From Flavobacteriales bacterium (GTDB taxonomy: Bacteria > Bacteroidota > Bacteroidia > Flavobacteriales > UBA7430), in NCBI GenBank assembly GCA_022425195.1, contig JAKMFX010000010.1, positions 1,814 through 65,813 on the forward strand: a DNA stretch of 64,000 nucleotides, given 5' to 3'. Made by a program: the position numbers and the translations under genes. The notes under the pieces are model-generated. The model saw only the letters and a program-made list of their open reading frames with translations. It was not told the origin of the DNA and ran no database searches. This document shows positions 1 to 64,000 of the stretch, piece by piece. Each line of letters begins with the position of its first letter. Position 1 is the stretch's first letter.

Positions 1-1059
1 AATGAATCCGAGATATACAAAAACACAGGGGATTTTGAGGATCCATTTTTTGAATCTATCAACAAAAATGAGTCGGGAAGTTTTACCATGTCGTTTTTAG
101 CGATAGGGACCGCTTTTAGACCGATGCGTATGAACTCGTCCACAACTTTTGATGAGATGCGAGACATGAGAGCTGCCATGGCAAAAGAAGTGGCTAAAGA
201 CAAAGGAATTGCCTACAGTCCTTCCGATTCACACCCTGTGGGAGTGGGGCTTAATTCTCAGGATGTATTGATTCCGGCTTTCCTCGCGGCTTATTCGGGT
301 AAGGGTGTGTCGACACAAACACGAAATAAATTCCCGAGCATCCCATTGCCGAACTGGAAAGTGAAATACAATGGCTTAAGCGATATTCCTTGGGTGAAGA
401 AACGATTCAAAACTGTAACGCTATCCCATGGATATACTTCTACCTACTCCATAAGTTCTTACCAGACGAATTTGTTTTATACGACATTGGAGCAACCCAA
501 TACAGGAACGCCCGAGTCCCATCCTGAAAACTTCGATGTCAATGGAAATTATCTCACGAAGTATCAGATTCAAACCGTAAACATCAGTGAGCAGTTCAAC
601 CCTTTGATAAAAGTGGATGTTACGATGAACAACAGTCTGACCACGCGTTTTGAAATCAGTAAAGATCGTCAGGTCTCCTTGAGCTTAAACAACAATCAGA
701 TTCAGGAGCAAATCGGACGAACTCTGACGCTAGGGATCGGATACAGATTGAGTGATTTTGAACTTAGTTTGCCTTCAGCCAAAGGACGAAAAACCTACTC
801 TTCGAACTTGGATGTAAACCTAGATGTTTCGGTTCGAAAGACGGCTTCTGCCATTCGCAGTATTGAAGAAAACACCCATCAGTCTGTGAGTGGAAGTACA
901 GATATTTCCATAAAAACCTCAGCCGACTATGTCATGAGCGAACGCATCAACTTACAATTGTTCTACGACCGGATGGTTCGAAAGTATGAAGTCGCCAACG
1001 CATACGACACGGCAAACAGCAGCTTCGGAATCAAGCTACGATTCTCCTTCGGTAGGTAG
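1..1059 (+). CDS. sprA: SprA T9SS outer-membrane translocon, C-terminal part (5'-truncated by the window edge)
   Basis: Frame is open from base 1. Contains SprA-like motifs SQDVLIPAFLAAYSG, PLPNW and ISEQFNPLI, and ends in a beta-strand (GIKLRFSF). Confidence 0.9.
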   Translation, partial: NESEIYKNTGDFEDPFFESINKNESGSFTMSFLAIGTAFRPMRMNSSTTFDEMRDMRAAMAKEVAKDKGIAYSPSDSHPVGVGLNSQDVLIPAFLAAYSGKGVSTQTRNKFPSIPLPNWKVKYNGLSDIPWVKKRFKTVTLSHGYTSTYSISSYQTNLFYTTLEQPNTGTPESHPENFDVNGNYLTKYQIQTVNISEQFNPLIKVDVTMNNSLTTRFEISKDRQVSLSLNNNQIQEQIGRTLTLGIGYRLSDFELSLPSAKGRKTYSSNLDVNLDVSVRKTASAIRSIEENTHQSVSGSTDISIKTSADYVMSERINLQLFYDRMVRKYEVANAYDTANSSFGIKLRFSFGR

Positions 1060-1133
1060 TTTGGTATAAAACTTGCAAACATCTATTTGGTTGAATTTGA
1101 TAGGCACTTCCCCCTCCGCAATGCACAATTTTT

Positions 1134-2783
1134 ATGAAGTTTTCTTTGCGTTTCCTTTCTCTAGTGGTCTTTTCTGTGGTCTTTGTGTCCCAGGCTCAAA
1201 TCATTTACAAACATAATTTTGATGCACCTACCGGAGCCTTTCTTGTCGATTCGGATGGAGATGCTTTTGCATGGGCATTGCATGATTTCCAAGATGGAGA
1301 AGGCATGGTTGCCACATCAAACAACATCTTCAGTCCTATTCAGCCTCAGCGTGCAGACAATTGGCTCATATGCGGGCCAGTAGATTTATCTGCGTCGAGT
1401 CGTCCTTATCTTTATTGGAAGGCCAAAGCCTCTGGAGCTACCCATACTCCAGAAAAGTTAAAGCTATATGTTTTCACAGATCTACCCATGACAGTCCAAA
1501 ACACCATCTTAACCGATGAGATAGACACTTCCGCTGTGTACAAAGAAACCTTTACCATGAGAGCTGAGGTTGGGTATAGGAATCATCAAATAGATTTGTC
1601 GGAATTGAAGGGGGAGGATTCCGTGTATTTTGCTTTCAGGCATCAGAGTGATTCTCCGGTATTTGGTTTGAATCTGGATGACCTGGTGATATCCGATGTT
1701 GTCAATTCCTCAATGGATATCAGTATAGTTGAGCCTTCGAGAGCTTACTTTTCAGAGGGCCTTGGCAATGAAGTGCATTATTATAAAACCTTGTTGACTC
1801 CCGACGACATGCTTCAACTGTCTTTTAAGATCGGGAATTATGGATCCGAATTTTCCGGGGGTGAATTCGCCTACACAATCAATGGAGTTCATCAGTCAAT
1901 AGCCCTCTCGAACTCCATTGCGAGGAACGATCAAAAAAAGGTCGATATGAGCTTAGGTCTTGGATCGCACAAAATTACAGCAAGGGTTATTGATACATCC
2001 GGACAGCTTGTATCTGAAAAAGTGGTTTACCATGTAAAGGTGTCTGAGCCTGTTCCAGACATCAGGATTACAGATACTTACGGAAACGTATACCGACTAT
2101 ATGATGAGTTAAGAAGTGGTAAAACAATCTTATTGGACTTTTTTGCCTCATGGTGTGGTCCTTGTGAAATCTCGACACCTAAAATCAATAAACTATGGGA
2201 CTCCTTTGGAAGGGGTGCCTCTTCTTTTCAAGTATTTGGGGTTACCACGGATCCTCAAGACTCCTACTCGGTAATTAATAACTTGGACTGGGGCGCAGAG
2301 TATCCTAAGTTTGCTGCTTCCAATCAAACGAAACGATTGTACGATCACTTTGAGCGTACGGTGGGTGGTCAAGATGCGATTCCTTTTTTTCTAATGATTT
2401 GTCCTGACAAAGAAAATCCTGCTTACTCAAAAATATCTTGGTTTTCTAACGGTTGGTCTGATGATGATGAGGTGAGACAGGCCGCCTTGTCATGCAATGC
2501 AAGTCTGTCTTTAGTGGATGGGTCGGAGTCAAAGCCCTTTTCATTATTTCCCAACCCCGCCTACCAACTAACTTATTTGGAATTGAACCTCGAATCTAGA
2601 GGTCAAGTCGATATCAAAGTGTTCAATAATTTGGGTCAAGCCGTTTACCTAAAGAACTCCATAATGAGTGCGGGAACTCACCGTCTTGAATTGCCTCTTG
2701 AACTGCTGGACTCGGGCCTGCATTATGTGCAACTGAAAAGTAATCATCAGGTGTTTGTAGAAAAACTCCACGTGGTGAAGTAA
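1134..2783 (+). CDS. T9SS type A CTD protein: cleaved-adhesin-like domain plus thioredoxin/TlpA domain (WCGPC)
   Basis: Signal peptide; DSDGD...DNWLI...YFAFRH...LDDL adhesin-like motifs; LDFFASWCGPC; C-terminal LFPNPA...GLHYVQL...EKLHV. Confidence 0.8.
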   Translation: MKFSLRFLSLVVFSVVFVSQAQIIYKHNFDAPTGAFLVDSDGDAFAWALHDFQDGEGMVATSNNIFSPIQPQRADNWLICGPVDLSASSRPYLYWKAKASGATHTPEKLKLYVFTDLPMTVQNTILTDEIDTSAVYKETFTMRAEVGYRNHQIDLSELKGEDSVYFAFRHQSDSPVFGLNLDDLVISDVVNSSMDISIVEPSRAYFSEGLGNEVHYYKTLLTPDDMLQLSFKIGNYGSEFSGGEFAYTINGVHQSIALSNSIARNDQKKVDMSLGLGSHKITARVIDTSGQLVSEKVVYHVKVSEPVPDIRITDTYGNVYRLYDELRSGKTILLDFFASWCGPCEISTPKINKLWDSFGRGASSFQVFGVTTDPQDSYSVINNLDWGAEYPKFAASNQTKRLYDHFERTVGGQDAIPFFLMICPDKENPAYSKISWFSNGWSDDDEVRQAALSCNASLSLVDGSESKPFSLFPNPAYQLTYLELNLESRGQVDIKVFNNLGQAVYLKNSIMSAGTHRLELPLELLDSGLHYVQLKSNHQVFVEKLHVVK

Positions 2784-2863
2784 GGCTTTAGCGGAGTAAA
2801 GTCATTGATGAGGGATACAATTTGGTATGTTTTTTGGTGAATTACTTTCAAAGGATTGTGAAA

Positions 2864-3541
2864 ATGAAAAAATATTTAGTGGGTCTTTTATTTTTGACGT
2901 GTTCGTCTTTATGGGCTCAATTTCTCAAGGTGGATCAGGAAGATTATTATTATGCTGAAGCAGGAGAAGAATGTGTTGCGAAATTGAAAGTTCAAAATTT
3001 GACCGACCGAGATTTGACCGTCATAGTCATTCGAAATGCAGGAGCGGTTGCTGAAAAAAACTACATGTGTTGGAAGGATTGTCACTCTGTAATGACAAAT
3101 ATGACCAGTCCACTAAAGATCCCAGCGTATGCAACGGTTGATAATTTCTCAGGATATATCGTGTCCATGCCTGAGGAGTCTGATTTGACGATCAACTATT
3201 GTTTCAAAGATGTGGATAATGTAGCCCATCAACTATGTGTTGACGTGTTGTATTCATCGTCGTCAAGGTATTTGAAAACAGAGGAGCATTTCTCTGAAGA
3301 CCTTTCGATTTTCCCCAACCCAGTATCGGAATTCCTTACTATAGATCACCGGGGAAAGGAACTGGGTGAACTTATTTTGTACGATGTTTTGGGAAATGAG
3401 TTGCAGCGACATAAGTTAAGTCCCTATTCCAAAAGTCTTGTCAACCTCAGTAGTCTCAATCAGGGGATCTACTTTTACGCCCTTCATTCTGGAGGGAAGC
3501 GCGGTAAGGTCAAAAAGTTAGTTGTGAACGATTCGCACTGA
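2864..3541 (+). CDS. Small T9SS type A CTD protein
   Basis: Start moved to ATG 2864 (MKKYLVG signal peptide). CWKDC motif; CTD IFPNP...GIYFY...KKLVV. Confidence 0.8.
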   Translation: MKKYLVGLLFLTCSSLWAQFLKVDQEDYYYAEAGEECVAKLKVQNLTDRDLTVIVIRNAGAVAEKNYMCWKDCHSVMTNMTSPLKIPAYATVDNFSGYIVSMPEESDLTINYCFKDVDNVAHQLCVDVLYSSSSRYLKTEEHFSEDLSIFPNPVSEFLTIDHRGKELGELILYDVLGNELQRHKLSPYSKSLVNLSSLNQGIYFYALHSGGKRGKVKKLVVNDSH

Positions 3542-3550
3542 GGATTATGA

Positions 3551-3578
3551 AAAAGCTCTTTAGATAGGGGCTTTTTTT
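3551..3578 (+). terminator. Intrinsic terminator after the T9SS cargo genes
   Basis: AAAAGCTCT-TTAGAT-AGGGGCTTTTTTT hairpin with U tract. Confidence 0.6.
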
Positions 3579-3643
3579 GTGCTCTACAGATCTTAATTCC
3601 CTTACAATGCTTATTTTTGTTCATTCGCAAACCCCGAATTGTT

Positions 3644-6082
3644 ATGAAGGTATCATATAACTGGATCAAAAATTATTTAAATGTAGACTTGAGTGCTGAG
3701 GATTGTGCTAAGGTATTAACCGACACAGGACTTGAAGTTGAAGGAATCCAGGAGATAGAAAGTGTAAAAGGTGGACTTAAAGGTTTACTCGTTGGTGAAG
3801 TGCTTACTTGTGAGCAGCATCCCAATGCCGACCGACTGCGTAAGACAACGGTTGATGTTGGTGCAGAGGTTTTAGAGATTGTCTGTGGCGCTCCAAATGT
3901 CGCGGCCGGACAAAAAGTAGTGGTTGCTACGATTGGTACCGTTTTGTTCGATGACAAAGGGGAGGCGTTTAAAATAAAAAAAGGAAAGATCAGAGGTGAG
4001 GCTTCTCACGGGATGATTTGTGGTTCGGATGAAATTGGTCTCGGTGGTGCTCATGACGGCATTATGGTTTTGGATGCTGATGTCCAAGCAGGAACACTTG
4101 CGAGTGAGCATTTTAAAATAGAAACAGATACAGTTTTCGAAATAGGTCTGACACCCAATCGATCCGATGCTATGGGGCACCTTGGGGTGGCTCTGGATTT
4201 AAAAGCTGGATTGGCAGCTCAAGGACAATCATTGAAATTGACAAAGCCTTCTATAGATGCCTTTTCTGTAGATCACACAAACAAATCTCTGAAGGTAGAA
4301 GTAGAAGATTCAGAAGCCTGTCCACGTTATGCGGGGCTTACCCTAACAGGTCTTGAGGTGAAGGACTCACCAGAGTGGTTGAGTACGAAGCTAAAAGCAT
4401 TGGGCTTAACACCTGTAAATAATGTGGTCGACGTTACGAATTATGTCCTTCATGAAACGGGAAACCCACTTCATGCTTTTGATGTCGATAAAATTACCGG
4501 CGATACAATTGTTGTTAAGACCTTGACAAAAGACACGAAGTTTACGACCCTTGATGAGCAAGAGCGAAAGCTTCATAATGAGGACTTGATGATCTGTAAT
4601 GCTGAAGCGCCTATGTGTATTGCTGGAGTCTTTGGGGGCTTGGATTCCGGAGTGAGTCCCGAAACCAAGTCTATATTTTTGGAAGCCGCTTATTTCAATC
4701 CTGTTTCTGTTCGTAAAACAGCCAAGCGTCATGCGTTAAATACCGACGCTTCTTTCCGTTTCGAAAGAACCGTAAATCCGAATACGGTGATTTGGGCTTT
4801 AAAGCGAGCCGCACTTTTGATTCAAGAAGTTGCAGGAGGTTCTGTAAGCTCTGAGATTACTGATATTTACCCAAAGCCGATTGCAAACTTTAAGGTGGAC
4901 TTTTCCTATGCCAAATGTGATCAATTGATAGGTGAGGCCATTGATAGAACCACCATAAAAAGTATTTTAGAAAATCTTGAGATTGAAGTTGTAGAGGAGC
5001 TTGAAGAAGGTCTCAAGTTGTCTGTTCCTCCTTATCGTGCAGATGTAAAGCGTGAGGTAGACGTCATAGAAGAAGTTCTTCGAATATACGGCTACAACAA
5101 TATTGGAATGACGGGAAGGATCAACGCATCACTATCTATTGTGCCCAAGCCTGATTCGCACAAGGTGCAAGAGCAAGTTTCTGATTTATTGTCTTCCAAT
5201 GGCTTTTATGAAGCCATGTGCAATTCCCTCACCAAGGGCTCCCACACTGATGGCTTGGATTCTTTGAAAAAAGAAAGCCAAGTGCTCTTGATGAATCCTT
5301 TGAGTCAAGATTTAAATGCCATGCGCCAATCTTTATTGTTTGGAGGTTTGGAAAGTTTAGCATATAACATCAATCGAAAGGTGTCTGACGTGATGCTTTA
5401 TGAATTCGGAAAGACCTACAACCGATACGGAGATGATTTTGTTGAGGAACGTCGCTTGGCCATGTGGACGACCGGAAAGAAACAGGAAGAAAATTGGAAT
5501 GCTGACAAAGCTAAAGTGGATATCTTTCAAATGAGAGGTTTTGTGGAAAAGCTACTCCATAAATTGGGTCTAAACAAAGGCGTAACTTTAAGTACAATTC
5601 AATCGGATATCTTCTCAGAAGGACTTTGTTATAAGATTCGCAAAAAGAAGGTACTTGAAACCGGTGTGGTGAAAAAGACCATCCTAAAAAGATTCGGGAT
5701 CAAGCAAGAGGTTTTCTACACCGACATCAACTGGGATTTGGTTCTAGAATTCTTGAAAAACCAAAAGACCAACTATAAGGAAGTGCCTAAATTCCCCGCT
5801 GTACGTCGCGACTTAGCTTTGTTAATGGATAAGCAAGTGGCTTTTGCCGAATTGGAAAGTGTAGCGCTTCGAAGTGATAAAAACCTGCTTAAAGAAGTAA
5901 AACTCTTTGATGTGTATGAAGGAGATAAGCTTGCGGAAGGTAAAAAATCATATGCCCTAAGTTTTGTCTTTAGGGATGAGACCAAGACGCTCACGGATAA
6001 GGTGGTTGATAAGGCCATCTTGAAAATTTTTAAATCTCTTGAACATCAACTTCAAGTTGAGCTTCGAGAGGGGACTTTATAG
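3644..6082 (+). CDS. pheT: Phenylalanine--tRNA ligase beta subunit
   Basis: MKVSYNWIK start, HPNADRL, IVCGAPNV, TPNRSD, and C-terminal FDX-ACB domain (FPAVRRDLA, LFDVYEG). Confidence 0.98.
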   Translation: MKVSYNWIKNYLNVDLSAEDCAKVLTDTGLEVEGIQEIESVKGGLKGLLVGEVLTCEQHPNADRLRKTTVDVGAEVLEIVCGAPNVAAGQKVVVATIGTVLFDDKGEAFKIKKGKIRGEASHGMICGSDEIGLGGAHDGIMVLDADVQAGTLASEHFKIETDTVFEIGLTPNRSDAMGHLGVALDLKAGLAAQGQSLKLTKPSIDAFSVDHTNKSLKVEVEDSEACPRYAGLTLTGLEVKDSPEWLSTKLKALGLTPVNNVVDVTNYVLHETGNPLHAFDVDKITGDTIVVKTLTKDTKFTTLDEQERKLHNEDLMICNAEAPMCIAGVFGGLDSGVSPETKSIFLEAAYFNPVSVRKTAKRHALNTDASFRFERTVNPNTVIWALKRAALLIQEVAGGSVSSEITDIYPKPIANFKVDFSYAKCDQLIGEAIDRTTIKSILENLEIEVVEELEEGLKLSVPPYRADVKREVDVIEEVLRIYGYNNIGMTGRINASLSIVPKPDSHKVQEQVSDLLSSNGFYEAMCNSLTKGSHTDGLDSLKKESQVLLMNPLSQDLNAMRQSLLFGGLESLAYNINRKVSDVMLYEFGKTYNRYGDDFVEERRLAMWTTGKKQEENWNADKAKVDIFQMRGFVEKLLHKLGLNKGVTLSTIQSDIFSEGLCYKIRKKKVLETGVVKKTILKRFGIKQEVFYTDINWDLVLEFLKNQKTNYKEVPKFPAVRRDLALLMDKQVAFAELESVALRSDKNLLKEVKLFDVYEGDKLAEGKKSYALSFVFRDETKTLTDKVVDKAILKIFKSLEHQLQVELREGTL

Positions 6083-6094
6083 AAATGATTCACG

Positions 6095-6102
6095 TAACTT
6101 TG
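6095..6102 (+). promoter_or_regulatory. Bacteroidota -7 promoter element (TAACTTTG), 4 nt before the clpX ATG
   Basis: Exact TAnnTTTG match in the 24-bp pheT-clpX gap. Confidence 0.6.
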
Positions 6103-6106
6103 CACC

Positions 6107-7339
6107 ATGGAAGAGAAGACCGTTAATTGTTCGTTTTGTGGCCGTACCAAGCAGGAAACTGATGTTTTGATTGCTGGGACTACAGGTCACATATGTAATT
6201 TATGCATCAGTCAGGCTCACGAAATCATCAGTGAGGAAATGGAGCACAAGGTTCGTAAAGACCTGGCCAAAGAACTTACGCTACTCAAGCCTATTGAGAT
6301 TAAAGAGTATTTAGATGGTTTTGTTATAGGTCAAGATCACGCCAAAAAAGTCCTGTCTGTAGCCGTATATAACCATTACAAAAGGGTGTTGCAGGAAGGG
6401 ACCAAGGAGCAAGAGGTTGAGATTGAGAAGTCCAACATTATGATGGTCGGGAAGACGGGTACGGGGAAAACACTTCTGGCGCGCTCTATAGCTAAAATGC
6501 TAAATGTTCCTTTCACGATTGTCGATGCTACGGTGTTAACCGAAGCGGGTTATGTTGGAGAAGATGTAGAAGGCATCCTTTCTCGCTTGTTACAGGATTG
6601 TGATTTTGATGTTGAAATGGCTGAACGCGGTATTGTTTTTATTGATGAGATTGATAAAATTGCCCGCAAAAGTGATAACCCTTCTATCACCAGAGATGTA
6701 TCTGGAGAGGGGGTTCAGCAAGCCATGTTAAAGTTGCTTGAAGGAACCGTAGTCAACGTTCCGCCTCAAGGAGGAAGAAAGCACCCGGATCAAAAGTACA
6801 TTAAAATCAACACCAAAAACATATTATTTGTTTGTGGAGGCGCCTTTGATGGTATTGAAAGACACATCCGTAACAGGATGAACACCAATGCGCTTGGTTT
6901 CGGAAATTCTACAGTTGAGCAAATCGATGATTCTAACCTGTTGCAATACATATCTCCCCAAGATGTCAAGAGCTTTGGGATTATCCCTGAGTTGATTGGT
7001 CGACTTCCGATAGTAACGCACCTAGATCCTTTAGATCGAAAAGCCTTGCGCAACATTCTTACAGAACCGAAAAACTCCATCATCAAGCAATACAGAAAGT
7101 TGTTTGAGATTGATGAAATTACCCTGAAGATAGATGCGGAAGTTTTTGAATTTATTGTAGATCGTGCCGAAGACTTCCAATTGGGCGCCCGTGGACTCCG
7201 ATCTATATGCGAAGCACTTATGGTAGATGCGATGTTTGAATTGCCTTCTTCTCAGGAAAAAGAATTTCATCTGACACTTGCGTATGCCAAGAAGATGCTG
7301 TCTCAAAAGAAATTGCGTAAGCTACGAGCTGTAAGCTGA
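6107..7339 (+). CDS. clpX: ATP-dependent Clp protease ATP-binding subunit ClpX
   Basis: CSFC...C..C zinc finger, Walker [29 protein letters not shown] loop. Confidence 0.98.
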
Positions 7340-7343
7340 TTGT

Positions 7344-7838
7344 ATGGAATCCAAAGTGCTGCTTAGTCTGGGCTCTAACCTGGGAGTTCGGGAGGAGAAT
7401 ATCGCAAAAGCCATTGCCTTACTGCAGTCCCATGCCGGTCATATTTTGGCCGTTTCCCCACTTTATGAAACTCCTTCCTGGGGCTATGAGGATGCCCCTT
7501 ATTTGAATAATGCGGTTTGCCTTACGACTGAGAAAGCCCCTTTAGAGCTCATGCAAACCTTGCTGGATATTGAGAGTGAGCTGGGTCGTGAGCGATCAAA
7601 TACTCCGCAATACGAAGCCCGTTCGATTGACTTAGATATTGCGCTTATTGAAGGGTGCATCATCGATCATCCCAAGTTACAGGTTCCCCATCCGCGTATG
7701 CACCTAAGAAATTTTGTGCTTCAGCCTGCCGCTGATATCTGCCCCAGTTGGGTTCACGAAAAGATAAATATCTCCATATCAGAATTGCTTTTGATATCGG
7801 AGGATTCCTCTGAAATAAGCCCATTTATCGGGGTCTAA
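7344..7838 (+). CDS. folK: 2-amino-4-hydroxy-6-hydroxymethyldihydropteridine diphosphokinase
   Basis: LSLGSNLG, RSIDLDI, LQVPHPRMHLRNFVL. Confidence 0.95.
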   Translation: MESKVLLSLGSNLGVREENIAKAIALLQSHAGHILAVSPLYETPSWGYEDAPYLNNAVCLTTEKAPLELMQTLLDIESELGRERSNTPQYEARSIDLDIALIEGCIIDHPKLQVPHPRMHLRNFVLQPAADICPSWVHEKINISISELLLISEDSSEISPFIGV

Positions 7839-7958
7839 TAAGTTTGTGAATAGATATTCTTCAATCCTGTTAGGATTTCGTAAAGATTCTTGTACATTTA
7901 ATCATGCTTTTTGTAAAAAGGAATTGGTGGAATACTCACTTAATTAAATTCAATTTTT

Positions 7959-7989
7959 TACATTTGTTTTACTCACGATGAGCGTGAGT
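7959..7989 (+). promoter_or_regulatory. ompA promoter -7 element (TACATTTG) and 5'-UTR hairpin
   Basis: TACATTTG at 7959-7966; ACTCACG-ATGAG-CGTGAGT at 7971-7989. Confidence 0.6.
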
Positions 7990-8035
7990 TGTTTGTTTAT
8001 CTAACTATTAGAGAATACATTTTAAAATCAGAAAA

Positions 8036-9319
8036 ATGATTGACTTAAAGAAAATTGCCTTAGCCTCCTTGTTTATAGCAACAAGTGCTTTTGCTCAAGA
8101 TGGAAAATTAAAAGGTTTACTCATCGATGATGCGTCAGTAGGCGTTGAAGTTGGAGCGAGCAAATACATGGGTGATTCAGACTTGGAATTTGGTTACGGT
8201 CTAAATTACACCAAACAAATCAATGCTCTTTTCGCATTGAAAGCAGGATACCTTGAGGGTACTTTAACAGATGCCGCGAAATCAGATGATTACAGTGCTT
8301 TAACGGTTGAAGGCCTTGTAAACTTGTCGAATTTATCTGTTGGATCTGGAAACAGCTTGAAAGTGTACCTTTCTACAGGACTAGCTTTCGTTACTGTTGA
8401 TGATGCTGACGATTCTTCAGTGGTGCCTAATTTGGGTGCTGGAGCAAAGTATGCCATCAACGAATCATTTGACTTAGACTTATCTACAAGCCTAGGCTTG
8501 GGAACCTTGTCAGGCGAGGACTTAGAATCTCATATGACCCTTGGATTGGGAGTGAACTACCGATTCACGAAAAAAGAAGCGTCTGTGGAATGGAACAATC
8601 CTTTAGATGCTATGTACGGAGATATTGCCACGGTTAAAACAGAAATCGAAGGTCTGTCTACGGATTCTGATGGTGACGGTGTCTCTGATCGATTTGATAA
8701 CGACAACAACACGCCAGAAGGTGTAGCTGTTGATGGAAAAGGGAATGCTTTAGACGTTGATATGGATGGTGTAGCGGATTACGCTGACGAAGATCCATTT
8801 ACAGCTCGTGGTGTTCAGGTAGATGACAAGGGTCGTGAATTAGACAGCGACAAGGATGGCGTTGCGAACTCTCTTGACATCGAGCCAAACTCTCCTTCTG
8901 GAGCAACAGTAAACTTCCAAGGAAAAGAAATTAAGGGTGCTAAAGGAGCATTCATGCCAGCGATTTACTTCGACTACAACTCAGCAAAAGTTTCGTATGC
9001 GAACTACGAAAGATTGGCAGCTGTAGCCGCTTTGTTGCAAGCCAATCCAAACTACACCATTACTGTAATTGGATATGCAGATTCTGTAGGAAACTCTGCC
9101 AACAACCACAAAATAGCTTTGCGAAGAGCAAATTCTGTGATAGATGCGCTTACGAGCATGTTCGGAATTGCGAGTTCTCGATTGTCGGCAGACTCTAAAG
9201 GTGAAGATGCACCTTTAGCTGACGAATCTGTTAAAGTTTCTGAAACGACAGCAGATGGACAAGTGATCTCTAACAGCCTATCTAGAATGAATCGTCGCGT
9301 TGAATTCGCGATTGACTAA
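8036..9319 (+). CDS. OmpA family protein (beta-barrel, TSP3-like Ca-binding repeats, peptidoglycan-binding domain)
   Basis: Signal peptide, DSDGDGV/DMDGVAD/DSDKDGV repeats, IYFDYNS, GYAD, NRRVEF. Confidence 0.92.
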   Translation: MIDLKKIALASLFIATSAFAQDGKLKGLLIDDASVGVEVGASKYMGDSDLEFGYGLNYTKQINALFALKAGYLEGTLTDAAKSDDYSALTVEGLVNLSNLSVGSGNSLKVYLSTGLAFVTVDDADDSSVVPNLGAGAKYAINESFDLDLSTSLGLGTLSGEDLESHMTLGLGVNYRFTKKEASVEWNNPLDAMYGDIATVKTEIEGLSTDSDGDGVSDRFDNDNNTPEGVAVDGKGNALDVDMDGVADYADEDPFTARGVQVDDKGRELDSDKDGVANSLDIEPNSPSGATVNFQGKEIKGAKGAFMPAIYFDYNSAKVSYANYERLAAVAALLQANPNYTITVIGYADSVGNSANNHKIALRRANSVIDALTSMFGIASSRLSADSKGEDAPLADESVKVSETTADGQVISNSLSRMNRRVEFAID

Positions 9320-9341
9320 GTTCTTCTGACATATAAATTTC

Positions 9342-9377
9342 AAAAGTCCCCTTCGGTTTCGGAGGGGATTTTTTTTT
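9342..9377 (+). terminator. Intrinsic terminator of ompA (possibly bidirectional)
   Basis: TCCCCTTCG-GTTT-CGGAGGGGA followed by T9. Confidence 0.85.
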
Positions 9378-9419
9378 GAGTATCGAGTACCGCATACCTA
9401 GTACTTATTACCTAGTACC
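9378..9419. repeat. Degenerate heptamer tandem array, 6 units, consensus nAGTACC
   Basis: GAGTATC GAGTACC GCATACC TAGTACT TATTACC TAGTACC. Confidence 0.6.
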
Positions 9420-9935
9420 CTTAAACATGTGCCAGAGAACAATTCCTGCACTTACAGAAATGTTTAAAGAGTGTTTTGTGCCTAGTTGGGGGATTTCAAT
9501 ACATTGATTGCATTGGTTGATAACCGATTGCTGTACGCCCTTCACTTCATTTCCAAAGACAACGGCAATTTTATCGTATTTGGAGCGATCGAAATCGTGG
9601 AGCATCAAACTTTCTTCAGCTTGCTCAACAGCCAGACATTGGTACCCTTCGTTTTGGAGTTGTTTGACACAGGATAAGGTGTCTTCTTGATATTCCCACT
9701 CCACCGATTCGGTGGCGCCCAAAGCCGTCTTGTGAATGTCTCGATGGGGCGGTTGTGCAGTAATTCCGCAGAGGTATATTTTCTCCAATAGGAAGGCATC
9801 TGCCGTTCGAAAAACAGAGCCGATGTTGTTGAGACTTCTGATGTTGTCAAGAACCACAACCACAGGCAGTTTTTTCGCCTCTTTGAAGTCGGCCACACTG
9901 AGTCTGTTGAGTTCACTATTTTTCAGTTTTCGCAT
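9408..9935 (-). CDS. SpoU/TrmH family RNA methyltransferase
   Basis: VLDNIRSLNNIGSVFRTAD, VFGNEVKG, HSLNISVS. Start is 9935 (MRKLKN) or 9947. Confidence 0.92.
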   Translation of the reverse strand: MRKLKNSELNRLSVADFKEAKKLPVVVVLDNIRSLNNIGSVFRTADAFLLEKIYLCGITAQPPHRDIHKTALGATESVEWEYQEDTLSCVKQLQNEGYQCLAVEQAEESLMLHDFDRSKYDKIAVVFGNEVKGVQQSVINQCNQCIEIPQLGTKHSLNISVSAGIVLWHMFKGTR

Positions 9936-10011
9936 CTGCTTATCCATCAGAATTAATATCTTAGTCCTTCCTTGAAAACGACTGCAAAATAATCAATATA
10001 ATACAACTCAA

Positions 10012-12621
10012 TTGGCAAAAGCATCCAAAAACAAGAAGGAAACTCCACTGATGCAACAGTACAACCGGATCAAAGCCAAATATCCGGATGCAGTACTCTT
10101 ATTTCGTGTGGGAGACTTTTACGAAACTTTCGGTGAGGATGCGATCAAGGCTTCTCGAATTTTAGGGATTGTATTGACCAATCGAGCCAATGGAAGCTCA
10201 AAGATTGAGTTGGCTGGCTTTCCACACCATTCCTTAGATACGTATTTGCCCAAATTGGTGCGCTCTGGATGTAGAGTAGCCATCTGCGATCAGTTGGAAG
10301 ACCCCAAAGCCACTAAGAAAATCGTAAAACGTGGGGTGACCGAATTGGTGACGCCTGGTGTTTCTTATAATGAGAAAACACTGGATTTACGATCCAATAA
10401 TTTCTTAGCCTCCATTCACATTGAAAAAGAGGGTTTGGGTGTTGCCTTTCTAGACGTCTCTACAGGCGAGTTTTTTGCCGCTCAGGGCAACTGGGAGTAT
10501 ATAGATAAGCTGTTGCAAAGTTTTTCTCCTTCAGAAGTGATCTATCAAAAGCAACATAAGGCAGCATTCACTCAACGCTATGCCGACAGTTTCTTCACCT
10601 TCACGCTTGAAGATTGGGTGTTTTCGCAAACGTATACAGAGGAATTGTTACTGAACCATTTTCAAACGAAGTCCTTAAAAGGCTTCGGGGTTGATCAGCT
10701 CGACATGGGCGTTGTAGCTGCAGGAGCAGCCCTGCATTATTTGCAAGAAACCCAGCACAACAAGGTAGCCCACATAGCCTCTATTACGCGTATTGAAGAA
10801 GATCGCTTTGTGTGGATGGATCACTTTACCATTCGTAATTTGGAATTGGTTCAAGCTTCCGGGATTAATGGGGTGTCGCTACTAGATATTCTTGATCATA
10901 CCGTATCTCCTATGGGTGCTCGTATGCTTAGGCGTTGGTTGGTGTTGCCTTTAAAAGAGCAAAAAGCCATACAAGATCGATTGAATATTGTCGATTACTT
11001 CACGCACGAAGCGGAGGTTGCCGACGAACTCGCAGAGCAAATCAAACAAATGGGCGATTTGGAGCGTCTGATCTCTAAAGTTGCAACCGCTCGAATTTGT
11101 CCGCGTGAAGTGGTACAGTTAAAGCGGGCTTTGAATGCGATCATTCCGGTGGTTGAACACTGCTCCACATCCGGCAATGAGAGTTTGGCTTCTTTGGCTG
11201 CTCAGTTGAACCCATGCGATCCGATTCGCGAAAAAATAGCCAGAGAACTGCAAGAAGATGCACCCGTTCAGTTGGTGAAAGGAAATGTGATGGCAGCTGG
11301 AGTGTCTCAGGAGCTCGATGAGTTGCGGAACATTTCAACATCGGCAAAAGACCACTTAGAGCAAATCCGAGAACGCGAAACAGAACGCACAGGGATTCCT
11401 TCCTTAAAAATTTCTTTCAACAACGTCTTTGGTTATTACCTAGAAGTTCGAAACAGCCATAAAGACAAAGTTCCGGATGAGTGGATTAGAAAGCAGACGC
11501 TGGTGAATGCGGAGCGCTACATCACCGAAGAGTTGAAAGAACTCGAAGTAAAAATACTTAGCGCCAGCGACAAGATTTTGGCTTTAGAGCAGCAGCTTTT
11601 TAATGACTTGGTACAATCCCTGATGGATTATGTACAAATTATTCAACGCAATTCTCAGCTTATTGCTCGCGTTGATGTGCTTTTGTCCTTTGCAAAAATA
11701 GCTTTGCAGAACGGCTATGTGAAACCCGAACTCAACGACAGTTTTACCTTGAACATCAAAGACGGTCGCCATCCAGTGATTGAAAAGCAGTTGGCCCTGG
11801 ACGAAGCATATGTGGCCAACGATGTGTACCTAGATAATGAAACCCAGCAGATCATCATGATTACGGGTCCCAATATGTCGGGTAAATCGGCTTTATTGCG
11901 ACAAACGGCATTGATTGTTTTGATGGCTCAGATGGGCTCTTTTGTCCCGGCTAAAGTTGCCTCTTTGGGTCTTGTAGATAAGATATTTACCCGTGTGGGT
12001 GCTTCTGACAATATTTCATCCGGAGAGTCTACCTTCATGGTGGAAATGAATGAGACGGCCAGCATCCTCAATAATGTTTCCGACCGAAGTTTGATCTTAC
12101 TCGATGAGATTGGTCGGGGGACCAGCACCTACGATGGGATTTCTATCGCCTGGGCCATTGCTGAGTTTTTACACGAAAACAAAGCCAAGGCAAAAACTTT
12201 ATTTGCCACGCACTACCACGAGCTGAACGAGATGACTGAGACTTTTTCTCGAATCAAGAACTTCAACGTTTCGGTGAAAGAGGTGGACAAGAAGATTTTA
12301 TTCCTACGCAAACTCAAGCCGGGAGGCTCTGCGCATAGCTTTGGAATCCACGTGGCAAAGATGGCGGGTATGCCACAGTCACTCATCCGACGTGCCAATG
12401 CGATATTGGCGCATATGGAAAAAACACATACTTCCGAGGAGCTCACCAAAAAGACCAAAGCCATTCATCAGGAAACTGATATGCAGCTTAGTTTCTTTCA
12501 GTTAGACGACCCTGTTTTGGAACAAGTCAAAGAAGAAATCATCAAGACCGATATCAATACTTTAACTCCTGTGGAGGCACTGATGAAACTCAATGAAATC
12601 AAGAAAATGATTGGTGCTTAG
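10012..12621 (+). CDS. mutS: DNA mismatch repair protein MutS
   Basis: [49 protein letters not shown] start. Confidence 0.98.
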
Positions 12622-12682
12622 CGACTTGCTTGCAAGCCTTTTAAATTCTGTTCTTTTTGTTTTGAGGTCAGTGAAAAGTACT

Positions 12683-12690
12683 TATATTTG
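12683..12690 (+). promoter_or_regulatory. -7 element of the tRNA-Gly/tRNA-Leu promoter
   Basis: TATATTTG, with TTTG upstream at 12661-12664. Confidence 0.7.
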
Positions 12691-12717
12691 CATCGCTCTT
12701 CTCAAGAGGGCCGATCT

Positions 12718-12792
12718 GCGAGTGTAGCTCAGGGGTAGAGCATCACCTTGCCAAGGTGAGGGTCGAGGGTTCGAATCCCTTCACTCGCTCCA
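12718..12792 (+). tRNA. tRNA-Gly(GCC), CCA encoded
   Basis: Acceptor GCGAGTG/CACTCGC, anticodon arm TCACC-TTGCCAA-GGTGA, T-loop TTCGAAT. Confidence 0.97.
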
Positions 12793-12808
12793 GTAAAATA
12801 GATTCCCA

Positions 12809-12892
12809 GCTCGAGTGGTGGAATTGGTAGACACGCCGGACTTAAAATCCTGTGCTCTTTGGGGCGTGCGGGTTCAAGTCCCGCCTCGAGTA
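12809..12892 (+). tRNA. tRNA-Leu(TAA)
   Basis: Acceptor GCTCGAG/CTCGAGT, D-arm GGTGGAATTGGTAGAC, loop CTTAAAA, long variable arm, T-arm GCGGG-TTCAAGT-CCCGC. Confidence 0.95.
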
Positions 12893-12893
12893 C

Positions 12894-12925
12894 AAGCCTT
12901 CTCAGAAATGAGGAGGCTTTTTTTA
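12894..12925 (+). terminator. Terminator of the tRNA operon
   Basis: AAGCCTTCTCA-GAAA-TGAGGAGGCTT followed by a T tract. Confidence 0.85.
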
Positions 12926-13035
12926 TTTGATTTTACCAATTGTCATTTGAGAAGAACTAAATTTCTGGTTTTCCCTTCCTGAATAATCTCTAAATATCCC
13001 AAATAGTGTACATTAGCTTTTGATTCCTTCTAACA

Positions 13036-14448
13036 ATGAAAAAGTTAAAAATAGTGGGTAGTAAGATGTCTTTAGTTACTCTCGTGTTTATTGCGTTTGT
13101 AATTGTCTTTTCTCAGTTTAATATCAAGCCATGGAAGAATGCCGAGAAAGAAAATAGCTTGATTTATTGGGATGTAACGTCTTATTATGCCTATTTACCG
13201 GCTTATTTCGTTCATGATGATATTACGCTCAGTTTTACGGATAATGATTCTATAGATTACGCGCAAAAACACCAGTTTTGGCCTGAAACAGCAACTAATG
13301 GAGGTAAGGTCATTAAAACTACTATGGGTATGTCGCTTTTGTACAGTCCATTTTTTTTGATAGCCCATTCCTATGCGATTTTATCAGCGGAATATTTGCC
13401 TAATGGATTCTCAAAGCCCTACGAGCTGTTATTGGCTTTGTCATCTATTTTTTATTTGATGATAGGGCTTTATTGCCTAAGAAAACTTCTTGTAAAGTTC
13501 TATGATGAAAGGGTTACTTCAATTACATTAATTGCTGTGGTTTTTGGTACAAACCTTTATTATTACCTAACTTCAGAGCCGTGTATGTCCCATTCTTACA
13601 CCTTTTCTTTACTATCGATATTTGTCTATTTTGTGATAAAGTGGTTTGACAGACAGAAATTAAAGTACGCGATTATTTTGGGTGTAACAGGTGGGTTAAT
13701 AACCCTAATAAGACCTGTAAATCTTATTATTTTCCTTTTCCCATTACTATATCAAATCCATCAACAAAAAGTAGTTAAGAACCTTTTCATTCAGTACTGG
13801 AAACATTTGTTGCTTATTGCCTTCTTGGTTTTTGTTTTTGTTTTCCCTCAATTACTTTATTGGAAGTACATCACCGATCATTGGTTTTTTAATTCTTATG
13901 TTGGTGAACAGTTTCACTTTGATAAGCCCAATCTTCTTGAGATTTTATTTAGTTACCGTTCAGGCTGGTTGCTCTACAGTCCAATGATGATAATATCTCT
14001 TGTGGGCTTTTATTTTTTAAGAAAAGATAAAAGTGACTTGTCTCGTGCCCTACTCGTTACGGTTTTACTAAATATCTATGTACTTTCGTGCTGGTGGTGT
14101 TGGTGGTTTGGGGGAAGTTATGGTTTGCGTGCTTTTATAGACTTTTACCCTTTTTTGTCAATTCCATTTGCTGCGTTTGTCTTTTGGGTTTTGAAGCAGC
14201 GTGGTATTTTAAAGAACCTGTTGGTATGCTTAATGCTATGCTTCATTTGTCTTAATTTGTACCAAACTCATCAGAAAAGAAGAAATATCATTCACTGGGA
14301 TAGTATGACGAAGGAGTCCTATTGGATGAGTTTTGGAAAGCATTCTATGGAAAAAGAAGATTGGAAAATCTTTAATGATCTGATTCAAGCTCCGGATTAC
14401 GAAAAAGCAAAAAAAGGCGAGGATGAATATCAGTTTAATCCATTTTAA
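13036..14448 (+). CDS. Multi-pass membrane protein, probable GT-C fold glycosyltransferase
   Basis: About 10 hydrophobic segments, acidic DVTSYY motif after TM1, IRP motif, WWFGGSYGLR. Confidence 0.6.
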   Translation: MKKLKIVGSKMSLVTLVFIAFVIVFSQFNIKPWKNAEKENSLIYWDVTSYYAYLPAYFVHDDITLSFTDNDSIDYAQKHQFWPETATNGGKVIKTTMGMSLLYSPFFLIAHSYAILSAEYLPNGFSKPYELLLALSSIFYLMIGLYCLRKLLVKFYDERVTSITLIAVVFGTNLYYYLTSEPCMSHSYTFSLLSIFVYFVIKWFDRQKLKYAIILGVTGGLITLIRPVNLIIFLFPLLYQIHQQKVVKNLFIQYWKHLLLIAFLVFVFVFPQLLYWKYITDHWFFNSYVGEQFHFDKPNLLEILFSYRSGWLLYSPMMIISLVGFYFLRKDKSDLSRALLVTVLLNIYVLSCWWCWWFGGSYGLRAFIDFYPFLSIPFAAFVFWVLKQRGILKNLLVCLMLCFICLNLYQTHQKRRNIIHWDSMTKESYWMSFGKHSMEKEDWKIFNDLIQAPDYEKAKKGEDEYQFNPF

Positions 14449-14474
14449 AAATAATAGAATTTAATAATACATCA

Positions 14475-15191
14475 ATGATACAAAAACTCTCTATAGTCAT
14501 TCCCGTCTATAACGAACAGGAATCCATTTACCCTTTGTTATGCAAAGTCAACTCATTAAACTTAATTTACAGCATAAAAAAGCAAATTATTATCATTGAT
14601 GATTGTTCGACAGATTCCAGTAAGGCTGAAATCGAGCGATTTATTAAAAGTTTTTCTCCACTAGATGTCGTTTTTTTTAGTCACACAGAAAATCAAGGTA
14701 AAGGATCTGCGATTAAAACGGCTCTCGAATATGCATCAGGAGAATATATCATTATTCAAGATGCAGATCTTGAACTCACCCCCGAAGAAATAAATTTGTT
14801 GTTGGTTCCCGTAATTGATGAAGTTGCTAATGTTGTTTATGGGTCAAGATTTCTTAAGGGGGGTAAAAGAGAAAAAGAAATGTTCTTAAATAGATTGGCG
14901 AATAAATTTTTCACTTGGTTGAGTAATCTTATTCTGAGGACTTCGTTAACAGATATGCAAACATGCTATAAATTGGTTCCCACAGAGTTTTTGAAATCTA
15001 TAGACTTGGTAGAAAAAAGATTCGCTTTTGATCCTGAAATAACTGCCAAATTAGCTAAGAATAGCTCAGTGATTTTTCAAGAAGTTCCGATTTCCTATGA
15101 GCCCAGAAGTGTCCAGGAAGGGAAAAAGATCAGGTGGGTGGATGGGTTCAATCAACTGTTCAGCATCATTAAGTATGGCTTGTTTAGTTGA
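14475..15191 (+). CDS. GT2 glycosyltransferase (DPM1/GtrB-like polyprenol-phosphate sugar synthase)
   Basis: SIVIPVYNE, DDCSTD, NQGKG, QDADLE, VYGSRF, TDMQTCYK. Confidence 0.9.
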   Translation: MIQKLSIVIPVYNEQESIYPLLCKVNSLNLIYSIKKQIIIIDDCSTDSSKAEIERFIKSFSPLDVVFFSHTENQGKGSAIKTALEYASGEYIIIQDADLELTPEEINLLLVPVIDEVANVVYGSRFLKGGKREKEMFLNRLANKFFTWLSNLILRTSLTDMQTCYKLVPTEFLKSIDLVEKRFAFDPEITAKLAKNSSVIFQEVPISYEPRSVQEGKKIRWVDGFNQLFSIIKYGLFS

Positions 15192-15217
15192 GTGCTTTTT
15201 AGTAGTAAAGTTGTTGT

Positions 15218-15826
15218 TTACAGCGTATCTTTCACTGCATCATTAATGCGGTCAATGTAATTAAGGATTTCCAGTTTTCCCAAACCACTTTCTGCAGAAC
15301 TCATGAATGTTTGAGGAATCTCTTCCCATGTTTTGAGCATTTCCGACTTGTACTTGCTGAGGTTTTTGTTGAGTTGTGAACTCGACAGCTTGTCCATTTT
15401 GGTAAATACAATCACAAAAGGGATTTGTTTTTCACCCAGCCACTCCATAAAAAGCATGTCAATTTTTTGGGGTTCGTGACGGGAATCTACCAACACAAAA
15501 GTGCAGACGAGGTTCTCCCTTTTTTCCAGGTATTCGTAGATAAACTTGGCGAATATGGAACGATCTTTTTTGGAGACTTTTGCATATCCGTAGCCCGGTA
15601 AATCGACCAAAAACCAACTGTCGTTGATTTTGAAGTGATTGATGAGTTGTGTTTTACCCGGTTTTCCAGAAGTTTTGGCGAGAGATTTTCGCCGGGTAAG
15701 CATATTGATTAATGAAGATTTGCCTACGTTGGAACGTCCTATAAAAGCATACTCAGGTATGCGTTCTTTTGGGCATTTCTCAATGTCGGTGTTGCTGATG
15801 ACAAACTCAGCAGAATTGATTTTCAT
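15218..15826 (-). CDS. yihA: Ribosome biogenesis GTPase YihA/EngB
   Basis: GRSNVGKSS, PGKTQLIN, DLPGYGYA, TKMDK. Confidence 0.96.
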   Translation of the reverse strand: MKINSAEFVISNTDIEKCPKERIPEYAFIGRSNVGKSSLINMLTRRKSLAKTSGKPGKTQLINHFKINDSWFLVDLPGYGYAKVSKKDRSIFAKFIYEYLEKRENLVCTFVLVDSRHEPQKIDMLFMEWLGEKQIPFVIVFTKMDKLSSSQLNKNLSKYKSEMLKTWEEIPQTFMSSAESGLGKLEILNYIDRINDAVKDTL

Positions 15827-15827
15827 T

Positions 15828-16586
15828 TTAGTTTTTGTTCAGCCATTCAACACAGGTGTTGGCGAAATCAACAGGATGTTCCATCATAGGTGCATGCCCA
15901 CACTTGTCGAACCAATACAGAGATGAGTTGGGAAGAAGTCTGTGGAATTCATCGGCAACTTCAGGAGGTGTCACACCATCATTTTTACCCCACAAGATGC
16001 AAGCAGGTTGCGTCATGCTCGGTAAATCTTTCGCCATATTGTGTCGAATTGCCGATTTGGCAATGGCTAAAATTCGAATGATTTTATTACGAGAGTTGAC
16101 AGATTCGAAAACCTCATCAACCAATTCTTTGGTAGCGACTTTGGGATCGTAAAAAACATCTTGAGTCTTCTCTTTGATGTATTCGTAATCTTCTCTTCTT
16201 GGGAAGGAGTCACCCATGGCTTTTTCATACAATCCCGAACTTCCGGTAAGCATCAGTCGTTTCACCAGCTCGGGGTTGTTCTTGGTGTATATCAAAGCAA
16301 CGTGTCCACCCAAGGAGTTTCCTAAAAGCGTCACATCGTTTAAGTTCAAATCAGAAATAAATTTTTCTAAAAATCTCGAAATACCTTTCGCACTTGTCTT
16401 TAGCAGTGGAAGTTCATAAATGGGTAGCGAGGGAATGATCACTCGGTAACCTGCTTCTGCAATAATTCGAGCGGTTTTCTCAAAATTACTCAGAGCACCC
16501 ATCAGGCCGTGGAGGAATACGACTACTGGGCCCTCGCCCAAGTCTACGTATTGATAGCCTTTGTCTTTTACGATTTCATATTTCAT
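15828..16586 (-). CDS. Alpha/beta fold hydrolase
   Basis: LHGLMG, GNSLGG nucleophile elbow, WGKND, CGHAPMME. Start moved to MKYEIV. Confidence 0.9.
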   Translation of the reverse strand: MKYEIVKDKGYQYVDLGEGPVVVFLHGLMGALSNFEKTARIIAEAGYRVIIPSLPIYELPLLKTSAKGISRFLEKFISDLNLNDVTLLGNSLGGHVALIYTKNNPELVKRLMLTGSSGLYEKAMGDSFPRREDYEYIKEKTQDVFYDPKVATKELVDEVFESVNSRNKIIRILAIAKSAIRHNMAKDLPSMTQPACILWGKNDGVTPPEVADEFHRLLPNSSLYWFDKCGHAPMMEHPVDFANTCVEWLNKN

Positions 16587-16750
16587 TTTCGACACATTAA
16601 TTGTCAAAAATACTGAATAATTATTGAATGCAGACATCCTCAAGCTCATACCTGCTAATATTTTTTATGGACTTAAAAAAAGTATGCATACAATACGGTC
16701 TAGTCGAAACTTCCCCTCGTTTAACGCTAAAGTGCAGAAAGTTATCAACA

Positions 16751-16786
16751 ATGTGGTAAATTGTGGTAAAAAGTGGTATATATTTG
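16751..16786 (+). promoter_or_regulatory. MraZ operator (three GTGGTA repeats, 10-bp period) abutting the dcw promoter -7 element
   Basis: atGTGGTAaa ttGTGGTAaa aaGTGGTAta, with TATATTTG at 16779-16786. Confidence 0.8.
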
Positions 16787-16812
16787 TTTCTGATTCTAAA
16801 GAGCCATCCAAC

Positions 16813-17283
16813 GTGAAGAATTTAATCGGAATGTACGAATGCAAAGTTGACGCCAAAGGGCGTTTAATGTTGCCGTCTGGATTGAAGAAGCAGCTTGCAG
16901 CTGAGCTTCAAGAGGGCTTTGTGCTCAAGCGTTCGGTCTTCAACACCTGTTTGGAGTTGCATACACTCAAAGAGTGGAATGGCCTGATGGCAGAGGTGAA
17001 TCAGCTCAATCGCTTCGTGAAGAAGAACAACGATTTTATAAGAAGGTTTACCGCGGGCGTAAGAATGGTTGAAGCCGATGCAACCGCCCGTATTCAAATT
17101 CCCAGAGACCTTATCAATTTTGCGGGCATTGAAAAGCAATTGGTTTTGGCATCTGTAGGAAATATTGTGGAAGTCTGGGATAAGGTGCAGTATGAGAAGG
17201 TAGTGAATGATTCTGAGCTAGACTTCGGAGCGCTTGCAGAAGAGGTAATGGGAAATCCGAGTAAAACCGCTGCCGATGACTAA
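16813..17283 (+). CDS. mraZ: Division/cell wall cluster repressor MraZ
   Basis: GTG start at 16813, DAKGRL motif, first gene before rsmH. Confidence 0.93.
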   Translation: MKNLIGMYECKVDAKGRLMLPSGLKKQLAAELQEGFVLKRSVFNTCLELHTLKEWNGLMAEVNQLNRFVKKNNDFIRRFTAGVRMVEADATARIQIPRDLINFAGIEKQLVLASVGNIVEVWDKVQYEKVVNDSELDFGALAEEVMGNPSKTAADD

Positions 17284-18175
17284 GTACCACGACCCTGTTC
17301 TACTGGATGAGTGTTTGGAGGGTTTGAACCTTCGTACAGAAGGAATCTATGTAGACGTGACTTTTGGTGGTGGTGGACACTCTAGAGCTATAGTTTCGAA
17401 ACTCGATGAAGGTCATCTGTATGCCTTCGATCAAGATGATGACGCGCTGGAGAATGAAATGGATGATGATCGCTTCACTCTGATCAATGCCAACTTTAGA
17501 GATTTGAAAAATTCACTTCGCATGTATGGGGTTAAGGAAATAGATGGATTGCTTGCCGACTTAGGCGTTTCCTCACATCAGTTTGATGTTCCTGATAGAG
17601 GCTTTTCTACTCGTTTTGATGCCGATTTAGACATGCGTATGGATCAAAATTCCGATTTGAATGCGGCCAAAATTCTAAATGTCTACGAGCAAGATGAACT
17701 TCGCAACATTTTAAAGCATTACGGGGAGTTAAAGCGTCCGGGGACCATCGCGAGAGTGATATACGAGGCTAAAGAAGATCGACCGATTGAAACCGTTCAG
17801 CAGCTGAAAGCGCTTTTGAAACCCTTTGCTCCAAAGATGCAGGAGAACAAGTTTTTTGCTCAGGTTTTTCAGGCACTTCGCATTGAGGTGAATGATGAGT
17901 TGAATGCCTTAAAAGAGATGCTTACGCAAGCACAAGAGATTCTAAAGCCGGGAGGTAGGCTCGTTGTGATTTCTTACCACTCTTTAGAAGATCGATTGGT
18001 GAAAAATCTTATTCAAAAAGGGAATTTTGAAGGTGAGTTGGAGCAAGACTTTTACGGGAACAAATTATTGAGTTTTAAGAAAATAAGCCGCAAGCCCATC
18101 TTGCCGACCGAACAAGAGATTCAAAGAAACAATCGGGCGAGGAGCGCCAAATTAAGAGTTGCAGAAAAGTTATAG
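17276..18175 (+). CDS. rsmH: 16S rRNA m4C1402 methyltransferase
   Basis: HDPVLL, DVTFGGGGHS, DLGVSSHQ, FQALRIEVN, SYHSLEDR. Confidence 0.97.
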   Translation: MTKYHDPVLLDECLEGLNLRTEGIYVDVTFGGGGHSRAIVSKLDEGHLYAFDQDDDALENEMDDDRFTLINANFRDLKNSLRMYGVKEIDGLLADLGVSSHQFDVPDRGFSTRFDADLDMRMDQNSDLNAAKILNVYEQDELRNILKHYGELKRPGTIARVIYEAKEDRPIETVQQLKALLKPFAPKMQENKFFAQVFQALRIEVNDELNALKEMLTQAQEILKPGGRLVVISYHSLEDRLVKNLIQKGNFEGELEQDFYGNKLLSFKKISRKPILPTEQEIQRNNRARSAKLRVAEKL

Positions 18176-18178
18176 GAC

Positions 18179-18526
18179 GTGATAAAACCTACTTGGAATA
18201 AGCTGTTTGGAGAGTTTGGAAGTCGTTGTAAAGATTTCTACGCAACACAGCTGGCACCCAAAAATATTTTAGCCACCTCTTGGAATATGGTCTTATTCAT
18301 TTCCTTTTTGGCAATCCTTTTGGTGTACAGTTCTCACCGAGTAGATCGTAAAGTGATGCGCATCAGTAAACTCAATGAAGAACTGAAAGATTTGCGTTCC
18401 AGGCACATCGATATGCGGACTCGATTGACCGCACTAAGCAAACCCACAAAAGTGGCTGAAGAAGTAAAATCATTGGGCTTATCAACGTCAATTGAGGCGC
18501 CCTTTAAAATAGAGATCAAAAACTAA
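18179..18526 (+). CDS. ftsL: FtsL-like cell division protein
   Basis: One TM segment plus coiled coil, lying between rsmH and ftsI. Confidence 0.75.
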   Translation: MIKPTWNKLFGEFGSRCKDFYATQLAPKNILATSWNMVLFISFLAILLVYSSHRVDRKVMRISKLNEELKDLRSRHIDMRTRLTALSKPTKVAEEVKSLGLSTSIEAPFKIEIKN

Positions 18527-18527
18527 G

Positions 18528-20582
18528 ATGACTGAAAAGAAGGCCATATTTCTTCGCGTAATGTTGATTAGCTCGCTAATCCTAGTGGCGGCTGTGGCAA
18601 TTTTCATTCAACTCCTAAACGTTCAGGCAGAATTTTCAGACCGAGTGGCGATGAATGATCCGGTCATCAAACTCAGAGAAATTCCTTCACCACGAGGAAA
18701 TATTTACGATGTCAACGGGAATTTATTGGCCACATCCATGCCAGTATATACCATAGCGATTGATGCCACGCAAGCTTCCGATACTTTATTTGAAAACAAT
18801 TACCGAAGCCTTGCCAAGGGTTTGTCTGAGATTTTTGAAGATCAGTCCGCCTCGGATTATGCTGAGAAACTCCGTCAATCGAGAAGAAAAAAGAAACAAT
18901 ACTTAAGAATAAAGTCGGGTATCCGTTATTCGGAACTACAGAAAGTTAAGGAGCTACCTATCCTCCGTGAGGGGAGGTATAATGGTGGTTTCGTTTACAC
19001 CCAAGAAACCCAGCGAACGAAACCATTTGGGAAGCTGTGTGAGCGAACCATCGGATATGGCAGGGCAGTGAGTGATGTGGGTCTTGAAAAAGCTTATGAT
19101 CGCTACTTAAAGGGGAAGTCAGGCAAGCAGCTGATGCAAAAAATCAATGGAGGGGTATGGAAGCCTCTGAGCAATACCCAAGACGTTGAACCCGTTGCGG
19201 GTTCCGATGTCTACTCTACCATTGACATCCGCATTCAGGATGTTGCACAAACGGCTTTGTTGCGGAGTTTGGACAAGTATGAAGCGGAAAATGGATCGGT
19301 CATTCTGATGGATGTGAAGACGGGGGCCATTCGGGCCATGTCGAGTTTAAAGCGTACCGAAGACGGGAAGTATGCCGAGAAATTCAATGATGCCATAGGA
19401 GCTGCTTATGAGCCTGGCTCTACATTTAAATTGGCGTCTTTGCTGGTGGCTTTAGAGGATGGTGTTGATACGGCCAAGATGGTTGACACCAAGAAGGGTG
19501 CTTTTAAGTTTTATGACCGCACCATGAAAGATTCAAATTACGAACGTGGGGGACACGGAGAAATCAGCCTTGGGAAAGCATTTAAAGTGTCTTCAAACAT
19601 TGGTATTGCAAGAACAATTGTAGAGCAATACCCCGAAGAACAAAAATTTGTAGATCGCTTAGCACGTTTGGGAATTAATGAGAAGTTAGACTTTGAATTG
19701 CTCGGTGAAGCTGAGCCCTGGATAAAAAATACCGACGATCCTACTTGGTCGGGAGTCTCTCTTCCTTGGATGGCTTTTGGTTACGAATTAAAAATGACCG
19801 CACTTCAAATATTGGCCTTTTACAATGCCGTAGCCAATGGTGGGGCACTTGTAAAGCCTCGTCTGGTGGATCGCGTAAAAAGCGCCGAGAAGCTCGTGGT
19901 TGTAAAAGGGGTGGAGGTTTTAAAGCCGAGCATCTGTTCTGAGAAGACCATCAACATTCTTCAAGATTTATTATTCGGCGCGGTAAAAGACGGAACGGCC
20001 AGTAATATTTATTCGAAGAGATATTCTTGCGCTGGGAAGACGGGAACTGCCAAGATTGCCAGTGAAGGTTCTTACGGTTCGGAGTATCGCGCTTCTTTCG
20101 TGGGGTATTTTCCCGCTGAAAACCCAAAATATTCTTGCATTGTGGTCGTCACAAAACCGAAAAAGGAAATTGGGTTTTACGGAAATATAGTTGCGGCACC
20201 AGTCTTTAAAGAGTTGCGCGACAAGTTGTATGCAGAAAAACCGATAGACACGCCTGACCTAGAAGGAAAGGGTGCCTCTTCGTATATAGGTATTGCACAA
20301 GAGTTAAATGACATTCACGAGGAGTTATCTTACCCCAAAGAAGAGGTCTTGCAAAAAAGTGCATGGATGAAATCTGAGGGCAAAGCCTTGATGTCTTTGG
20401 ATCTTGTAGAGGGATCTGTGCCCAATGTCAAGGGGATGTCGGCAATGGATGCTCTGTATCTACTCGAAAACATGGGCTTAGAAGTAGAGCTTCAAGGAAA
20501 AGGAAAAGTCATACGGCAGTCATTAAAGGCTGGCGATAAATTGGGTAAAAATCAAAAAATAGCTTTGCGCTTAGCCTCATGA
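18528..20582 (+). CDS. ftsI: Penicillin-binding protein FtsI/PBP3 with C-terminal PASTA domain
   Basis: RGNIYD, EPGSTFK (SxxK), SSN, KTGTA, VPNVKGM. Confidence 0.93.
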   Translation: MTEKKAIFLRVMLISSLILVAAVAIFIQLLNVQAEFSDRVAMNDPVIKLREIPSPRGNIYDVNGNLLATSMPVYTIAIDATQASDTLFENNYRSLAKGLSEIFEDQSASDYAEKLRQSRRKKKQYLRIKSGIRYSELQKVKELPILREGRYNGGFVYTQETQRTKPFGKLCERTIGYGRAVSDVGLEKAYDRYLKGKSGKQLMQKINGGVWKPLSNTQDVEPVAGSDVYSTIDIRIQDVAQTALLRSLDKYEAENGSVILMDVKTGAIRAMSSLKRTEDGKYAEKFNDAIGAAYEPGSTFKLASLLVALEDGVDTAKMVDTKKGAFKFYDRTMKDSNYERGGHGEISLGKAFKVSSNIGIARTIVEQYPEEQKFVDRLARLGINEKLDFELLGEAEPWIKNTDDPTWSGVSLPWMAFGYELKMTALQILAFYNAVANGGALVKPRLVDRVKSAEKLVVVKGVEVLKPSICSEKTINILQDLLFGAVKDGTASNIYSKRYSCAGKTGTAKIASEGSYGSEYRASFVGYFPAENPKYSCIVVVTKPKKEIGFYGNIVAAPVFKELRDKLYAEKPIDTPDLEGKGASSYIGIAQELNDIHEELSYPKEEVLQKSAWMKSEGKALMSLDLVEGSVPNVKGMSAMDALYLLENMGLEVELQGKGKVIRQSLKAGDKLGKNQKIALRLAS

Positions 20583-22033
20583 AACTTCTCAAAGACATAC
20601 TGTATAAGGTAGATCTAGATTCCATTTCAGGGAATACGAACTGCGCCATTTCGCATTTGTGTTTTGACTCCCGTGAGGTCCAAAAAGACGCGCTCTTTGT
20701 GGCTGTTAAGGGCAGTGTCTCTGATGGACATGCATACATCAAAACAGCCATTGAAAGGGGTGCTTTGGCGATTGTTTGTGAGGTGCTACCTACAGAAATG
20801 CATGCCGATGTGGTGTATGTTAAAGTAAAAGATTCGTCAGAGGCCTTAGGAGTCATTGCTTCCAATTATCATGACAACCCTTCGGAAAAAATAAAACTTA
20901 TTGGCGTTACGGGGACCAACGGTAAAACCACCGTTTCGACATTGTTGTACAACCTTTTTCAGGCTTTGGGTTATAAGGTTGGATTGATATCAACGGTGGT
21001 CTATAAGGTCGGTTCTATATCCATAGATGCAACACATACCACCCCTGATGCCATTCGATTGAATGCGCTTTTGAGTCAGATGCTTGAAGCGGGCTGTAAG
21101 TATTGCTTTATGGAGGTAAGTTCACATGCCATCGATCAAGGGCGTATAGCAGGTTTAGATTTTGATCAGGCGCTTTTCACCAATATCAGCCGGGATCATT
21201 TGGATTACCACGATACTTATGATGCATACATCTCGGCAAAGAAAAAATTCTTCGACGGCTTGTCCCCCCAAGCCATTGCCATTGTCAATAAAGACAACAA
21301 ACACGGAGCTACGATGTTACATCATACCAAAGCCAAAAAGAAAACATTTTCACTTCGACTCACGGCGGATTACAAATGTAAAATCATTGAAAATCAATTT
21401 AGTGGTCTTCATTTGAGTATCAACGGTCAGGATGTATACACCAAATTGATTGGAAGTTTCAATGCGGCAAATGTTTTGCTAACCTATGCAGCTGCTCTGG
21501 AGTTGGGTGAGGACTCACTACAAATACTCACCGTATTGTCGGCTCTTAATGCCGTGGAAGGAAGATTTCAGCAATTTAAATCGGATTCCGGAATCACTTC
21601 CATCGTCGATTATGCTCATACACCCGATGCCTTACAAAATGTACTTAAGACCATTGCAGACATTCGAACGGGAAAAGAAAAAGTGGTTTGTATTATGGGT
21701 TGTGGTGGTGACAGAGATGTGGGGAAAAGGCCTCTGATGGCTCATGTTGCTTGTCAGTGGGCAGATCAGGTCATTTTGACTTCAGACAACCCTCGCAGTG
21801 AGGACCCAATGTCGATTATTGAAGATATGAAAGCGGATTTAGACCCTCCTCAGTTGAAGAAGGTGTTGACCCTAGAAGATCGCCGAGAAGCCATCAAGCT
21901 GGGCGTTACTTTTTGCAAGGAAGGGGACATCTTATTGCTTGCTGGAAAAGGACATGAAAAGTATCAAGAAATTAAGGGAGAACGCCTTCCATTTGACGAT
22001 ATGGCGATTTTAAAAGAGCACTTAAAAGACTAA
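20579..22033 (+). CDS. murE: UDP-MurNAc-dipeptide--meso-DAP ligase
   Basis: GVTGTNGKTT, MEVSSH, DYAHTPD, DNPR (DAP specificity), AGKGHE. Confidence 0.97.
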   Translation: MKLLKDILYKVDLDSISGNTNCAISHLCFDSREVQKDALFVAVKGSVSDGHAYIKTAIERGALAIVCEVLPTEMHADVVYVKVKDSSEALGVIASNYHDNPSEKIKLIGVTGTNGKTTVSTLLYNLFQALGYKVGLISTVVYKVGSISIDATHTTPDAIRLNALLSQMLEAGCKYCFMEVSSHAIDQGRIAGLDFDQALFTNISRDHLDYHDTYDAYISAKKKFFDGLSPQAIAIVNKDNKHGATMLHHTKAKKKTFSLRLTADYKCKIIENQFSGLHLSINGQDVYTKLIGSFNAANVLLTYAAALELGEDSLQILTVLSALNAVEGRFQQFKSDSGITSIVDYAHTPDALQNVLKTIADIRTGKEKVVCIMGCGGDRDVGKRPLMAHVACQWADQVILTSDNPRSEDPMSIIEDMKADLDPPQLKKVLTLEDRREAIKLGVTFCKEGDILLLAGKGHEKYQEIKGERLPFDDMAILKEHLKD

Positions 22034-22036
22034 GAT

Positions 22037-23251
22037 ATGTTGTACTATTTATTCACATACTTACACGAGGCATTCGACCTTACGGGCGCGGGAGTGTTTC
22101 AGTACATTTCTTTCAGAGCTGCTATGGCAGTGATTGTTTCTTTATTGATTTCGATGATTTTTGGAAAGCGAATCATTCGCATCCTGGCGCAAAAACAAGT
22201 GGGAGAAAGTGTTAGAGACTTGGGCTTAGTAGGTCAGGCTGAAAAGGCAGGGACACCCACCATGGGTGGAATCATCATTCTCAGTTCTATTTTGATCCCT
22301 ACGCTATTATTTGCCAAGCTCGACAACATCTACATCGTACTGATGATGGTTACAACCCTATGGATGGGCTTGATTGGTTTTCTCGATGATTATATCAAGG
22401 TGTTTAAAAAGGATAAAAAAGGCTTGGCGGGAAAGTTTAAGGTATTGGGGCAGATATCTCTTGGGTTAATTGTGGGGTCCATCCTTTACTTTCATCCCGA
22501 TGTGGTGGTTCGAGAACAAGTACCTGTGGTTGATCAAGAAAATCAAATTGTGCTTGTTCAGGAAGATGTGAAATCGACCAAAACAACCATTCCCTTTGTG
22601 AAAAATAACGAATTGGATTACTCAGAACTTCTACCTTGGTTGGGTGAAAAGGCAAAAGATTGGGCCTGGCTGATTTTTATACCCATGGTGATCTTTATTG
22701 TTACTGCGGTATCGAATGGAGCCAATTTAACCGATGGAATTGATGGGTTGGCCACGGGCACTTCTGCTATTATAGGATTGGTCTTGGCCATTTTCGCTTA
22801 CGTCTCGGGGAACATCATTTTTGCCGACTATCTCAACATTATGTACATCCCAAATTCGGGAGAGCTCGTAATTTTTATTGGAGCTTTCGTAGGGGCTTGT
22901 GTTGGTTTTTTGTGGTACAATTCCTATCCCGCACAAGTATTTATGGGCGATACAGGGAGTTTGGCCATTGGAGGGATCATCGCTGTTTTCGCATTGGCCA
23001 TTAGAAAGGAACTTTTGATTCCAATCATTTGCGGCATTTTTTTAATCGAAAATTTATCGGTGGTACTTCAGGTGTCTTACTTCAAGTATACCAAGAAAAA
23101 GTATGGCGAAGGCAAACGTATTTTTTTAATGTCTCCAATTCATCATCACTACCAAAAAGCCGGTTTGCACGAAAGTAAAATCGTCACACGCTTTTGGATT
23201 TTGGGGATTATGCTGGCCATTTTGAGTTTCGTAACCCTAAAATTACGTTAA
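22037..23251 (+). CDS. mraY: Phospho-N-acetylmuramoyl-pentapeptide transferase
   Basis: [29 protein letters not shown]. Confidence 0.97.
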
Positions 23252-23254
23252 ACC

Positions 23255-24571
23255 ATGATTGCTGTCTTAGGTGCCGGAGAAAGTGGAGTAGGAGCAGCTC
23301 TTTTAGCTAAGCAAAAGGGTTATGATGTTTTTGTGAGTGACCTAGGCATGATGAAAGATTCTTTTAGAGAAGAATTGAATGATAATGGCATTGAGTGGGA
23401 AGAGGGCGGTCATACGGAGGAGAAAATTGTAAGGGCCGAATACCTCATAAAAAGTCCTGGGATTCCAGAGACAAAACTCATTGCAGCGGCGAGAGCCAAT
23501 GGTGTAGAAGTTCTTTCAGAAATTGAATTTGCCTCCCGATTTACCGAAGGTAAAATCATTGCAGTGACCGGGAGTAATGGAAAAACAACGACCGCAACTC
23601 TTGTCCATCACTTACTTCACGGTGCAGGCTTGGATGTGGCTTTAGCTGGGAACATTGGTGACAGTTTTGCCCGGTGTTTAGAAAGAGGTGATCATGGCTT
23701 TTGGGTTTTGGAATTGAGCAGTTTTCAGTTGGACGATGTACAGGGTTTCAAACCCTACATATCGGTGTTACTGAATTTCAGTCCGGATCATTTGGATCGC
23801 TACGAAGGCAGTATGGAGAAGTATGTGGCCGCAAAGATGCGCATTACTAAAAACCAAACCTCTGAAGACCATTTCATTTATTGGGAAGAGGATGCCTGGA
23901 CGAAGAAGAACTTAGAAAAAGTAAAAGCAAATAAAATTCCTTTTGGAACTCTTTCAAAAGCCAAAGGAGCCTACATAGAGAAAGATAAAATTTGTATTAA
24001 CATTAACCGAGAGCCGTTAATTATGAGCATACACGAACTAGCATTACAAGGAAAGCACAACTGTTATAATTCTATGGCAGGAGGGATTGCAGCAAAGTTG
24101 TTGGGCATCAGTAACGACATTGTTCGAGACTGTTTGTCTGATTTTGAAAAAATAGAACATCGATTGGAGCCTGTTCTTAAGGTGTATGGCGTAGAGTATA
24201 TCAATGACTCTAAAGCCACCAATGTAAATGCCAGCTGGTATGCCTTAGATTGCATGACTAGGCCAGTGGTTTGGATTTGTGGAGGCGTAGATAAGGGTAA
24301 TGATTACGAAGAACTTCTATCTATGGTAGATGATAAGGTTAAAGCCATCATCTGTCTGGGGAAAGACAATGCAAAATTGCTGGAAACCTTTGGCGATTTG
24401 GTTGAAGACATCCAAGAGGTAGATTCAATGGGAGATGCAGTTAAAGCAGCCTATAAGCTAGCGAATAAAGGCGATGCTGTTTTGTTGTCACCGGCCTGCG
24501 CTAGTTTCGATTTGTTCAACAACTATGAAGATCGTGGACGTCAGTTTAAAAAACAGATAAGACTATTGTAA
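23255..24571 (+). CDS. murD: UDP-MurNAc-L-Ala--D-glutamate ligase
   Basis: TGSNGKTT, ELSSFQL, NDSKATN, LSPACASFD. Confidence 0.97.
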   Translation: MIAVLGAGESGVGAALLAKQKGYDVFVSDLGMMKDSFREELNDNGIEWEEGGHTEEKIVRAEYLIKSPGIPETKLIAAARANGVEVLSEIEFASRFTEGKIIAVTGSNGKTTTATLVHHLLHGAGLDVALAGNIGDSFARCLERGDHGFWVLELSSFQLDDVQGFKPYISVLLNFSPDHLDRYEGSMEKYVAAKMRITKNQTSEDHFIYWEEDAWTKKNLEKVKANKIPFGTLSKAKGAYIEKDKICININREPLIMSIHELALQGKHNCYNSMAGGIAAKLLGISNDIVRDCLSDFEKIEHRLEPVLKVYGVEYINDSKATNVNASWYALDCMTRPVVWICGGVDKGNDYEELLSMVDDKVKAIICLGKDNAKLLETFGDLVEDIQEVDSMGDAVKAAYKLANKGDAVLLSPACASFDLFNNYEDRGRQFKKQIRLL

Positions 24572-24574
24572 GCG

Positions 24575-25723
24575 TTGAAATGGGTGAATTACATAAAGGG
24601 AGATAAGTACATCTGGGCGATAGCCATATTACTTTCATTGGTGTCTATTGTTCTCGTGTACAGTTCTAGCAGTCATTTGGCTTTTGCTTTCAAGCAAGGG
24701 AATACCTTCTCTTTTTTGGTCAAGCATTTGATTCATCTTGGGATTGGTTTTTTTATCATGTGGACCCTTTCTCGAATCCCTTTCAAATACTTTTACAACA
24801 GCTCAATACTAATTTTTGGCTTGGCCCTTGTTCTCGTTTTCTGGGCCATGAGTGGTGGTCAGACGATTGGGGGTGCAAATGCCAGTCGTTGGATTCGCAT
24901 TGCTGGATTTACCTTTCAGCCCTCAGAGTTGGCCAAACTCGCGCTCTTTGTTTTGCTCGCCAGAAATCTGGTTCACTATAGGGATAAACTTCACTCCTTC
25001 AAGAAATCGTTCTTTCCTATTTTAGGGCCAGTAATATTAATTTGTGGGCTTATTTTACCCTCTAACTTTTCAACTGCAGCCATCATATTCATGATCAGTT
25101 TCTTGATTATGTTCGTAGGAAGGTATTCGCTAAAATCCCTAGGGGCAATGATCTTAATAGGACTTGTTTCTTTGGGATTGTTTTATGCAACGGTCACTAA
25201 ATTTCCAAACATCAGCAATAGAGTGGGCACTTGGAAAGCGAGAATTGAGTCTTTCACCGATAAAAGTAGTGAGGGCAATTATCAAGTAAATCATGCAAAG
25301 ACTGCCATAGCAAGAGGCGGTTTGTGGGGGAAAGGTCCAGGAAAAAGTGTTCAGAAGTACTTTTTACCTCAATCTTCTTCCGACTTTATCTTTGCCGTTA
25401 TTGTGGAAGAGTATGGAGTGGTTGGTGGTTTCGTTGTCATCGGCTTGTACTTACTACTTCTCTTGAGAATACTGAGGACAGCCAGAAAAACCGATGACGA
25501 TTTTGCCATGCTCATGACCATAGGTTTGGGCTTTTCAATTGTATCCCAAGCCTTCATTAATATGTCTGTAGCGGTTAATCTTCTTCCTGTCACTGGGCAA
25601 ACGCTGCCCTTAATTAGTGCAGGGGGCTCGTCAGTATGGATGACCTGTGCGGCCATAGGTTTGATATTGAGCATCAGCAACAGTATCGTTTCACCTTCAG
25701 AAAGCTTAGCTCATGAGAAATAA
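24575..25723 (+). CDS. ftsW: SEDS peptidoglycan polymerase FtsW
   Basis: RWI...FQPSELAK, SDFIFAVIVEE, TGQTLPLISAGGSS. TTG start. Confidence 0.94.
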   Translation: MKWVNYIKGDKYIWAIAILLSLVSIVLVYSSSSHLAFAFKQGNTFSFLVKHLIHLGIGFFIMWTLSRIPFKYFYNSSILIFGLALVLVFWAMSGGQTIGGANASRWIRIAGFTFQPSELAKLALFVLLARNLVHYRDKLHSFKKSFFPILGPVILICGLILPSNFSTAAIIFMISFLIMFVGRYSLKSLGAMILIGLVSLGLFYATVTKFPNISNRVGTWKARIESFTDKSSEGNYQVNHAKTAIARGGLWGKGPGKSVQKYFLPQSSSDFIFAVIVEEYGVVGGFVVIGLYLLLLLRILRTARKTDDDFAMLMTIGLGFSIVSQAFINMSVAVNLLPVTGQTLPLISAGGSSVWMTCAAIGLILSISNSIVSPSESLAHEK

Positions 25724-26810
25724 GCGATACCTAATTAGTGGAGGAGGAACCGGAGGGCACATCTTTCCAGCCCTTGCCATTGCGAAAGAAATTGAGCGAC
25801 GCGATACTGAAAGTGAATTTCTATTTGTGGGTGCGTCTGATCGCATGGAAATGCAGAAAATTCCTGCGGCAGGATATTCGATTAAGGGCTTGTGGATCTC
25901 AGGATTTCAAAGAACACAACGACTTAAAAACCTATCCATTCCCTTTAAGCTTATCTACAGCCTATTGCAATCTTTTGTCATCCTACTTCGTTTTAGACCC
26001 AAAGTGGTTATAGGTACGGGAGGTTATGCCAGTGGGCCTATATTATGGGTCGCTTCTTTACTGAATATTCCTTCTGTCATTCAAGAACAGAATTCTTATC
26101 CCGGAATCACAAACAAAATATTAGCCTCAAAAGTGAGCCGTATCTGCGTGGCGTATCCAGATTTAGAACGCTTTTTCCCAAAGCGTAAAATTCATATCAC
26201 GGGCAATCCCATACGCGCTGAAATTGAGTCTGGAGTTTATGATCGAACGAAAGTTTTCGCGACTTATAGACTTGATGTTGCTAAGCCATTGGTTTTGGTC
26301 GTTGGGGGAAGTTTAGGTTCGAAGCGAATTAATGAAACGGTTCTTGAGAATATTTCATGGTTTCAAGACAAGGGGGTACAATTGATATGGCAAACCGGTA
26401 GTTTGTACTTCGATCGCTGCCAGCCCGCTGAAAAATTGCTAGCAGAATCGGGTCATATAAAAGATTTTTTAACTGATATGGGTGCTGTTTTAACGGCTGC
26501 TGACGTGGTCATTTCCCGAGCAGGTGCAATCGCCTTATCAGAGCTTTCAGCGCTGGGAAAAGCATCCATTCTCGTTCCGTCTCCAAATGTAGCCGAAGAC
26601 CATCAGAAGAAAAATGCCATGGCACTTTCCGATTGTGATGCTGCATTATTGGTGGAGGAGCGTCATATGAATTCGGAGCTCTTTGAGACTCTAGATGCAT
26701 TGATTTTTGACAAGGAAAGGCAGGTGGAGTTGGCTGAAAATTGCAAAAAGATGCACCGTCCTAAAGCGGCAGAAAGGATTGTAGATATCATTGAAGAACT
26801 CACGCTATGA
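25713..26810 (+). CDS. murG: Lipid II GlcNAc transferase MurG
   Basis: GGGTGGHIFP, GGSLGS, SRAGA, HQKKNA. Confidence 0.97.
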   Translation: MRNKRYLISGGGTGGHIFPALAIAKEIERRDTESEFLFVGASDRMEMQKIPAAGYSIKGLWISGFQRTQRLKNLSIPFKLIYSLLQSFVILLRFRPKVVIGTGGYASGPILWVASLLNIPSVIQEQNSYPGITNKILASKVSRICVAYPDLERFFPKRKIHITGNPIRAEIESGVYDRTKVFATYRLDVAKPLVLVVGGSLGSKRINETVLENISWFQDKGVQLIWQTGSLYFDRCQPAEKLLAESGHIKDFLTDMGAVLTAADVVISRAGAIALSELSALGKASILVPSPNVAEDHQKKNAMALSDCDAALLVEERHMNSELFETLDALIFDKERQVELAENCKKMHRPKAAERIVDIIEELTL

Positions 26811-28153
26811 TCAGTTTGGATCACATAAAACATATTTACTTCCTCGGTATTGGTGGCATAGGAATGAGTGCCTTGGCTCGATATTTTTTGTTCCATCAAA
26901 AGAGCGTCGCTGGTTATGATAGAAATTCTTCCGACTTAAGTAGGTCACTGGAGCAAGCTTCTTGTAAGATCACTTATGTAGATAATCCAGAGACCATTCC
27001 CCAAGTTTTTGAAGACAAAAAGAAGGTTTTGGTTGTTTATACCCCAGCCATTCCTAAAACCAACAAGCTTTTAAATTATTTTGAGAAAGAAGGGTTCTTA
27101 CTATGTAAGCGCTCTGAAGTTTTAGGAGCAATCACGCATGATATGCAGTGTTTGGCTGTGGCAGGAACGCATGGCAAGACAACCATATCGAGTTTGCTCG
27201 CCTTTATTTTGAGTGATAACAAGGTCGATTGTACAGCCTTTCTAGGAGGTGTGGCAACCGATTTCGGTTCCAATATGAGAATTGGTTCGGAAAATATTGC
27301 CGTGGTTGAAGCGGATGAGTTTGATCGCTCTTTCTTAAGACTTTCACCCAACTGGGCGCTGATAAGCTCTATGGATGCTGATCATTTGGATATATACGGG
27401 ACCGCATCACATCTTGAAGCGTCTTTTGAGTCGTTTACGAAAAAGGTAGCGGGGGGTGAAGTGATTGCCAAGGAAGGTTTAAAGATTTCTTCTAGGTACA
27501 CCTATGCTTTGAATTCAGATACAGCAGATTTTTCAGCGACGGGAATTCATGTACAAGCGGGGAGTTACTGTTTTGATTTGAGGTATCCTGAAGGCATTTG
27601 TCGAAAAGTTTCGACAGGGTTACCAGGGATACATAATGTAGAAAATGCCCTGGCAGCATTTGCCTTGGCGTATTTTCAGGATGTTCCTGTTTCTGGAATC
27701 ATCGCTTCGATAAAATCCTTTTCGGGTGTGAAAAGACGTTTTGAGTATCATGTAAAAACGCCTAGTAAGGTATATATTGACGATTATGCACATCACCCTA
27801 AAGAGATTCAGGTCGCCATTCAGTCTGTCAGAGATTTGTACCCCGAAAGAAAGTTGACGGTAATTTTTCAACCTCACCTATTTTCCAGAACGCGTGACTT
27901 TATGGACGATTTCGCTCGCGAATTGTCTTTGTCAGATCAGGTAATTCTATTGGATATTTATCCCGCTAGGGAAATGCCTATTTCAGGGGTGAATTCTGAG
28001 GTTTTGTTGGATAAAATCTCTTGTAAAGAGAAATCCTTGTATTCAAAGTCCGAAATCCCAAATGCCCTTCCTGAAATAGACGTATTAATGACCTTAGGAG
28101 CGGGTGATATTGACCGTTTAATTGAACCTATAAAAACCCATATTACCTCGTGA
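26807..28153 (+). CDS. murC: UDP-MurNAc--L-alanine ligase
   Basis: GIGGIGMS, GTHGKTT, EADEFDRSF, DDYAHHP, FQPH. Confidence 0.97.
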   Translation: MISLDHIKHIYFLGIGGIGMSALARYFLFHQKSVAGYDRNSSDLSRSLEQASCKITYVDNPETIPQVFEDKKKVLVVYTPAIPKTNKLLNYFEKEGFLLCKRSEVLGAITHDMQCLAVAGTHGKTTISSLLAFILSDNKVDCTAFLGGVATDFGSNMRIGSENIAVVEADEFDRSFLRLSPNWALISSMDADHLDIYGTASHLEASFESFTKKVAGGEVIAKEGLKISSRYTYALNSDTADFSATGIHVQAGSYCFDLRYPEGICRKVSTGLPGIHNVENALAAFALAYFQDVPVSGIIASIKSFSGVKRRFEYHVKTPSKVYIDDYAHHPKEIQVAIQSVRDLYPERKLTVIFQPHLFSRTRDFMDDFARELSLSDQVILLDIYPAREMPISGVNSEVLLDKISCKEKSLYSKSEIPNALPEIDVLMTLGAGDIDRLIEPIKTHITS

Positions 28154-28878
28154 GAAAGTTTTTGCGCGTCAGCTTTGTATTGACCTTAATCGTGGCTCTG
28201 TCTTTTTTGATAGGGACAAAGCGTTTGAGTTATCAGAATGTGAAGTGTGAAAACCTTAACATTCAAGTGGATACACAGGGTGATCTGTTCTTTGTGAATG
28301 CCGATATGATTCAAGGGATGATTGAGGAAAAGGAAGATTCCATCCTCGGGAAACGCTACCAAGATATAAACATTTACTTGTTAGAAGAATTCCTAGACGC
28401 TCATCCCAATGTTAAGAAAGCAGAACTATATTTAACTATCGATGGGGATTTGTGTGTTGACGTCAAGCAGCGTAAGCCCTTGGTTCGAATTTTTGAGCAA
28501 GATGCATCCTATTATTTGGATGAGCATTATGAACGTTTTTCACTATCAGATCGATACAGTGCTCGAGTACTGCAAGTATACTGGTCAGAAATGACAGCCT
28601 CTCGAAAAGAAACACTTGATGCGTTGATGAAACTCATTGCTGAGGATGCCTTTTTGAAAGCACAAATTACCGCAGTTGCTTTTGATGAAGATGACGAGAT
28701 TATGATCTTTCCAAGAGTGGGAAATCACAAAATTCTGATGGGTGAAGCTCGAGACTTAGATAAGAAATTTGAGAATCTGAAAGTTTTTTACAAGCGCGGA
28801 TTAGAAAAAGTAGGTTGGGACAGATACACTCAGATAAGCCTAAAGTTTGAGAACCAAGTGGTCTGTACAAAAAGATAG
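28150..28878 (+). CDS. ftsQ: Cell division protein FtsQ/DivIB
   Basis: N-terminal TM segment, position between murC and ftsA, C-terminal QVVC. Confidence 0.85.
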   Translation: MRKFLRVSFVLTLIVALSFLIGTKRLSYQNVKCENLNIQVDTQGDLFFVNADMIQGMIEEKEDSILGKRYQDINIYLLEEFLDAHPNVKKAELYLTIDGDLCVDVKQRKPLVRIFEQDASYYLDEHYERFSLSDRYSARVLQVYWSEMTASRKETLDALMKLIAEDAFLKAQITAVAFDEDDEIMIFPRVGNHKILMGEARDLDKKFENLKVFYKRGLEKVGWDRYTQISLKFENQVVCTKR

Positions 28879-28882
28879 CGAA

Positions 28883-30244
28883 ATGGAACAAGGAGAAATT
28901 GCCATAGGATTGGACATCGGGACAACAAAGATTGTTGCCATTGTGGGTCGCAAGAATGAATATGGGAAAATTGAAATCTTGGGCTTTGGTAAAGCAAAGT
29001 CCTTAGGTGTTCAGCGTGGGGTAGTTTCTAATATCACCCAAACGATTGAGTCCATTCAGCATGCCGTTAAGGAAGCGGAAGCAGATTCAAACTTAAGCTT
29101 GAAGCATTGTGTGGTGGGGATTGCAGGACAGCATATCCGATCACTTCAACACAGTGATTACATCTTAAGAGAAGATGCGCAAGAGGTGATTACACAGCAG
29201 GATATTGATAAGCTGGTGGAAAACGTTCACAAATTAGTGATGCTTCCCGGTGAAGAAATCATTCATGTACTTCCTCAAGAATACAAAATTGATGGTGAGC
29301 CCAACATTCATGAGCCTATAGGAATGCTCGGTCGTAGATTGGAAGCAAACCTTCACATTGTCGTCGGACAAAAAGCGGCCATTGGTAATATTTTCTCTTG
29401 CGTTAAAAAGTCAGAATTGGAAGTCTCTGGCATCACACTCGAGCCTTTGGCCTCTGCGGAAGCTGTTTTGAGTGATGAGGAAAAAGAAGCCGGTGTTTGC
29501 TTGGTAGATATTGGTGGTGGAACGACAGATGTGGCTATTTTCAAAGACGGCATCATCAGACATACGGCGGTGATCCCATTTGGTGGGAACGTGATCTCAG
29601 AGGACATCAAAGAAGGCTGCTCCATTATAGAAAAACAGTCGGAGCTTTTAAAAATGAAATTTGGCTCCGCTTGGCCAGGGGAAAACAGCGAGAACGAAAT
29701 CGTTTCTATTCCCGGTTTAAGAGGTAGAGAGCCGAAAGAAATTTCATTAAAAATGCTGTCTAAAATCATTCATGCTCGTCTGGTTGAGATCATAGATCAG
29801 GTCTATGTAGAGATCAAGAATTACGGGCATGAGGAAGGTAAAAAGAAGTTGATTGCAGGTATTGTTTTGACGGGGGGAGGCTCTCAGTTGAAGCATATTA
29901 AGCAGTTATTTGAATATGAAACAGGAATGGATACACGCGTAGGATTTCCGAATGAGCACCTGGCAAAAGGAGCTCGTCCAGAGTTAGAAAGTCCTATGTA
30001 TGCCACAGCGATAGGTTTGGTGATGAAGGGTGTCGAGCTCAATGAGAAAAACCCACAAATTCCACAAGCAGTGGAAGTTGATGAAGTCGCAAGTCCTATC
30101 AACCAGCCCATAGATCAGGTCGAGGTGAAAGCATCACCAAGCTCAGTATCGAATGCGGTTAGTGAATCTGATGAGAATCCCAAAGAATCCTTCTTTGATA
30201 AGTGGGTGAAAGGGTTTATGAATTTTTTAGCCAATGAAGATTAA
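28883..30244 (+). CDS. ftsA: Cell division protein FtsA
   Basis: GLDIGTTK, VDIGGGTTD, VLTGGG, C-terminal amphipathic helix. Start moved to MEQGE. Confidence 0.97.
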   Translation: MEQGEIAIGLDIGTTKIVAIVGRKNEYGKIEILGFGKAKSLGVQRGVVSNITQTIESIQHAVKEAEADSNLSLKHCVVGIAGQHIRSLQHSDYILREDAQEVITQQDIDKLVENVHKLVMLPGEEIIHVLPQEYKIDGEPNIHEPIGMLGRRLEANLHIVVGQKAAIGNIFSCVKKSELEVSGITLEPLASAEAVLSDEEKEAGVCLVDIGGGTTDVAIFKDGIIRHTAVIPFGGNVISEDIKEGCSIIEKQSELLKMKFGSAWPGENSENEIVSIPGLRGREPKEISLKMLSKIIHARLVEIIDQVYVEIKNYGHEEGKKKLIAGIVLTGGGSQLKHIKQLFEYETGMDTRVGFPNEHLAKGARPELESPMYATAIGLVMKGVELNEKNPQIPQAVEVDEVASPINQPIDQVEVKASPSSVSNAVSESDENPKESFFDKWVKGFMNFLANED

Positions 30245-30262
30245 TATGCAAAGACCTAAGTT

Positions 30263-32371
30263 ATGGCGGATTTAGATTTTGACATGCCACAAAACCAATC
30301 TTCTTCGATAAAAGTAATCGGAGTAGGAGGTGGCGGTAGTAATGCCGTAAATTACATGTACCACAAAGGAATCAAAGGAGTTGATTTTGTTGTTTGTAAT
30401 ACCGATCAACAAGCTCTTGACGACAGCCCCGTACCTACGAAAATTCAGTTGGGTGTTTCTGTAACAGAGGGTCTTGGAGCCGGTGCTTGGCCTTTGAAAG
30501 GCCGCATGGCAGCGGAGGAGAACCTCAAAGATGTGGTGGATGTTTTGGAGTGCAATACCAAGATGGTTTTCATCAATGCCGGAATGGGTGGTGGAACCGG
30601 AACAGGAGCTGCACCCGTCATTGCAAAAGCAGCCAGAGATTTAGATATTCTTACCGTAGCCATTGTTACGATACCCTTTGTATTTGAAGGAGAGCTCAGA
30701 ATGAGCCAGGCTAAAGAAGGAATTGAGGAGCTGAAAGAGCATGTGGACTCCCTCATTGTGATCAACAATAATAAGCTTCGAGAAATTTATGGGAATCTCG
30801 GATTTAAGTCAGGTTTCGCCAAAGCTGACGAAATATTAGCCACTGCTTCCAGAGGGATTGCGGAGGTGATTACCCAAAAAGGACATTTGAATATCGATTT
30901 AAATGATGCGAAAACCGTTCTTTCCAATAGTGGTACCGCCATCATGGGCTCTGGAACGGCTTCCGGAGACGGTCGCGCCATCAAAGCTGTGAAAGGAGCT
31001 ATTGAGTCTCCACTCCTAGATAATAATCACATTAGAGGGGCGAAGAAAGTCCTGTTGCTGATCGTTTCAGGAGCCGAAGAGGTTACTTTTGAGGAGATGG
31101 GAGAGATTTCAGACTTTATCCAAGATCAAGTAATGATTGAAGGAGGCGCACCCGCGGATATCATTATGGGGGTTGCAGAAGATGACGAACTTGAATCATC
31201 CGTAAATGTTACTGTAGTTGCTACGGGATTCCATGAAGGCAAAGCCGTCAACCCACTCACTGGAATACCTGAAAAAGTCGTTCACGACTTGGAAGAGAAA
31301 ACACGTCCTGTAAAGGTTGTTGAACAGCCAATATCTAGCCCTGTCGTATCCGAAGAAGTTATTGAAGATCTTCCGGAGGAAACGGTTAAGCATATATTGA
31401 CGATTGACCCAGAAGAAGAATTTCTGAATGACGGTTTTGTAGATCGGGCTTCTGATCAAGAGGAAATCACGCTAATGGAAGATGTAGTGCTAGAAACTGT
31501 AGATGCTTCAGAACCTGTAGAGCCTCTTCAGCAAGTCAGTATGACCTTTGAATTTGATATGGATCAGCAGCCTTCAGACGCTAAGACAATGACTCGTGAG
31601 GAGCCTAAAGTGGTGTTCAACCTCATTGAAGAGATTGAAGAAGAGCGATTGATGTCTGAGCATAAGACACTCGAAACCTCTGGTCAGGACTTTGAAGAAC
31701 CTTTGAAAGAAGTGCCTGTATCGGAAAGTACTGAAATGGATTTGAGAGAGGAGACCATTTCTTTTCAAATAGACTCAGATACTGAGCTACAAGAAGCTTC
31801 TATTGACTTTAGTATAGACAGTTCTCCAGATGAAGAACCGACTGAAGAGAAAATTATTCATACCCTTAGTATGGATGATTCCGATGAAATCACCGAATTT
31901 TCTACCGAGGAAACATCACAAAATATTGAGGAACCCTCATTTCTAAATACAGAACATGTTGGGCTTGAAAATGAAAGGTCGGTGTCGGATTTTAGTGATC
32001 CTTCTGTTGCAGTTACAGACCTTGAAGAACCTCTTGTAAATCAAAAAGATGAAGCCTTAGAAGAAGTTGCTCCTGCAATTGATGCTCCCCTAGAAAGGGC
32101 ATCTTCGACACACAGTAAGGCCGTTCAGGAACAAATAGAACGCGCTCAGAAAAGGAAAGAACGCTTACAAAAATTTAACTATCGATTCCGAAATAACGGT
32201 GTGATTGATAAGGCAGAAAATGAGCCTGCTTATAAACGACAAGGCATAGAGCTAAATCAAGGTCAACATTCGTCGGATGATGAAATGTCAAGGCTAAGTT
32301 TAAACACCCATGAGGATGGTGAAATTGAGTTGTCCAGTAAAAACTCATTCTTACACGATAATGTTGACTAA
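30263..32371 (+). CDS. ftsZ: Cell division protein FtsZ with a long acidic linker
   Basis: GVGGGGSNA, AGMGGGTGTG, NIDLND, C-terminal PAYKR and NSFLHDNVD. Confidence 0.98.
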   Translation: MADLDFDMPQNQSSSIKVIGVGGGGSNAVNYMYHKGIKGVDFVVCNTDQQALDDSPVPTKIQLGVSVTEGLGAGAWPLKGRMAAEENLKDVVDVLECNTKMVFINAGMGGGTGTGAAPVIAKAARDLDILTVAIVTIPFVFEGELRMSQAKEGIEELKEHVDSLIVINNNKLREIYGNLGFKSGFAKADEILATASRGIAEVITQKGHLNIDLNDAKTVLSNSGTAIMGSGTASGDGRAIKAVKGAIESPLLDNNHIRGAKKVLLLIVSGAEEVTFEEMGEISDFIQDQVMIEGGAPADIIMGVAEDDELESSVNVTVVATGFHEGKAVNPLTGIPEKVVHDLEEKTRPVKVVEQPISSPVVSEEVIEDLPEETVKHILTIDPEEEFLNDGFVDRASDQEEITLMEDVVLETVDASEPVEPLQQVSMTFEFDMDQQPSDAKTMTREEPKVVFNLIEEIEEERLMSEHKTLETSGQDFEEPLKEVPVSESTEMDLREETISFQIDSDTELQEASIDFSIDSSPDEEPTEEKIIHTLSMDDSDEITEFSTEETSQNIEEPSFLNTEHVGLENERSVSDFSDPSVAVTDLEEPLVNQKDEALEEVAPAIDAPLERASSTHSKAVQEQIERAQKRKERLQKFNYRFRNNGVIDKAENEPAYKRQGIELNQGQHSSDDEMSRLSLNTHEDGEIELSSKNSFLHDNVD

Positions 32372-32383
32372 CCAGATAGATTT

Positions 32384-32836
32384 ATGAGTTTAAAAGCACA
32401 GATCATGCCCGCAATGAAAGAGGCTATGAAAGCAAAAGATAAGGTGTCCTTAGAAACACTCAGAGCCATTAAAGCCGAGTTGTTAAAAGCGGATACCGCT
32501 TCAGGAGCATCAGGAGAGATGAGCGATGCTGAAGAGATTAAGTTACTCCAGAAGATGCAAAAGCAGCGTAAAGATGCTGCAGCTATTTACGTAGAACAAG
32601 GAAGAGATGATTTGGCGGCTGATGAAACGGCTCAGATGAAAGTTTTAGCGAAGTTTCTTCCTCAGCAGATGAGCTCCAAAGACTTGGAAGAAGCTGTGAC
32701 AGCTATTCTTCAAAAGGTGGGCGCAAACGGTCCTGCTGACATGGGAAAGGCCATGGGAGTTGCTTCTAAAGAGCTTGCTGGTAAAGCTGAGGGTAGGGCC
32801 ATAGCTGATATGGTTAGGTCACTTTTGAATCAGTAA
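32384..32836 (+). CDS. GatB/YqeY domain protein
   Basis: MKEAMKAKD...LRAIK, GRDDLA, DMGKAMG. Confidence 0.92.
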   Translation: MSLKAQIMPAMKEAMKAKDKVSLETLRAIKAELLKADTASGASGEMSDAEEIKLLQKMQKQRKDAAAIYVEQGRDDLAADETAQMKVLAKFLPQQMSSKDLEEAVTAILQKVGANGPADMGKAMGVASKELAGKAEGRAIADMVRSLLNQ

Positions 32837-32953
32837 TTTAAACAGGATTACCTCGTTTTAAGTCGCTTTAAAAGGCACATCTAGGTGGATTCACCTATAC
32901 AATGAGTAACATCACCTATTGACTTATCACCCATATGAGACCTACATTTGTCT

Positions 32954-33022
32954 CATATAATAGTTTTAGTTAATAGTAATATTTTTGGTAAAGGGCCCAT
33001 ACTTTTAGTGTGGGCCTTTTTT
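32954..33022 (+). ncRNA. Candidate sRNA of about 70 nt between yqeY and groEL
   Basis: TTG-N21-TACATTTG promoter (32919-32950), no ORF, own terminator GGCCCATAC-TTTTA-GTGTGGGCC-T6. Confidence 0.5.
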
Positions 33023-33050
33023 GATTTTAAATATATTTTTAAGCCCAAAT

Positions 33051-33087
33051 AAAAAAGGCCCTGTCTATGAAACAGGGCCTTTTTTTA
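33051..33087 (-). terminator. Bidirectional terminator after groEL
   Basis: A6-GGCCCTGT-CTATGAA-ACAGGGCC-T7. Confidence 0.9.
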
Positions 33088-33097
33088 TCGGTAAGAT

Positions 33098-35024
<1,927 letters not shown>

Positions 35025-35072
35025 GTTACGTCAAATTAAATAGTTTATACAATGAATTTTGAATGCATTTAC

Positions 35073-35087
35073 TCAGAAATTGTGCCA
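35073..35087 (-). promoter_or_regulatory. Putative sigma54-like -24/-12 promoter of groES
   Basis: Minus strand TGGCAC-AATTT-CTGA: perfect -24 box, degenerate -12 (GA in place of GC). Confidence 0.5.
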
Positions 35088-35124
35088 CTAAGGGTTTTCT
35101 GTCAATTTGTCCTAAAAATAGGAT

Positions 35125-35159
35125 AAAAAAAAATGCCAAACGGGTCAGCTTGGCATTTT
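35125..35159 (-). terminator. Terminator after secG (overlaps a putative operator box)
   Basis: Minus strand AAAATGCCAA-GCTGACCCGT-TTGGCA followed by T9. Confidence 0.65.
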
Positions 35160-35176
35160 GATGAATTTTATAGCGT

Positions 35177-35491
35177 CTATTCCGTCACCTCTGGAGTTTC
35201 AGTAGGAACGAAGTCTTCTGCGCTGTCTTCTACTTGTTCAATAATGTTTGATTGACTTTCGATATCGCTTCGGTCAATGGCAAAGTTAGAGGCAAGCGAT
35301 AAGGCAACTAAGGCCAGTGCAAGCGTCCAGGTACTTTTTTCCAAAAAGTCAGAAGTTTTTTTGACTCCCATAAATTGATTTCCTTCACCAAATGTAGAAG
35401 AGAGCCCTCCACCTTTTGGATTTTGAACTAAGATGACCAGTAGCAATAATGCGCAAGTAATCAGTATTAAAATAGAAAACAATCCGTACAT
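35177..35491 (-). CDS. secG: Preprotein translocase subunit SecG
   Basis: ILVQNPKGGGLS, LEKSTW, two TM segments. Confidence 0.93.
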   Translation of the reverse strand: MYGLFSILILITCALLLLVILVQNPKGGGLSSTFGEGNQFMGVKKTSDFLEKSTWTLALALVALSLASNFAIDRSDIESQSNIIEQVEDSAEDFVPTETPEVTE

Positions 35492-35493
35492 AT

Positions 35494-36174
35494 CTATGAG
35501 TTTATTTGTTTAATGGCTTTAATTTGGTTTGCAAATAAACTACTTTTTTGTGGATATTTCAAACTTAAAATTTCATAGGCGGTTATGGCCTTCTCCAAGT
35601 GCCCTTGTTCCAGATATACTTTAGCCAGTGTTTCCGTCATGAGGGTATTATTTTCCTGTAAACTTTCTTTTGCCGTTTGATCTGGAGAAAAGAATTCTTT
35701 TTTTGGACGTTCCTTCTTTTTAGACTCGGCAATAAAGTCAACAATCTTGTTTGTTTTTTCCAGAGGCTTTAGCGCTTTGTTCTCCTCTGTTTTTTCTCTG
35801 TCGATAGGTTTAAAACGGGCAAGCTTGAGCCACTCATTAAAGGAGTGTTTCTCCTCTTGATCGAACTCAAGAGGTTTACCTAGTTCGAGATCTACCTCTA
35901 TCTCTGAAGAGGATAAAACGGTTTTTTTCTCACTTTGAAATGTTTCTTGAGTAATGTATTCAAAGAGTAAGGTCCTATTTCCCGATATCGCTGCCGTCAT
36001 TTTCAATTCCCTATTGTACGCTTCGCTTTCTGAATCTTTTAATGCCTTCAGTCGCAATTTGTGTAATGACGAGCAATAGGGATGCGTTACACAGAGTTCA
36101 TCTAACTCAGAAAGGTGTTCTTTTCGAATGTTTTCGGGTTTCCGAATTAGTGCTATGAATTGTGCGCTTTGCAT
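35494..36174 (-). CDS. Conserved hypothetical protein with C-terminal TPR
   Basis: TETLAKVYLEQG...AYEILSLKYPQKS; usual position between lptE and secG. Confidence 0.8.
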   Translation of the reverse strand: MQSAQFIALIRKPENIRKEHLSELDELCVTHPYCSSLHKLRLKALKDSESEAYNRELKMTAAISGNRTLLFEYITQETFQSEKKTVLSSSEIEVDLELGKPLEFDQEEKHSFNEWLKLARFKPIDREKTEENKALKPLEKTNKIVDFIAESKKKERPKKEFFSPDQTAKESLQENNTLMTETLAKVYLEQGHLEKAITAYEILSLKYPQKSSLFANQIKAIKQINS

Positions 36175-36175
36175 A

Positions 36176-36673
36176 CTACCAATTTACAACAGCTTTATTA
36201 AATAAGTCTTCAATGAGCTCAGAAATTATTTCTTCCAGCAAACTTTCTTCTATTTGAGAGAGATTCAAGTTGCTGTCAAAATCTGCATAGCGACTAAAAG
36301 TTTGTTCGTATGAATTATCAGGCTCTATTTGATTGGTAAACCGGACAAAAACTTTCACGCTCAGCCGATTTTGATTTGCTTGATCATTAGAGCTAATGCT
36401 GATAGGTGTAATTTTATAGTCGCTTATATATCCTTCAAATTGCAGGTCCCCATTGCTGCGAATTAAGTTTAAGTCGGTTTGTTGGATGAGGTATTCTTGA
36501 AGGTCATTCGTAAACTGTTGGCTTAATGTCGGCTGGACTAAAGTAGCTTGATTTTGAAAATAAGTAACGGAAGTTGTTTTTGCATCAGGGTGGATGTCAG
36601 CTCCCGTAAAAGTGTAAACACTACAGCTACATACCAAGGCGATGCACGCGATTAAAATCTGGAATCTGGACAT
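36176..36673 (-). CDS. lptE: LptE family lipoprotein
   Basis: Lipobox-like CSCSVYTFTG, FEGYISDY, ends in NW. Start moved to MSRFQ. Confidence 0.8.
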   Translation of the reverse strand: MSRFQILIACIALVCSCSVYTFTGADIHPDAKTTSVTYFQNQATLVQPTLSQQFTNDLQEYLIQQTDLNLIRSNGDLQFEGYISDYKITPISISSNDQANQNRLSVKVFVRFTNQIEPDNSYEQTFSRYADFDSNLNLSQIEESLLEEIISELIEDLFNKAVVNW

Positions 36674-36674
36674 A

Positions 36675-37904
36675 TTATAAGTCGTATTGTTTAATTTTCC
36701 GGTAAAGGGTTCGTTCAGAAATACCCAGTTCTGCTGCCGCCCCTTTTCTTTTACCACGATGTTTTTCAAGAGCGTTTTTTATCATTTCAATTTCTTTATC
36801 CTGAAGGGATAAGGACTCTTGAGGTTTTATTTCTTGGGCTTGAATGGTACGAGTTTGTTCAGTCTGTTCTGAAGATGGAGAGGGTAGAAGAATGGCTTGA
36901 TTTTGGTTGACGTCGTCGTATTCTGAGTAAATTTCGTCAATCCGTTTTTCGTTTTCTTCATCGAAATTTAGCTCCCCTTTCGTGAGATTTTGCGTGAGTT
37001 TTTTCAAATCACTAATGTCTTTCTTCATGTCGAAGAGCACCTTGTAAAGTATTTCTCTCTCGGTATAGTCGTTTGATGCAGTCTTCCCATCATCGTAGAG
37101 AACGGGTAGTGTTTTTTCTTCGTTGTTAGGAAGGTAGTTTTTTAGCGTAATCGCGTCAATCATCCGACGCTCTTCAACAACGGAAAGTTGCTCGGTAACG
37201 TTTCTGAGTTGCCTGATGTTTCCCGGCCATCGGTATGCAGAAATCAATTTGACAGCATCTTCATCAAGACGGACAGAAGGCATGTGGTATTTTTCGGCAA
37301 AGTCCATGGCAAATTTCCGGAAGATCAAATGGATGTCATCCTTACGATCTCTGAGGGGCGGTAGATTCACTTGAACGGTATTCAACCGATAAAATAAATC
37401 CTCTCTAAACTGATTTTTTTGAATGGCTGTCTGCATGTTTACGTTCGTAGCAGCAACGATTCGAACTTCTGTTTTTTGAGTCTTTGATGAACCTACCTTA
37501 ATAAACTCTCCAGTTTCTAGGACTCGCAACAAGCGCACTTGCGTCGCTAAAGGGAGTTCTCCCACCTCATCCAAGAAGATGGTGCCACCATCTGCAACTT
37601 CAAAATAACCTTTTCTGCTGGCTGTCGCGCCTGTGAAAGAGCCTTTTTCATGACCAAAAAGTTCACTGTCAATCGTTCCTTCAGGAATGGCTCCACAGTT
37701 CACTGCAATGTAGGGTCCGTGTTTGCGAGCCGACATTTGGTGGATGATTTTTGGGATGACTTCTTTACCGGTTCCACTTTCTCCTGAGACCATCACAGAA
37801 ATGTCTGTAGGAGCTACGCGAATCGCTTTGGATATAGCACGGTCTAGTTCAGGTGAAGAACCTATAATTCCAAATCGTTGTTTTATATCTTGAGCTGATG
37901 TCAT
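36675..37904 (-). CDS. Sigma54-dependent Fis-family enhancer-binding protein lacking an N-terminal sensor domain
   Basis: [43 protein letters not shown]-terminal HTH. Confidence 0.93.
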
Positions 37905-37932
37905 CTTATCGATTCACTTTTTTTCATTTGAA

Positions 37933-39384
37933 TTATACTTCCACGCTTTCGCCAATCAAGGTGGCGGAATTACAACTCGTAATTTTTACTTGAACGTAGT
38001 CACCTGCTTTGTAGTGTTTTTTTGGAAATACCGCCACCGAATTGTGTGTAGTTCTTCCAAACAAGTGTTCGTCAGATTTTTTCGAGACCCCTTCCACTAA
38101 AACTTTGAAAGTCTTCCCAATCTTAGATTGGTTGTGTTCCATCGAATGCGCTCTTTGCTTTTCGATAATTTCGGTTAAACGCCTCGATTTAACCTCCTCT
38201 GGAACATCGTCTTCGAATTGCCGAGCTGCTTTTGTGTTCGGACGTTCCGAATACTTGAACATGAAGCCATAGTCGAATTTCACATAATCCATAAGGCTTA
38301 AGGTGTCCTTGTGTTCGTCTTCTGTTTCTGAACAGAAGCTCGAAATGATGTCTTGCGATATGGCGCAGCCAGGGATGATTTTTTTGATGGAATCAATACG
38401 TTGCATATACCACTCTCTGGTGTAGCCACGGTTCATCATATCAAGGATTCTCGTATTTCCAGATTGTACCGGCAGGTGGATGTAGTCGCAAATGTTTTCA
38501 TATTTCGCCATGGTCTCCAGAACTTGATCTGTCATGTCTTGAGGGTGAGATGTCGAAAATCGAATTCTCATTTCAGGACTCACCAGAGCTACTTTTTCGA
38601 GTAGTTGTGCGAAATTCACTGAGCTGGCTTGTTGTATGCTTGAGAGTTTGTTAAAATCCATTTTCGCTCCTCCACCATACCAAAGGTAGGAGTCTACGTT
38701 TTGTCCCAGTAGTGTGACTTCTTTATATCCTTTCTCATGCAGTTCTAGAACTTCATTCACGATGCTCTCAGCATCTCTACTTCGCTCTCTACCCCTTGTG
38801 AAAGGTACCACGCAGAAGGTGCACATATTGTCACAACCTCGCATGATGGATACGAATGCAGTAACACCATTACTGTTAAGTCTTACCGGGCTAATGTCTG
38901 CGTAAGTTTCTTCTTTTGAAAGTTGAACATTGACCGCTTTTTGACCTTGATCCACGGTGTTGATCAAGTTGGGTAAATCTCGATAGGCATCTGGACCAAC
39001 AACAATATCAACGAGCTTTTCTTCTTCCAAAAACTTTGATTTCAGGCGTTCAGCCATGCAGCCAAGCACACCTACAGTCATGTCTTTTTTCTTGTCTTTC
39101 AGCCTTTGGAAAGTTCTGAGACGTTTTCGAACAGTCTGTTCTGCTTTCTCCCTAATGGAACAAGTATTGACGAAAATAACATCTGCCTCGTCGACATTTC
39201 GGGTGGTATTAAAACCGTGCTCGGAAAGAATGGATGCAACAATTTCACTGTCAGAAAAATTCATCTGACAGCCATAGCTTTCAATGTAAAGCTTTCGTTC
39301 TCCTGCCTTGGGCGTTTCAATAACAAGTGCTTCACCTTGTTTTCCTTCGTCAATAACTTTGTTACCTGTATGGTATTGTTCCAT
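37933..39384 (-). CDS. miaB: tRNA i6A37 methylthiotransferase MiaB
   Basis: GCQMN, CSIRE, radical SAM motif [12 protein letters not shown] domain. Confidence 0.97.
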
Positions 39385-39407
39385 CTATAATTCGTCTTTG
39401 TTGATCG

Positions 39408-39444
39408 CAAAATTACAAAATGTAATAATTCTGACAAAGTGTCA
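39408..39444 (-). promoter_or_regulatory. miaB-operon promoter (TTTG-N19-TAATTTTG) overlapped by the palindrome TGACA-AAG-TGTCA
   Basis: -7 element at 39408-39415, -33 at 39435-39438, palindrome at 39432-39444. Confidence 0.7.
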
Positions 39445-39613
39445 TGTAAGATTAGCGAGATTAAAGTTTTAAAGAGCTCTTGAGGAGGATTTTTTTATTT
39501 CAAATATTCTTTTAATTTATTAAAAGAGCATGCCGAACCATTAGATAATAGTCCTACAATTAGGAAGATTGATAAAACTTATCATAATTTTACAGCAAAT
39601 CTGAGAACTAAAT

Positions 39614-41947
39614 ATGGCAAAGAATTTAGTAATTGTTGAGTCGCCAGCAAAGGCAAAAACCATTGAAGGGTTTCTAGGGAAAGACTTTAAGGTGTTGTCC
39701 AGTTTTGGCCACATTAGAGATTTATCACACAAAGACATGGGTGTAGACATCCCTGGAGGCTTCATTCCAAATTATGAGGTTTCTACGGATAAAAAAGATA
39801 CGGTAAAAGCCCTAAAGAAGGAGGCTAAGACTGCAGAGGTGGTATGGCTGGCTACTGATGAAGACCGAGAAGGGGAAGCCATTGCTTGGCATTTGGCGGA
39901 AACCTTAAATTTAAAGAATAAGGAAACCAAACGTATTGTTTTTCATGAGATTACCAAAACGGCAATCACTAAGGCTGTAGATAACCCTCGTGAGATTGAT
40001 TACAACTTGGTCAACGCCCAACAGGCACGTAGAGTCCTCGACAGACTTGTTGGTTTCGAGTTGTCACCTGTTTTGTGGAGAAAAGTAAAACAAGGCTTAT
40101 CTGCAGGACGAGTGCAGTCTGTTGCAGTTCGGTTGTTGGTGGAGCGAGAACGCGAGATTAACAACTTCAGCTCCAACGTATACTATAAAATAGTCGCACA
40201 ATTTATCAATGAAAAAGGGCAGTCTTTCCGAGCTGAAGTTCCTTCCCGATTGTCGAGTTTAGAAGAAGCACAAAACTTTTTGAAACAGTGTGTTGATGCA
40301 GAGTTTCGCATTGATCAATTGGATAAAAAGTCCGCGACCAAAAGTCCGGCAGCTCCCTTTACAACCTCTACACTACAGCAAGAAGCTGCTCGAAAGTTAG
40401 GGTTCTCTGTGTCGCAGACGATGACGGTTGCTCAGCGTTTGTATGAAGCGGGGAAGATTACCTACATGAGGACAGATTCTGTGAATCTTTCTAACGATGC
40501 AATGTCGGCAATCAAGCAAGAGATTGAGAATGAGTACGGAGCATCGTACTCCAACCCCAGAAGTTATTCTACCAAATCTAAAGGGGCTCAAGAAGCTCAC
40601 GAGGCGATTCGACCTACTTACATGCACGAACGACAAGTTAGTGATGATTCTGGGCAGCAAAGATTGTATGACTTGATATGGAAGCGTGCGATAGCATCGC
40701 AAATGTCCAACGCCAAATTAGAGCGAACGACTGTTGCTATTGATCATTCCAATCACGAAAAGAATTTTGTGGCAAAAGGAGAAGTGATCGTGTTTGATGG
40801 GTTTCTTAAAGTATACCTAGAAGGTACAGATGACGAAGGAGAGGAAGATCAAGAGGGCATGTTGCCCAAACTTGAGGTTGGTGAGCTAGTGACCTACAAA
40901 AAAATGAGTTCGAGAGAACGATTTACCAAAGCACCGGCTCGATTTACTGAAGCCAGCCTGGTAAAGAAGTTAGAGGAATTGGGTATTGGAAGACCTTCCA
41001 CATATGCCCCTACCATCTCAACCGTTCAGCGCAGAGGCTATGTCGAAAAAGGTGAAGATGAAGGAACACTTCGCTCATACCATTATGTGGAATTACTAGA
41101 TTCTGTGGTTAAAACGGATCTGCTTGAAGAGAAAGCCGGCTCGAAAAAAGGTAAGCTTTGTCCCACAGACATTGGGATGGTCGTGAATGATTTTTTAGTG
41201 GCTAATTTTGATTCTATCCTGGACTACCATTTTACGGCCAATGTTGAGGCCGAGTTTGATGAGATTGCATCAGGAGATAAGACATGGAATGCCATGCTTC
41301 AAAATTTTTACGGAGATTTTCATGCCAAGGTGGAAGATGTAAAAGAGAACTCTGAGCGAGCTGTGGGTCAACGACTATTAGGAGTAGACCCCAAAACCGG
41401 GCTCAATCTATATGTTCGAATAGGACGCTACGGTCCCATGGCGCAATTGGGTGAGGGGACTGAAGAAGAAAAGCCTAAGTTCGCAAGTTTAAGAAGAGGG
41501 CAATCTATTGAGTCAATCTCACTAGAGGAAGCCATAGATTTATTCAAGCTTCCTAGGCAGGTAGGTCAATTCGAGGATAAAGTCGTGACGGTAGCCATAG
41601 GAAGGTTTGGCCCCTACGTTAGGCACGATGGTAAATTCGTTTCACTGGGAGAGTATGACCCTATGACGATTGAGTTGGATGCTTGTATAGAACTCGTTCA
41701 GGCCAAGCGTAAGTCAGATGCTGAAAAACACATTCATACCTTTGATGATGAAGCGCCTGCAATACAAGTATTGCACGGGAGATGGGGTCCTTACATTAAA
41801 ATGGAAAAGAAGAACTATAAAATCCCTAAAGATGTAGAAGCTGAAGGATTAGATAGAGCTCAATGTATACATATTATTGAAAATCAACCCAAGAAAACAC
41901 GAGGCAGAGCCAAAGCGAAGCCAAAGTCAAAATCAAAGAAAAAATAG
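39614..41947 (+). CDS. topA: DNA topoisomerase I
   Basis: IVESPAKAKTI, DEDREGE, SAGRVQS, ITYMRTD, C-terminal GRYGP/GRFGP repeats, Lys-rich tail. Confidence 0.98.
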   Translation: MAKNLVIVESPAKAKTIEGFLGKDFKVLSSFGHIRDLSHKDMGVDIPGGFIPNYEVSTDKKDTVKALKKEAKTAEVVWLATDEDREGEAIAWHLAETLNLKNKETKRIVFHEITKTAITKAVDNPREIDYNLVNAQQARRVLDRLVGFELSPVLWRKVKQGLSAGRVQSVAVRLLVEREREINNFSSNVYYKIVAQFINEKGQSFRAEVPSRLSSLEEAQNFLKQCVDAEFRIDQLDKKSATKSPAAPFTTSTLQQEAARKLGFSVSQTMTVAQRLYEAGKITYMRTDSVNLSNDAMSAIKQEIENEYGASYSNPRSYSTKSKGAQEAHEAIRPTYMHERQVSDDSGQQRLYDLIWKRAIASQMSNAKLERTTVAIDHSNHEKNFVAKGEVIVFDGFLKVYLEGTDDEGEEDQEGMLPKLEVGELVTYKKMSSRERFTKAPARFTEASLVKKLEELGIGRPSTYAPTISTVQRRGYVEKGEDEGTLRSYHYVELLDSVVKTDLLEEKAGSKKGKLCPTDIGMVVNDFLVANFDSILDYHFTANVEAEFDEIASGDKTWNAMLQNFYGDFHAKVEDVKENSERAVGQRLLGVDPKTGLNLYVRIGRYGPMAQLGEGTEEEKPKFASLRRGQSIESISLEEAIDLFKLPRQVGQFEDKVVTVAIGRFGPYVRHDGKFVSLGEYDPMTIELDACIELVQAKRKSDAEKHIHTFDDEAPAIQVLHGRWGPYIKMEKKNYKIPKDVEAEGLDRAQCIHIIENQPKKTRGRAKAKPKSKSKKK

Positions 41948-41951
41948 TCAG

Positions 41952-41983
41952 AAAAACCTCACCAATTCGTGAGGTTTTTTTTT
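41952..41983 (+). terminator. topA terminator
   Basis: AAAAACCTCAC-CAATTC-GTGAGG followed by T9. Confidence 0.85.
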
Positions 41984-42041
41984 GAAGTGATTTTACCGGG
42001 AGTAAAAGACAATCACCAAAGCATTTTTTTATATTTATCAA

Positions 42042-43166
42042 ATGGATTTTAAGGAATACCTTCAAGCTTATGAGCCTGGGTCTGATAAGGGGCCTATTGA
42101 AAGAGATCGATTGGGATGTGATGTCGATTTTTACGATGTGAATTTTGAGGGAGAGGTTTTTGCTTATGACATTTTCATACTCGGCGTTCCCGAAGGAAGA
42201 TTGTCACCTAACAATGAAACCTGCGCTTTTGCACCCGATGAGATAAGGGCTTCACTTTACGAGCTTTATTCTGGTGATTGGAGTCACAAGGTTCTAGATC
42301 TTGGGAATTTAAAGTTAGGTAATGAGGTTAAAGATACTTACTTAGCGCTTCAGGAATTCACATCATTCATCATTCAGAACAAAAAAGTTTTATTGGTTTT
42401 GGGTGGTGGTCATGATTTAATAATACCGATCTACAAGGGTTATGCCGCCATGGGAAACCCTGTCAACTTTGCCTCTTCGGATGCCTATTTGGATTTTCAA
42501 GAGGCTGGCAAATCTCATTCAAGATCTTTTTTGTCTCAATTGTTAGCCTCTCAGGACTCCTTGATGTCGCAATACACACTTATTGGGTACCAGAGCTACT
42601 TGTGCTCGCCGCGCGAGCTTAAGTTGCTTGAAGATATGGATGTACATCTTTTGCGGTTGGCAGATGTAAATGCCGACATTAAAGAAGTAGAGCCCTGTGT
42701 GAGAGACCTAAGTCACTTGAGTGTTGATTTGTCGGTAGTTAAATCTTCTGAGGCGCCCGCTTCCGTTCATTCTTCTCCCAATGGGATCAGTGCAGCGAGT
42801 TTATGTGCAATGTTGCGCTATTGTGGCATGAGTTCAGGATTGAGCAGTGTGTTGTTTTCAGAGTTAAACCCTCGATTGGATAGAAATAAGCAAAGCGCTA
42901 AGGTTTATGCTCAGGCCATCTGGTACTTTTTTGAAGGTTTTAACATGAGATGTGATGATTTGCCGGGTCAAGAATTAGAAAATTTTCAAAAATTTCATGT
43001 GAGCTCAGAGCTTTCGGAATTGTTGTTTTACAAGAGCCAACAGTCGAGTCGTTGGTGGGTGCAGCTGCCGACGAAGGATTCTTTGTTACCGTGTTCATTT
43101 ATAGATTATAAAAAGGCAGTTGAAGGTTTGCTTTCGGATCGGTTATTGAAATACATCAAGCATTAG
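42042..43166 (+). CDS. Arginase/formimidoylglutamase-fold protein with degenerate metal site
   Basis: GVPEGR, DLGN, LGGGHD, SPNG, AQAIWYF, RWW. Confidence 0.8.
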   Translation: MDFKEYLQAYEPGSDKGPIERDRLGCDVDFYDVNFEGEVFAYDIFILGVPEGRLSPNNETCAFAPDEIRASLYELYSGDWSHKVLDLGNLKLGNEVKDTYLALQEFTSFIIQNKKVLLVLGGGHDLIIPIYKGYAAMGNPVNFASSDAYLDFQEAGKSHSRSFLSQLLASQDSLMSQYTLIGYQSYLCSPRELKLLEDMDVHLLRLADVNADIKEVEPCVRDLSHLSVDLSVVKSSEAPASVHSSPNGISAASLCAMLRYCGMSSGLSSVLFSELNPRLDRNKQSAKVYAQAIWYFFEGFNMRCDDLPGQELENFQKFHVSSELSELLFYKSQQSSRWWVQLPTKDSLLPCSFIDYKKAVEGLLSDRLLKYIKH

Positions 43167-43314
43167 TTGAATCGAATTTTGACATCTTAAATGTTCAAAA
43201 ATGAGATCTTCTCCCAAAAAGATATTAAAGGTTGTTTGGGTAAAACATCTAATTTTTGTTTTTTTTTCTATCTTTAGCCCTCTCAATTTAGGTGCAATAA
43301 CGGAAATGCATTGT

Positions 43315-44241
43315 ATGAAGAAGATTACAATACTATTTTTCGTACTACTGAGTGGGCTAATAAATGCTCAACAAGACCCTCAGTTTTCGTTAAATATGTT
43401 TAACATATATTCAGTAAATCCCGCTTTTTCGGGAAGTTATGATCAGTTTAACGTGTTGGCTATACAAAGAAGTCAATGGGCTGGATTTGATGGAGCTCCG
43501 GTGACTCAACATTTGAGTGTTGAATCTCCGGTTTATTTTCTGCACGGTGGTGTGGGCTTAAGCTTGTTGAACGATAAGGTTGGAATGGAGTACACCCGAC
43601 AAGTGAGCTTGTCATATGCCTACCAAACCAAGTTGTCAAGTCGTTCAGAATTGGGCTTGGGTTTGAATTATGGATTTGTAGATGTAGGTGTTGATGGAGA
43701 TTGGGTAGCCCCCGACGGTTCTAATGGAAGTAGTGATCTTTCCATTCCTACTTCGGGGTCCAATGATGTGGTTTCAGATTTGGGCTTAGGCTTGTATTAT
43801 AGAAATAAAGATTTGTACGTGGGATATTCGATTACGCATTTAAACCAAGCCAAAGCAGTTTATGATAAGGCGGAGTTTAAATTACGAAGACACCACTATT
43901 TGATTTTGGGGTGGCAGTATGAAGTGAGAAGCGATTTGGTTCTTCACCCATCCCTTTATGTGAAAACAGATCAGATATCCACCCAAATGGATTTCAACTT
44001 GAATGCCAAGTATGGAGACAACCTATGGGGAGGTATGACATATAGATTAGATGATGCACTAGTTCTAATTGCAGGTTATAATATTAATGAAAACCTAAAG
44101 TTTGGCTATGCATATGATATAACCACTTCAGATTTAAAATCTGAATCGAGTGGTTCACATGAAATATTATTGCGATATTCGTTCAAAATGCGCCCCGCGG
44201 CTAAATTGCCTACGCATTATCGAAATATCCGATATAATTAA
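43315..44241 (+). CDS. PorP/SprF family T9SS beta-barrel
   Basis: AQQDPQFS, NPAFSG, RSQWAG, GYAYD...SHEI; immediately upstream of gldK. Start moved to MKKIT. Confidence 0.92.
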   Translation: MKKITILFFVLLSGLINAQQDPQFSLNMFNIYSVNPAFSGSYDQFNVLAIQRSQWAGFDGAPVTQHLSVESPVYFLHGGVGLSLLNDKVGMEYTRQVSLSYAYQTKLSSRSELGLGLNYGFVDVGVDGDWVAPDGSNGSSDLSIPTSGSNDVVSDLGLGLYYRNKDLYVGYSITHLNQAKAVYDKAEFKLRRHHYLILGWQYEVRSDLVLHPSLYVKTDQISTQMDFNLNAKYGDNLWGGMTYRLDDALVLIAGYNINENLKFGYAYDITTSDLKSESSGSHEILLRYSFKMRPAAKLPTHYRNIRYN

Positions 44242-44282
44242 TGGGAACTACGGATTTGTAAATTGTAGGAAAAACAACAAAA

Positions 44283-45608
44283 ATGAGAAAGATACTTTTA
44301 CTTGGAGTTATAGCCGCAACTATTTTTAGTAGTTGCAGTACTTCATCGAGAGGTGAGTTAGTTGGTGTTCAAGAACTGTCAGAATTTTATCCGACAGATC
44401 CTTATGGAATGGTTAAAATTCCGAGAGGGACATTTACTATGGGAGCGAATGATGGTGACGTGCCTTATGCACATACCACTCCAAAAAAATTGGTAACCAT
44501 GCACTCCTTTTATATGGACCAGACTGAGGTGACCAATAATGAATACCGACAGTTTGTACACTGGGTTAGAGACTCTATAGCTCGAACTTTATTGGCTGAA
44601 GCTATGGTTGAAGGCTATGAATACATTGAAGAAACATCTGACGGAGAGTTTTTGGAAAACCCATATTTAAACTGGGAAACAGAGATTGAATGGGTAGGTA
44701 ATGAGGAACTTGAGTTGACTCTTGAAGAGTTATACCTGCCTTTAGAAGAACGAATTATGGGTCAAAAGGAGTTTGATTCTCGCTCATGGAGTTATAAATA
44801 CTCGTGGGTTGACAAAACTCCAGCTGCTCAACGCGAAAATCGTTTTGACCCTGAGACCAACACTTACCGTGAAGGTTTCTCTCGACAGAATTTAGTTCAC
44901 CAAGCTGAGGTATTAGTATATCCAGACACCTTAGCCTGGGCACACGATTTCTCCTACACATTCAATGAGCCTATGTTCAACACCTACTTTTGGCATCCTG
45001 CTTACGGAGAGTATCCTGTTGTTGGTGTGAACTGGGAGCAAGCGACGGCTTTCTCTAATTGGAGAACAATGATTCGAATGAAACAGTTAACGCCTTATCA
45101 GCAGAAATACGAAACAGAATTCCGTCTTCCTACGGAAGCAGAGTGGGAGTATGCAGCTCGTGGAGGAAAAGAACATGCCATTTACCCATGGGGTGGTCCT
45201 TACTCTAGAAACAGCAAAGGATGTTTCCTAGCCAACTTTAAACCTTTAAGAGGTGATTACTTGGCTGACGGATATGCTTTCACGGCTCCATCGGAATCCT
45301 ATACAAGAAACGACTACGATTTGTTTAACATGTCTGGAAATGTTTCTGAATGGACATCAACTCCCTTTGAACCTACAGCTTCCATGTTTGTAGCTGACAT
45401 GAATCCTTTCTACACTTACGATGCTGATGAGAATGCACATCCAATGCTCAAAAGAAAAGTAGTAAAGGGTGGGTCTTGGAAAGATGTTGGAGCTTTCTTA
45501 CAAGTAGCTGCAAGAGATTATGAATATCAAGACACCGCTAAGTGTTACATCGGATTCCGTTGTGTGAAAACTTATGCAGGAGTAGAAACGGTTGACTTCG
45601 GATATTAA
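44283..45608 (+). CDS. gldK: Gliding motility/T9SS lipoprotein GldK
   Basis: Lipobox FSSC, GELVG, TEVTNNEYRQFV, RLPTEAEWEYAARGG, IGFRC. Confidence 0.95.
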   Translation: MRKILLLGVIAATIFSSCSTSSRGELVGVQELSEFYPTDPYGMVKIPRGTFTMGANDGDVPYAHTTPKKLVTMHSFYMDQTEVTNNEYRQFVHWVRDSIARTLLAEAMVEGYEYIEETSDGEFLENPYLNWETEIEWVGNEELELTLEELYLPLEERIMGQKEFDSRSWSYKYSWVDKTPAAQRENRFDPETNTYREGFSRQNLVHQAEVLVYPDTLAWAHDFSYTFNEPMFNTYFWHPAYGEYPVVGVNWEQATAFSNWRTMIRMKQLTPYQQKYETEFRLPTEAEWEYAARGGKEHAIYPWGGPYSRNSKGCFLANFKPLRGDYLADGYAFTAPSESYTRNDYDLFNMSGNVSEWTSTPFEPTASMFVADMNPFYTYDADENAHPMLKRKVVKGGSWKDVGAFLQVAARDYEYQDTAKCYIGFRCVKTYAGVETVDFGY

Positions 45609-45632
45609 TCCGGCAATAAAACTTTTTAAGTT

Positions 45633-46277
45633 ATGATGAAATTTTTTGAAAGCAAGCGAGGTAAAGACATTATGTCTAAGCTCTATGGATGGGGTGCTTC
45701 GGTTGTTATTTTAGGTGCCATGTTTAAAATCCTACACTGGGATGGAGCAGATTTGATGTTGACAATTGGATTGACGACGGAAGCTTTGATTTTCTTTGTT
45801 TCTGGATTTGAAAAACCTCACAGTGAGTATGACTGGTCTTTGGTTTATCCACAATTAAAAGGTCAGAAAAGCGCGCCTGAGAGCCCAGTTGAAGAACTGG
45901 ATCAGATGCTTGAAAATGCGAATGTTGACCAAGAATTGATCCAAAGTCTAGGCGAAGGACTCAAGAAAGTTAGTGATGCCGCAAACGGTTTGGGCTCTGT
46001 TACTGATATTGCTTCAAGCACGAATGACTACAGTGCACAAGTTTCAGCTGCCGCAAAAAACTTAGAAAATATCAATGCGCAATATGAGGCCCAAATAGCA
46101 TCTACCATTGAGCAAACAGAAGCCACAAGAGAAATGGCGTCTAACATGACTTATTCTCTCAACGATGCACAACAAATGCAGGAAGAGATGGCTCAGTTGA
46201 GAGAAAACTTAAACGCATTGAATAGTGTTTACGGCAATATGCTTAGCGCCATGAATTCTAATAATTCTAACAACTAA
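45633..46277 (+). CDS. gldL: Gliding/T9SS motor subunit GldL
   Basis: YGWGASVVILGAMFKILH, TEA, YDWSLVYP, VYGNMLSAM. Confidence 0.96.
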   Translation: MMKFFESKRGKDIMSKLYGWGASVVILGAMFKILHWDGADLMLTIGLTTEALIFFVSGFEKPHSEYDWSLVYPQLKGQKSAPESPVEELDQMLENANVDQELIQSLGEGLKKVSDAANGLGSVTDIASSTNDYSAQVSAAAKNLENINAQYEAQIASTIEQTEATREMASNMTYSLNDAQQMQEEMAQLRENLNALNSVYGNMLSAMNSNNSNN

Positions 46278-46288
46278 AGGCGTAATTA

Positions 46289-47857
46289 ATGGCTTCAGGA
46301 AAAGCTTCACCAAGGCAGAAAATGATCAACATGATGTACCTCGTGTTGACTGCCCTATTGGCTCTAAACATTTCTAAAGACATGTTGAAGGCGTTTGCAA
46401 AGGTTAACAACTCTTTGAAGTCTAACCTTACGAATATCAATCAGCAGTCGGATGTGCTTTATACGCAATTTGAAGAAAGTGCTAATAATTTTCCTGAGAA
46501 AGTAGGTGAGCAATTTAAGCTTGCCCAACAGGTTCAAACAAAAGCCGATGAGTTAAATACATACATCAGCGATCTGTCGGCTCTGTTGATTGATAATACC
46601 GGTGGTTTTAAAGAGGGTACCGAAGATCCCAAAGGAGCTGACAATAAATCTAAAGTATCCAATTTGATGCTCATGAAGCCCGATCTTAAGGGTGCGGAGC
46701 TTCGTGAAAAAATAAATGAATATAAAGAGTTTTTATTGACACTTGATGTGGTGCAGAATGATGAAGAACTGAAAAATGTGATTCTATCTAATTTTGACAC
46801 TCAAGAAGTTTTAAAAGATGAAATCATGGTACCTTGGGAAGTGGGTATATTTAACAACGTTCCACTTATTGCCGTTTTAACGTTCTTGTCTCAATACCAA
46901 GTTGATGCGACCACTGTAGAGTCAAAAATTGTTGAGTCTTTGTATGCCAGCGTATCTGCCGATGACATGAAGTTTACCACCGCCATTCCCCAGGTGATTT
47001 CACCAAAGAATTACATCATGCAAGGAGACAGTTTTAGAGCGGAGATTTACTTAGCCGCTTTCGATTCTACTCAGTCTCCGGAAGTATTAGTAACCAATCG
47101 ATTTAATCCTGATGGGAGTCCTGATTTTACAACTTCAGACACGATTGGGGTCTCTGATCTAGGTGTTGGTCAATACAATGTACTTGCAAGGGGAATTGGA
47201 ACTCAGAAACGTGCTGCAAGAATACTGCTGACTACAGAAAAGGGTATCATCCCCTACGATGAAGTCTTTGAATATCAGGTAGCAAAACCGATGGCTGTGG
47301 TTTCACCCACCAAGATGAATGTATTCTACAAGGGGGTTCCTAATCCAATAGATGTGTCTGCTCCTGGTTTTTCACCAGAAGATCTTCAGGTGGTTGGATC
47401 TAATGTAACGCTTAAAAAGATCAAGCCCGGACAATACGAAGCCATTGTGGCTAAAAAAGCAAGAGGAGAAGCCAAAATCACGGTGAAGGCCAACGGTCGT
47501 AACGTGGGAAGTCCAATGAATTTTAGATTGAAAAGAATTCCTTCTCCAACGGCTAGTATTAACGGGAAAAAGGAAGGGACCATGTCCAAAGGAAAACTGA
47601 GTAAAGCTCAGGGGATTCTAGCCTCATTGCCTAATTTCCCATTTGACCTAAAGTATAAGGTGGAATCTTTTGATGTACGTCTCAAAGATGGAGAGTACAC
47701 CAAGACCATTAAAGTAAAAGGAAACAAATTTACCCCTGAGGTAAAAGAGAAGATCATAAAACTTAAACCAGGTTCAGACATTTCGTTTACCAACATCAAA
47801 GCCAATGGGCCAGATGGACGTAAGCAATGTGGAGCCATAGTTTTAACCGTACAGTAA
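46289..47857 (+). CDS. gldM: Gliding/T9SS motor subunit GldM
   Basis: PRQKMINMMYLVLTALLALN, KMNVFYKGVPNP. Confidence 0.96.
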   Translation: MASGKASPRQKMINMMYLVLTALLALNISKDMLKAFAKVNNSLKSNLTNINQQSDVLYTQFEESANNFPEKVGEQFKLAQQVQTKADELNTYISDLSALLIDNTGGFKEGTEDPKGADNKSKVSNLMLMKPDLKGAELREKINEYKEFLLTLDVVQNDEELKNVILSNFDTQEVLKDEIMVPWEVGIFNNVPLIAVLTFLSQYQVDATTVESKIVESLYASVSADDMKFTTAIPQVISPKNYIMQGDSFRAEIYLAAFDSTQSPEVLVTNRFNPDGSPDFTTSDTIGVSDLGVGQYNVLARGIGTQKRAARILLTTEKGIIPYDEVFEYQVAKPMAVVSPTKMNVFYKGVPNPIDVSAPGFSPEDLQVVGSNVTLKKIKPGQYEAIVAKKARGEAKITVKANGRNVGSPMNFRLKRIPSPTASINGKKEGTMSKGKLSKAQGILASLPNFPFDLKYKVESFDVRLKDGEYTKTIKVKGNKFTPEVKEKIIKLKPGSDISFTNIKANGPDGRKQCGAIVLTVQ

Positions 47858-47875
47858 TTTAAAGAAACCGAGATC

Positions 47876-48754
47876 ATGAAAATCTTAAAGGTTGCCCTAT
47901 CAGGATTAGCTCTAATAGCAAGCTCTACATTGTTTGCTCAAACCGATGTTTTGGATTATAATTCCAAGCCCACAAATATTGATGGTCATGCTTTTGTTAA
48001 GCATCACAATTATGAAAACCGTGTATTGGATTATCCTTTTGTTCGTGAGGACGACATTCTTTGGTCGAAAACTTACATACAGAGAATAGACTTAAGACAA
48101 AGAAAGAATCATCCGATGTATTTCCCACAATACCCAGTTAAGTTGGGCGGCGGGCAGGTTCGTATGAACATGACAGACAACCTATTTAAATCGGTATTGG
48201 AAGATCAGACACTCGTGGCCTATGAAGACGAGTACTTTGATGAGGTTAAAACCGTTGAATCTATCAATAAGCTATTGTTTTCTATAGATACGGTTGAGTA
48301 TGAAGATATCGATAGTGGCGAATTGATCAGTGAATTGGATACGGTACGTGTAGAAAGTAAAGATGTAAAAGAGTACTTAATTATAGAAGATCGTTTCTTT
48401 GACAAGAAGAGATCAGTGATTGATGTGAGAATTCTGGGAATCTGCCCAGTGGCAGAGATCATGAACAAAGAAACCTACGAGATGGAAAAGGTGAAATTGT
48501 TTTGGGTATGGTTGCCAGAAGCCCGTCAGATGCTTGCAAACGCTTCTGTATACAACACAAGAAACAACATGGAGCGTATGACGTATGATGAGTTTTTACA
48601 AAAACGTATGTTTGCCTCTGTAATTACAAAAGAAACGAACTTATACGACCGATCAATTTTTGAATACAAGAAGAATCGCATGCAACAACTTCTTGAGGCG
48701 GATCGTATTAAGAACGATATTCGTAACATGGAAAGTGATCTTTGGGAATACTAA
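47876..48754 (+). CDS. gldN: Gliding/T9SS protein GldN
   Basis: REDDILWSK, RFFDKKRS...RILGICP, ESDLWEY. Confidence 0.93.
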   Translation: MKILKVALSGLALIASSTLFAQTDVLDYNSKPTNIDGHAFVKHHNYENRVLDYPFVREDDILWSKTYIQRIDLRQRKNHPMYFPQYPVKLGGGQVRMNMTDNLFKSVLEDQTLVAYEDEYFDEVKTVESINKLLFSIDTVEYEDIDSGELISELDTVRVESKDVKEYLIIEDRFFDKKRSVIDVRILGICPVAEIMNKETYEMEKVKLFWVWLPEARQMLANASVYNTRNNMERMTYDEFLQKRMFASVITKETNLYDRSIFEYKKNRMQQLLEADRIKNDIRNMESDLWEY

Positions 48755-48776
48755 TCCCATTTCAAAGTTAAAATAC

Positions 48777-48801
48777 GAAGCTCCCTTTGGGAGCTTTTTT
48801 T
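48777..48801 (+). terminator. Terminator after gldN
   Basis: AAGCTCCC-TTT-GGGAGC followed by T7. Confidence 0.8.
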
Positions 48802-48804
48802 CTT

Positions 48805-49866
48805 ATGAAACTGTATGATTATATTATTGTCGGACAAGGTTTAGCTGGGACGCTATTGGCCTTCCAGTTAAAACGTTTGGGTAAACGTGTATTTGTCATT
48901 GACAAGTATAGAAAATCCACTTCATCAAAAGTGGCTTTTGGGGCATACAATCCGATGGTGCTAAAACGTTTCACGGCATGCTGGAAAGTAGAAGAACAAC
49001 TTCAGCCTCTGTATGATTTCATCCACAACTTTGAAGAAACTTTCCAAACATCTATCCACACTTCTTTAAAGCTTTTGCGTAAGTTTCATTCGATTCAAGA
49101 GCAAAATTTGTGGTTAGAGAAGTCAGAGAAACCTAGATTGAGGCCCTTTATGAATGCTGAATTTACGCCGAATACATCGGATTGGATTCATGCGGACCAT
49201 GGGTATGGTGAAGTCAATCATGCGGGTCGAGTGGATCTAAAAAAAATGATTTCTCTCTTTAGACATCAATTGGAAACTGAGGATACATTATTAGATGAAG
49301 ACCTGGATTACAATTCCCTAGAAATTGCAGAGAACCTGGTAAGCTATAAATCTATCATGGCAAAGAAAATCGTTTTCTGTGAAGGACACCGATTGACCCA
49401 AACCCCCTTCTTTAATTATTTGCCTTTAATGCGAACCAAGGGAGAGATCGTAACGGTCAAGCTGGATGGCTTAGAGCTTAATGAACTCATAAAAAGTAAT
49501 ATTTCAGTTCTTCCTTTAGGTAATGATGAATACAAAGTAGGAGCCACATTTAATTGGGAAGATAAAGATGAAATTTGTACCGAAGAGGCAAAGCAAGAAC
49601 TTTTATCAAAGCTAGCTGGCCTCGTGAAGATGGCACCAGAATTGGTTCATCATGAAGCAGGTCTTAGACCTACCGTTAAGGATCGTAGAGCTCTTTTGGG
49701 GGCCCATCCTAATCACTCCAATGTTTATGTGTTTAATGGACTTGGGACACGTGGATTACTAATTTCTCCCTACCTATCTTTGCAGCTCATTAATGCTATG
49801 GAGCAGGGAGTTCCTTTAGACCCCGAAGTGGATATCAAACGTTATGAAAGCGAAATGACATGTTAG
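48805..49866 (+). CDS. FAD-dependent oxidoreductase (DAO-like)
   Basis: IIVGQGLAG, AGLRP, NGLGTRG. Confidence 0.88.
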   Translation: MKLYDYIIVGQGLAGTLLAFQLKRLGKRVFVIDKYRKSTSSKVAFGAYNPMVLKRFTACWKVEEQLQPLYDFIHNFEETFQTSIHTSLKLLRKFHSIQEQNLWLEKSEKPRLRPFMNAEFTPNTSDWIHADHGYGEVNHAGRVDLKKMISLFRHQLETEDTLLDEDLDYNSLEIAENLVSYKSIMAKKIVFCEGHRLTQTPFFNYLPLMRTKGEIVTVKLDGLELNELIKSNISVLPLGNDEYKVGATFNWEDKDEICTEEAKQELLSKLAGLVKMAPELVHHEAGLRPTVKDRRALLGAHPNHSNVYVFNGLGTRGLLISPYLSLQLINAMEQGVPLDPEVDIKRYESEMTC

Positions 49867-51791
49867 CAATACAGGACATAAGTGTACAGTTTGGAGGTGA
49901 AGTATTGTTTGCCGACATGAGTTTTATGGTCAATAAAGGTGACCGAATAGGTCTGGTTGGGAAAAATGGTGCCGGAAAATCGACCTTGTTGAAAATGATC
50001 CACTCGAATCGAGGATTTGATTCAGGTTCTGTGAATCTTCAAAAAGAAATGCGTGTAGGTTACCTATCTCAAGACATTGATTTCGTTAAGGGAAATACGG
50101 TTCTTGAAGAAGCAGAAAAGGCTTTTGAACGCATCAAAGAGGTGCAGAAAGAACTTGAATTTATTCAGCAAGAGTTGGTAAGTAGAACAGATTACGAATC
50201 TGAGGGCTACCTAGACATCATCAATAAGTCCAGTGAGCTGGAACACGAATTAAATGTCATCGGAGGTTATACTTTTCATGCGCATATCGAAAAAGTACTC
50301 TTTGGATTGGGGTTTACCTCAGAAGACTTGAAGAAGCTTACGGACACCTTTAGTGGAGGATGGCGAATGCGTATTGAATTGGCTAAGGTATTGTTGAGTA
50401 ATCCGGATGTATTGCTTTTGGATGAGCCCACCAACCATCTTGACATTGAGTCCATCGTTTGGTTAGAGAACTTTTTAAAATCATACGCAGGGGCGGTAAT
50501 ATTGGTTTCTCACGATCGAGCTTTTCTGGATCAGGTGACCAATAGAACGCTCGAGATCTCAAACCGAAAGGCCTACGACTACAAAGCACCTTATACAAAG
50601 TACTTGCAATTGCGTCAGGAACGTTTAGAGCAACAACTGGCGGTAAAGAAAAATCAAGATAAGGAGATAAAGCAAACCGAAGAGCTGATTGACAAGTTCA
50701 GGTACAAAGCAAGTAAAGCAGCCTTCGCTCAAAGTTTGATTAAGAAATTGGATAAGATGGATCGCGTGGAAGTAGATGCTACAGATCTGAAAAAGATGAA
50801 TTTTTCATTTCCTGAAGCTACGATGCCTGGAAAGGTGATTTTAGAAATTGATCGTTTGTCAAAATCCTACGGAGAAAAAAAGGTGATTCAAAATTTAGAT
50901 CTGCAAATTGATCGAGGAGATCGTTTGGCTCTTGTGGGTCAGAATGGCCAAGGAAAAACAACCTTAATTAAGTGCATCACCGGTGCCGAATCTTTTCAGG
51001 GGATTGTGAACCCCGGACACAACGTAGAGATGAGTTATTTTGCTCAAAACCAAGCTGAGTTACTGGATGCTGAAAAAAGAGTGATTGACGTTATAGAAGA
51101 TATTGCTGACGATCGATTGAGACCTCGATCCAGAGACATGCTGGGTTCATTTCTTTTTAGCGGGGACGACGTGGAGAAAAAGGTAAAAGTCCTTTCTGGG
51201 GGAGAGCGATCGAGATTGGCGCTTTGTAAAATGCTCCTGCAGTCCTCCAACTTTCTCATTCTTGATGAGCCGACCAATCACTTAGATATTATATCCAAAG
51301 AAGTTTTAAAAAAGGCTTTGAAGTCTTACCAGGGGACTTTGGTGATTGTATCCCACGACAGAGATTTCCTTGCCGGTCTTTCCACAAAGGTAGTCGAATT
51401 TAGAGATGGACTTATTAAAACCCATTTGGGAGACATCAATGAGTATTTAAGCTTTAGGAAAGCTGAATCCATGCGTGAGATTGAAAAGCGTTCTAAAGCT
51501 GCTGAAAAGCCTGTTAAAATTCATTTGGGTAAGGAGGAGAGAAAGGCGCATGAGAAAGAAGTGAAAAAAGTAAACAATTTACTCTCCAAAGCGGAGCGAA
51601 GAATAGACGATTTAGAAAAGTTTATTGCCCAGTGCGACATTGATCTAGCGAATCCAGAAAAGAGCGAAGCCTTGGTTTCGGATGTTGATTTTTTCTCTCA
51701 ATATCAGAAGTCTAAAGACGATTTGGATCAAGCCCTATTGGATTGGGAAAAATACCAGATGCAAATGGATCAATTGTTGTCTAAACGATGA
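49860..51791 (+). CDS. ABC-F family ATPase
   Basis: Two ABC domains (GKNGAGKST, GQNGQGKTT, LDEPTNHLD twice), no TM segments, C-terminal coiled coil. Confidence 0.95.
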   Translation: MLAIQDISVQFGGEVLFADMSFMVNKGDRIGLVGKNGAGKSTLLKMIHSNRGFDSGSVNLQKEMRVGYLSQDIDFVKGNTVLEEAEKAFERIKEVQKELEFIQQELVSRTDYESEGYLDIINKSSELEHELNVIGGYTFHAHIEKVLFGLGFTSEDLKKLTDTFSGGWRMRIELAKVLLSNPDVLLLDEPTNHLDIESIVWLENFLKSYAGAVILVSHDRAFLDQVTNRTLEISNRKAYDYKAPYTKYLQLRQERLEQQLAVKKNQDKEIKQTEELIDKFRYKASKAAFAQSLIKKLDKMDRVEVDATDLKKMNFSFPEATMPGKVILEIDRLSKSYGEKKVIQNLDLQIDRGDRLALVGQNGQGKTTLIKCITGAESFQGIVNPGHNVEMSYFAQNQAELLDAEKRVIDVIEDIADDRLRPRSRDMLGSFLFSGDDVEKKVKVLSGGERSRLALCKMLLQSSNFLILDEPTNHLDIISKEVLKKALKSYQGTLVIVSHDRDFLAGLSTKVVEFRDGLIKTHLGDINEYLSFRKAESMREIEKRSKAAEKPVKIHLGKEERKAHEKEVKKVNNLLSKAERRIDDLEKFIAQCDIDLANPEKSEALVSDVDFFSQYQKSKDDLDQALLDWEKYQMQMDQLLSKR

Positions 51792-51792
51792 T

Positions 51793-51824
51793 AAAAAAAA
51801 GCGCTCATTGAGCGCTTTTTTTTT
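51793..51824. terminator. Bidirectional terminator between convergent genes
   Basis: A8-GCGCTC-ATT-GAGCGC-T9. Confidence 0.85.
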
Positions 51825-53409
51825 ATCGTAATTCTTTTTTTACGCTTCCATCATTATAGAGATAAATGAGCGGAGACCCTATTGGAGTATCGTTAACATT
51901 TACTTCTTGCCCCAAAAGATTCACCACCTTGACTAACGACTTGATGTCATTTGGATGCATTTCTACCGGCATGTCGATGACCCACTGAGGAACGGTAGGC
52001 TGAAGGGCAATTCTCTGCCCTGCCGCAATCTTTGGGTACATGAATTGTTCAATCGCTTCGCGTACTTTAATTTGATAACCTTGTCCTGGGATAAGATTTC
52101 CAATACCATTAAATCCAAATTCAGGCCAATACACTTTTGCATCATTATTTTTAACAATCTCAATCTGATTTATAATACCATCAAATGTCAATACTACGTC
52201 TTGCTCTTGATCGAGTGTAAATCCTATAATATTCCATCCCTTCACAATATCTATTGAAATGGGAGATGAAAAATTCGCGATGGAATCTTCTAGTTGGGTG
52301 ATCTTTGAGAGATTTATAAGGTTTTCAGCAGATAGGACAGAAAGCTCACTGCTAGCCTCCTGGTATGCATCTTTCCATAAGATGCTACAAGCTCCTTCTA
52401 GGTCACAGGAAGCATTTTCATTGTATTCGACAAAGTGATCATCAATACATCCCGGAATACCCTCACAAGAGCCATCGTCTTCTTCAGCATCTGCATTGTA
52501 GTTACAATAACTGGAATCCATACATCCGTATATGGTCAAATCAAAGATGATTTCGTCAAAAGTGATGAAGGCGTTTACTGCATAGCCTTGAAATTCTGTT
52601 GCCGATTCAAAGGCAATTACGTGATTGGTCTGGGTAAGAATCGCAAATATCGGTGTTTGTCCATCGACAAGACCATCTACTTCATCTGTGAGCTGATCGT
52701 CGCCCCATAAGCTGATGGTGAAAAATCCATTGGATTCATTCTCTACACCCGGGATTTCTGTAGCGCTGATACACTCAAGAGTCCCATCTCCGTTTAGATC
52801 CATAAATGCGCCCACAGATCCACCTTCAAAAAGATTGATGGTTTGGTCATTTAATCCGATAATCATGTTATTATCTGTAAATGAAATGGGTTGAAACAAT
52901 TCAGGCGTTACGTCTAAGGTGTAGGTTTTCGTCTGGCAAGAGCCATCATCTACATCAGCCAGGTAACCTTGTGTGTGGTATTCTAGGTAAGTAGCAGAAG
53001 TACATCCAGAAAACTCAAGAGAAGTAGCTACAACCATAGAATTTGTTTCATAACCGGAATAATTATTTATCGAGGCGATTGAAATTACTGTCCCGTTGTT
53101 TTTAAGTAGGGCAAATGTCGGTATTTCTCCATCAACAAGCCCATCAAATGCTTGCGTTCCCTGGTCATTCCCCCAAAGTGCCATGGTAAAGAATTCACCT
53201 TCAATAGATGCCATTCCAATACAGGTACCTTCGGCATTGAAGGCTCCTACTAAGTCACCGACAAAAGAATCTAAATCAGAAGTGTTAAATCCTAAGGTCA
53301 TATTAGAACCCGTGTTTACGGGGCTGAAGAACTGATTTTCTTGAATACCTTGTGCGAAGATTGTTGTTGTCATGATAACGGCAACAAGAACGAAGTATAA
53401 ATGTTTCAT
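51823..53409 (-). CDS. Secreted acidic mosaic protein (duplicated N-domain, Cys-rich GC...DGSC repeats, GWN domain, short CTD-like tail)
   Basis: Signal peptide from MKHLYF (53409); internal repeats visible in the translation. Confidence 0.75.
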   Translation of the reverse strand: MKHLYFVLVAVIMTTTIFAQGIQENQFFSPVNTGSNMTLGFNTSDLDSFVGDLVGAFNAEGTCIGMASIEGEFFTMALWGNDQGTQAFDGLVDGEIPTFALLKNNGTVISIASINNYSGYETNSMVVATSLEFSGCTSATYLEYHTQGYLADVDDGSCQTKTYTLDVTPELFQPISFTDNNMIIGLNDQTINLFEGGSVGAFMDLNGDGTLECISATEIPGVENESNGFFTISLWGDDQLTDEVDGLVDGQTPIFAILTQTNHVIAFESATEFQGYAVNAFITFDEIIFDLTIYGCMDSSYCNYNADAEEDDGSCEGIPGCIDDHFVEYNENASCDLEGACSILWKDAYQEASSELSVLSAENLINLSKITQLEDSIANFSSPISIDIVKGWNIIGFTLDQEQDVVLTFDGIINQIEIVKNNDAKVYWPEFGFNGIGNLIPGQGYQIKVREAIEQFMYPKIAAGQRIALQPTVPQWVIDMPVEMHPNDIKSLVKVVNLLGQEVNVNDTPIGSPLIYLYNDGSVKKELR

Positions 53410-53472
53410 AGTTGGGGGGGTATTTTTTTTAAATTTAAAAAAAATCATTTAGGGCAACAGAAATGAAGCTAT

Positions 53473-54705
53473 CTATTTGTAAATGACTTCGTTTGGTAAA
53501 AAGTGTAGTAAGGTGTTTTCTTGAACCTTGACCTGATAGCCTTTCCCGACTTCCATATCTCCGATGCCGTTGAAGCCCCATGAAGGCAGGATTACAGCTC
53601 CTAAATAATCTTTGGCAATGATTAAATTCCCAGAGTCAATCAGCTCTTTTAATACGAGGTCTGCGGGGGCAGGAGTATTCCTTAGGTAGCCAACAAGATT
53701 CCATCCTTCAGATAAGTTAACCGGATAAGCCTCCGGTTGGATGTACTCTAGATCTAGATCTAGGGAAGTCTCGGTTTTTGTTTTAATGTGATAAGCTTCA
53801 CCAAGATCAACATCACCGACACCATTGTAATCCCACTCAGTATAGTACACCGAGCCGTAATTGTCTTTGGCCATAATTAACTCAGCTGCAATCGGATCAA
53901 GAATCTCAGCGAGATTCTGTTCAGTGCTCAATCCATTGATAGAAAATATAGACCAACCTTTAGGAAATGAGAAGTTCTGAGTGAATCTGTTGTTGGAGTC
54001 TATACAGGTAGGGTATATGCTAAGTAATTCATCGAATAGATTCGAGTATTGTCCTACACAGCTAATATTATTATTGAAAATGTTTAAGGGATTGTTGTAG
54101 GTCCATCCTAGTTCAGGCGGGAGGTCCGGTAAGGAGGTAAGTTGATTGTAACTACAATTTATAATTTCCAAACTGAGAGGGAGTTCAGGAAGTTTCGTAA
54201 GATTGTTAAAACTACAATCAATATGAGTTAAGTTTGGAGGCAGGTAATTAATTTCTTGAATCTTGTTTACTGCACATATAAGCTTATCCAGATTTAGGGG
54301 TAAGTTTGGCAGGTCATAAATTTGATTGTAGCTGCAGTCAAAGTGTGTTAAACCGTTGGGGAGTATGCCAATAGAGTCTAGGTTGACGCAGTAGCTCGTG
54401 TTTAAATAGGTCAGTTTAGATGGGATGTTAAGAAGGTCTGTAAGCATATTGTAGCTGCAATTGAGAGATTCCAAATTCTCAAAATACTGAAGTCCATCCA
54501 GACTTAGAATTTGTTTAGAGGAGCAATCTATTTCAGTTACTGTTTTACAGGAATTAAGGTCCAACAAAGAGTCTTGGACCAAAACTTCAGGATGGTTTTC
54601 TGAGAGAAAACTTCTGAAATTCGTGTCGGAAATTAAGTAAGTCTCGACTTGAGCTAGGGCAGTCGAAACTACTAATAGGGGCAGTATGAGTAATCTAAAA
54701 TACAA
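53473..54705 (-). CDS. Secreted leucine-rich repeat protein with two C-terminal GWN domains
   Basis: TTG start and signal peptide; 20-aa LRRs (LxxLxCSxNxLxxLPxLP). Confidence 0.8.
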   Translation of the reverse strand: MYFRLLILPLLVVSTALAQVETYLISDTNFRSFLSENHPEVLVQDSLLDLNSCKTVTEIDCSSKQILSLDGLQYFENLESLNCSYNMLTDLLNIPSKLTYLNTSYCVNLDSIGILPNGLTHFDCSYNQIYDLPNLPLNLDKLICAVNKIQEINYLPPNLTHIDCSFNNLTKLPELPLSLEIINCSYNQLTSLPDLPPELGWTYNNPLNIFNNNISCVGQYSNLFDELLSIYPTCIDSNNRFTQNFSFPKGWSIFSINGLSTEQNLAEILDPIAAELIMAKDNYGSVYYTEWDYNGVGDVDLGEAYHIKTKTETSLDLDLEYIQPEAYPVNLSEGWNLVGYLRNTPAPADLVLKELIDSGNLIIAKDYLGAVILPSWGFNGIGDMEVGKGYQVKVQENTLLHFLPNEVIYK

Positions 54706-54798
54706 GATTCCGAATTTACAAAATATTAGTCAATAGTATCTTTTTTATCACGTTTTAGTTTTTGGCTCCTTTAAAATACAACTAAAGGTCCTTATAAG

Positions 54799-56406
54799 CT
54801 AACAGACACCCTTTAAAAGTTGAATGCTGATACTCGGTTTGTTCGCATCTGGAATTTTAAAAGAGTATCCATCAACCGGCTCAAGGCCTGCTTGTTTGGC
54901 AGCATTGAGGAAACTAGGTAGCTCAATGATGTATTGGTCACTGTAACCGTGCGTCCCCTCATAGGGCGATGCTAGAGTTTTGCCTATGTTTGAAGCGGCC
55001 TCTTTGGAGCTTATGGTATGTAGTTCTACAACGAGAAGTCCGAATTTTTTCACATACGGTTCCCAACTTTTTAAGTGATTACTTAGGTTTTGAAACAGCT
55101 CATTATTAGGGATTCTTCGGCCCCGATAGGCAAATGCTCCTTCTGATATACTGGATAGGGAGGTGGCATCAGGTTTTTGATAGATCCGATTATGATCTAG
55201 AAAAGTTCGGCAGTTTAGCAATTCCGATAATTTAATGTGATAATCATTGATAAGCATGTTATTCAAACGATCAGGATTACTGATGTCTCCGAAACCCACA
55301 TGAGCGCTTATGTTTTTAGCCTTGAGTTTCTCTCTTGTAGCCATTCGAGCCTTCTTGTTGTAATCTACTCCCATGATGAAGAGCGGGTGCTTGTCCATTA
55401 GCTTTCCTCTCCTGGTTTTTTGGGAGATGACTTCGTACACATGCGAAATAAATGTTCCATCACCACAGCCTACGTCAATGATGCCCTTAGGTTGTTCCTC
55501 AATAGGTCTGTTGAACAATTCGATGATAATTTCATCTACTTTCTTAAAATATCCACTGTGCGCTCCTCCGCTGCCCCAAACATTCATGTAACGATACACG
55601 TGACTTTCGTGTCCTTCCTCATTGGTTTTCCAGATTTCATTGGGGTCGCCTTTTAGTAAGGTGTGGAGCTTAGAAAAGGTAGGGAGGTAGGACAGGGTTA
55701 CGCCATAGGAGCTGGCTCTTTTGCTATGGTATAGCCCCTTGGCAGTGAAGTGGTATTTTGAGGAGTTGATGTTTACATATTCAATATGGATCAGCATCTT
55801 CATAAACCAGTCGAAGGTTTTCTGAGTAATGTCAAATAATTCAGCGTTCAAGGCAGTTTGGATATCTAGGTTTTTCAACTTTCCATTAATGCCTAAACCT
55901 ACCAATACGGAGCCCATAAGCAGGCCTTCCATATGGTAAGTCATTCGTATGTCAAGATCACTTATCTGATGCTTTCGAAATGATTCTAATTGTATTGAGG
56001 CTGCATTGAGTGCATCCGTATCCGCATTTTCCGAAATCACATTCCTAGGTCGAATGGTTTCATCTGTGATGAGCTTGTAGAAGGCATGGTAGTGTTCTGC
56101 TTTCTTGAAGGCTTCTGTGCCCAGTTCTGTAAGCTGAAGCGTAATCTCGTCTGAATTATTATTTACTGTTCTAAGGAGATAGCCTTGAGATGCTAGGATG
56201 CGAAGCGCCACATTCAAATAGCCTTCATTGGTCTCGGCTTCCGAGTTTAAAGCGGCTAGATCCCACTTTTTTTTCTCTAAAAAAAGTTGAAGGACATTCA
56301 ATCTTTTTAGGTTGTAAAGCGTGGGTATTAATACCCAACCATCCAGATGCAGGAATAGTCTTTTCCGAATTTGAGAAATTTCTTCCCTACGCAAATGTTG
56401 CATCAT
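54799..56406 (-). CDS. Class I SAM-dependent methyltransferase, AprA MT1-like
   Basis: IIDVGCGDG, GVDYN, GDI SAM motifs; FLDHNR and THGYSDQ; YLNVALR and MNVWGSG in the N-terminal lid. Confidence 0.75.
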   Translation of the reverse strand: MMQHLRREEISQIRKRLFLHLDGWVLIPTLYNLKRLNVLQLFLEKKKWDLAALNSEAETNEGYLNVALRILASQGYLLRTVNNNSDEITLQLTELGTEAFKKAEHYHAFYKLITDETIRPRNVISENADTDALNAASIQLESFRKHQISDLDIRMTYHMEGLLMGSVLVGLGINGKLKNLDIQTALNAELFDITQKTFDWFMKMLIHIEYVNINSSKYHFTAKGLYHSKRASSYGVTLSYLPTFSKLHTLLKGDPNEIWKTNEEGHESHVYRYMNVWGSGGAHSGYFKKVDEIIIELFNRPIEEQPKGIIDVGCGDGTFISHVYEVISQKTRRGKLMDKHPLFIMGVDYNKKARMATREKLKAKNISAHVGFGDISNPDRLNNMLINDYHIKLSELLNCRTFLDHNRIYQKPDATSLSSISEGAFAYRGRRIPNNELFQNLSNHLKSWEPYVKKFGLLVVELHTISSKEAASNIGKTLASPYEGTHGYSDQYIIELPSFLNAAKQAGLEPVDGYSFKIPDANKPSISIQLLKGVC

Positions 56407-56463
56407 ATTTGTAAATCTTTGAGTCTTTCATGATGAGAGATTCTCTAAGATACAAATAGAATC

Positions 56464-57771
56464 TTATTTTTTCCTAAAATAAATGCGAATAGGCACCCCA
56501 TTGAGGTTGTACATTTCCCGAAGCTTGTTTTCGATGAATCGCTTGTAGGGGTCTTTAACGTATTGGGGTAGGTTACAGAAAAAGGCAAACGAAGGAACCA
56601 TGGTCGGGATTTGTGTGATGTATTTTATTTTCACATACTTCCCCTTGTATGACGGAGGAGGCGTTACTTCCGTTATGGGTAAAAATACATTGTTCAATTC
56701 GGAGGTTGTAATTTTAATCTGCTTTCTGTTGTATACTTCAACAGCCATTTCAATGGCTTTGAAGATTCGTTGTTTGGTTTCGGCAGAGATGAAAATGATG
56801 GGGTAATCGGTAAAAGGAGCTGTTTTGGCAACAATCATTTTTCGGTAATGCTCCATGGTCATGGTTTCTTTATTTTCCACCAAGTCCCATTTGTTCACCA
56901 AGACCACAATTCCCTTATTATTTTTTTCGGCCAGATGAAAGATGTTTAAGTCTTGCGCGTCGAAGCCAACGGTTGCATCGACCATTACAATACAGACGTC
57001 GCTGTGTTCTATGGCTCTGATGGTTCGCATGACAGAGTAGAATTCAAGATTTTCATGCACCTTAGACTTTTTTCTCAGCCCAGCGGTATCCACCAGCGTA
57101 AACTCGTGTCCGAATTGATTGTAATGGGTGTCGATAGAATCTCTTGTGGTTCCTGCAATGTCTGTAACGATGTTTTTATTTTGCCCCATCAAGGCATTCA
57201 CTAAAGAAGATTTCCCCGCATTCGGTCTTCCAACAATCGCAAACTTAGGAAGTTCGTCTTTTTCTTCTTCGTCCTCTTTAGAAAAAGAGTTGACCAAAGC
57301 ATCCAGTAGGTCTCCAGTACCACTTCCATTGATAGAGGAAATCGCGAAATACTCTCCCAGACCCAGATTGTAAAACTCCATGGCATCGTCCATTCTCATG
57401 GCATTGTCTACTTTGTTGACTGCAATGAATACAGGCTTGTTGGCCTTTCTTAGAATTTGAGCAACATCCATGTCCAAATCTGTAGTTCCGGTTTCCACGT
57501 CCACCACAAAAATGATGGAATCGGCCTCTTCCATAGCAATTTTGACTTGTTTTCGAATTTCTCCTTCAAAAACGTCTTCAGAGCCTGTTACATAGCCTCC
57601 TGTATCTATGACGGTAAAGTCTCGCCCGTTCCAGTCTGATGTCCCATAGTGCCTGTCACGTGTAACACCACTGACGGAATCTACAATCGCCTGACGACGT
57701 TGCGTGAGTCGGTTGAAAAAAGTTGATTTCCCAACATTCGGACGTCCTACAATAGCTACTATATTACCCAT
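56464..57771 (-). CDS. der: Ribosome biogenesis GTPase Der
   Basis: Two G domains ([16 protein letters not shown]; GVTRD, GTTRD) and a KH-like C-terminus. Confidence 0.98.
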
Positions 57772-57778
57772 CTTAATT

Positions 57779-58669
57779 TTATATGAAATAACCGAAGCGC
57801 TTCAGATCTTGATCGTTGTCGCGCCAGTTCTTCGTTACTTTTACAAATAATTCTAAAAAAACTTTCTTGTCAAAGAAAGTCTCTAAGTCTTTTCGAGCGA
57901 GGGTCCCTACCTTTTTAAGGGCTTTCCCCTGGTGTCCGATGATGATTCCCTTTTGTGTCTCTCGAGCCACATTAATGATTGCACCTATGCGAATGATGGC
58001 CTCTTCTTCCTTAAAGGTTTCAATAACAACCTCTACTGAATAAGGAATCTCTTTTTGATAATTCAATAAAATCTTCTCTCGGATGATTTCGGAAACGAAG
58101 AAGCGTTCTGGTTTGTCGGTCAATGCATCTTTTGGAAAGAAAGGGGTGCCCTCGGGCAACATGGCCTTAATCTCATTCATAATGTTTTCTACGCCAAACC
58201 CTTCCAGGGCTGATATTGGGATGATCTTTGCCTTTGGCAATTCATTGTGCCAATGATTTACCGCATTTTCTACACCTTCTTGGTTTGAGGTATCAATTTT
58301 ATTGATGAGCAATAGAATGGGAACCTCGGTATTTTTCAAACGCTCGAAGAAGCTTTTGTCTTTGAGAGATTTTTCTCCAATCTCGACCATGTAGAGAAAA
58401 ACATCAGCGTCTTGAAATGCAGAGCGCACAAATTTCATCATGCTGCTCTGCAGGTTATAGTTGGGCTGAATGATACCCGGTGTGTCAGAAAATACAATTT
58501 GATGGTTTTCGTCATTGACAATCCCCAGGATTCTATGCCTGGTGGTTTGTGCCTTCGAGGTAATGATTGAGAGTCGTTCTCCAATGAGCTTATTCATCAA
58601 AGTAGACTTCCCAACATTGGGGTTTCCAATGATGTTCACAAAACCGGATTTGTATTTTTTTTCTTCCAT
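57779..58669 (-). CDS. era: GTPase Era
   Basis: [30 protein letters not shown] domain. Confidence 0.98.
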
Positions 58670-58677
58670 TTCGGCTG

Positions 58678-58685
58678 CAAATATA
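58678..58685 (-). promoter_or_regulatory. -7 element of the era-der promoter
   Basis: Minus strand TATATTTG, 8 nt before the era ATG. Confidence 0.65.
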
Positions 58686-58809
58686 CAATAATTATACCCC
58701 TACAAATCATTATTTATCATTTGTAAGCGGTTGATTATTGCTTATTTCACTCTTTCACACCTTGATAAACAGTTGCTTGCAAGGAGAACTAAAATTAGGC
58801 CTTATATTC

Positions 58810-58841
58810 TTGTTTACTCCTTTTACTTTAGCTTATATTTG
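58810..58841 (+). promoter_or_regulatory. tRNA-fMet promoter TTG-N21-TATATTTG
   Basis: TTG at 58810-58812, TATATTTG at 58834-58841. Confidence 0.7.
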
Positions 58842-58844
58842 CAC

Positions 58845-58917
<73 letters not shown>

Positions 58918-58919
58918 CT

Positions 58920-58951
58920 AAAAAAGCCCTCGCATCTGCGGGGGCTTTTTT
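58920..58951. terminator. Bidirectional terminator between tRNA-fMet and psd
   Basis: A6-GCCCTCGCA-TC-TGCGGGGGC-T6. Confidence 0.85.
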
Positions 58952-58972
58952 GTTCTATTGCCTTGAAAGTGT

Positions 58973-59626
58973 TTAACAAGTCGCAATGACTGTTTCCCCA
59001 CCTCGAACGGTATCATTAAGGTTCGTGTTGATCTTCGCGTCTAAAGGAAGGAATAGATCGATTCGAGAGCCAAATTTGATGAAGCCCATGTCTTCTCCTT
59101 GTTTCGCCTGATCGCCTTTCTTGGAGTACATCACAATGCGTCGTGCTACGGCACCTGCAATCTGTCGGAACAAAATAGGGCCGGTCGTTGTATTCTCCAC
59201 CACTACAGTGGTTCGTTCGTTTTCTATAGATGATTTCGGATGCCATGCCACCAAGAATTTCCCTGGATGGTATTTGGCGTATTTCACCTCCCCTGAGATC
59301 GGGTATCTATTCACGTGTACGTTTAGGGGCGACATGAATATGGATACTTGAATTCTTTTGTCGTTAAAGTATTCGTGTTCGGCAACTTCTTCAATCACCA
59401 CAACCTTACCATCTGCTGGAGCAATGATGTGGTTGGCATTTTCTTGCGTATTTCGTTTTGGGTTTCTGAAAAATTGCAAGATTAAAACCAATAAAACTGA
59501 TGATGCAAAGATCAATAAGTTGACCCAAATGTTAAATCCACCCGCCAAGTACCACACAGCCGTGTTGAGGGTTAGAAGTCCGATAAGGGTATTTCTAATG
59601 ATGGCAAATCCTTCTTTGTGAAACAT
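58973..59626 (-). CDS. psd: Phosphatidylserine decarboxylase proenzyme
   Basis: FFRNP, APADG, NVHVNR, FGSR self-cleavage motif. Confidence 0.93.
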   Translation of the reverse strand: MFHKEGFAIIRNTLIGLLTLNTAVWYLAGGFNIWVNLLIFASSVLLVLILQFFRNPKRNTQENANHIIAPADGKVVVIEEVAEHEYFNDKRIQVSIFMSPLNVHVNRYPISGEVKYAKYHPGKFLVAWHPKSSIENERTTVVVENTTTGPILFRQIAGAVARRIVMYSKKGDQAKQGEDMGFIKFGSRIDLFLPLDAKINTNLNDTVRGGETVIATC

Positions 59627-59637
59627 GATGTTGTTTG

Positions 59638-60435
59638 CTAATTAAATAATGGGCTCAGCCGGTAAAAGTAAATGTAATATGCGGGTAGACAAAATAAGAT
59701 GGAGTCAAATCGATCTAAAATACCACCATGCCCCGGAAGTAGAGCCCCTGAGTCTTTGAGCCCAGATGCTCGCTTTAGCATGGATTGAAATAGATCGCCC
59801 GCGGTTCCTACAAATACGGTGAGTATCCCCAGGCCTATCCATTCTAATGATGACAGGCCAAATCCGGTGATGGACAGTAAGTATCCCGTTGCAGCGGTCA
59901 GTACTACTGAGCCCCAAAAGCCTTCCCAAGTTTTTTTAGGCGAGAGTCTTTCAAATAATTTATGCTTTCCAAATAGGCTTCCAGAAACAAAGGCCCAAGA
60001 GTCTGACGACCAGATAAGGATGAAAAGCCCCATGAGGGTGTTGGATTGGTAATTAGAGCTCTCAGTTGCTACAGAAATGGCCAGTGCAAGGGGGATGAAA
60101 AGGTATACTACGGCAAAAAGGGAAGTGCCCAATTGCTGCAGAGGGTTTTTTGATTTTTGATACAGTTGCACGATGAAATAAGCGAAAACTCCCGTGTATA
60201 GTAGGAATTGAAGCACTGGGTAAATAATAGATGTATAGGCCAATAGTCCTAAGATTAGGGCCGGGCAAAGATCGAAATCAAGCCCTTGCTTTTCGATCAT
60301 TTTTTTGAGTTCAAAAGTTCCAAGTATGCCCACCAATGCAAACAAAAGACCGATGGATAGGGGGTGTAATGTGGCCGAAAGCATCAATACAACATAGGCA
60401 AAGCCCGTGGGCAGACGTCTTGTTAAATCTTTCAT
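59638..60435 (-). CDS. cdsA: Phosphatidate cytidylyltransferase
   Basis: SPKKTWEG, GDLFQSMLKR, KDSG..LPGHGGILDRFDS. Confidence 0.96.
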   Translation of the reverse strand: MKDLTRRLPTGFAYVVLMLSATLHPLSIGLLFALVGILGTFELKKMIEKQGLDFDLCPALILGLLAYTSIIYPVLQFLLYTGVFAYFIVQLYQKSKNPLQQLGTSLFAVVYLFIPLALAISVATESSNYQSNTLMGLFILIWSSDSWAFVSGSLFGKHKLFERLSPKKTWEGFWGSVVLTAATGYLLSITGFGLSSLEWIGLGILTVFVGTAGDLFQSMLKRASGLKDSGALLPGHGGILDRFDSILFCLPAYYIYFYRLSPLFN

Positions 60436-61061
60436 CGATGTTCTTTGTAGTCCTCGATGAGGAAGATGTACAAATCTTTAGCCCGGTCGCTGTCACTCAT
60501 CGTAGTAATCGAATCTTTGGTTCGTATGGTCGTTACTAGAGAAGGTCTTGATTTGCCGTATTTGTTTTGGATGCCACGAAGCCCCTCGCTGATGTTTTTT
60601 ACAATCTGTGAGGTGTAAGCCACAATGATTAAAACCTCAGGAAGGTGTTCAATTTTTAGATTTCGGGTTTGCGCTCCGGAGACCATCACCGACCCATTAA
60701 ATGCGATTAAGAATTCGCAGTTGCTGATGCTTGAATCTGCTTTTTGGTAATCTCCCTCAAAGTTCAGATGTGTGGGCTGAAGCATTTCTTTGAGTTCATC
60801 ATTTCCACAATAAGGCAAGTCCCAGTGATTCTCTTTTAGTAGATGTTTTAAGTGGGTGAAGAATGTTTGTTGGTCGTCACAATAAAAGAATTTTCCTCCT
60901 CGAGAGGTAAATGTCTTTGCAAAAGTAACGTCGGCAGGGTCGTTCGGGTTGGGCGCAAACTTATCTGCTTCTTCTTGTTCCTCCTTATTCAATTCCTTTT
61001 TTGACTCAGATAAGGAGGGGATTACTTTGTGTATAAACTTATTGAACAGGTTTTTCTTCAT
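60432..61061 (-). CDS. LUD (LutC/YkgG-like) domain protein
   Basis: GGKFFYC, CEFLIA.NGS, LP...I; overlaps the ftsH end by 23 nt. Confidence 0.7.
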   Translation of the reverse strand: MKKNLFNKFIHKVIPSLSESKKELNKEEQEEADKFAPNPNDPADVTFAKTFTSRGGKFFYCDDQQTFFTHLKHLLKENHWDLPYCGNDELKEMLQPTHLNFEGDYQKADSSISNCEFLIAFNGSVMVSGAQTRNLKIEHLPEVLIIVAYTSQIVKNISEGLRGIQNKYGKSRPSLVTTIRTKDSITTMSDSDRAKDLYIFLIEDYKEHR

Positions 61062-63108
61062 TCTCTTTTGCCGGCTCAGGGTCTTCGTCTTTAGCCAAAA
61101 CTTTTTCGGTATCCGTACTAGGATTCAAAGTAACTTTTTCTTCTTTATCCCAAGGTCTTTTTCCAAAGATTTTTTCCAAATCTTCTTTAAAAATGACTTC
61201 TTTGGTCAGAAGTTCCTCTGCTAATTTAGTCAAAGAATCTTTATGTTGCTCTAATACTTCCAAAGCTTTTGCGTAGGCGTCCTCAGAGAGGGCTTTTACT
61301 TCCTCGTCAATGGTGCGAGCTGTTTGCTCACTATAAGGTTTGTTAAAGCCTGAGTTTTGTCCGGAAGAATCGTAATAAGAAATGTTTCCAATTTTTTCGC
61401 TAAGTCCGTAAACGGTAACCATGGCTGTTGCTTGGCGCGTTACTTTTTCTAGATCACTGAGTGCCCCTGTAGAGACTTTTCCAAATATAATTTGCTCCGC
61501 AGCTCGTCCACCCAAGGTAGCGCACATCTCGTCCATCATTTGTTCTTTGGTGGTGATTTGACGCTCTTCTGGAAGGTACCATGCAGCTCCCAGTGACTTT
61601 CCTCTCGGCACGATGGTTACTTTTACCAATGGTGCTGCATGTTCTAACATCCAACTTACGGTTGCGTGACCCGCCTCGTGAAAAGCTATCACCTCGCGTT
61701 CTTTCTTAGAAATGATTTTGTTTTTCTTTTCTAAACCACCAATGATACGATCGACAGCATCCAAGAAGTCTTGTTTCTCAACGAATTTCTTGTCCTGACG
61801 TGCTGCAATTAATGCGGCTTCATTACACATGTTCGCGATGTCTGCTCCTGAGAAGCCTGGTGTCTGCGAAGCGAGGAAATCAACATCTAGGTTTTTATTG
61901 GTTTTCAGAGGCTTCAAATGCACACTGAAGATTTCTTTGCGTTCCATCAGCTCTGGGAGGTCTACATATATCTGTCGATCAAAACGTCCTGCACGAACGA
62001 GGGCTCTGTCTAATATGTCTGCCCGGTTGGTCGCAGCGACGACTATGACGTGATCATTGGTGCCAAAACCGTCCATTTCAGTGAGCAATTGGTTGAGTGT
62101 ATTTTCACGCTCGTCATTCGATCCGGTCACTTGGTTTTTACCCCGCGCTCTACCAATGGCATCAATCTCATCGATGAATATAATGGCTGGGGCCTTTTCT
62201 TTGGCTTTTTTAAATAAATCTCGTACTCTGGAAGCACCCACTCCGACAAACATTTCCACAAAGTCGGATCCCGAAAGTGAAAAGAAAGGGGCTTTGGCTT
62301 CTCCTGCTACAGCTTTGGCCAAAAGTGTTTTCCCTGTTCCTGGAGGTCCTACCAGTAGTGCACCCCTTGGGATTTTACCCCCGAGCTTGGTGTACTTGTC
62401 TGGATTTTTAAGGAAGTTTACAATTTCCTGAACTTCTTCTTTGGCACCTTCCAAGCCAGCGACATCGTTAAACGTGGTTTTTACTTCCGACTCGTTGTCG
62501 AACAATTTGGCTTGTGATTTCCCAATGTTGAAAATTTGAGAACCGGCACCACCGGCACCACCACCACTCATTCGGCGCATGAAAAAGAGCCATACAAGTA
62601 TTAGGAAGATGAAGGGCATCCAGGCCCAAAAGCTGTCCCAAATACTTTGTTCGTTGTTGTAAAAGATTTGTACGTTTTCACTCTTGGTGAACTGAAACTC
62701 TTCTTGTGCCTCTTCAATTTTTGCTTCAAATACTTCAGAAGTCCCAATTTTAATGATGTAGTGTGGCCCTTTATTTAGGCCTTCACCAAAAACAGGTTTG
62801 CTAACCGCCTCATGTCTTCGCTCCGTTAGAGCAGACTCTTTGATGTATATGTTAGCAATGCTTTTGTTTTGGATGATTTCGATACGATCGACATCCTTGT
62901 TTTTGAGGTACTCATAAATGAGTGTTCGTCGATCGGTCTCTTGGCTCGATGAGCTCAAGTCGTTGGTGAACAACATGGAAACCATGAAGAAGGCAATGAT
63001 TCCGTAAATCCAGTACAAATTGAATTTAGGGATCTGTCCTTTCTTATTATTTGGCTTTTTTCTCCCTTTGTTAGGGGCTTTTTTATTGGAAGTATTTTTC
63101 TTTGCCAT
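61039..63108 (-). CDS. ftsH: ATP-dependent zinc metalloprotease FtsH
   Basis: Two TM segments, [22 protein letters not shown] zinc motif. Confidence 0.98.
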
Positions 63109-63109
63109 C

Positions 63110-63484
63110 TTAGTATGCTGCGTTTATTTCAGTTATTTCTGCATCTCCCCACAACTCTTCTAGTGCGTAGTAGTCTCTAACGGGAGTTTGGAAGATGTGT
63201 GCGACTACATTTACATAGTCCATCAAGATCCACTCAGCGGAGTCGGTTCCTTCTTTGTTCCAAGCTTTGTCGCCAAGCGTTTCAAGGGTTTCTTTTTGAA
63301 CGGAGTCTGCTATCGCGTTGACCTGCGTGTTGGAGTTTGCATTGCTGATGACGAAGTAGTCACAAACGGAATTGTCAATTTCTCTTAAATCTATAACCGT
63401 TATGTTTTCGGCTTTTTTTTCTTGCATGCCCTTTACGATGACATCCACAAGTGCTTTAATTTTTAAGGTTTGGTTTTCCTTCAT
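63110..63484 (-). CDS. rsfS: Ribosome silencing factor
   Basis: KKAENI, DYFVI, WILMDY, HIF, YYALEELW. Confidence 0.95.
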   Translation of the reverse strand: MKENQTLKIKALVDVIVKGMQEKKAENITVIDLREIDNSVCDYFVISNANSNTQVNAIADSVQKETLETLGDKAWNKEGTDSAEWILMDYVNVVAHIFQTPVRDYYALEELWGDAEITEINAAY

Positions 63485-63507
63485 TCAGCTGAGACTAGTT
63501 TAGTTTG

Positions 63508-63569
63508 CAAAAATAATGCTTTTAAACGGATTATAATTCTACTAAAGGTAGTAAATTACCTTAAGTTTG
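63508..63569. promoter_or_regulatory. Divergent -7 elements for rsfS and birA
   Basis: Minus strand TATTTTTG at 63508-63515; plus strand TAAGTTTG at 63562-63569. Confidence 0.55.
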
Positions 63570-63602
63570 ACTTCTCAATTTAAGTTGATTAACCGCCTGA
63601 TG

Positions 63603-64000
63603 ATGGAAACCCTTTTTGTCGGAAAGAATACCTTTAAGTTTGATGAGATTCCATCCACCAATGATTGGTTGATGAACCATCTGTTAGAACAGAAGTTGAC
63701 AGAAGGAACCCTCGTGCTTGCAAAGTATCAAACACAGGGCAAGGGCCAGCGAGGGTCGTCATGGGAAGCCGAAGCCTCCAAGTCATTAACGTTTAGCATT
63801 TTATTCAAACCCCATTTCTTGAAATTGGCACAAGCCTTTGATATGAGCATCTGCGTTGCGCTTGCTCTACACGATTGCCTCAGCGAGTTGCGTCCTGGGT
63901 TTTCCATCAAGTGGCCCAATGATATTTATTTTGAAGATCAGAAAATTGCGGGCATCCTCATCGAAAATCAGATCAGTAAATCTACTTATCAGCACGCGGT
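63603..64000 (+). CDS. birA: Biotin--[acetyl-CoA carboxylase] ligase (3'-truncated; missing from the ORF track)
   Basis: Own translation: METLFVG...PSTN...QTQGKGQRG..W...KWPND...KIAGILIEN; no N-terminal HTH. Confidence 0.95.
   Translation, partial: METLFVGKNTFKFDEIPSTNDWLMNHLLEQKLTEGTLVLAKYQTQGKGQRGSSWEAEASKSLTFSILFKPHFLKLAQAFDMSICVALALHDCLSELRPGFSIKWPNDIYFEDQKIAGILIENQISKSTYQHA

Follow-up and report, generated by a model that had tools for sequence, protein, structure and literature searches.

A sigma-54 promoter is silent without an activator, and the enhancer-binding proteins (EBPs) that activate such promoters usually bind 80–150 nt upstream. PspF of Escherichia coli is a sensor-less EBP, an AAA+ domain plus an HTH, that represses its own gene; as a rule, NtrC and PspF both repress their own synthesis from sites overlying a sigma-70 promoter. 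Bacteroidota lack both textbook heat-shock regulators, and sigma-54 promoters have been mapped or predicted at their chaperone genes with the activator left unnamed. In Flavobacterium psychrophilum, starts were mapped behind the sigma-54 motif SM4 at groS-groL, dnaK, grpE-dnaJ, lon, htpG and clpB (Guerin et al. 2021, PMC9723704), and a PSSM survey (PLoS One 2025, PMC12316311) predicted sigma-54 promoters at groEL, groES, grpE, dnaJ, dnaK and ibpA across Bacteroidota, with the chaperone enrichment highest in Flavobacteriia, then Bacteroidia and Cytophagia. An earlier note on the present DNA had taken sigma-54 control of groESL to be undescribed in Flavobacteriales, which is out of date in view of these two papers; such control is not new. 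In its accessible sections, PMC9723704 assigns no activator, suggesting that three EBPs might split the regulon, and describes no upstream box; those of PMC12316311 deal with promoters only and do not name an activator, an enhancer site or a phasing. Our literature search found no publication in which either the activator or the DNA site it uses is named.

In the small marine Bacteroidota genome analyzed here, the minus strand carries all genes of the locus, in the order miaB–EBP1–lptE–(TPR)–secG, followed by groES–groEL. The first gene of the operon, miaB (37933–39384), encodes a tRNA methylthiotransferase (Pfam UPF0004, Radical_SAM and TRAM). It is followed by the gene for a putative sensor-less sigma-54 activator, referred to in the following as EBP1 (36675–37904; assigned from Pfam, an alignment of 31 orthologs, AlphaFold2 and NCBIfam), four genes upstream of groES. 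The listed lptE ORF (36176–36769; Pfam LptE) overlaps the end of EBP1; translation probably begins at a later ATG, at ≈36673. Next come a 226-aa protein of no clear family (35494–36174), with only a faint TPR_6 match, and secG (35177–35491; Pfam SecG), the last gene of the operon; the 226-aa protein was not found between the EBP and groES in two small genomes of the order, of 0.34 and 0.63 Mb. The chaperonin genes are groES (34746–35024; Pfam Cpn10) and groEL (33098–34735; Pfam Cpn60_TCP1). F. psychrophilum has the same order, EBP–lptE–x–secG–groES–groEL, from locus tags THC0290_0733 to _0728.

Pfam matched EBP1 to Sigma54_activat (PF00158, residues 13–179, E 2.8e-68), AAA_lid_14 and HTH_8 (369–407), and found no domain before residue 13. 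The protein can be divided into an AAA+ domain (13–257), a mostly disordered tether of ≈105 residues that holds a single conserved helix (280–308), and a Fis-type HTH (367–406); the AlphaFold2 model had a mean pLDDT of 76.6. Among the 31 orthologs, the Walker A motif GESGTGKE at G41–K47 is invariant except at position 45. The GAFTGA loop of EBPs contacts sigma-54. In EBP1 this loop reads GSFTGA (88–93), with G88, F90, T91 and G92 invariant; the ortholog consensus has A at position 89, unlike this genome. The genome also encodes RpoN (Sigma54_DBD, E 6.1e-52, a 479-aa frame on contig C41). By domain, loop and rpoN, EBP1 is thus classified as a presumptive bacterial enhancer-binding protein, predicted to drive ATP-dependent opening of a closed sigma-54 complex. 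It was rejected as a PspF equivalog, scoring 281.4 bits on TIGR02974, below the cut-off of 443.55, and no match to PspA (PF04012) was found in the 99%-complete genome. A check proposed in the earlier note gave rpoN without hrcA or rpoH: there was no match to HrcA (PF01628) in the genome, and two 287-aa sigma factors scored 161.4 and 158.7 bits as RpoH, below the cut-off of 323.1, both being best matched as RpoD.

Upstream of groES is a candidate sigma-54 promoter, TGGCACAATTTCTGA (35073–35087, minus strand), with the −24 GG at 35086/35085, the −12 TG at 35075/35074 and a predicted start near 35060. The element, TGGCAC-N5-CTGA, has GG and TG 10 nt apart, and A replaces C at −12. The 152-nt secG–groES spacer contained no TAnnTTTG, TAnnTTGY, CIRCE-like site or sigmaA box, in agreement with the earlier note, which had reported groES to lack CIRCE and TAnnTTTG. 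Within the 64-kb window (the whole stretch of DNA analyzed), the best match to the CIRCE consensus had four mismatches and lay outside the spacer, and the relaxed CIRCE core was not found anywhere in the genome. The promoter element is well conserved: [TC]GGCAY-N5-nTGA was kept at groES in 16 of 17 family loci, most loci of the order (27 examined) and of the class (28) had a TGGCA-type −24/−12 element, and 65 of these 72 loci passed the groES promoter score.

In F. psychrophilum, the groS start was mapped behind TTGGCATAATTTCTGA, with a sigma-54 motif posterior of 1 (PMC9723704). The sequence before that start, TGGCATAATTTCTGA, is the groES 15-mer of the present genome with T at the sixth position, so that the two species have like 15-mers at groES (TGGCAYAATTTCTGA, PMC9723704). 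That TGGCAC…CTGA is not a working promoter, with groESL served by transcripts reading through from the secG operon or by an unrecognized sigmaA-type promoter, is extremely unlikely. Its −12 sequence is CTGA rather than the textbook TTGC; however, TGA stands at −12 in six of the eight mapped F. psychrophilum sigma-54 promoters examined (PMC9723704). An RNA-library contig (run X1) extends from groES to 35121, past the predicted start, but contigs cannot show starts, and secG is followed by a putative intrinsic terminator, a hairpin of 12 pairs (35130–35159), with no TAnnTTTG in the spacer beyond it. Transcription of groES–groEL from a sigma-54 promoter is a prediction in this genome; a start is mapped in F. 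psychrophilum only.

Two boxes lie upstream of this promoter, both on the minus strand and each with one mismatch to TGNCANNNTGNCA. The proximal box, GGACAAATTGACA (35100–35112), is centered 20.5 nt, or two helical turns, from the −24 GG, and its 12-nt gap to the promoter element is kept in most of the 17 family loci. The distal box, TGCCAAGCTGACC (35143–35155), is centered 63.5 nt (six turns) from the GG and lies inside the secG hairpin; throughout the class, hairpins with TGTCA/TGACA arms are a recurrent feature of the region before groES. Together with the TGGCAC −24 box and the palindrome over the miaB promoter discussed below, these are the features that the earlier note had listed, and all were recovered at the same positions. 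One observation that speaks against the EBP1 model is that a site centered ≈45 nt upstream of the start is much nearer than usual, too near for the DNA between to form a loop.

In the 200 nt preceding groES, exact TGnCA-N3-TGnCA boxes were found in 5 of 17 family, 13 of 27 order and 16 of 28 class loci, compared to at most 0.16 sequences expected in shuffles. The 34 exact boxes fell at approximately 20, 32, 41, 52, 63, 73, 84 and 94 nt from the GG, that is, at whole helical turns, two to nine, from the −24 element (Rayleigh R 0.889 for a period of 10.5, mean phase −0.5 nt, p ≈ 2e-12, a value inflated by the non-independence of related genomes). At grpE, 26 clear promoters, each from a different family, were compared; in 23 of them, a box with at most one mismatch was centered 18.5–21.5 nt from the GG, a spacing of two helical turns. 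The groES and grpE boxes therefore share a helix face with the sigma-54 promoter.

Elsewhere in this genome, sigma-54-like promoters were also found before dnaK, lon and grpE. A strict composite of box, N11-13 and promoter occurred at six places in 1.77 Mb, three of them intergenic, at groES, lon and grpE; the loose composite, box-N11-13-TGG[CAT]A, gave 70 matches versus 74, 65 and 66 with control gaps, and thus no excess. Of the five genes at which the earlier note had suggested looking for the motifs, lon and grpE have both promoter and box; dnaK has a good sigma-54 promoter, but the 45 nt nearest to it hold no canonical box; clpB is without a sigma-54 promoter; and htpG is missing from the genome. 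F. psychrophilum differs in the last two respects; at groS, grpE and htpG it has TGTCA/TGACA 12–13 nt ahead of the −24 element, and at clpB TGTCC, with no box at the 12-nt gap at lon and dnaK.

A full-length EBP1 ortholog was present once per genome in all 31 order and all 31 class genomes. Orthologs in the order were 58–100% identical, with paralogs at no more than 48%, and the distance from EBP1 to groES was under 4.5 kb in 21 of 30 order and 16 of 30 class genomes. The present genome encodes a second EBP (receiver plus AAA+, no DNA-binding domain) on contig C20, adjoining ppx/gppA. EBPs without a DNA-binding domain, such as FlgR and CtcC, act from solution, and this second protein might activate the chaperone promoters here while EBP1 serves something else. 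We consider this very unlikely, since the second EBP has no linkage to chaperone genes and would leave the boxes without a reader. Furthermore, at E ≤ 1e-40, nine of the 31 order genomes, the 0.34-Mb and 0.63-Mb ones among them, had EBP1 as their sole EBP, and eight of these nine have a TGGCA-type element at groES, the exception being locus L070 of genome G017.

The 0.34-Mb and 0.63-Mb genomes keep both rpoN and the order miaB–EBP1–…–secG–groES–groEL. In the 0.34-Mb genome, there are three copies of the box, one upstream of groES and one upstream of grpE, both perfect, and one in coding DNA. A Pfam scan of 184 of its 219 small ORFs (≤345 aa) detected no HTH regulator domain besides RpoD, making EBP1 the only protein with a recognized HTH regulator domain found there. 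It is still conceivable, if rather unlikely, that another, unrecognized DNA-binding protein reads the boxes and that EBP1 acts from solution or from other sites: the scan of that genome covered ORFs of up to 345 aa, 184 out of 219, of which 28 had no Pfam match, and a site two turns from −24 is atypical for an enhancer. Against this stand the retention of perfect groES and grpE boxes beside a single recognized regulator, the presence of the box on EBP1's own promoter across the order, a recognition helix that is, like the box, nearly invariant among the orthologs, and the two-to-nine-turn phasing, which fits an activator facing the polymerase. EBP1 and the 13-bp palindrome very probably constitute the groESL switch.

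The box on EBP1's own promoter is a perfect 13-bp palindrome, TGACActtTGTCA (TGnCA-N3-TGnCA; 39432–39444, minus strand), which we propose as an EBP1 operator from its sequence and conservation. As TGACACTTTGTCA, read from 39444 to 39432, it covers the −33 element of a sigmaA-type promoter (39408–39438, minus strand) for the miaB–EBP–lptE–(TPR)–secG operon. This promoter consists of a −33 TTTG (39438–39435), assigned by the −33 TTG consensus, a 19-nt spacer and a −7 box, TAATTTTG (39415–39408). The −7 box matches the Bacteroidota consensus TAnnTTTG (PMC9723704). In the 64-kb window, TGNCANNNTGNCA has a single occurrence where 1.13 would be expected, and it turned up at least once in 67 of 100 shuffles; since this count is not improbable, the weight rests on position and conservation. 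An exact TG[AT]CA-N3-TG[AT]CA was present at the miaB promoter in 12 of 15 family loci; of the 25 order loci that could be evaluated, 22 carry an exact TGnCA-N3-TGnCA there. F. psychrophilum, too, has TGACA-N3-TGTCA over its miaB promoter, on the mapped sigmaA start (supplementary table of PMC9723704).

With the palindrome lying over the −33 element, it is probable that EBP1 restrains its own production through it. The earlier note's claim that the EBP represses its own operon is thus plausible, the basis being the position of a conserved box centered on −33. The palindrome might instead not be repressive, reflecting a strong −33 context or an EBP1 site for another promoter, which we regard as somewhat unlikely. 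The −33 TTG lies inside the second half-site, so that part of the conservation would come from the promoter itself, but no sigmaA element explains the left half-site TGnCA, which 22 of the 25 evaluable loci of the order retain between variable flanks. Plasma induces both miaB and the EBP gene in F. psychrophilum (log2 2.14 and 1.62), unlike a tight shut-off, and in the 0.34-Mb genome the palindrome is missing from the 73 nt preceding miaB, so autoregulation does not hold everywhere; NtrC and PspF, on the other hand, do autorepress from sites placed in this way.

Taken together, it is likely that EBP1 is the sigma-54 activator of groESL, acting from the TGnCA-N3-TGnCA boxes, and that it also represses its own operon. 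The conservation, in 45 families, of the promoter, the box and the EBP, the box phasing and the genomes with EBP1 alone give strong comparative support to the earlier note's proposal that the EBP drives groESL via sigma-54 from nearby boxes, in which binding and activation are inferred. In this model, a dimer of the Fis-type HTH would bind the palindrome, with the chaperone sites (groES, grpE and lon) on the helical face of the −24 GG, two to nine turns upstream, and the AAA+ ring, tethered by ≈105 residues, would remodel the closed sigma-54 complex. On the sigmaA promoter of miaB–EBP1–lptE–(TPR)–secG, EBP1 would limit its own synthesis. As for the input signal, our guess is that DnaK or GroEL senses the load of unfolded protein and titrates the activator accordingly. 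For EBPs, it would be an unusual arrangement to activate from only two turns upstream.

With a single, universally conserved gene and a strictly phased 13-bp site as candidates, the identity of the activator can be tested directly in Flavobacterium johnsoniae or Bacteroides. A bolder version, which we find possible but doubtful, is that proteostasis throughout the class Bacteroidia has EBP1 as its master regulator, replacing sigma-32 and HrcA, with phased sites down to two turns from the −24 element, a flexible tether of ≈105 residues that reaches the polymerase instead of a DNA loop, and free chaperones restraining the protein through its helix 280–308. The need to express groESL and grpE could be what maintains sigma-54 in the tiny genomes of flavobacterial endosymbionts. 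RpoN retention in flavobacterial insect endosymbionts has reportedly been called unusual and tied to nitrogen; a class-wide role of EBP1, if true, would explain it.

Among known activators, PspF is close to EBP1: both share the same architecture, with no N-terminal regulatory domain and a site over their own promoter, and the PspF model gave the only full-length NCBIfam alignment (residues 13–407 on positions 1–336). EBP1 differs in its score, 281 bits against 443.55, in the absence of PspA, in its regulon, in its ≈105-residue tether and in sites down to two turns from the −24 element. Its AAA+ domain matched the solved domains of NtrC, NtrC1, FleQ and ZraR (residues 13–250, E 1e-70 to 1e-57), with which it shares a GAFTGA-type loop, Walker A and a Fis-type HTH; unlike these, it has no receiver or sensor domain, and its loop in this genome is GSFTGA. 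With the sigma-32 (RpoH) and HrcA/CIRCE systems, the targets in common are groESL, dnaK, grpE and lon. The EBP1 circuit would stand where other bacteria use one of these, in a genome that, unlike them, has neither regulator nor CIRCE, and its control would need an ATP-driven activator.

The five genes that precede groES follow one another on the minus strand with gaps of no more than 28 nt: miaB (39384..37933), the gene for EBP1 (37904..36675), which is a sensor-less enhancer-binding protein (EBP) of the sigma-54 activator type, lptE (36769..36176), a gene for a 226-aa protein whose only domain match, to TPR, is faint (36174..35494) and secG (35491..35177). The run is closed by a 12-pair terminator hairpin (35159..35130, minus strand), beyond which groES (35024..34746) and groEL (34735..33098) lie on the same strand. 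Directly after groEL, a GC-rich hairpin, GGCCCTGT...ACAGGGCC (33055-33090), is bordered by T runs on each strand and is probably a two-way terminator common to groEL and the converging gene.

The earlier note had placed a perfect palindrome on the promoter of the miaB operon, and this was confirmed. The palindrome, TGACActtTGTCA, is found upstream of miaB at 39444..39432 (minus strand), and 19 nt beyond its TTTG stands TAATTTTG, which fits the -7 box of Bacteroidota, TAnnTTTG. We take TTG to be the Bacteroidota -33 element; because the TTTG stands 19 nt before the -7 box, the palindrome lies over the -33 element. The -7 consensus comes from the portion of PMC9723704 available to us, which also has TGACAtctTGTCA at the mapped miaB start of Flavobacterium psychrophilum. 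By count the palindrome is unremarkable, since TGNCANNNTGNCA occurs once in the window against 1.13 expected and at least once in 67 of 100 shuffles. In 12 of 15 miaB loci of the family, the exact form TG[AT]CA-N3-TG[AT]CA occupied this position, with TGCCATTTTGTCA in one further locus; two family loci, in which the MiaB alignment begins at residue 29, were beyond judging. At the order level, 28 miaB loci were collected. Two had no MiaB match and one was cut; of the 25 promoters that could be evaluated, 22 carried an exact TGnCA-N3-TGnCA. Elsewhere in the window, TGGTATAAAACTTGCA occurs 59 nt before the gene for a 549-aa protein (1062-2783) with Cleaved_Adhesin, thioredoxin-like and type IX secretion sorting domains.

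At groES, two similar boxes (TGnCA-N3-TGnCA, the proposed EBP1 site) and a TGGCAC -24 element had been described, with neither CIRCE nor TAnnTTTG, and a sequence search of the region agreed. The sigma-54 promoter-like element TGGCACAATTTCTGA lies at 35087..35073 on the minus strand. Two boxes, each with one mismatch, precede it on that strand: a proximal one at 35112..35100, centred 20.5 nt or two helical turns from the GG of the -24 element, and a distal one at 35155..35143, centred 63.5 nt or six turns from it. Neither TAnnTTTG nor CIRCE was present in the secG–groES spacer. A sigma-70-type scan of 34900-35300, whose model does not cover Bacteroidota promoters, returned no promoter-like site, and Rfam gave no family at gathering score over 32800-39800. 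Contigs from four RNA libraries, out of 23 runs available, show neither starts nor levels; they covered groEL, groES and secG; over 33000-37000 they left 35680-36885 without cover, which says nothing on levels. Their ends upstream of groES fell at 35002, 35022, 35043 and 35121, although contigs cannot place transcription starts.

The secG terminator (35130-35159), whose arms here read TGCCA/TGGCA, contains the distal box. Terminators upstream of groES across the class have TGTCA and TGACA arms (loci L171, L176, L178, L183, L189, L192, L194 and L196), and the terminator and the site therefore overlap. It seems that a single hairpin serves both as a terminator and as a predicted protein-binding site.

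The groES promoter is widely conserved. The pattern [TC]GGCAY-N5-nTGA preceded groES in 16 of 17 family genomes, the exception being L018, and a TGGCA-type -24/-12 element was found there in most of 27 further genomes of the order (16 families) and most of 28 genomes of the class (28 further families). By our own promoter score, 65 of the 72 loci had a clear groES promoter; L018, L020, L021, L070, L182, L191 and L197 failed. At -12 stands TGA or TGC, as in mapped flavobacterial promoters.

Exact boxes within 200 nt upstream of groES were found in 5/17 family, 13/27 order and 16/28 class loci, while dinucleotide shuffles gave at most 0.16 sequences with an exact box. A clear grpE promoter was present in 26 of 29 class loci, and in 23 of these 26 a box (up to one mismatch allowed) was centred 18.5–21.5 nt from the GG, against a background of 0.004 per position. 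The box is genuine and ancient. In all, 34 exact boxes were collected upstream of groES, from 33 loci, and their distances from box centre to GG centre clustered at about 20, 32, 41, 52, 63, 73, 84 and 94 nt. With a period of 10.5, the Rayleigh R for the 34 boxes was 0.889 (p ~2e-12, mean phase -0.5 nt; the loci are not independent owing to kinship, and three entries nearly duplicate those of close relatives), compared with only 0.35 at a period of 9.5 and 0.56 at 11.5. The distance varies among lineages and the phase stays. Sites at whole turns, from two to nine, suit an activator that needs to face the polymerase. Such a spread of sites does not suit a repressor that blocks polymerase.

EBP1 is the probable activator. 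One full-length ortholog was found in each of 31 order genomes (58–100% identity, against a maximum of 48%, confined to the AAA+ part, for paralogs) and in each of 31 class genomes (E<=1e-90). In 21/30 order and 16/30 class genomes, groES and the EBP1 gene share a contig and are no more than 4.5 kb apart. In 9 of the 31 order genomes EBP1 is the sole EBP at E<=1e-40, and two of these nine genomes measure only 0.34 and 0.63 Mb; both have rpoN and keep the order miaB-EBP1-(lptE)-secG-groES-groEL. The 0.34-Mb genome (22.8% GC) contains three TGnCA-N3-TGnCA sites in all: the first precedes the groES promoter by 23 nt, the second precedes a sigma-54-like element at grpE by 11 nt, and the third is in coding DNA. 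A Pfam scan was run on 184 of its 219 ORFs of up to 345 aa; longer ORFs, 28 ORFs of the ribosomal-protein cluster, seven across segment boundaries, groES and grpE were left out. No HTH regulator other than RpoD was found among the 184 ORFs, 28 of which had no Pfam match; the other nucleic-acid proteins in that set were HU, RuvABC, NusA, NusG, NusB, GreA, a DksA-type zinc finger protein and DUF3276. By elimination, therefore, EBP1 is the only recognised candidate reader of the box there, and any sigma-54 promoter of that genome must depend on it too. Retention of RpoN in one such endosymbiont was termed 'unusual' and tied to nitrogen in the part of PMC3971599 available; chaperone expression accounts for it more simply.

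The genome of the window (G000; 1.77 Mb, 39.7% GC, 48 contigs, 99% complete) has rpoN. The expected absence of hrcA and rpoH was upheld, as hrcA had no match in this 99% complete assembly and the two 287-aa sigma factors, encoded outside the window (L198:1453-2316 on contig C48 and L199:829-1692 on C9), both scored best as RpoD, reaching only 161 and 159 bits with the RpoH model against a cut-off of 323. The genome thus has two RpoD-like factors, neither of them RpoH, along with two of ECF size; for F. psychrophilum, the accessible part of PMC9723704 lists only one primary sigma factor. True EBPs number two: EBP1 and a 387-aa protein, also encoded outside the window (L002:1258-2421, contig C20), with receiver, AAA+ and lid domains and no DNA-binding domain. 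Its gene adjoins ppx/gppA, and paralogs of similar size (388–405-aa frames) occur in many order genomes.

A genome-wide search for TGGCA-N6-TTG that tolerated one mismatch yielded 1145 matches, 51 of them intergenic and facing a gene; 16 of these 51, chosen by eye, were annotated. Mismatch-free sites stood upstream of dnaK (TGGCACAAAGATTGTC), lon (TGGCATAACCCTTGCC) and grpE (TGGCAAACAATTTGCT), and also of ileS and two TonB-dependent receptor genes. The receptor sites, TGGCACGAATATTGA and TGGCATGGAAATTGG (L030, C47:160500-163100, and L032, C37:79600-83650), are without a box and may be under the control of the second EBP. The strict textbook form TGGCAC-N5-TTGC was absent from the genome, where the local -12 forms are TTGA/CTGA, or TTGC after TGGCA[AT]. 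The strict composite TG[AT]CA-N11-13-TGG[CAT]A-N6-[TC]TG occurred six times, and its three intergenic instances were those of groES, lon and grpE. A loose composite, box-N11-13-TGG[CAT]A, was rejected as a regulon marker, as its 70 matches showed no enrichment over the 74, 65 and 66 obtained with control gaps. Among the other chaperone genes, grpE and lon have box and promoter and dnaK has the promoter, with no canonical box within 45 nt, whereas clpB (L042, C38:27762-30911) has no sigma-54 promoter and carries in its place TACCTTTG, a sigmaA -7 box, and the search of the genome for htpG found none. Exact TG[AT]CA-N3-TG[AT]CA sites are rare (3 against 9.4 expected) while the chaperone boxes have one mismatch, and the regulon is therefore not defined by exact sites. 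The sole other intergenic exact site is TGACATCATGACA (contig C10, 52564-52576), 14 nt before a 251-aa ORF preceding rplS.

In all 31 aligned EBP1 orthologs the AAA+ domain begins at about residue 12, so the absence of a sensor domain is conserved, as are the Walker A motif and the GSFTGA loop. The HTH is nearly invariant, and so is the box, which leaves no covariation between the two to follow. An AlphaFold2 model (mean pLDDT 76.6) was confident for the AAA+ domain (1–257) and the HTH (367–406), with values below 50 for residues 264–280 and 327–365 and of 58–67 for a conserved helix at 280–308.

Most likely, EBP1 dimers would bind the box and the AAA+ ring would assemble beside the closed sigma-54 complex, with the long tether predicted to bring the AAA+ domains to sigma-54 even from two turns, too close for a DNA loop. 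The same site, where it covers the -33 element of the sigmaA promoter of the EBP1 operon, would provide negative feedback, as sites over their own promoters do for NtrC and PspF. Titration by chaperones is our guess for the input signal.

PspF gave the sole full-length NCBIfam alignment of EBP1, with 281 bits, which is below the cut-off of 443.55; PspA, the phage-shock partner of PspF, is not encoded in the genome, and solved structural relatives match the AAA+ domain only. The earlier note knew of no experimental description of such control of groESL in Flavobacteriales, which is out of date: sigma-54 control of groESL is already in print, through the mapping of F. psychrophilum transcription starts by Guerin et al. 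(2021; PMC9723704) and a 2025 PSSM survey (PMC12316311), which found sigma-54 promoters enriched at groEL, groES, grpE, dnaJ, dnaK and ibpA in Bacteroidota, chaperone enrichment being highest in Flavobacteriia, both as far as the available portions go. No publication that names the activator or the upstream site of these chaperone promoters came up in a search that covered subscription journals thinly; in the part of PMC9723704 available, three EBPs are noted and none is assigned. The same part of PMC9723704 places the sigma-54 motif SM4 at groS-groL, lon, dnaK, grpE-dnaJ, htpG, skp and clpB; the clpB element was lost in the genome of the window. The groS row there, ...aaaTGTCAgttttaaatccTTGGCATAATTTCTGAAAAG..., gives a 15-mer identical to that of the window except for T instead of C at position six, and by its locus tags F. 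psychrophilum has the gene order of the window: EBP (_0733), lptE (_0732), secG (_0730) and groS (_0729).
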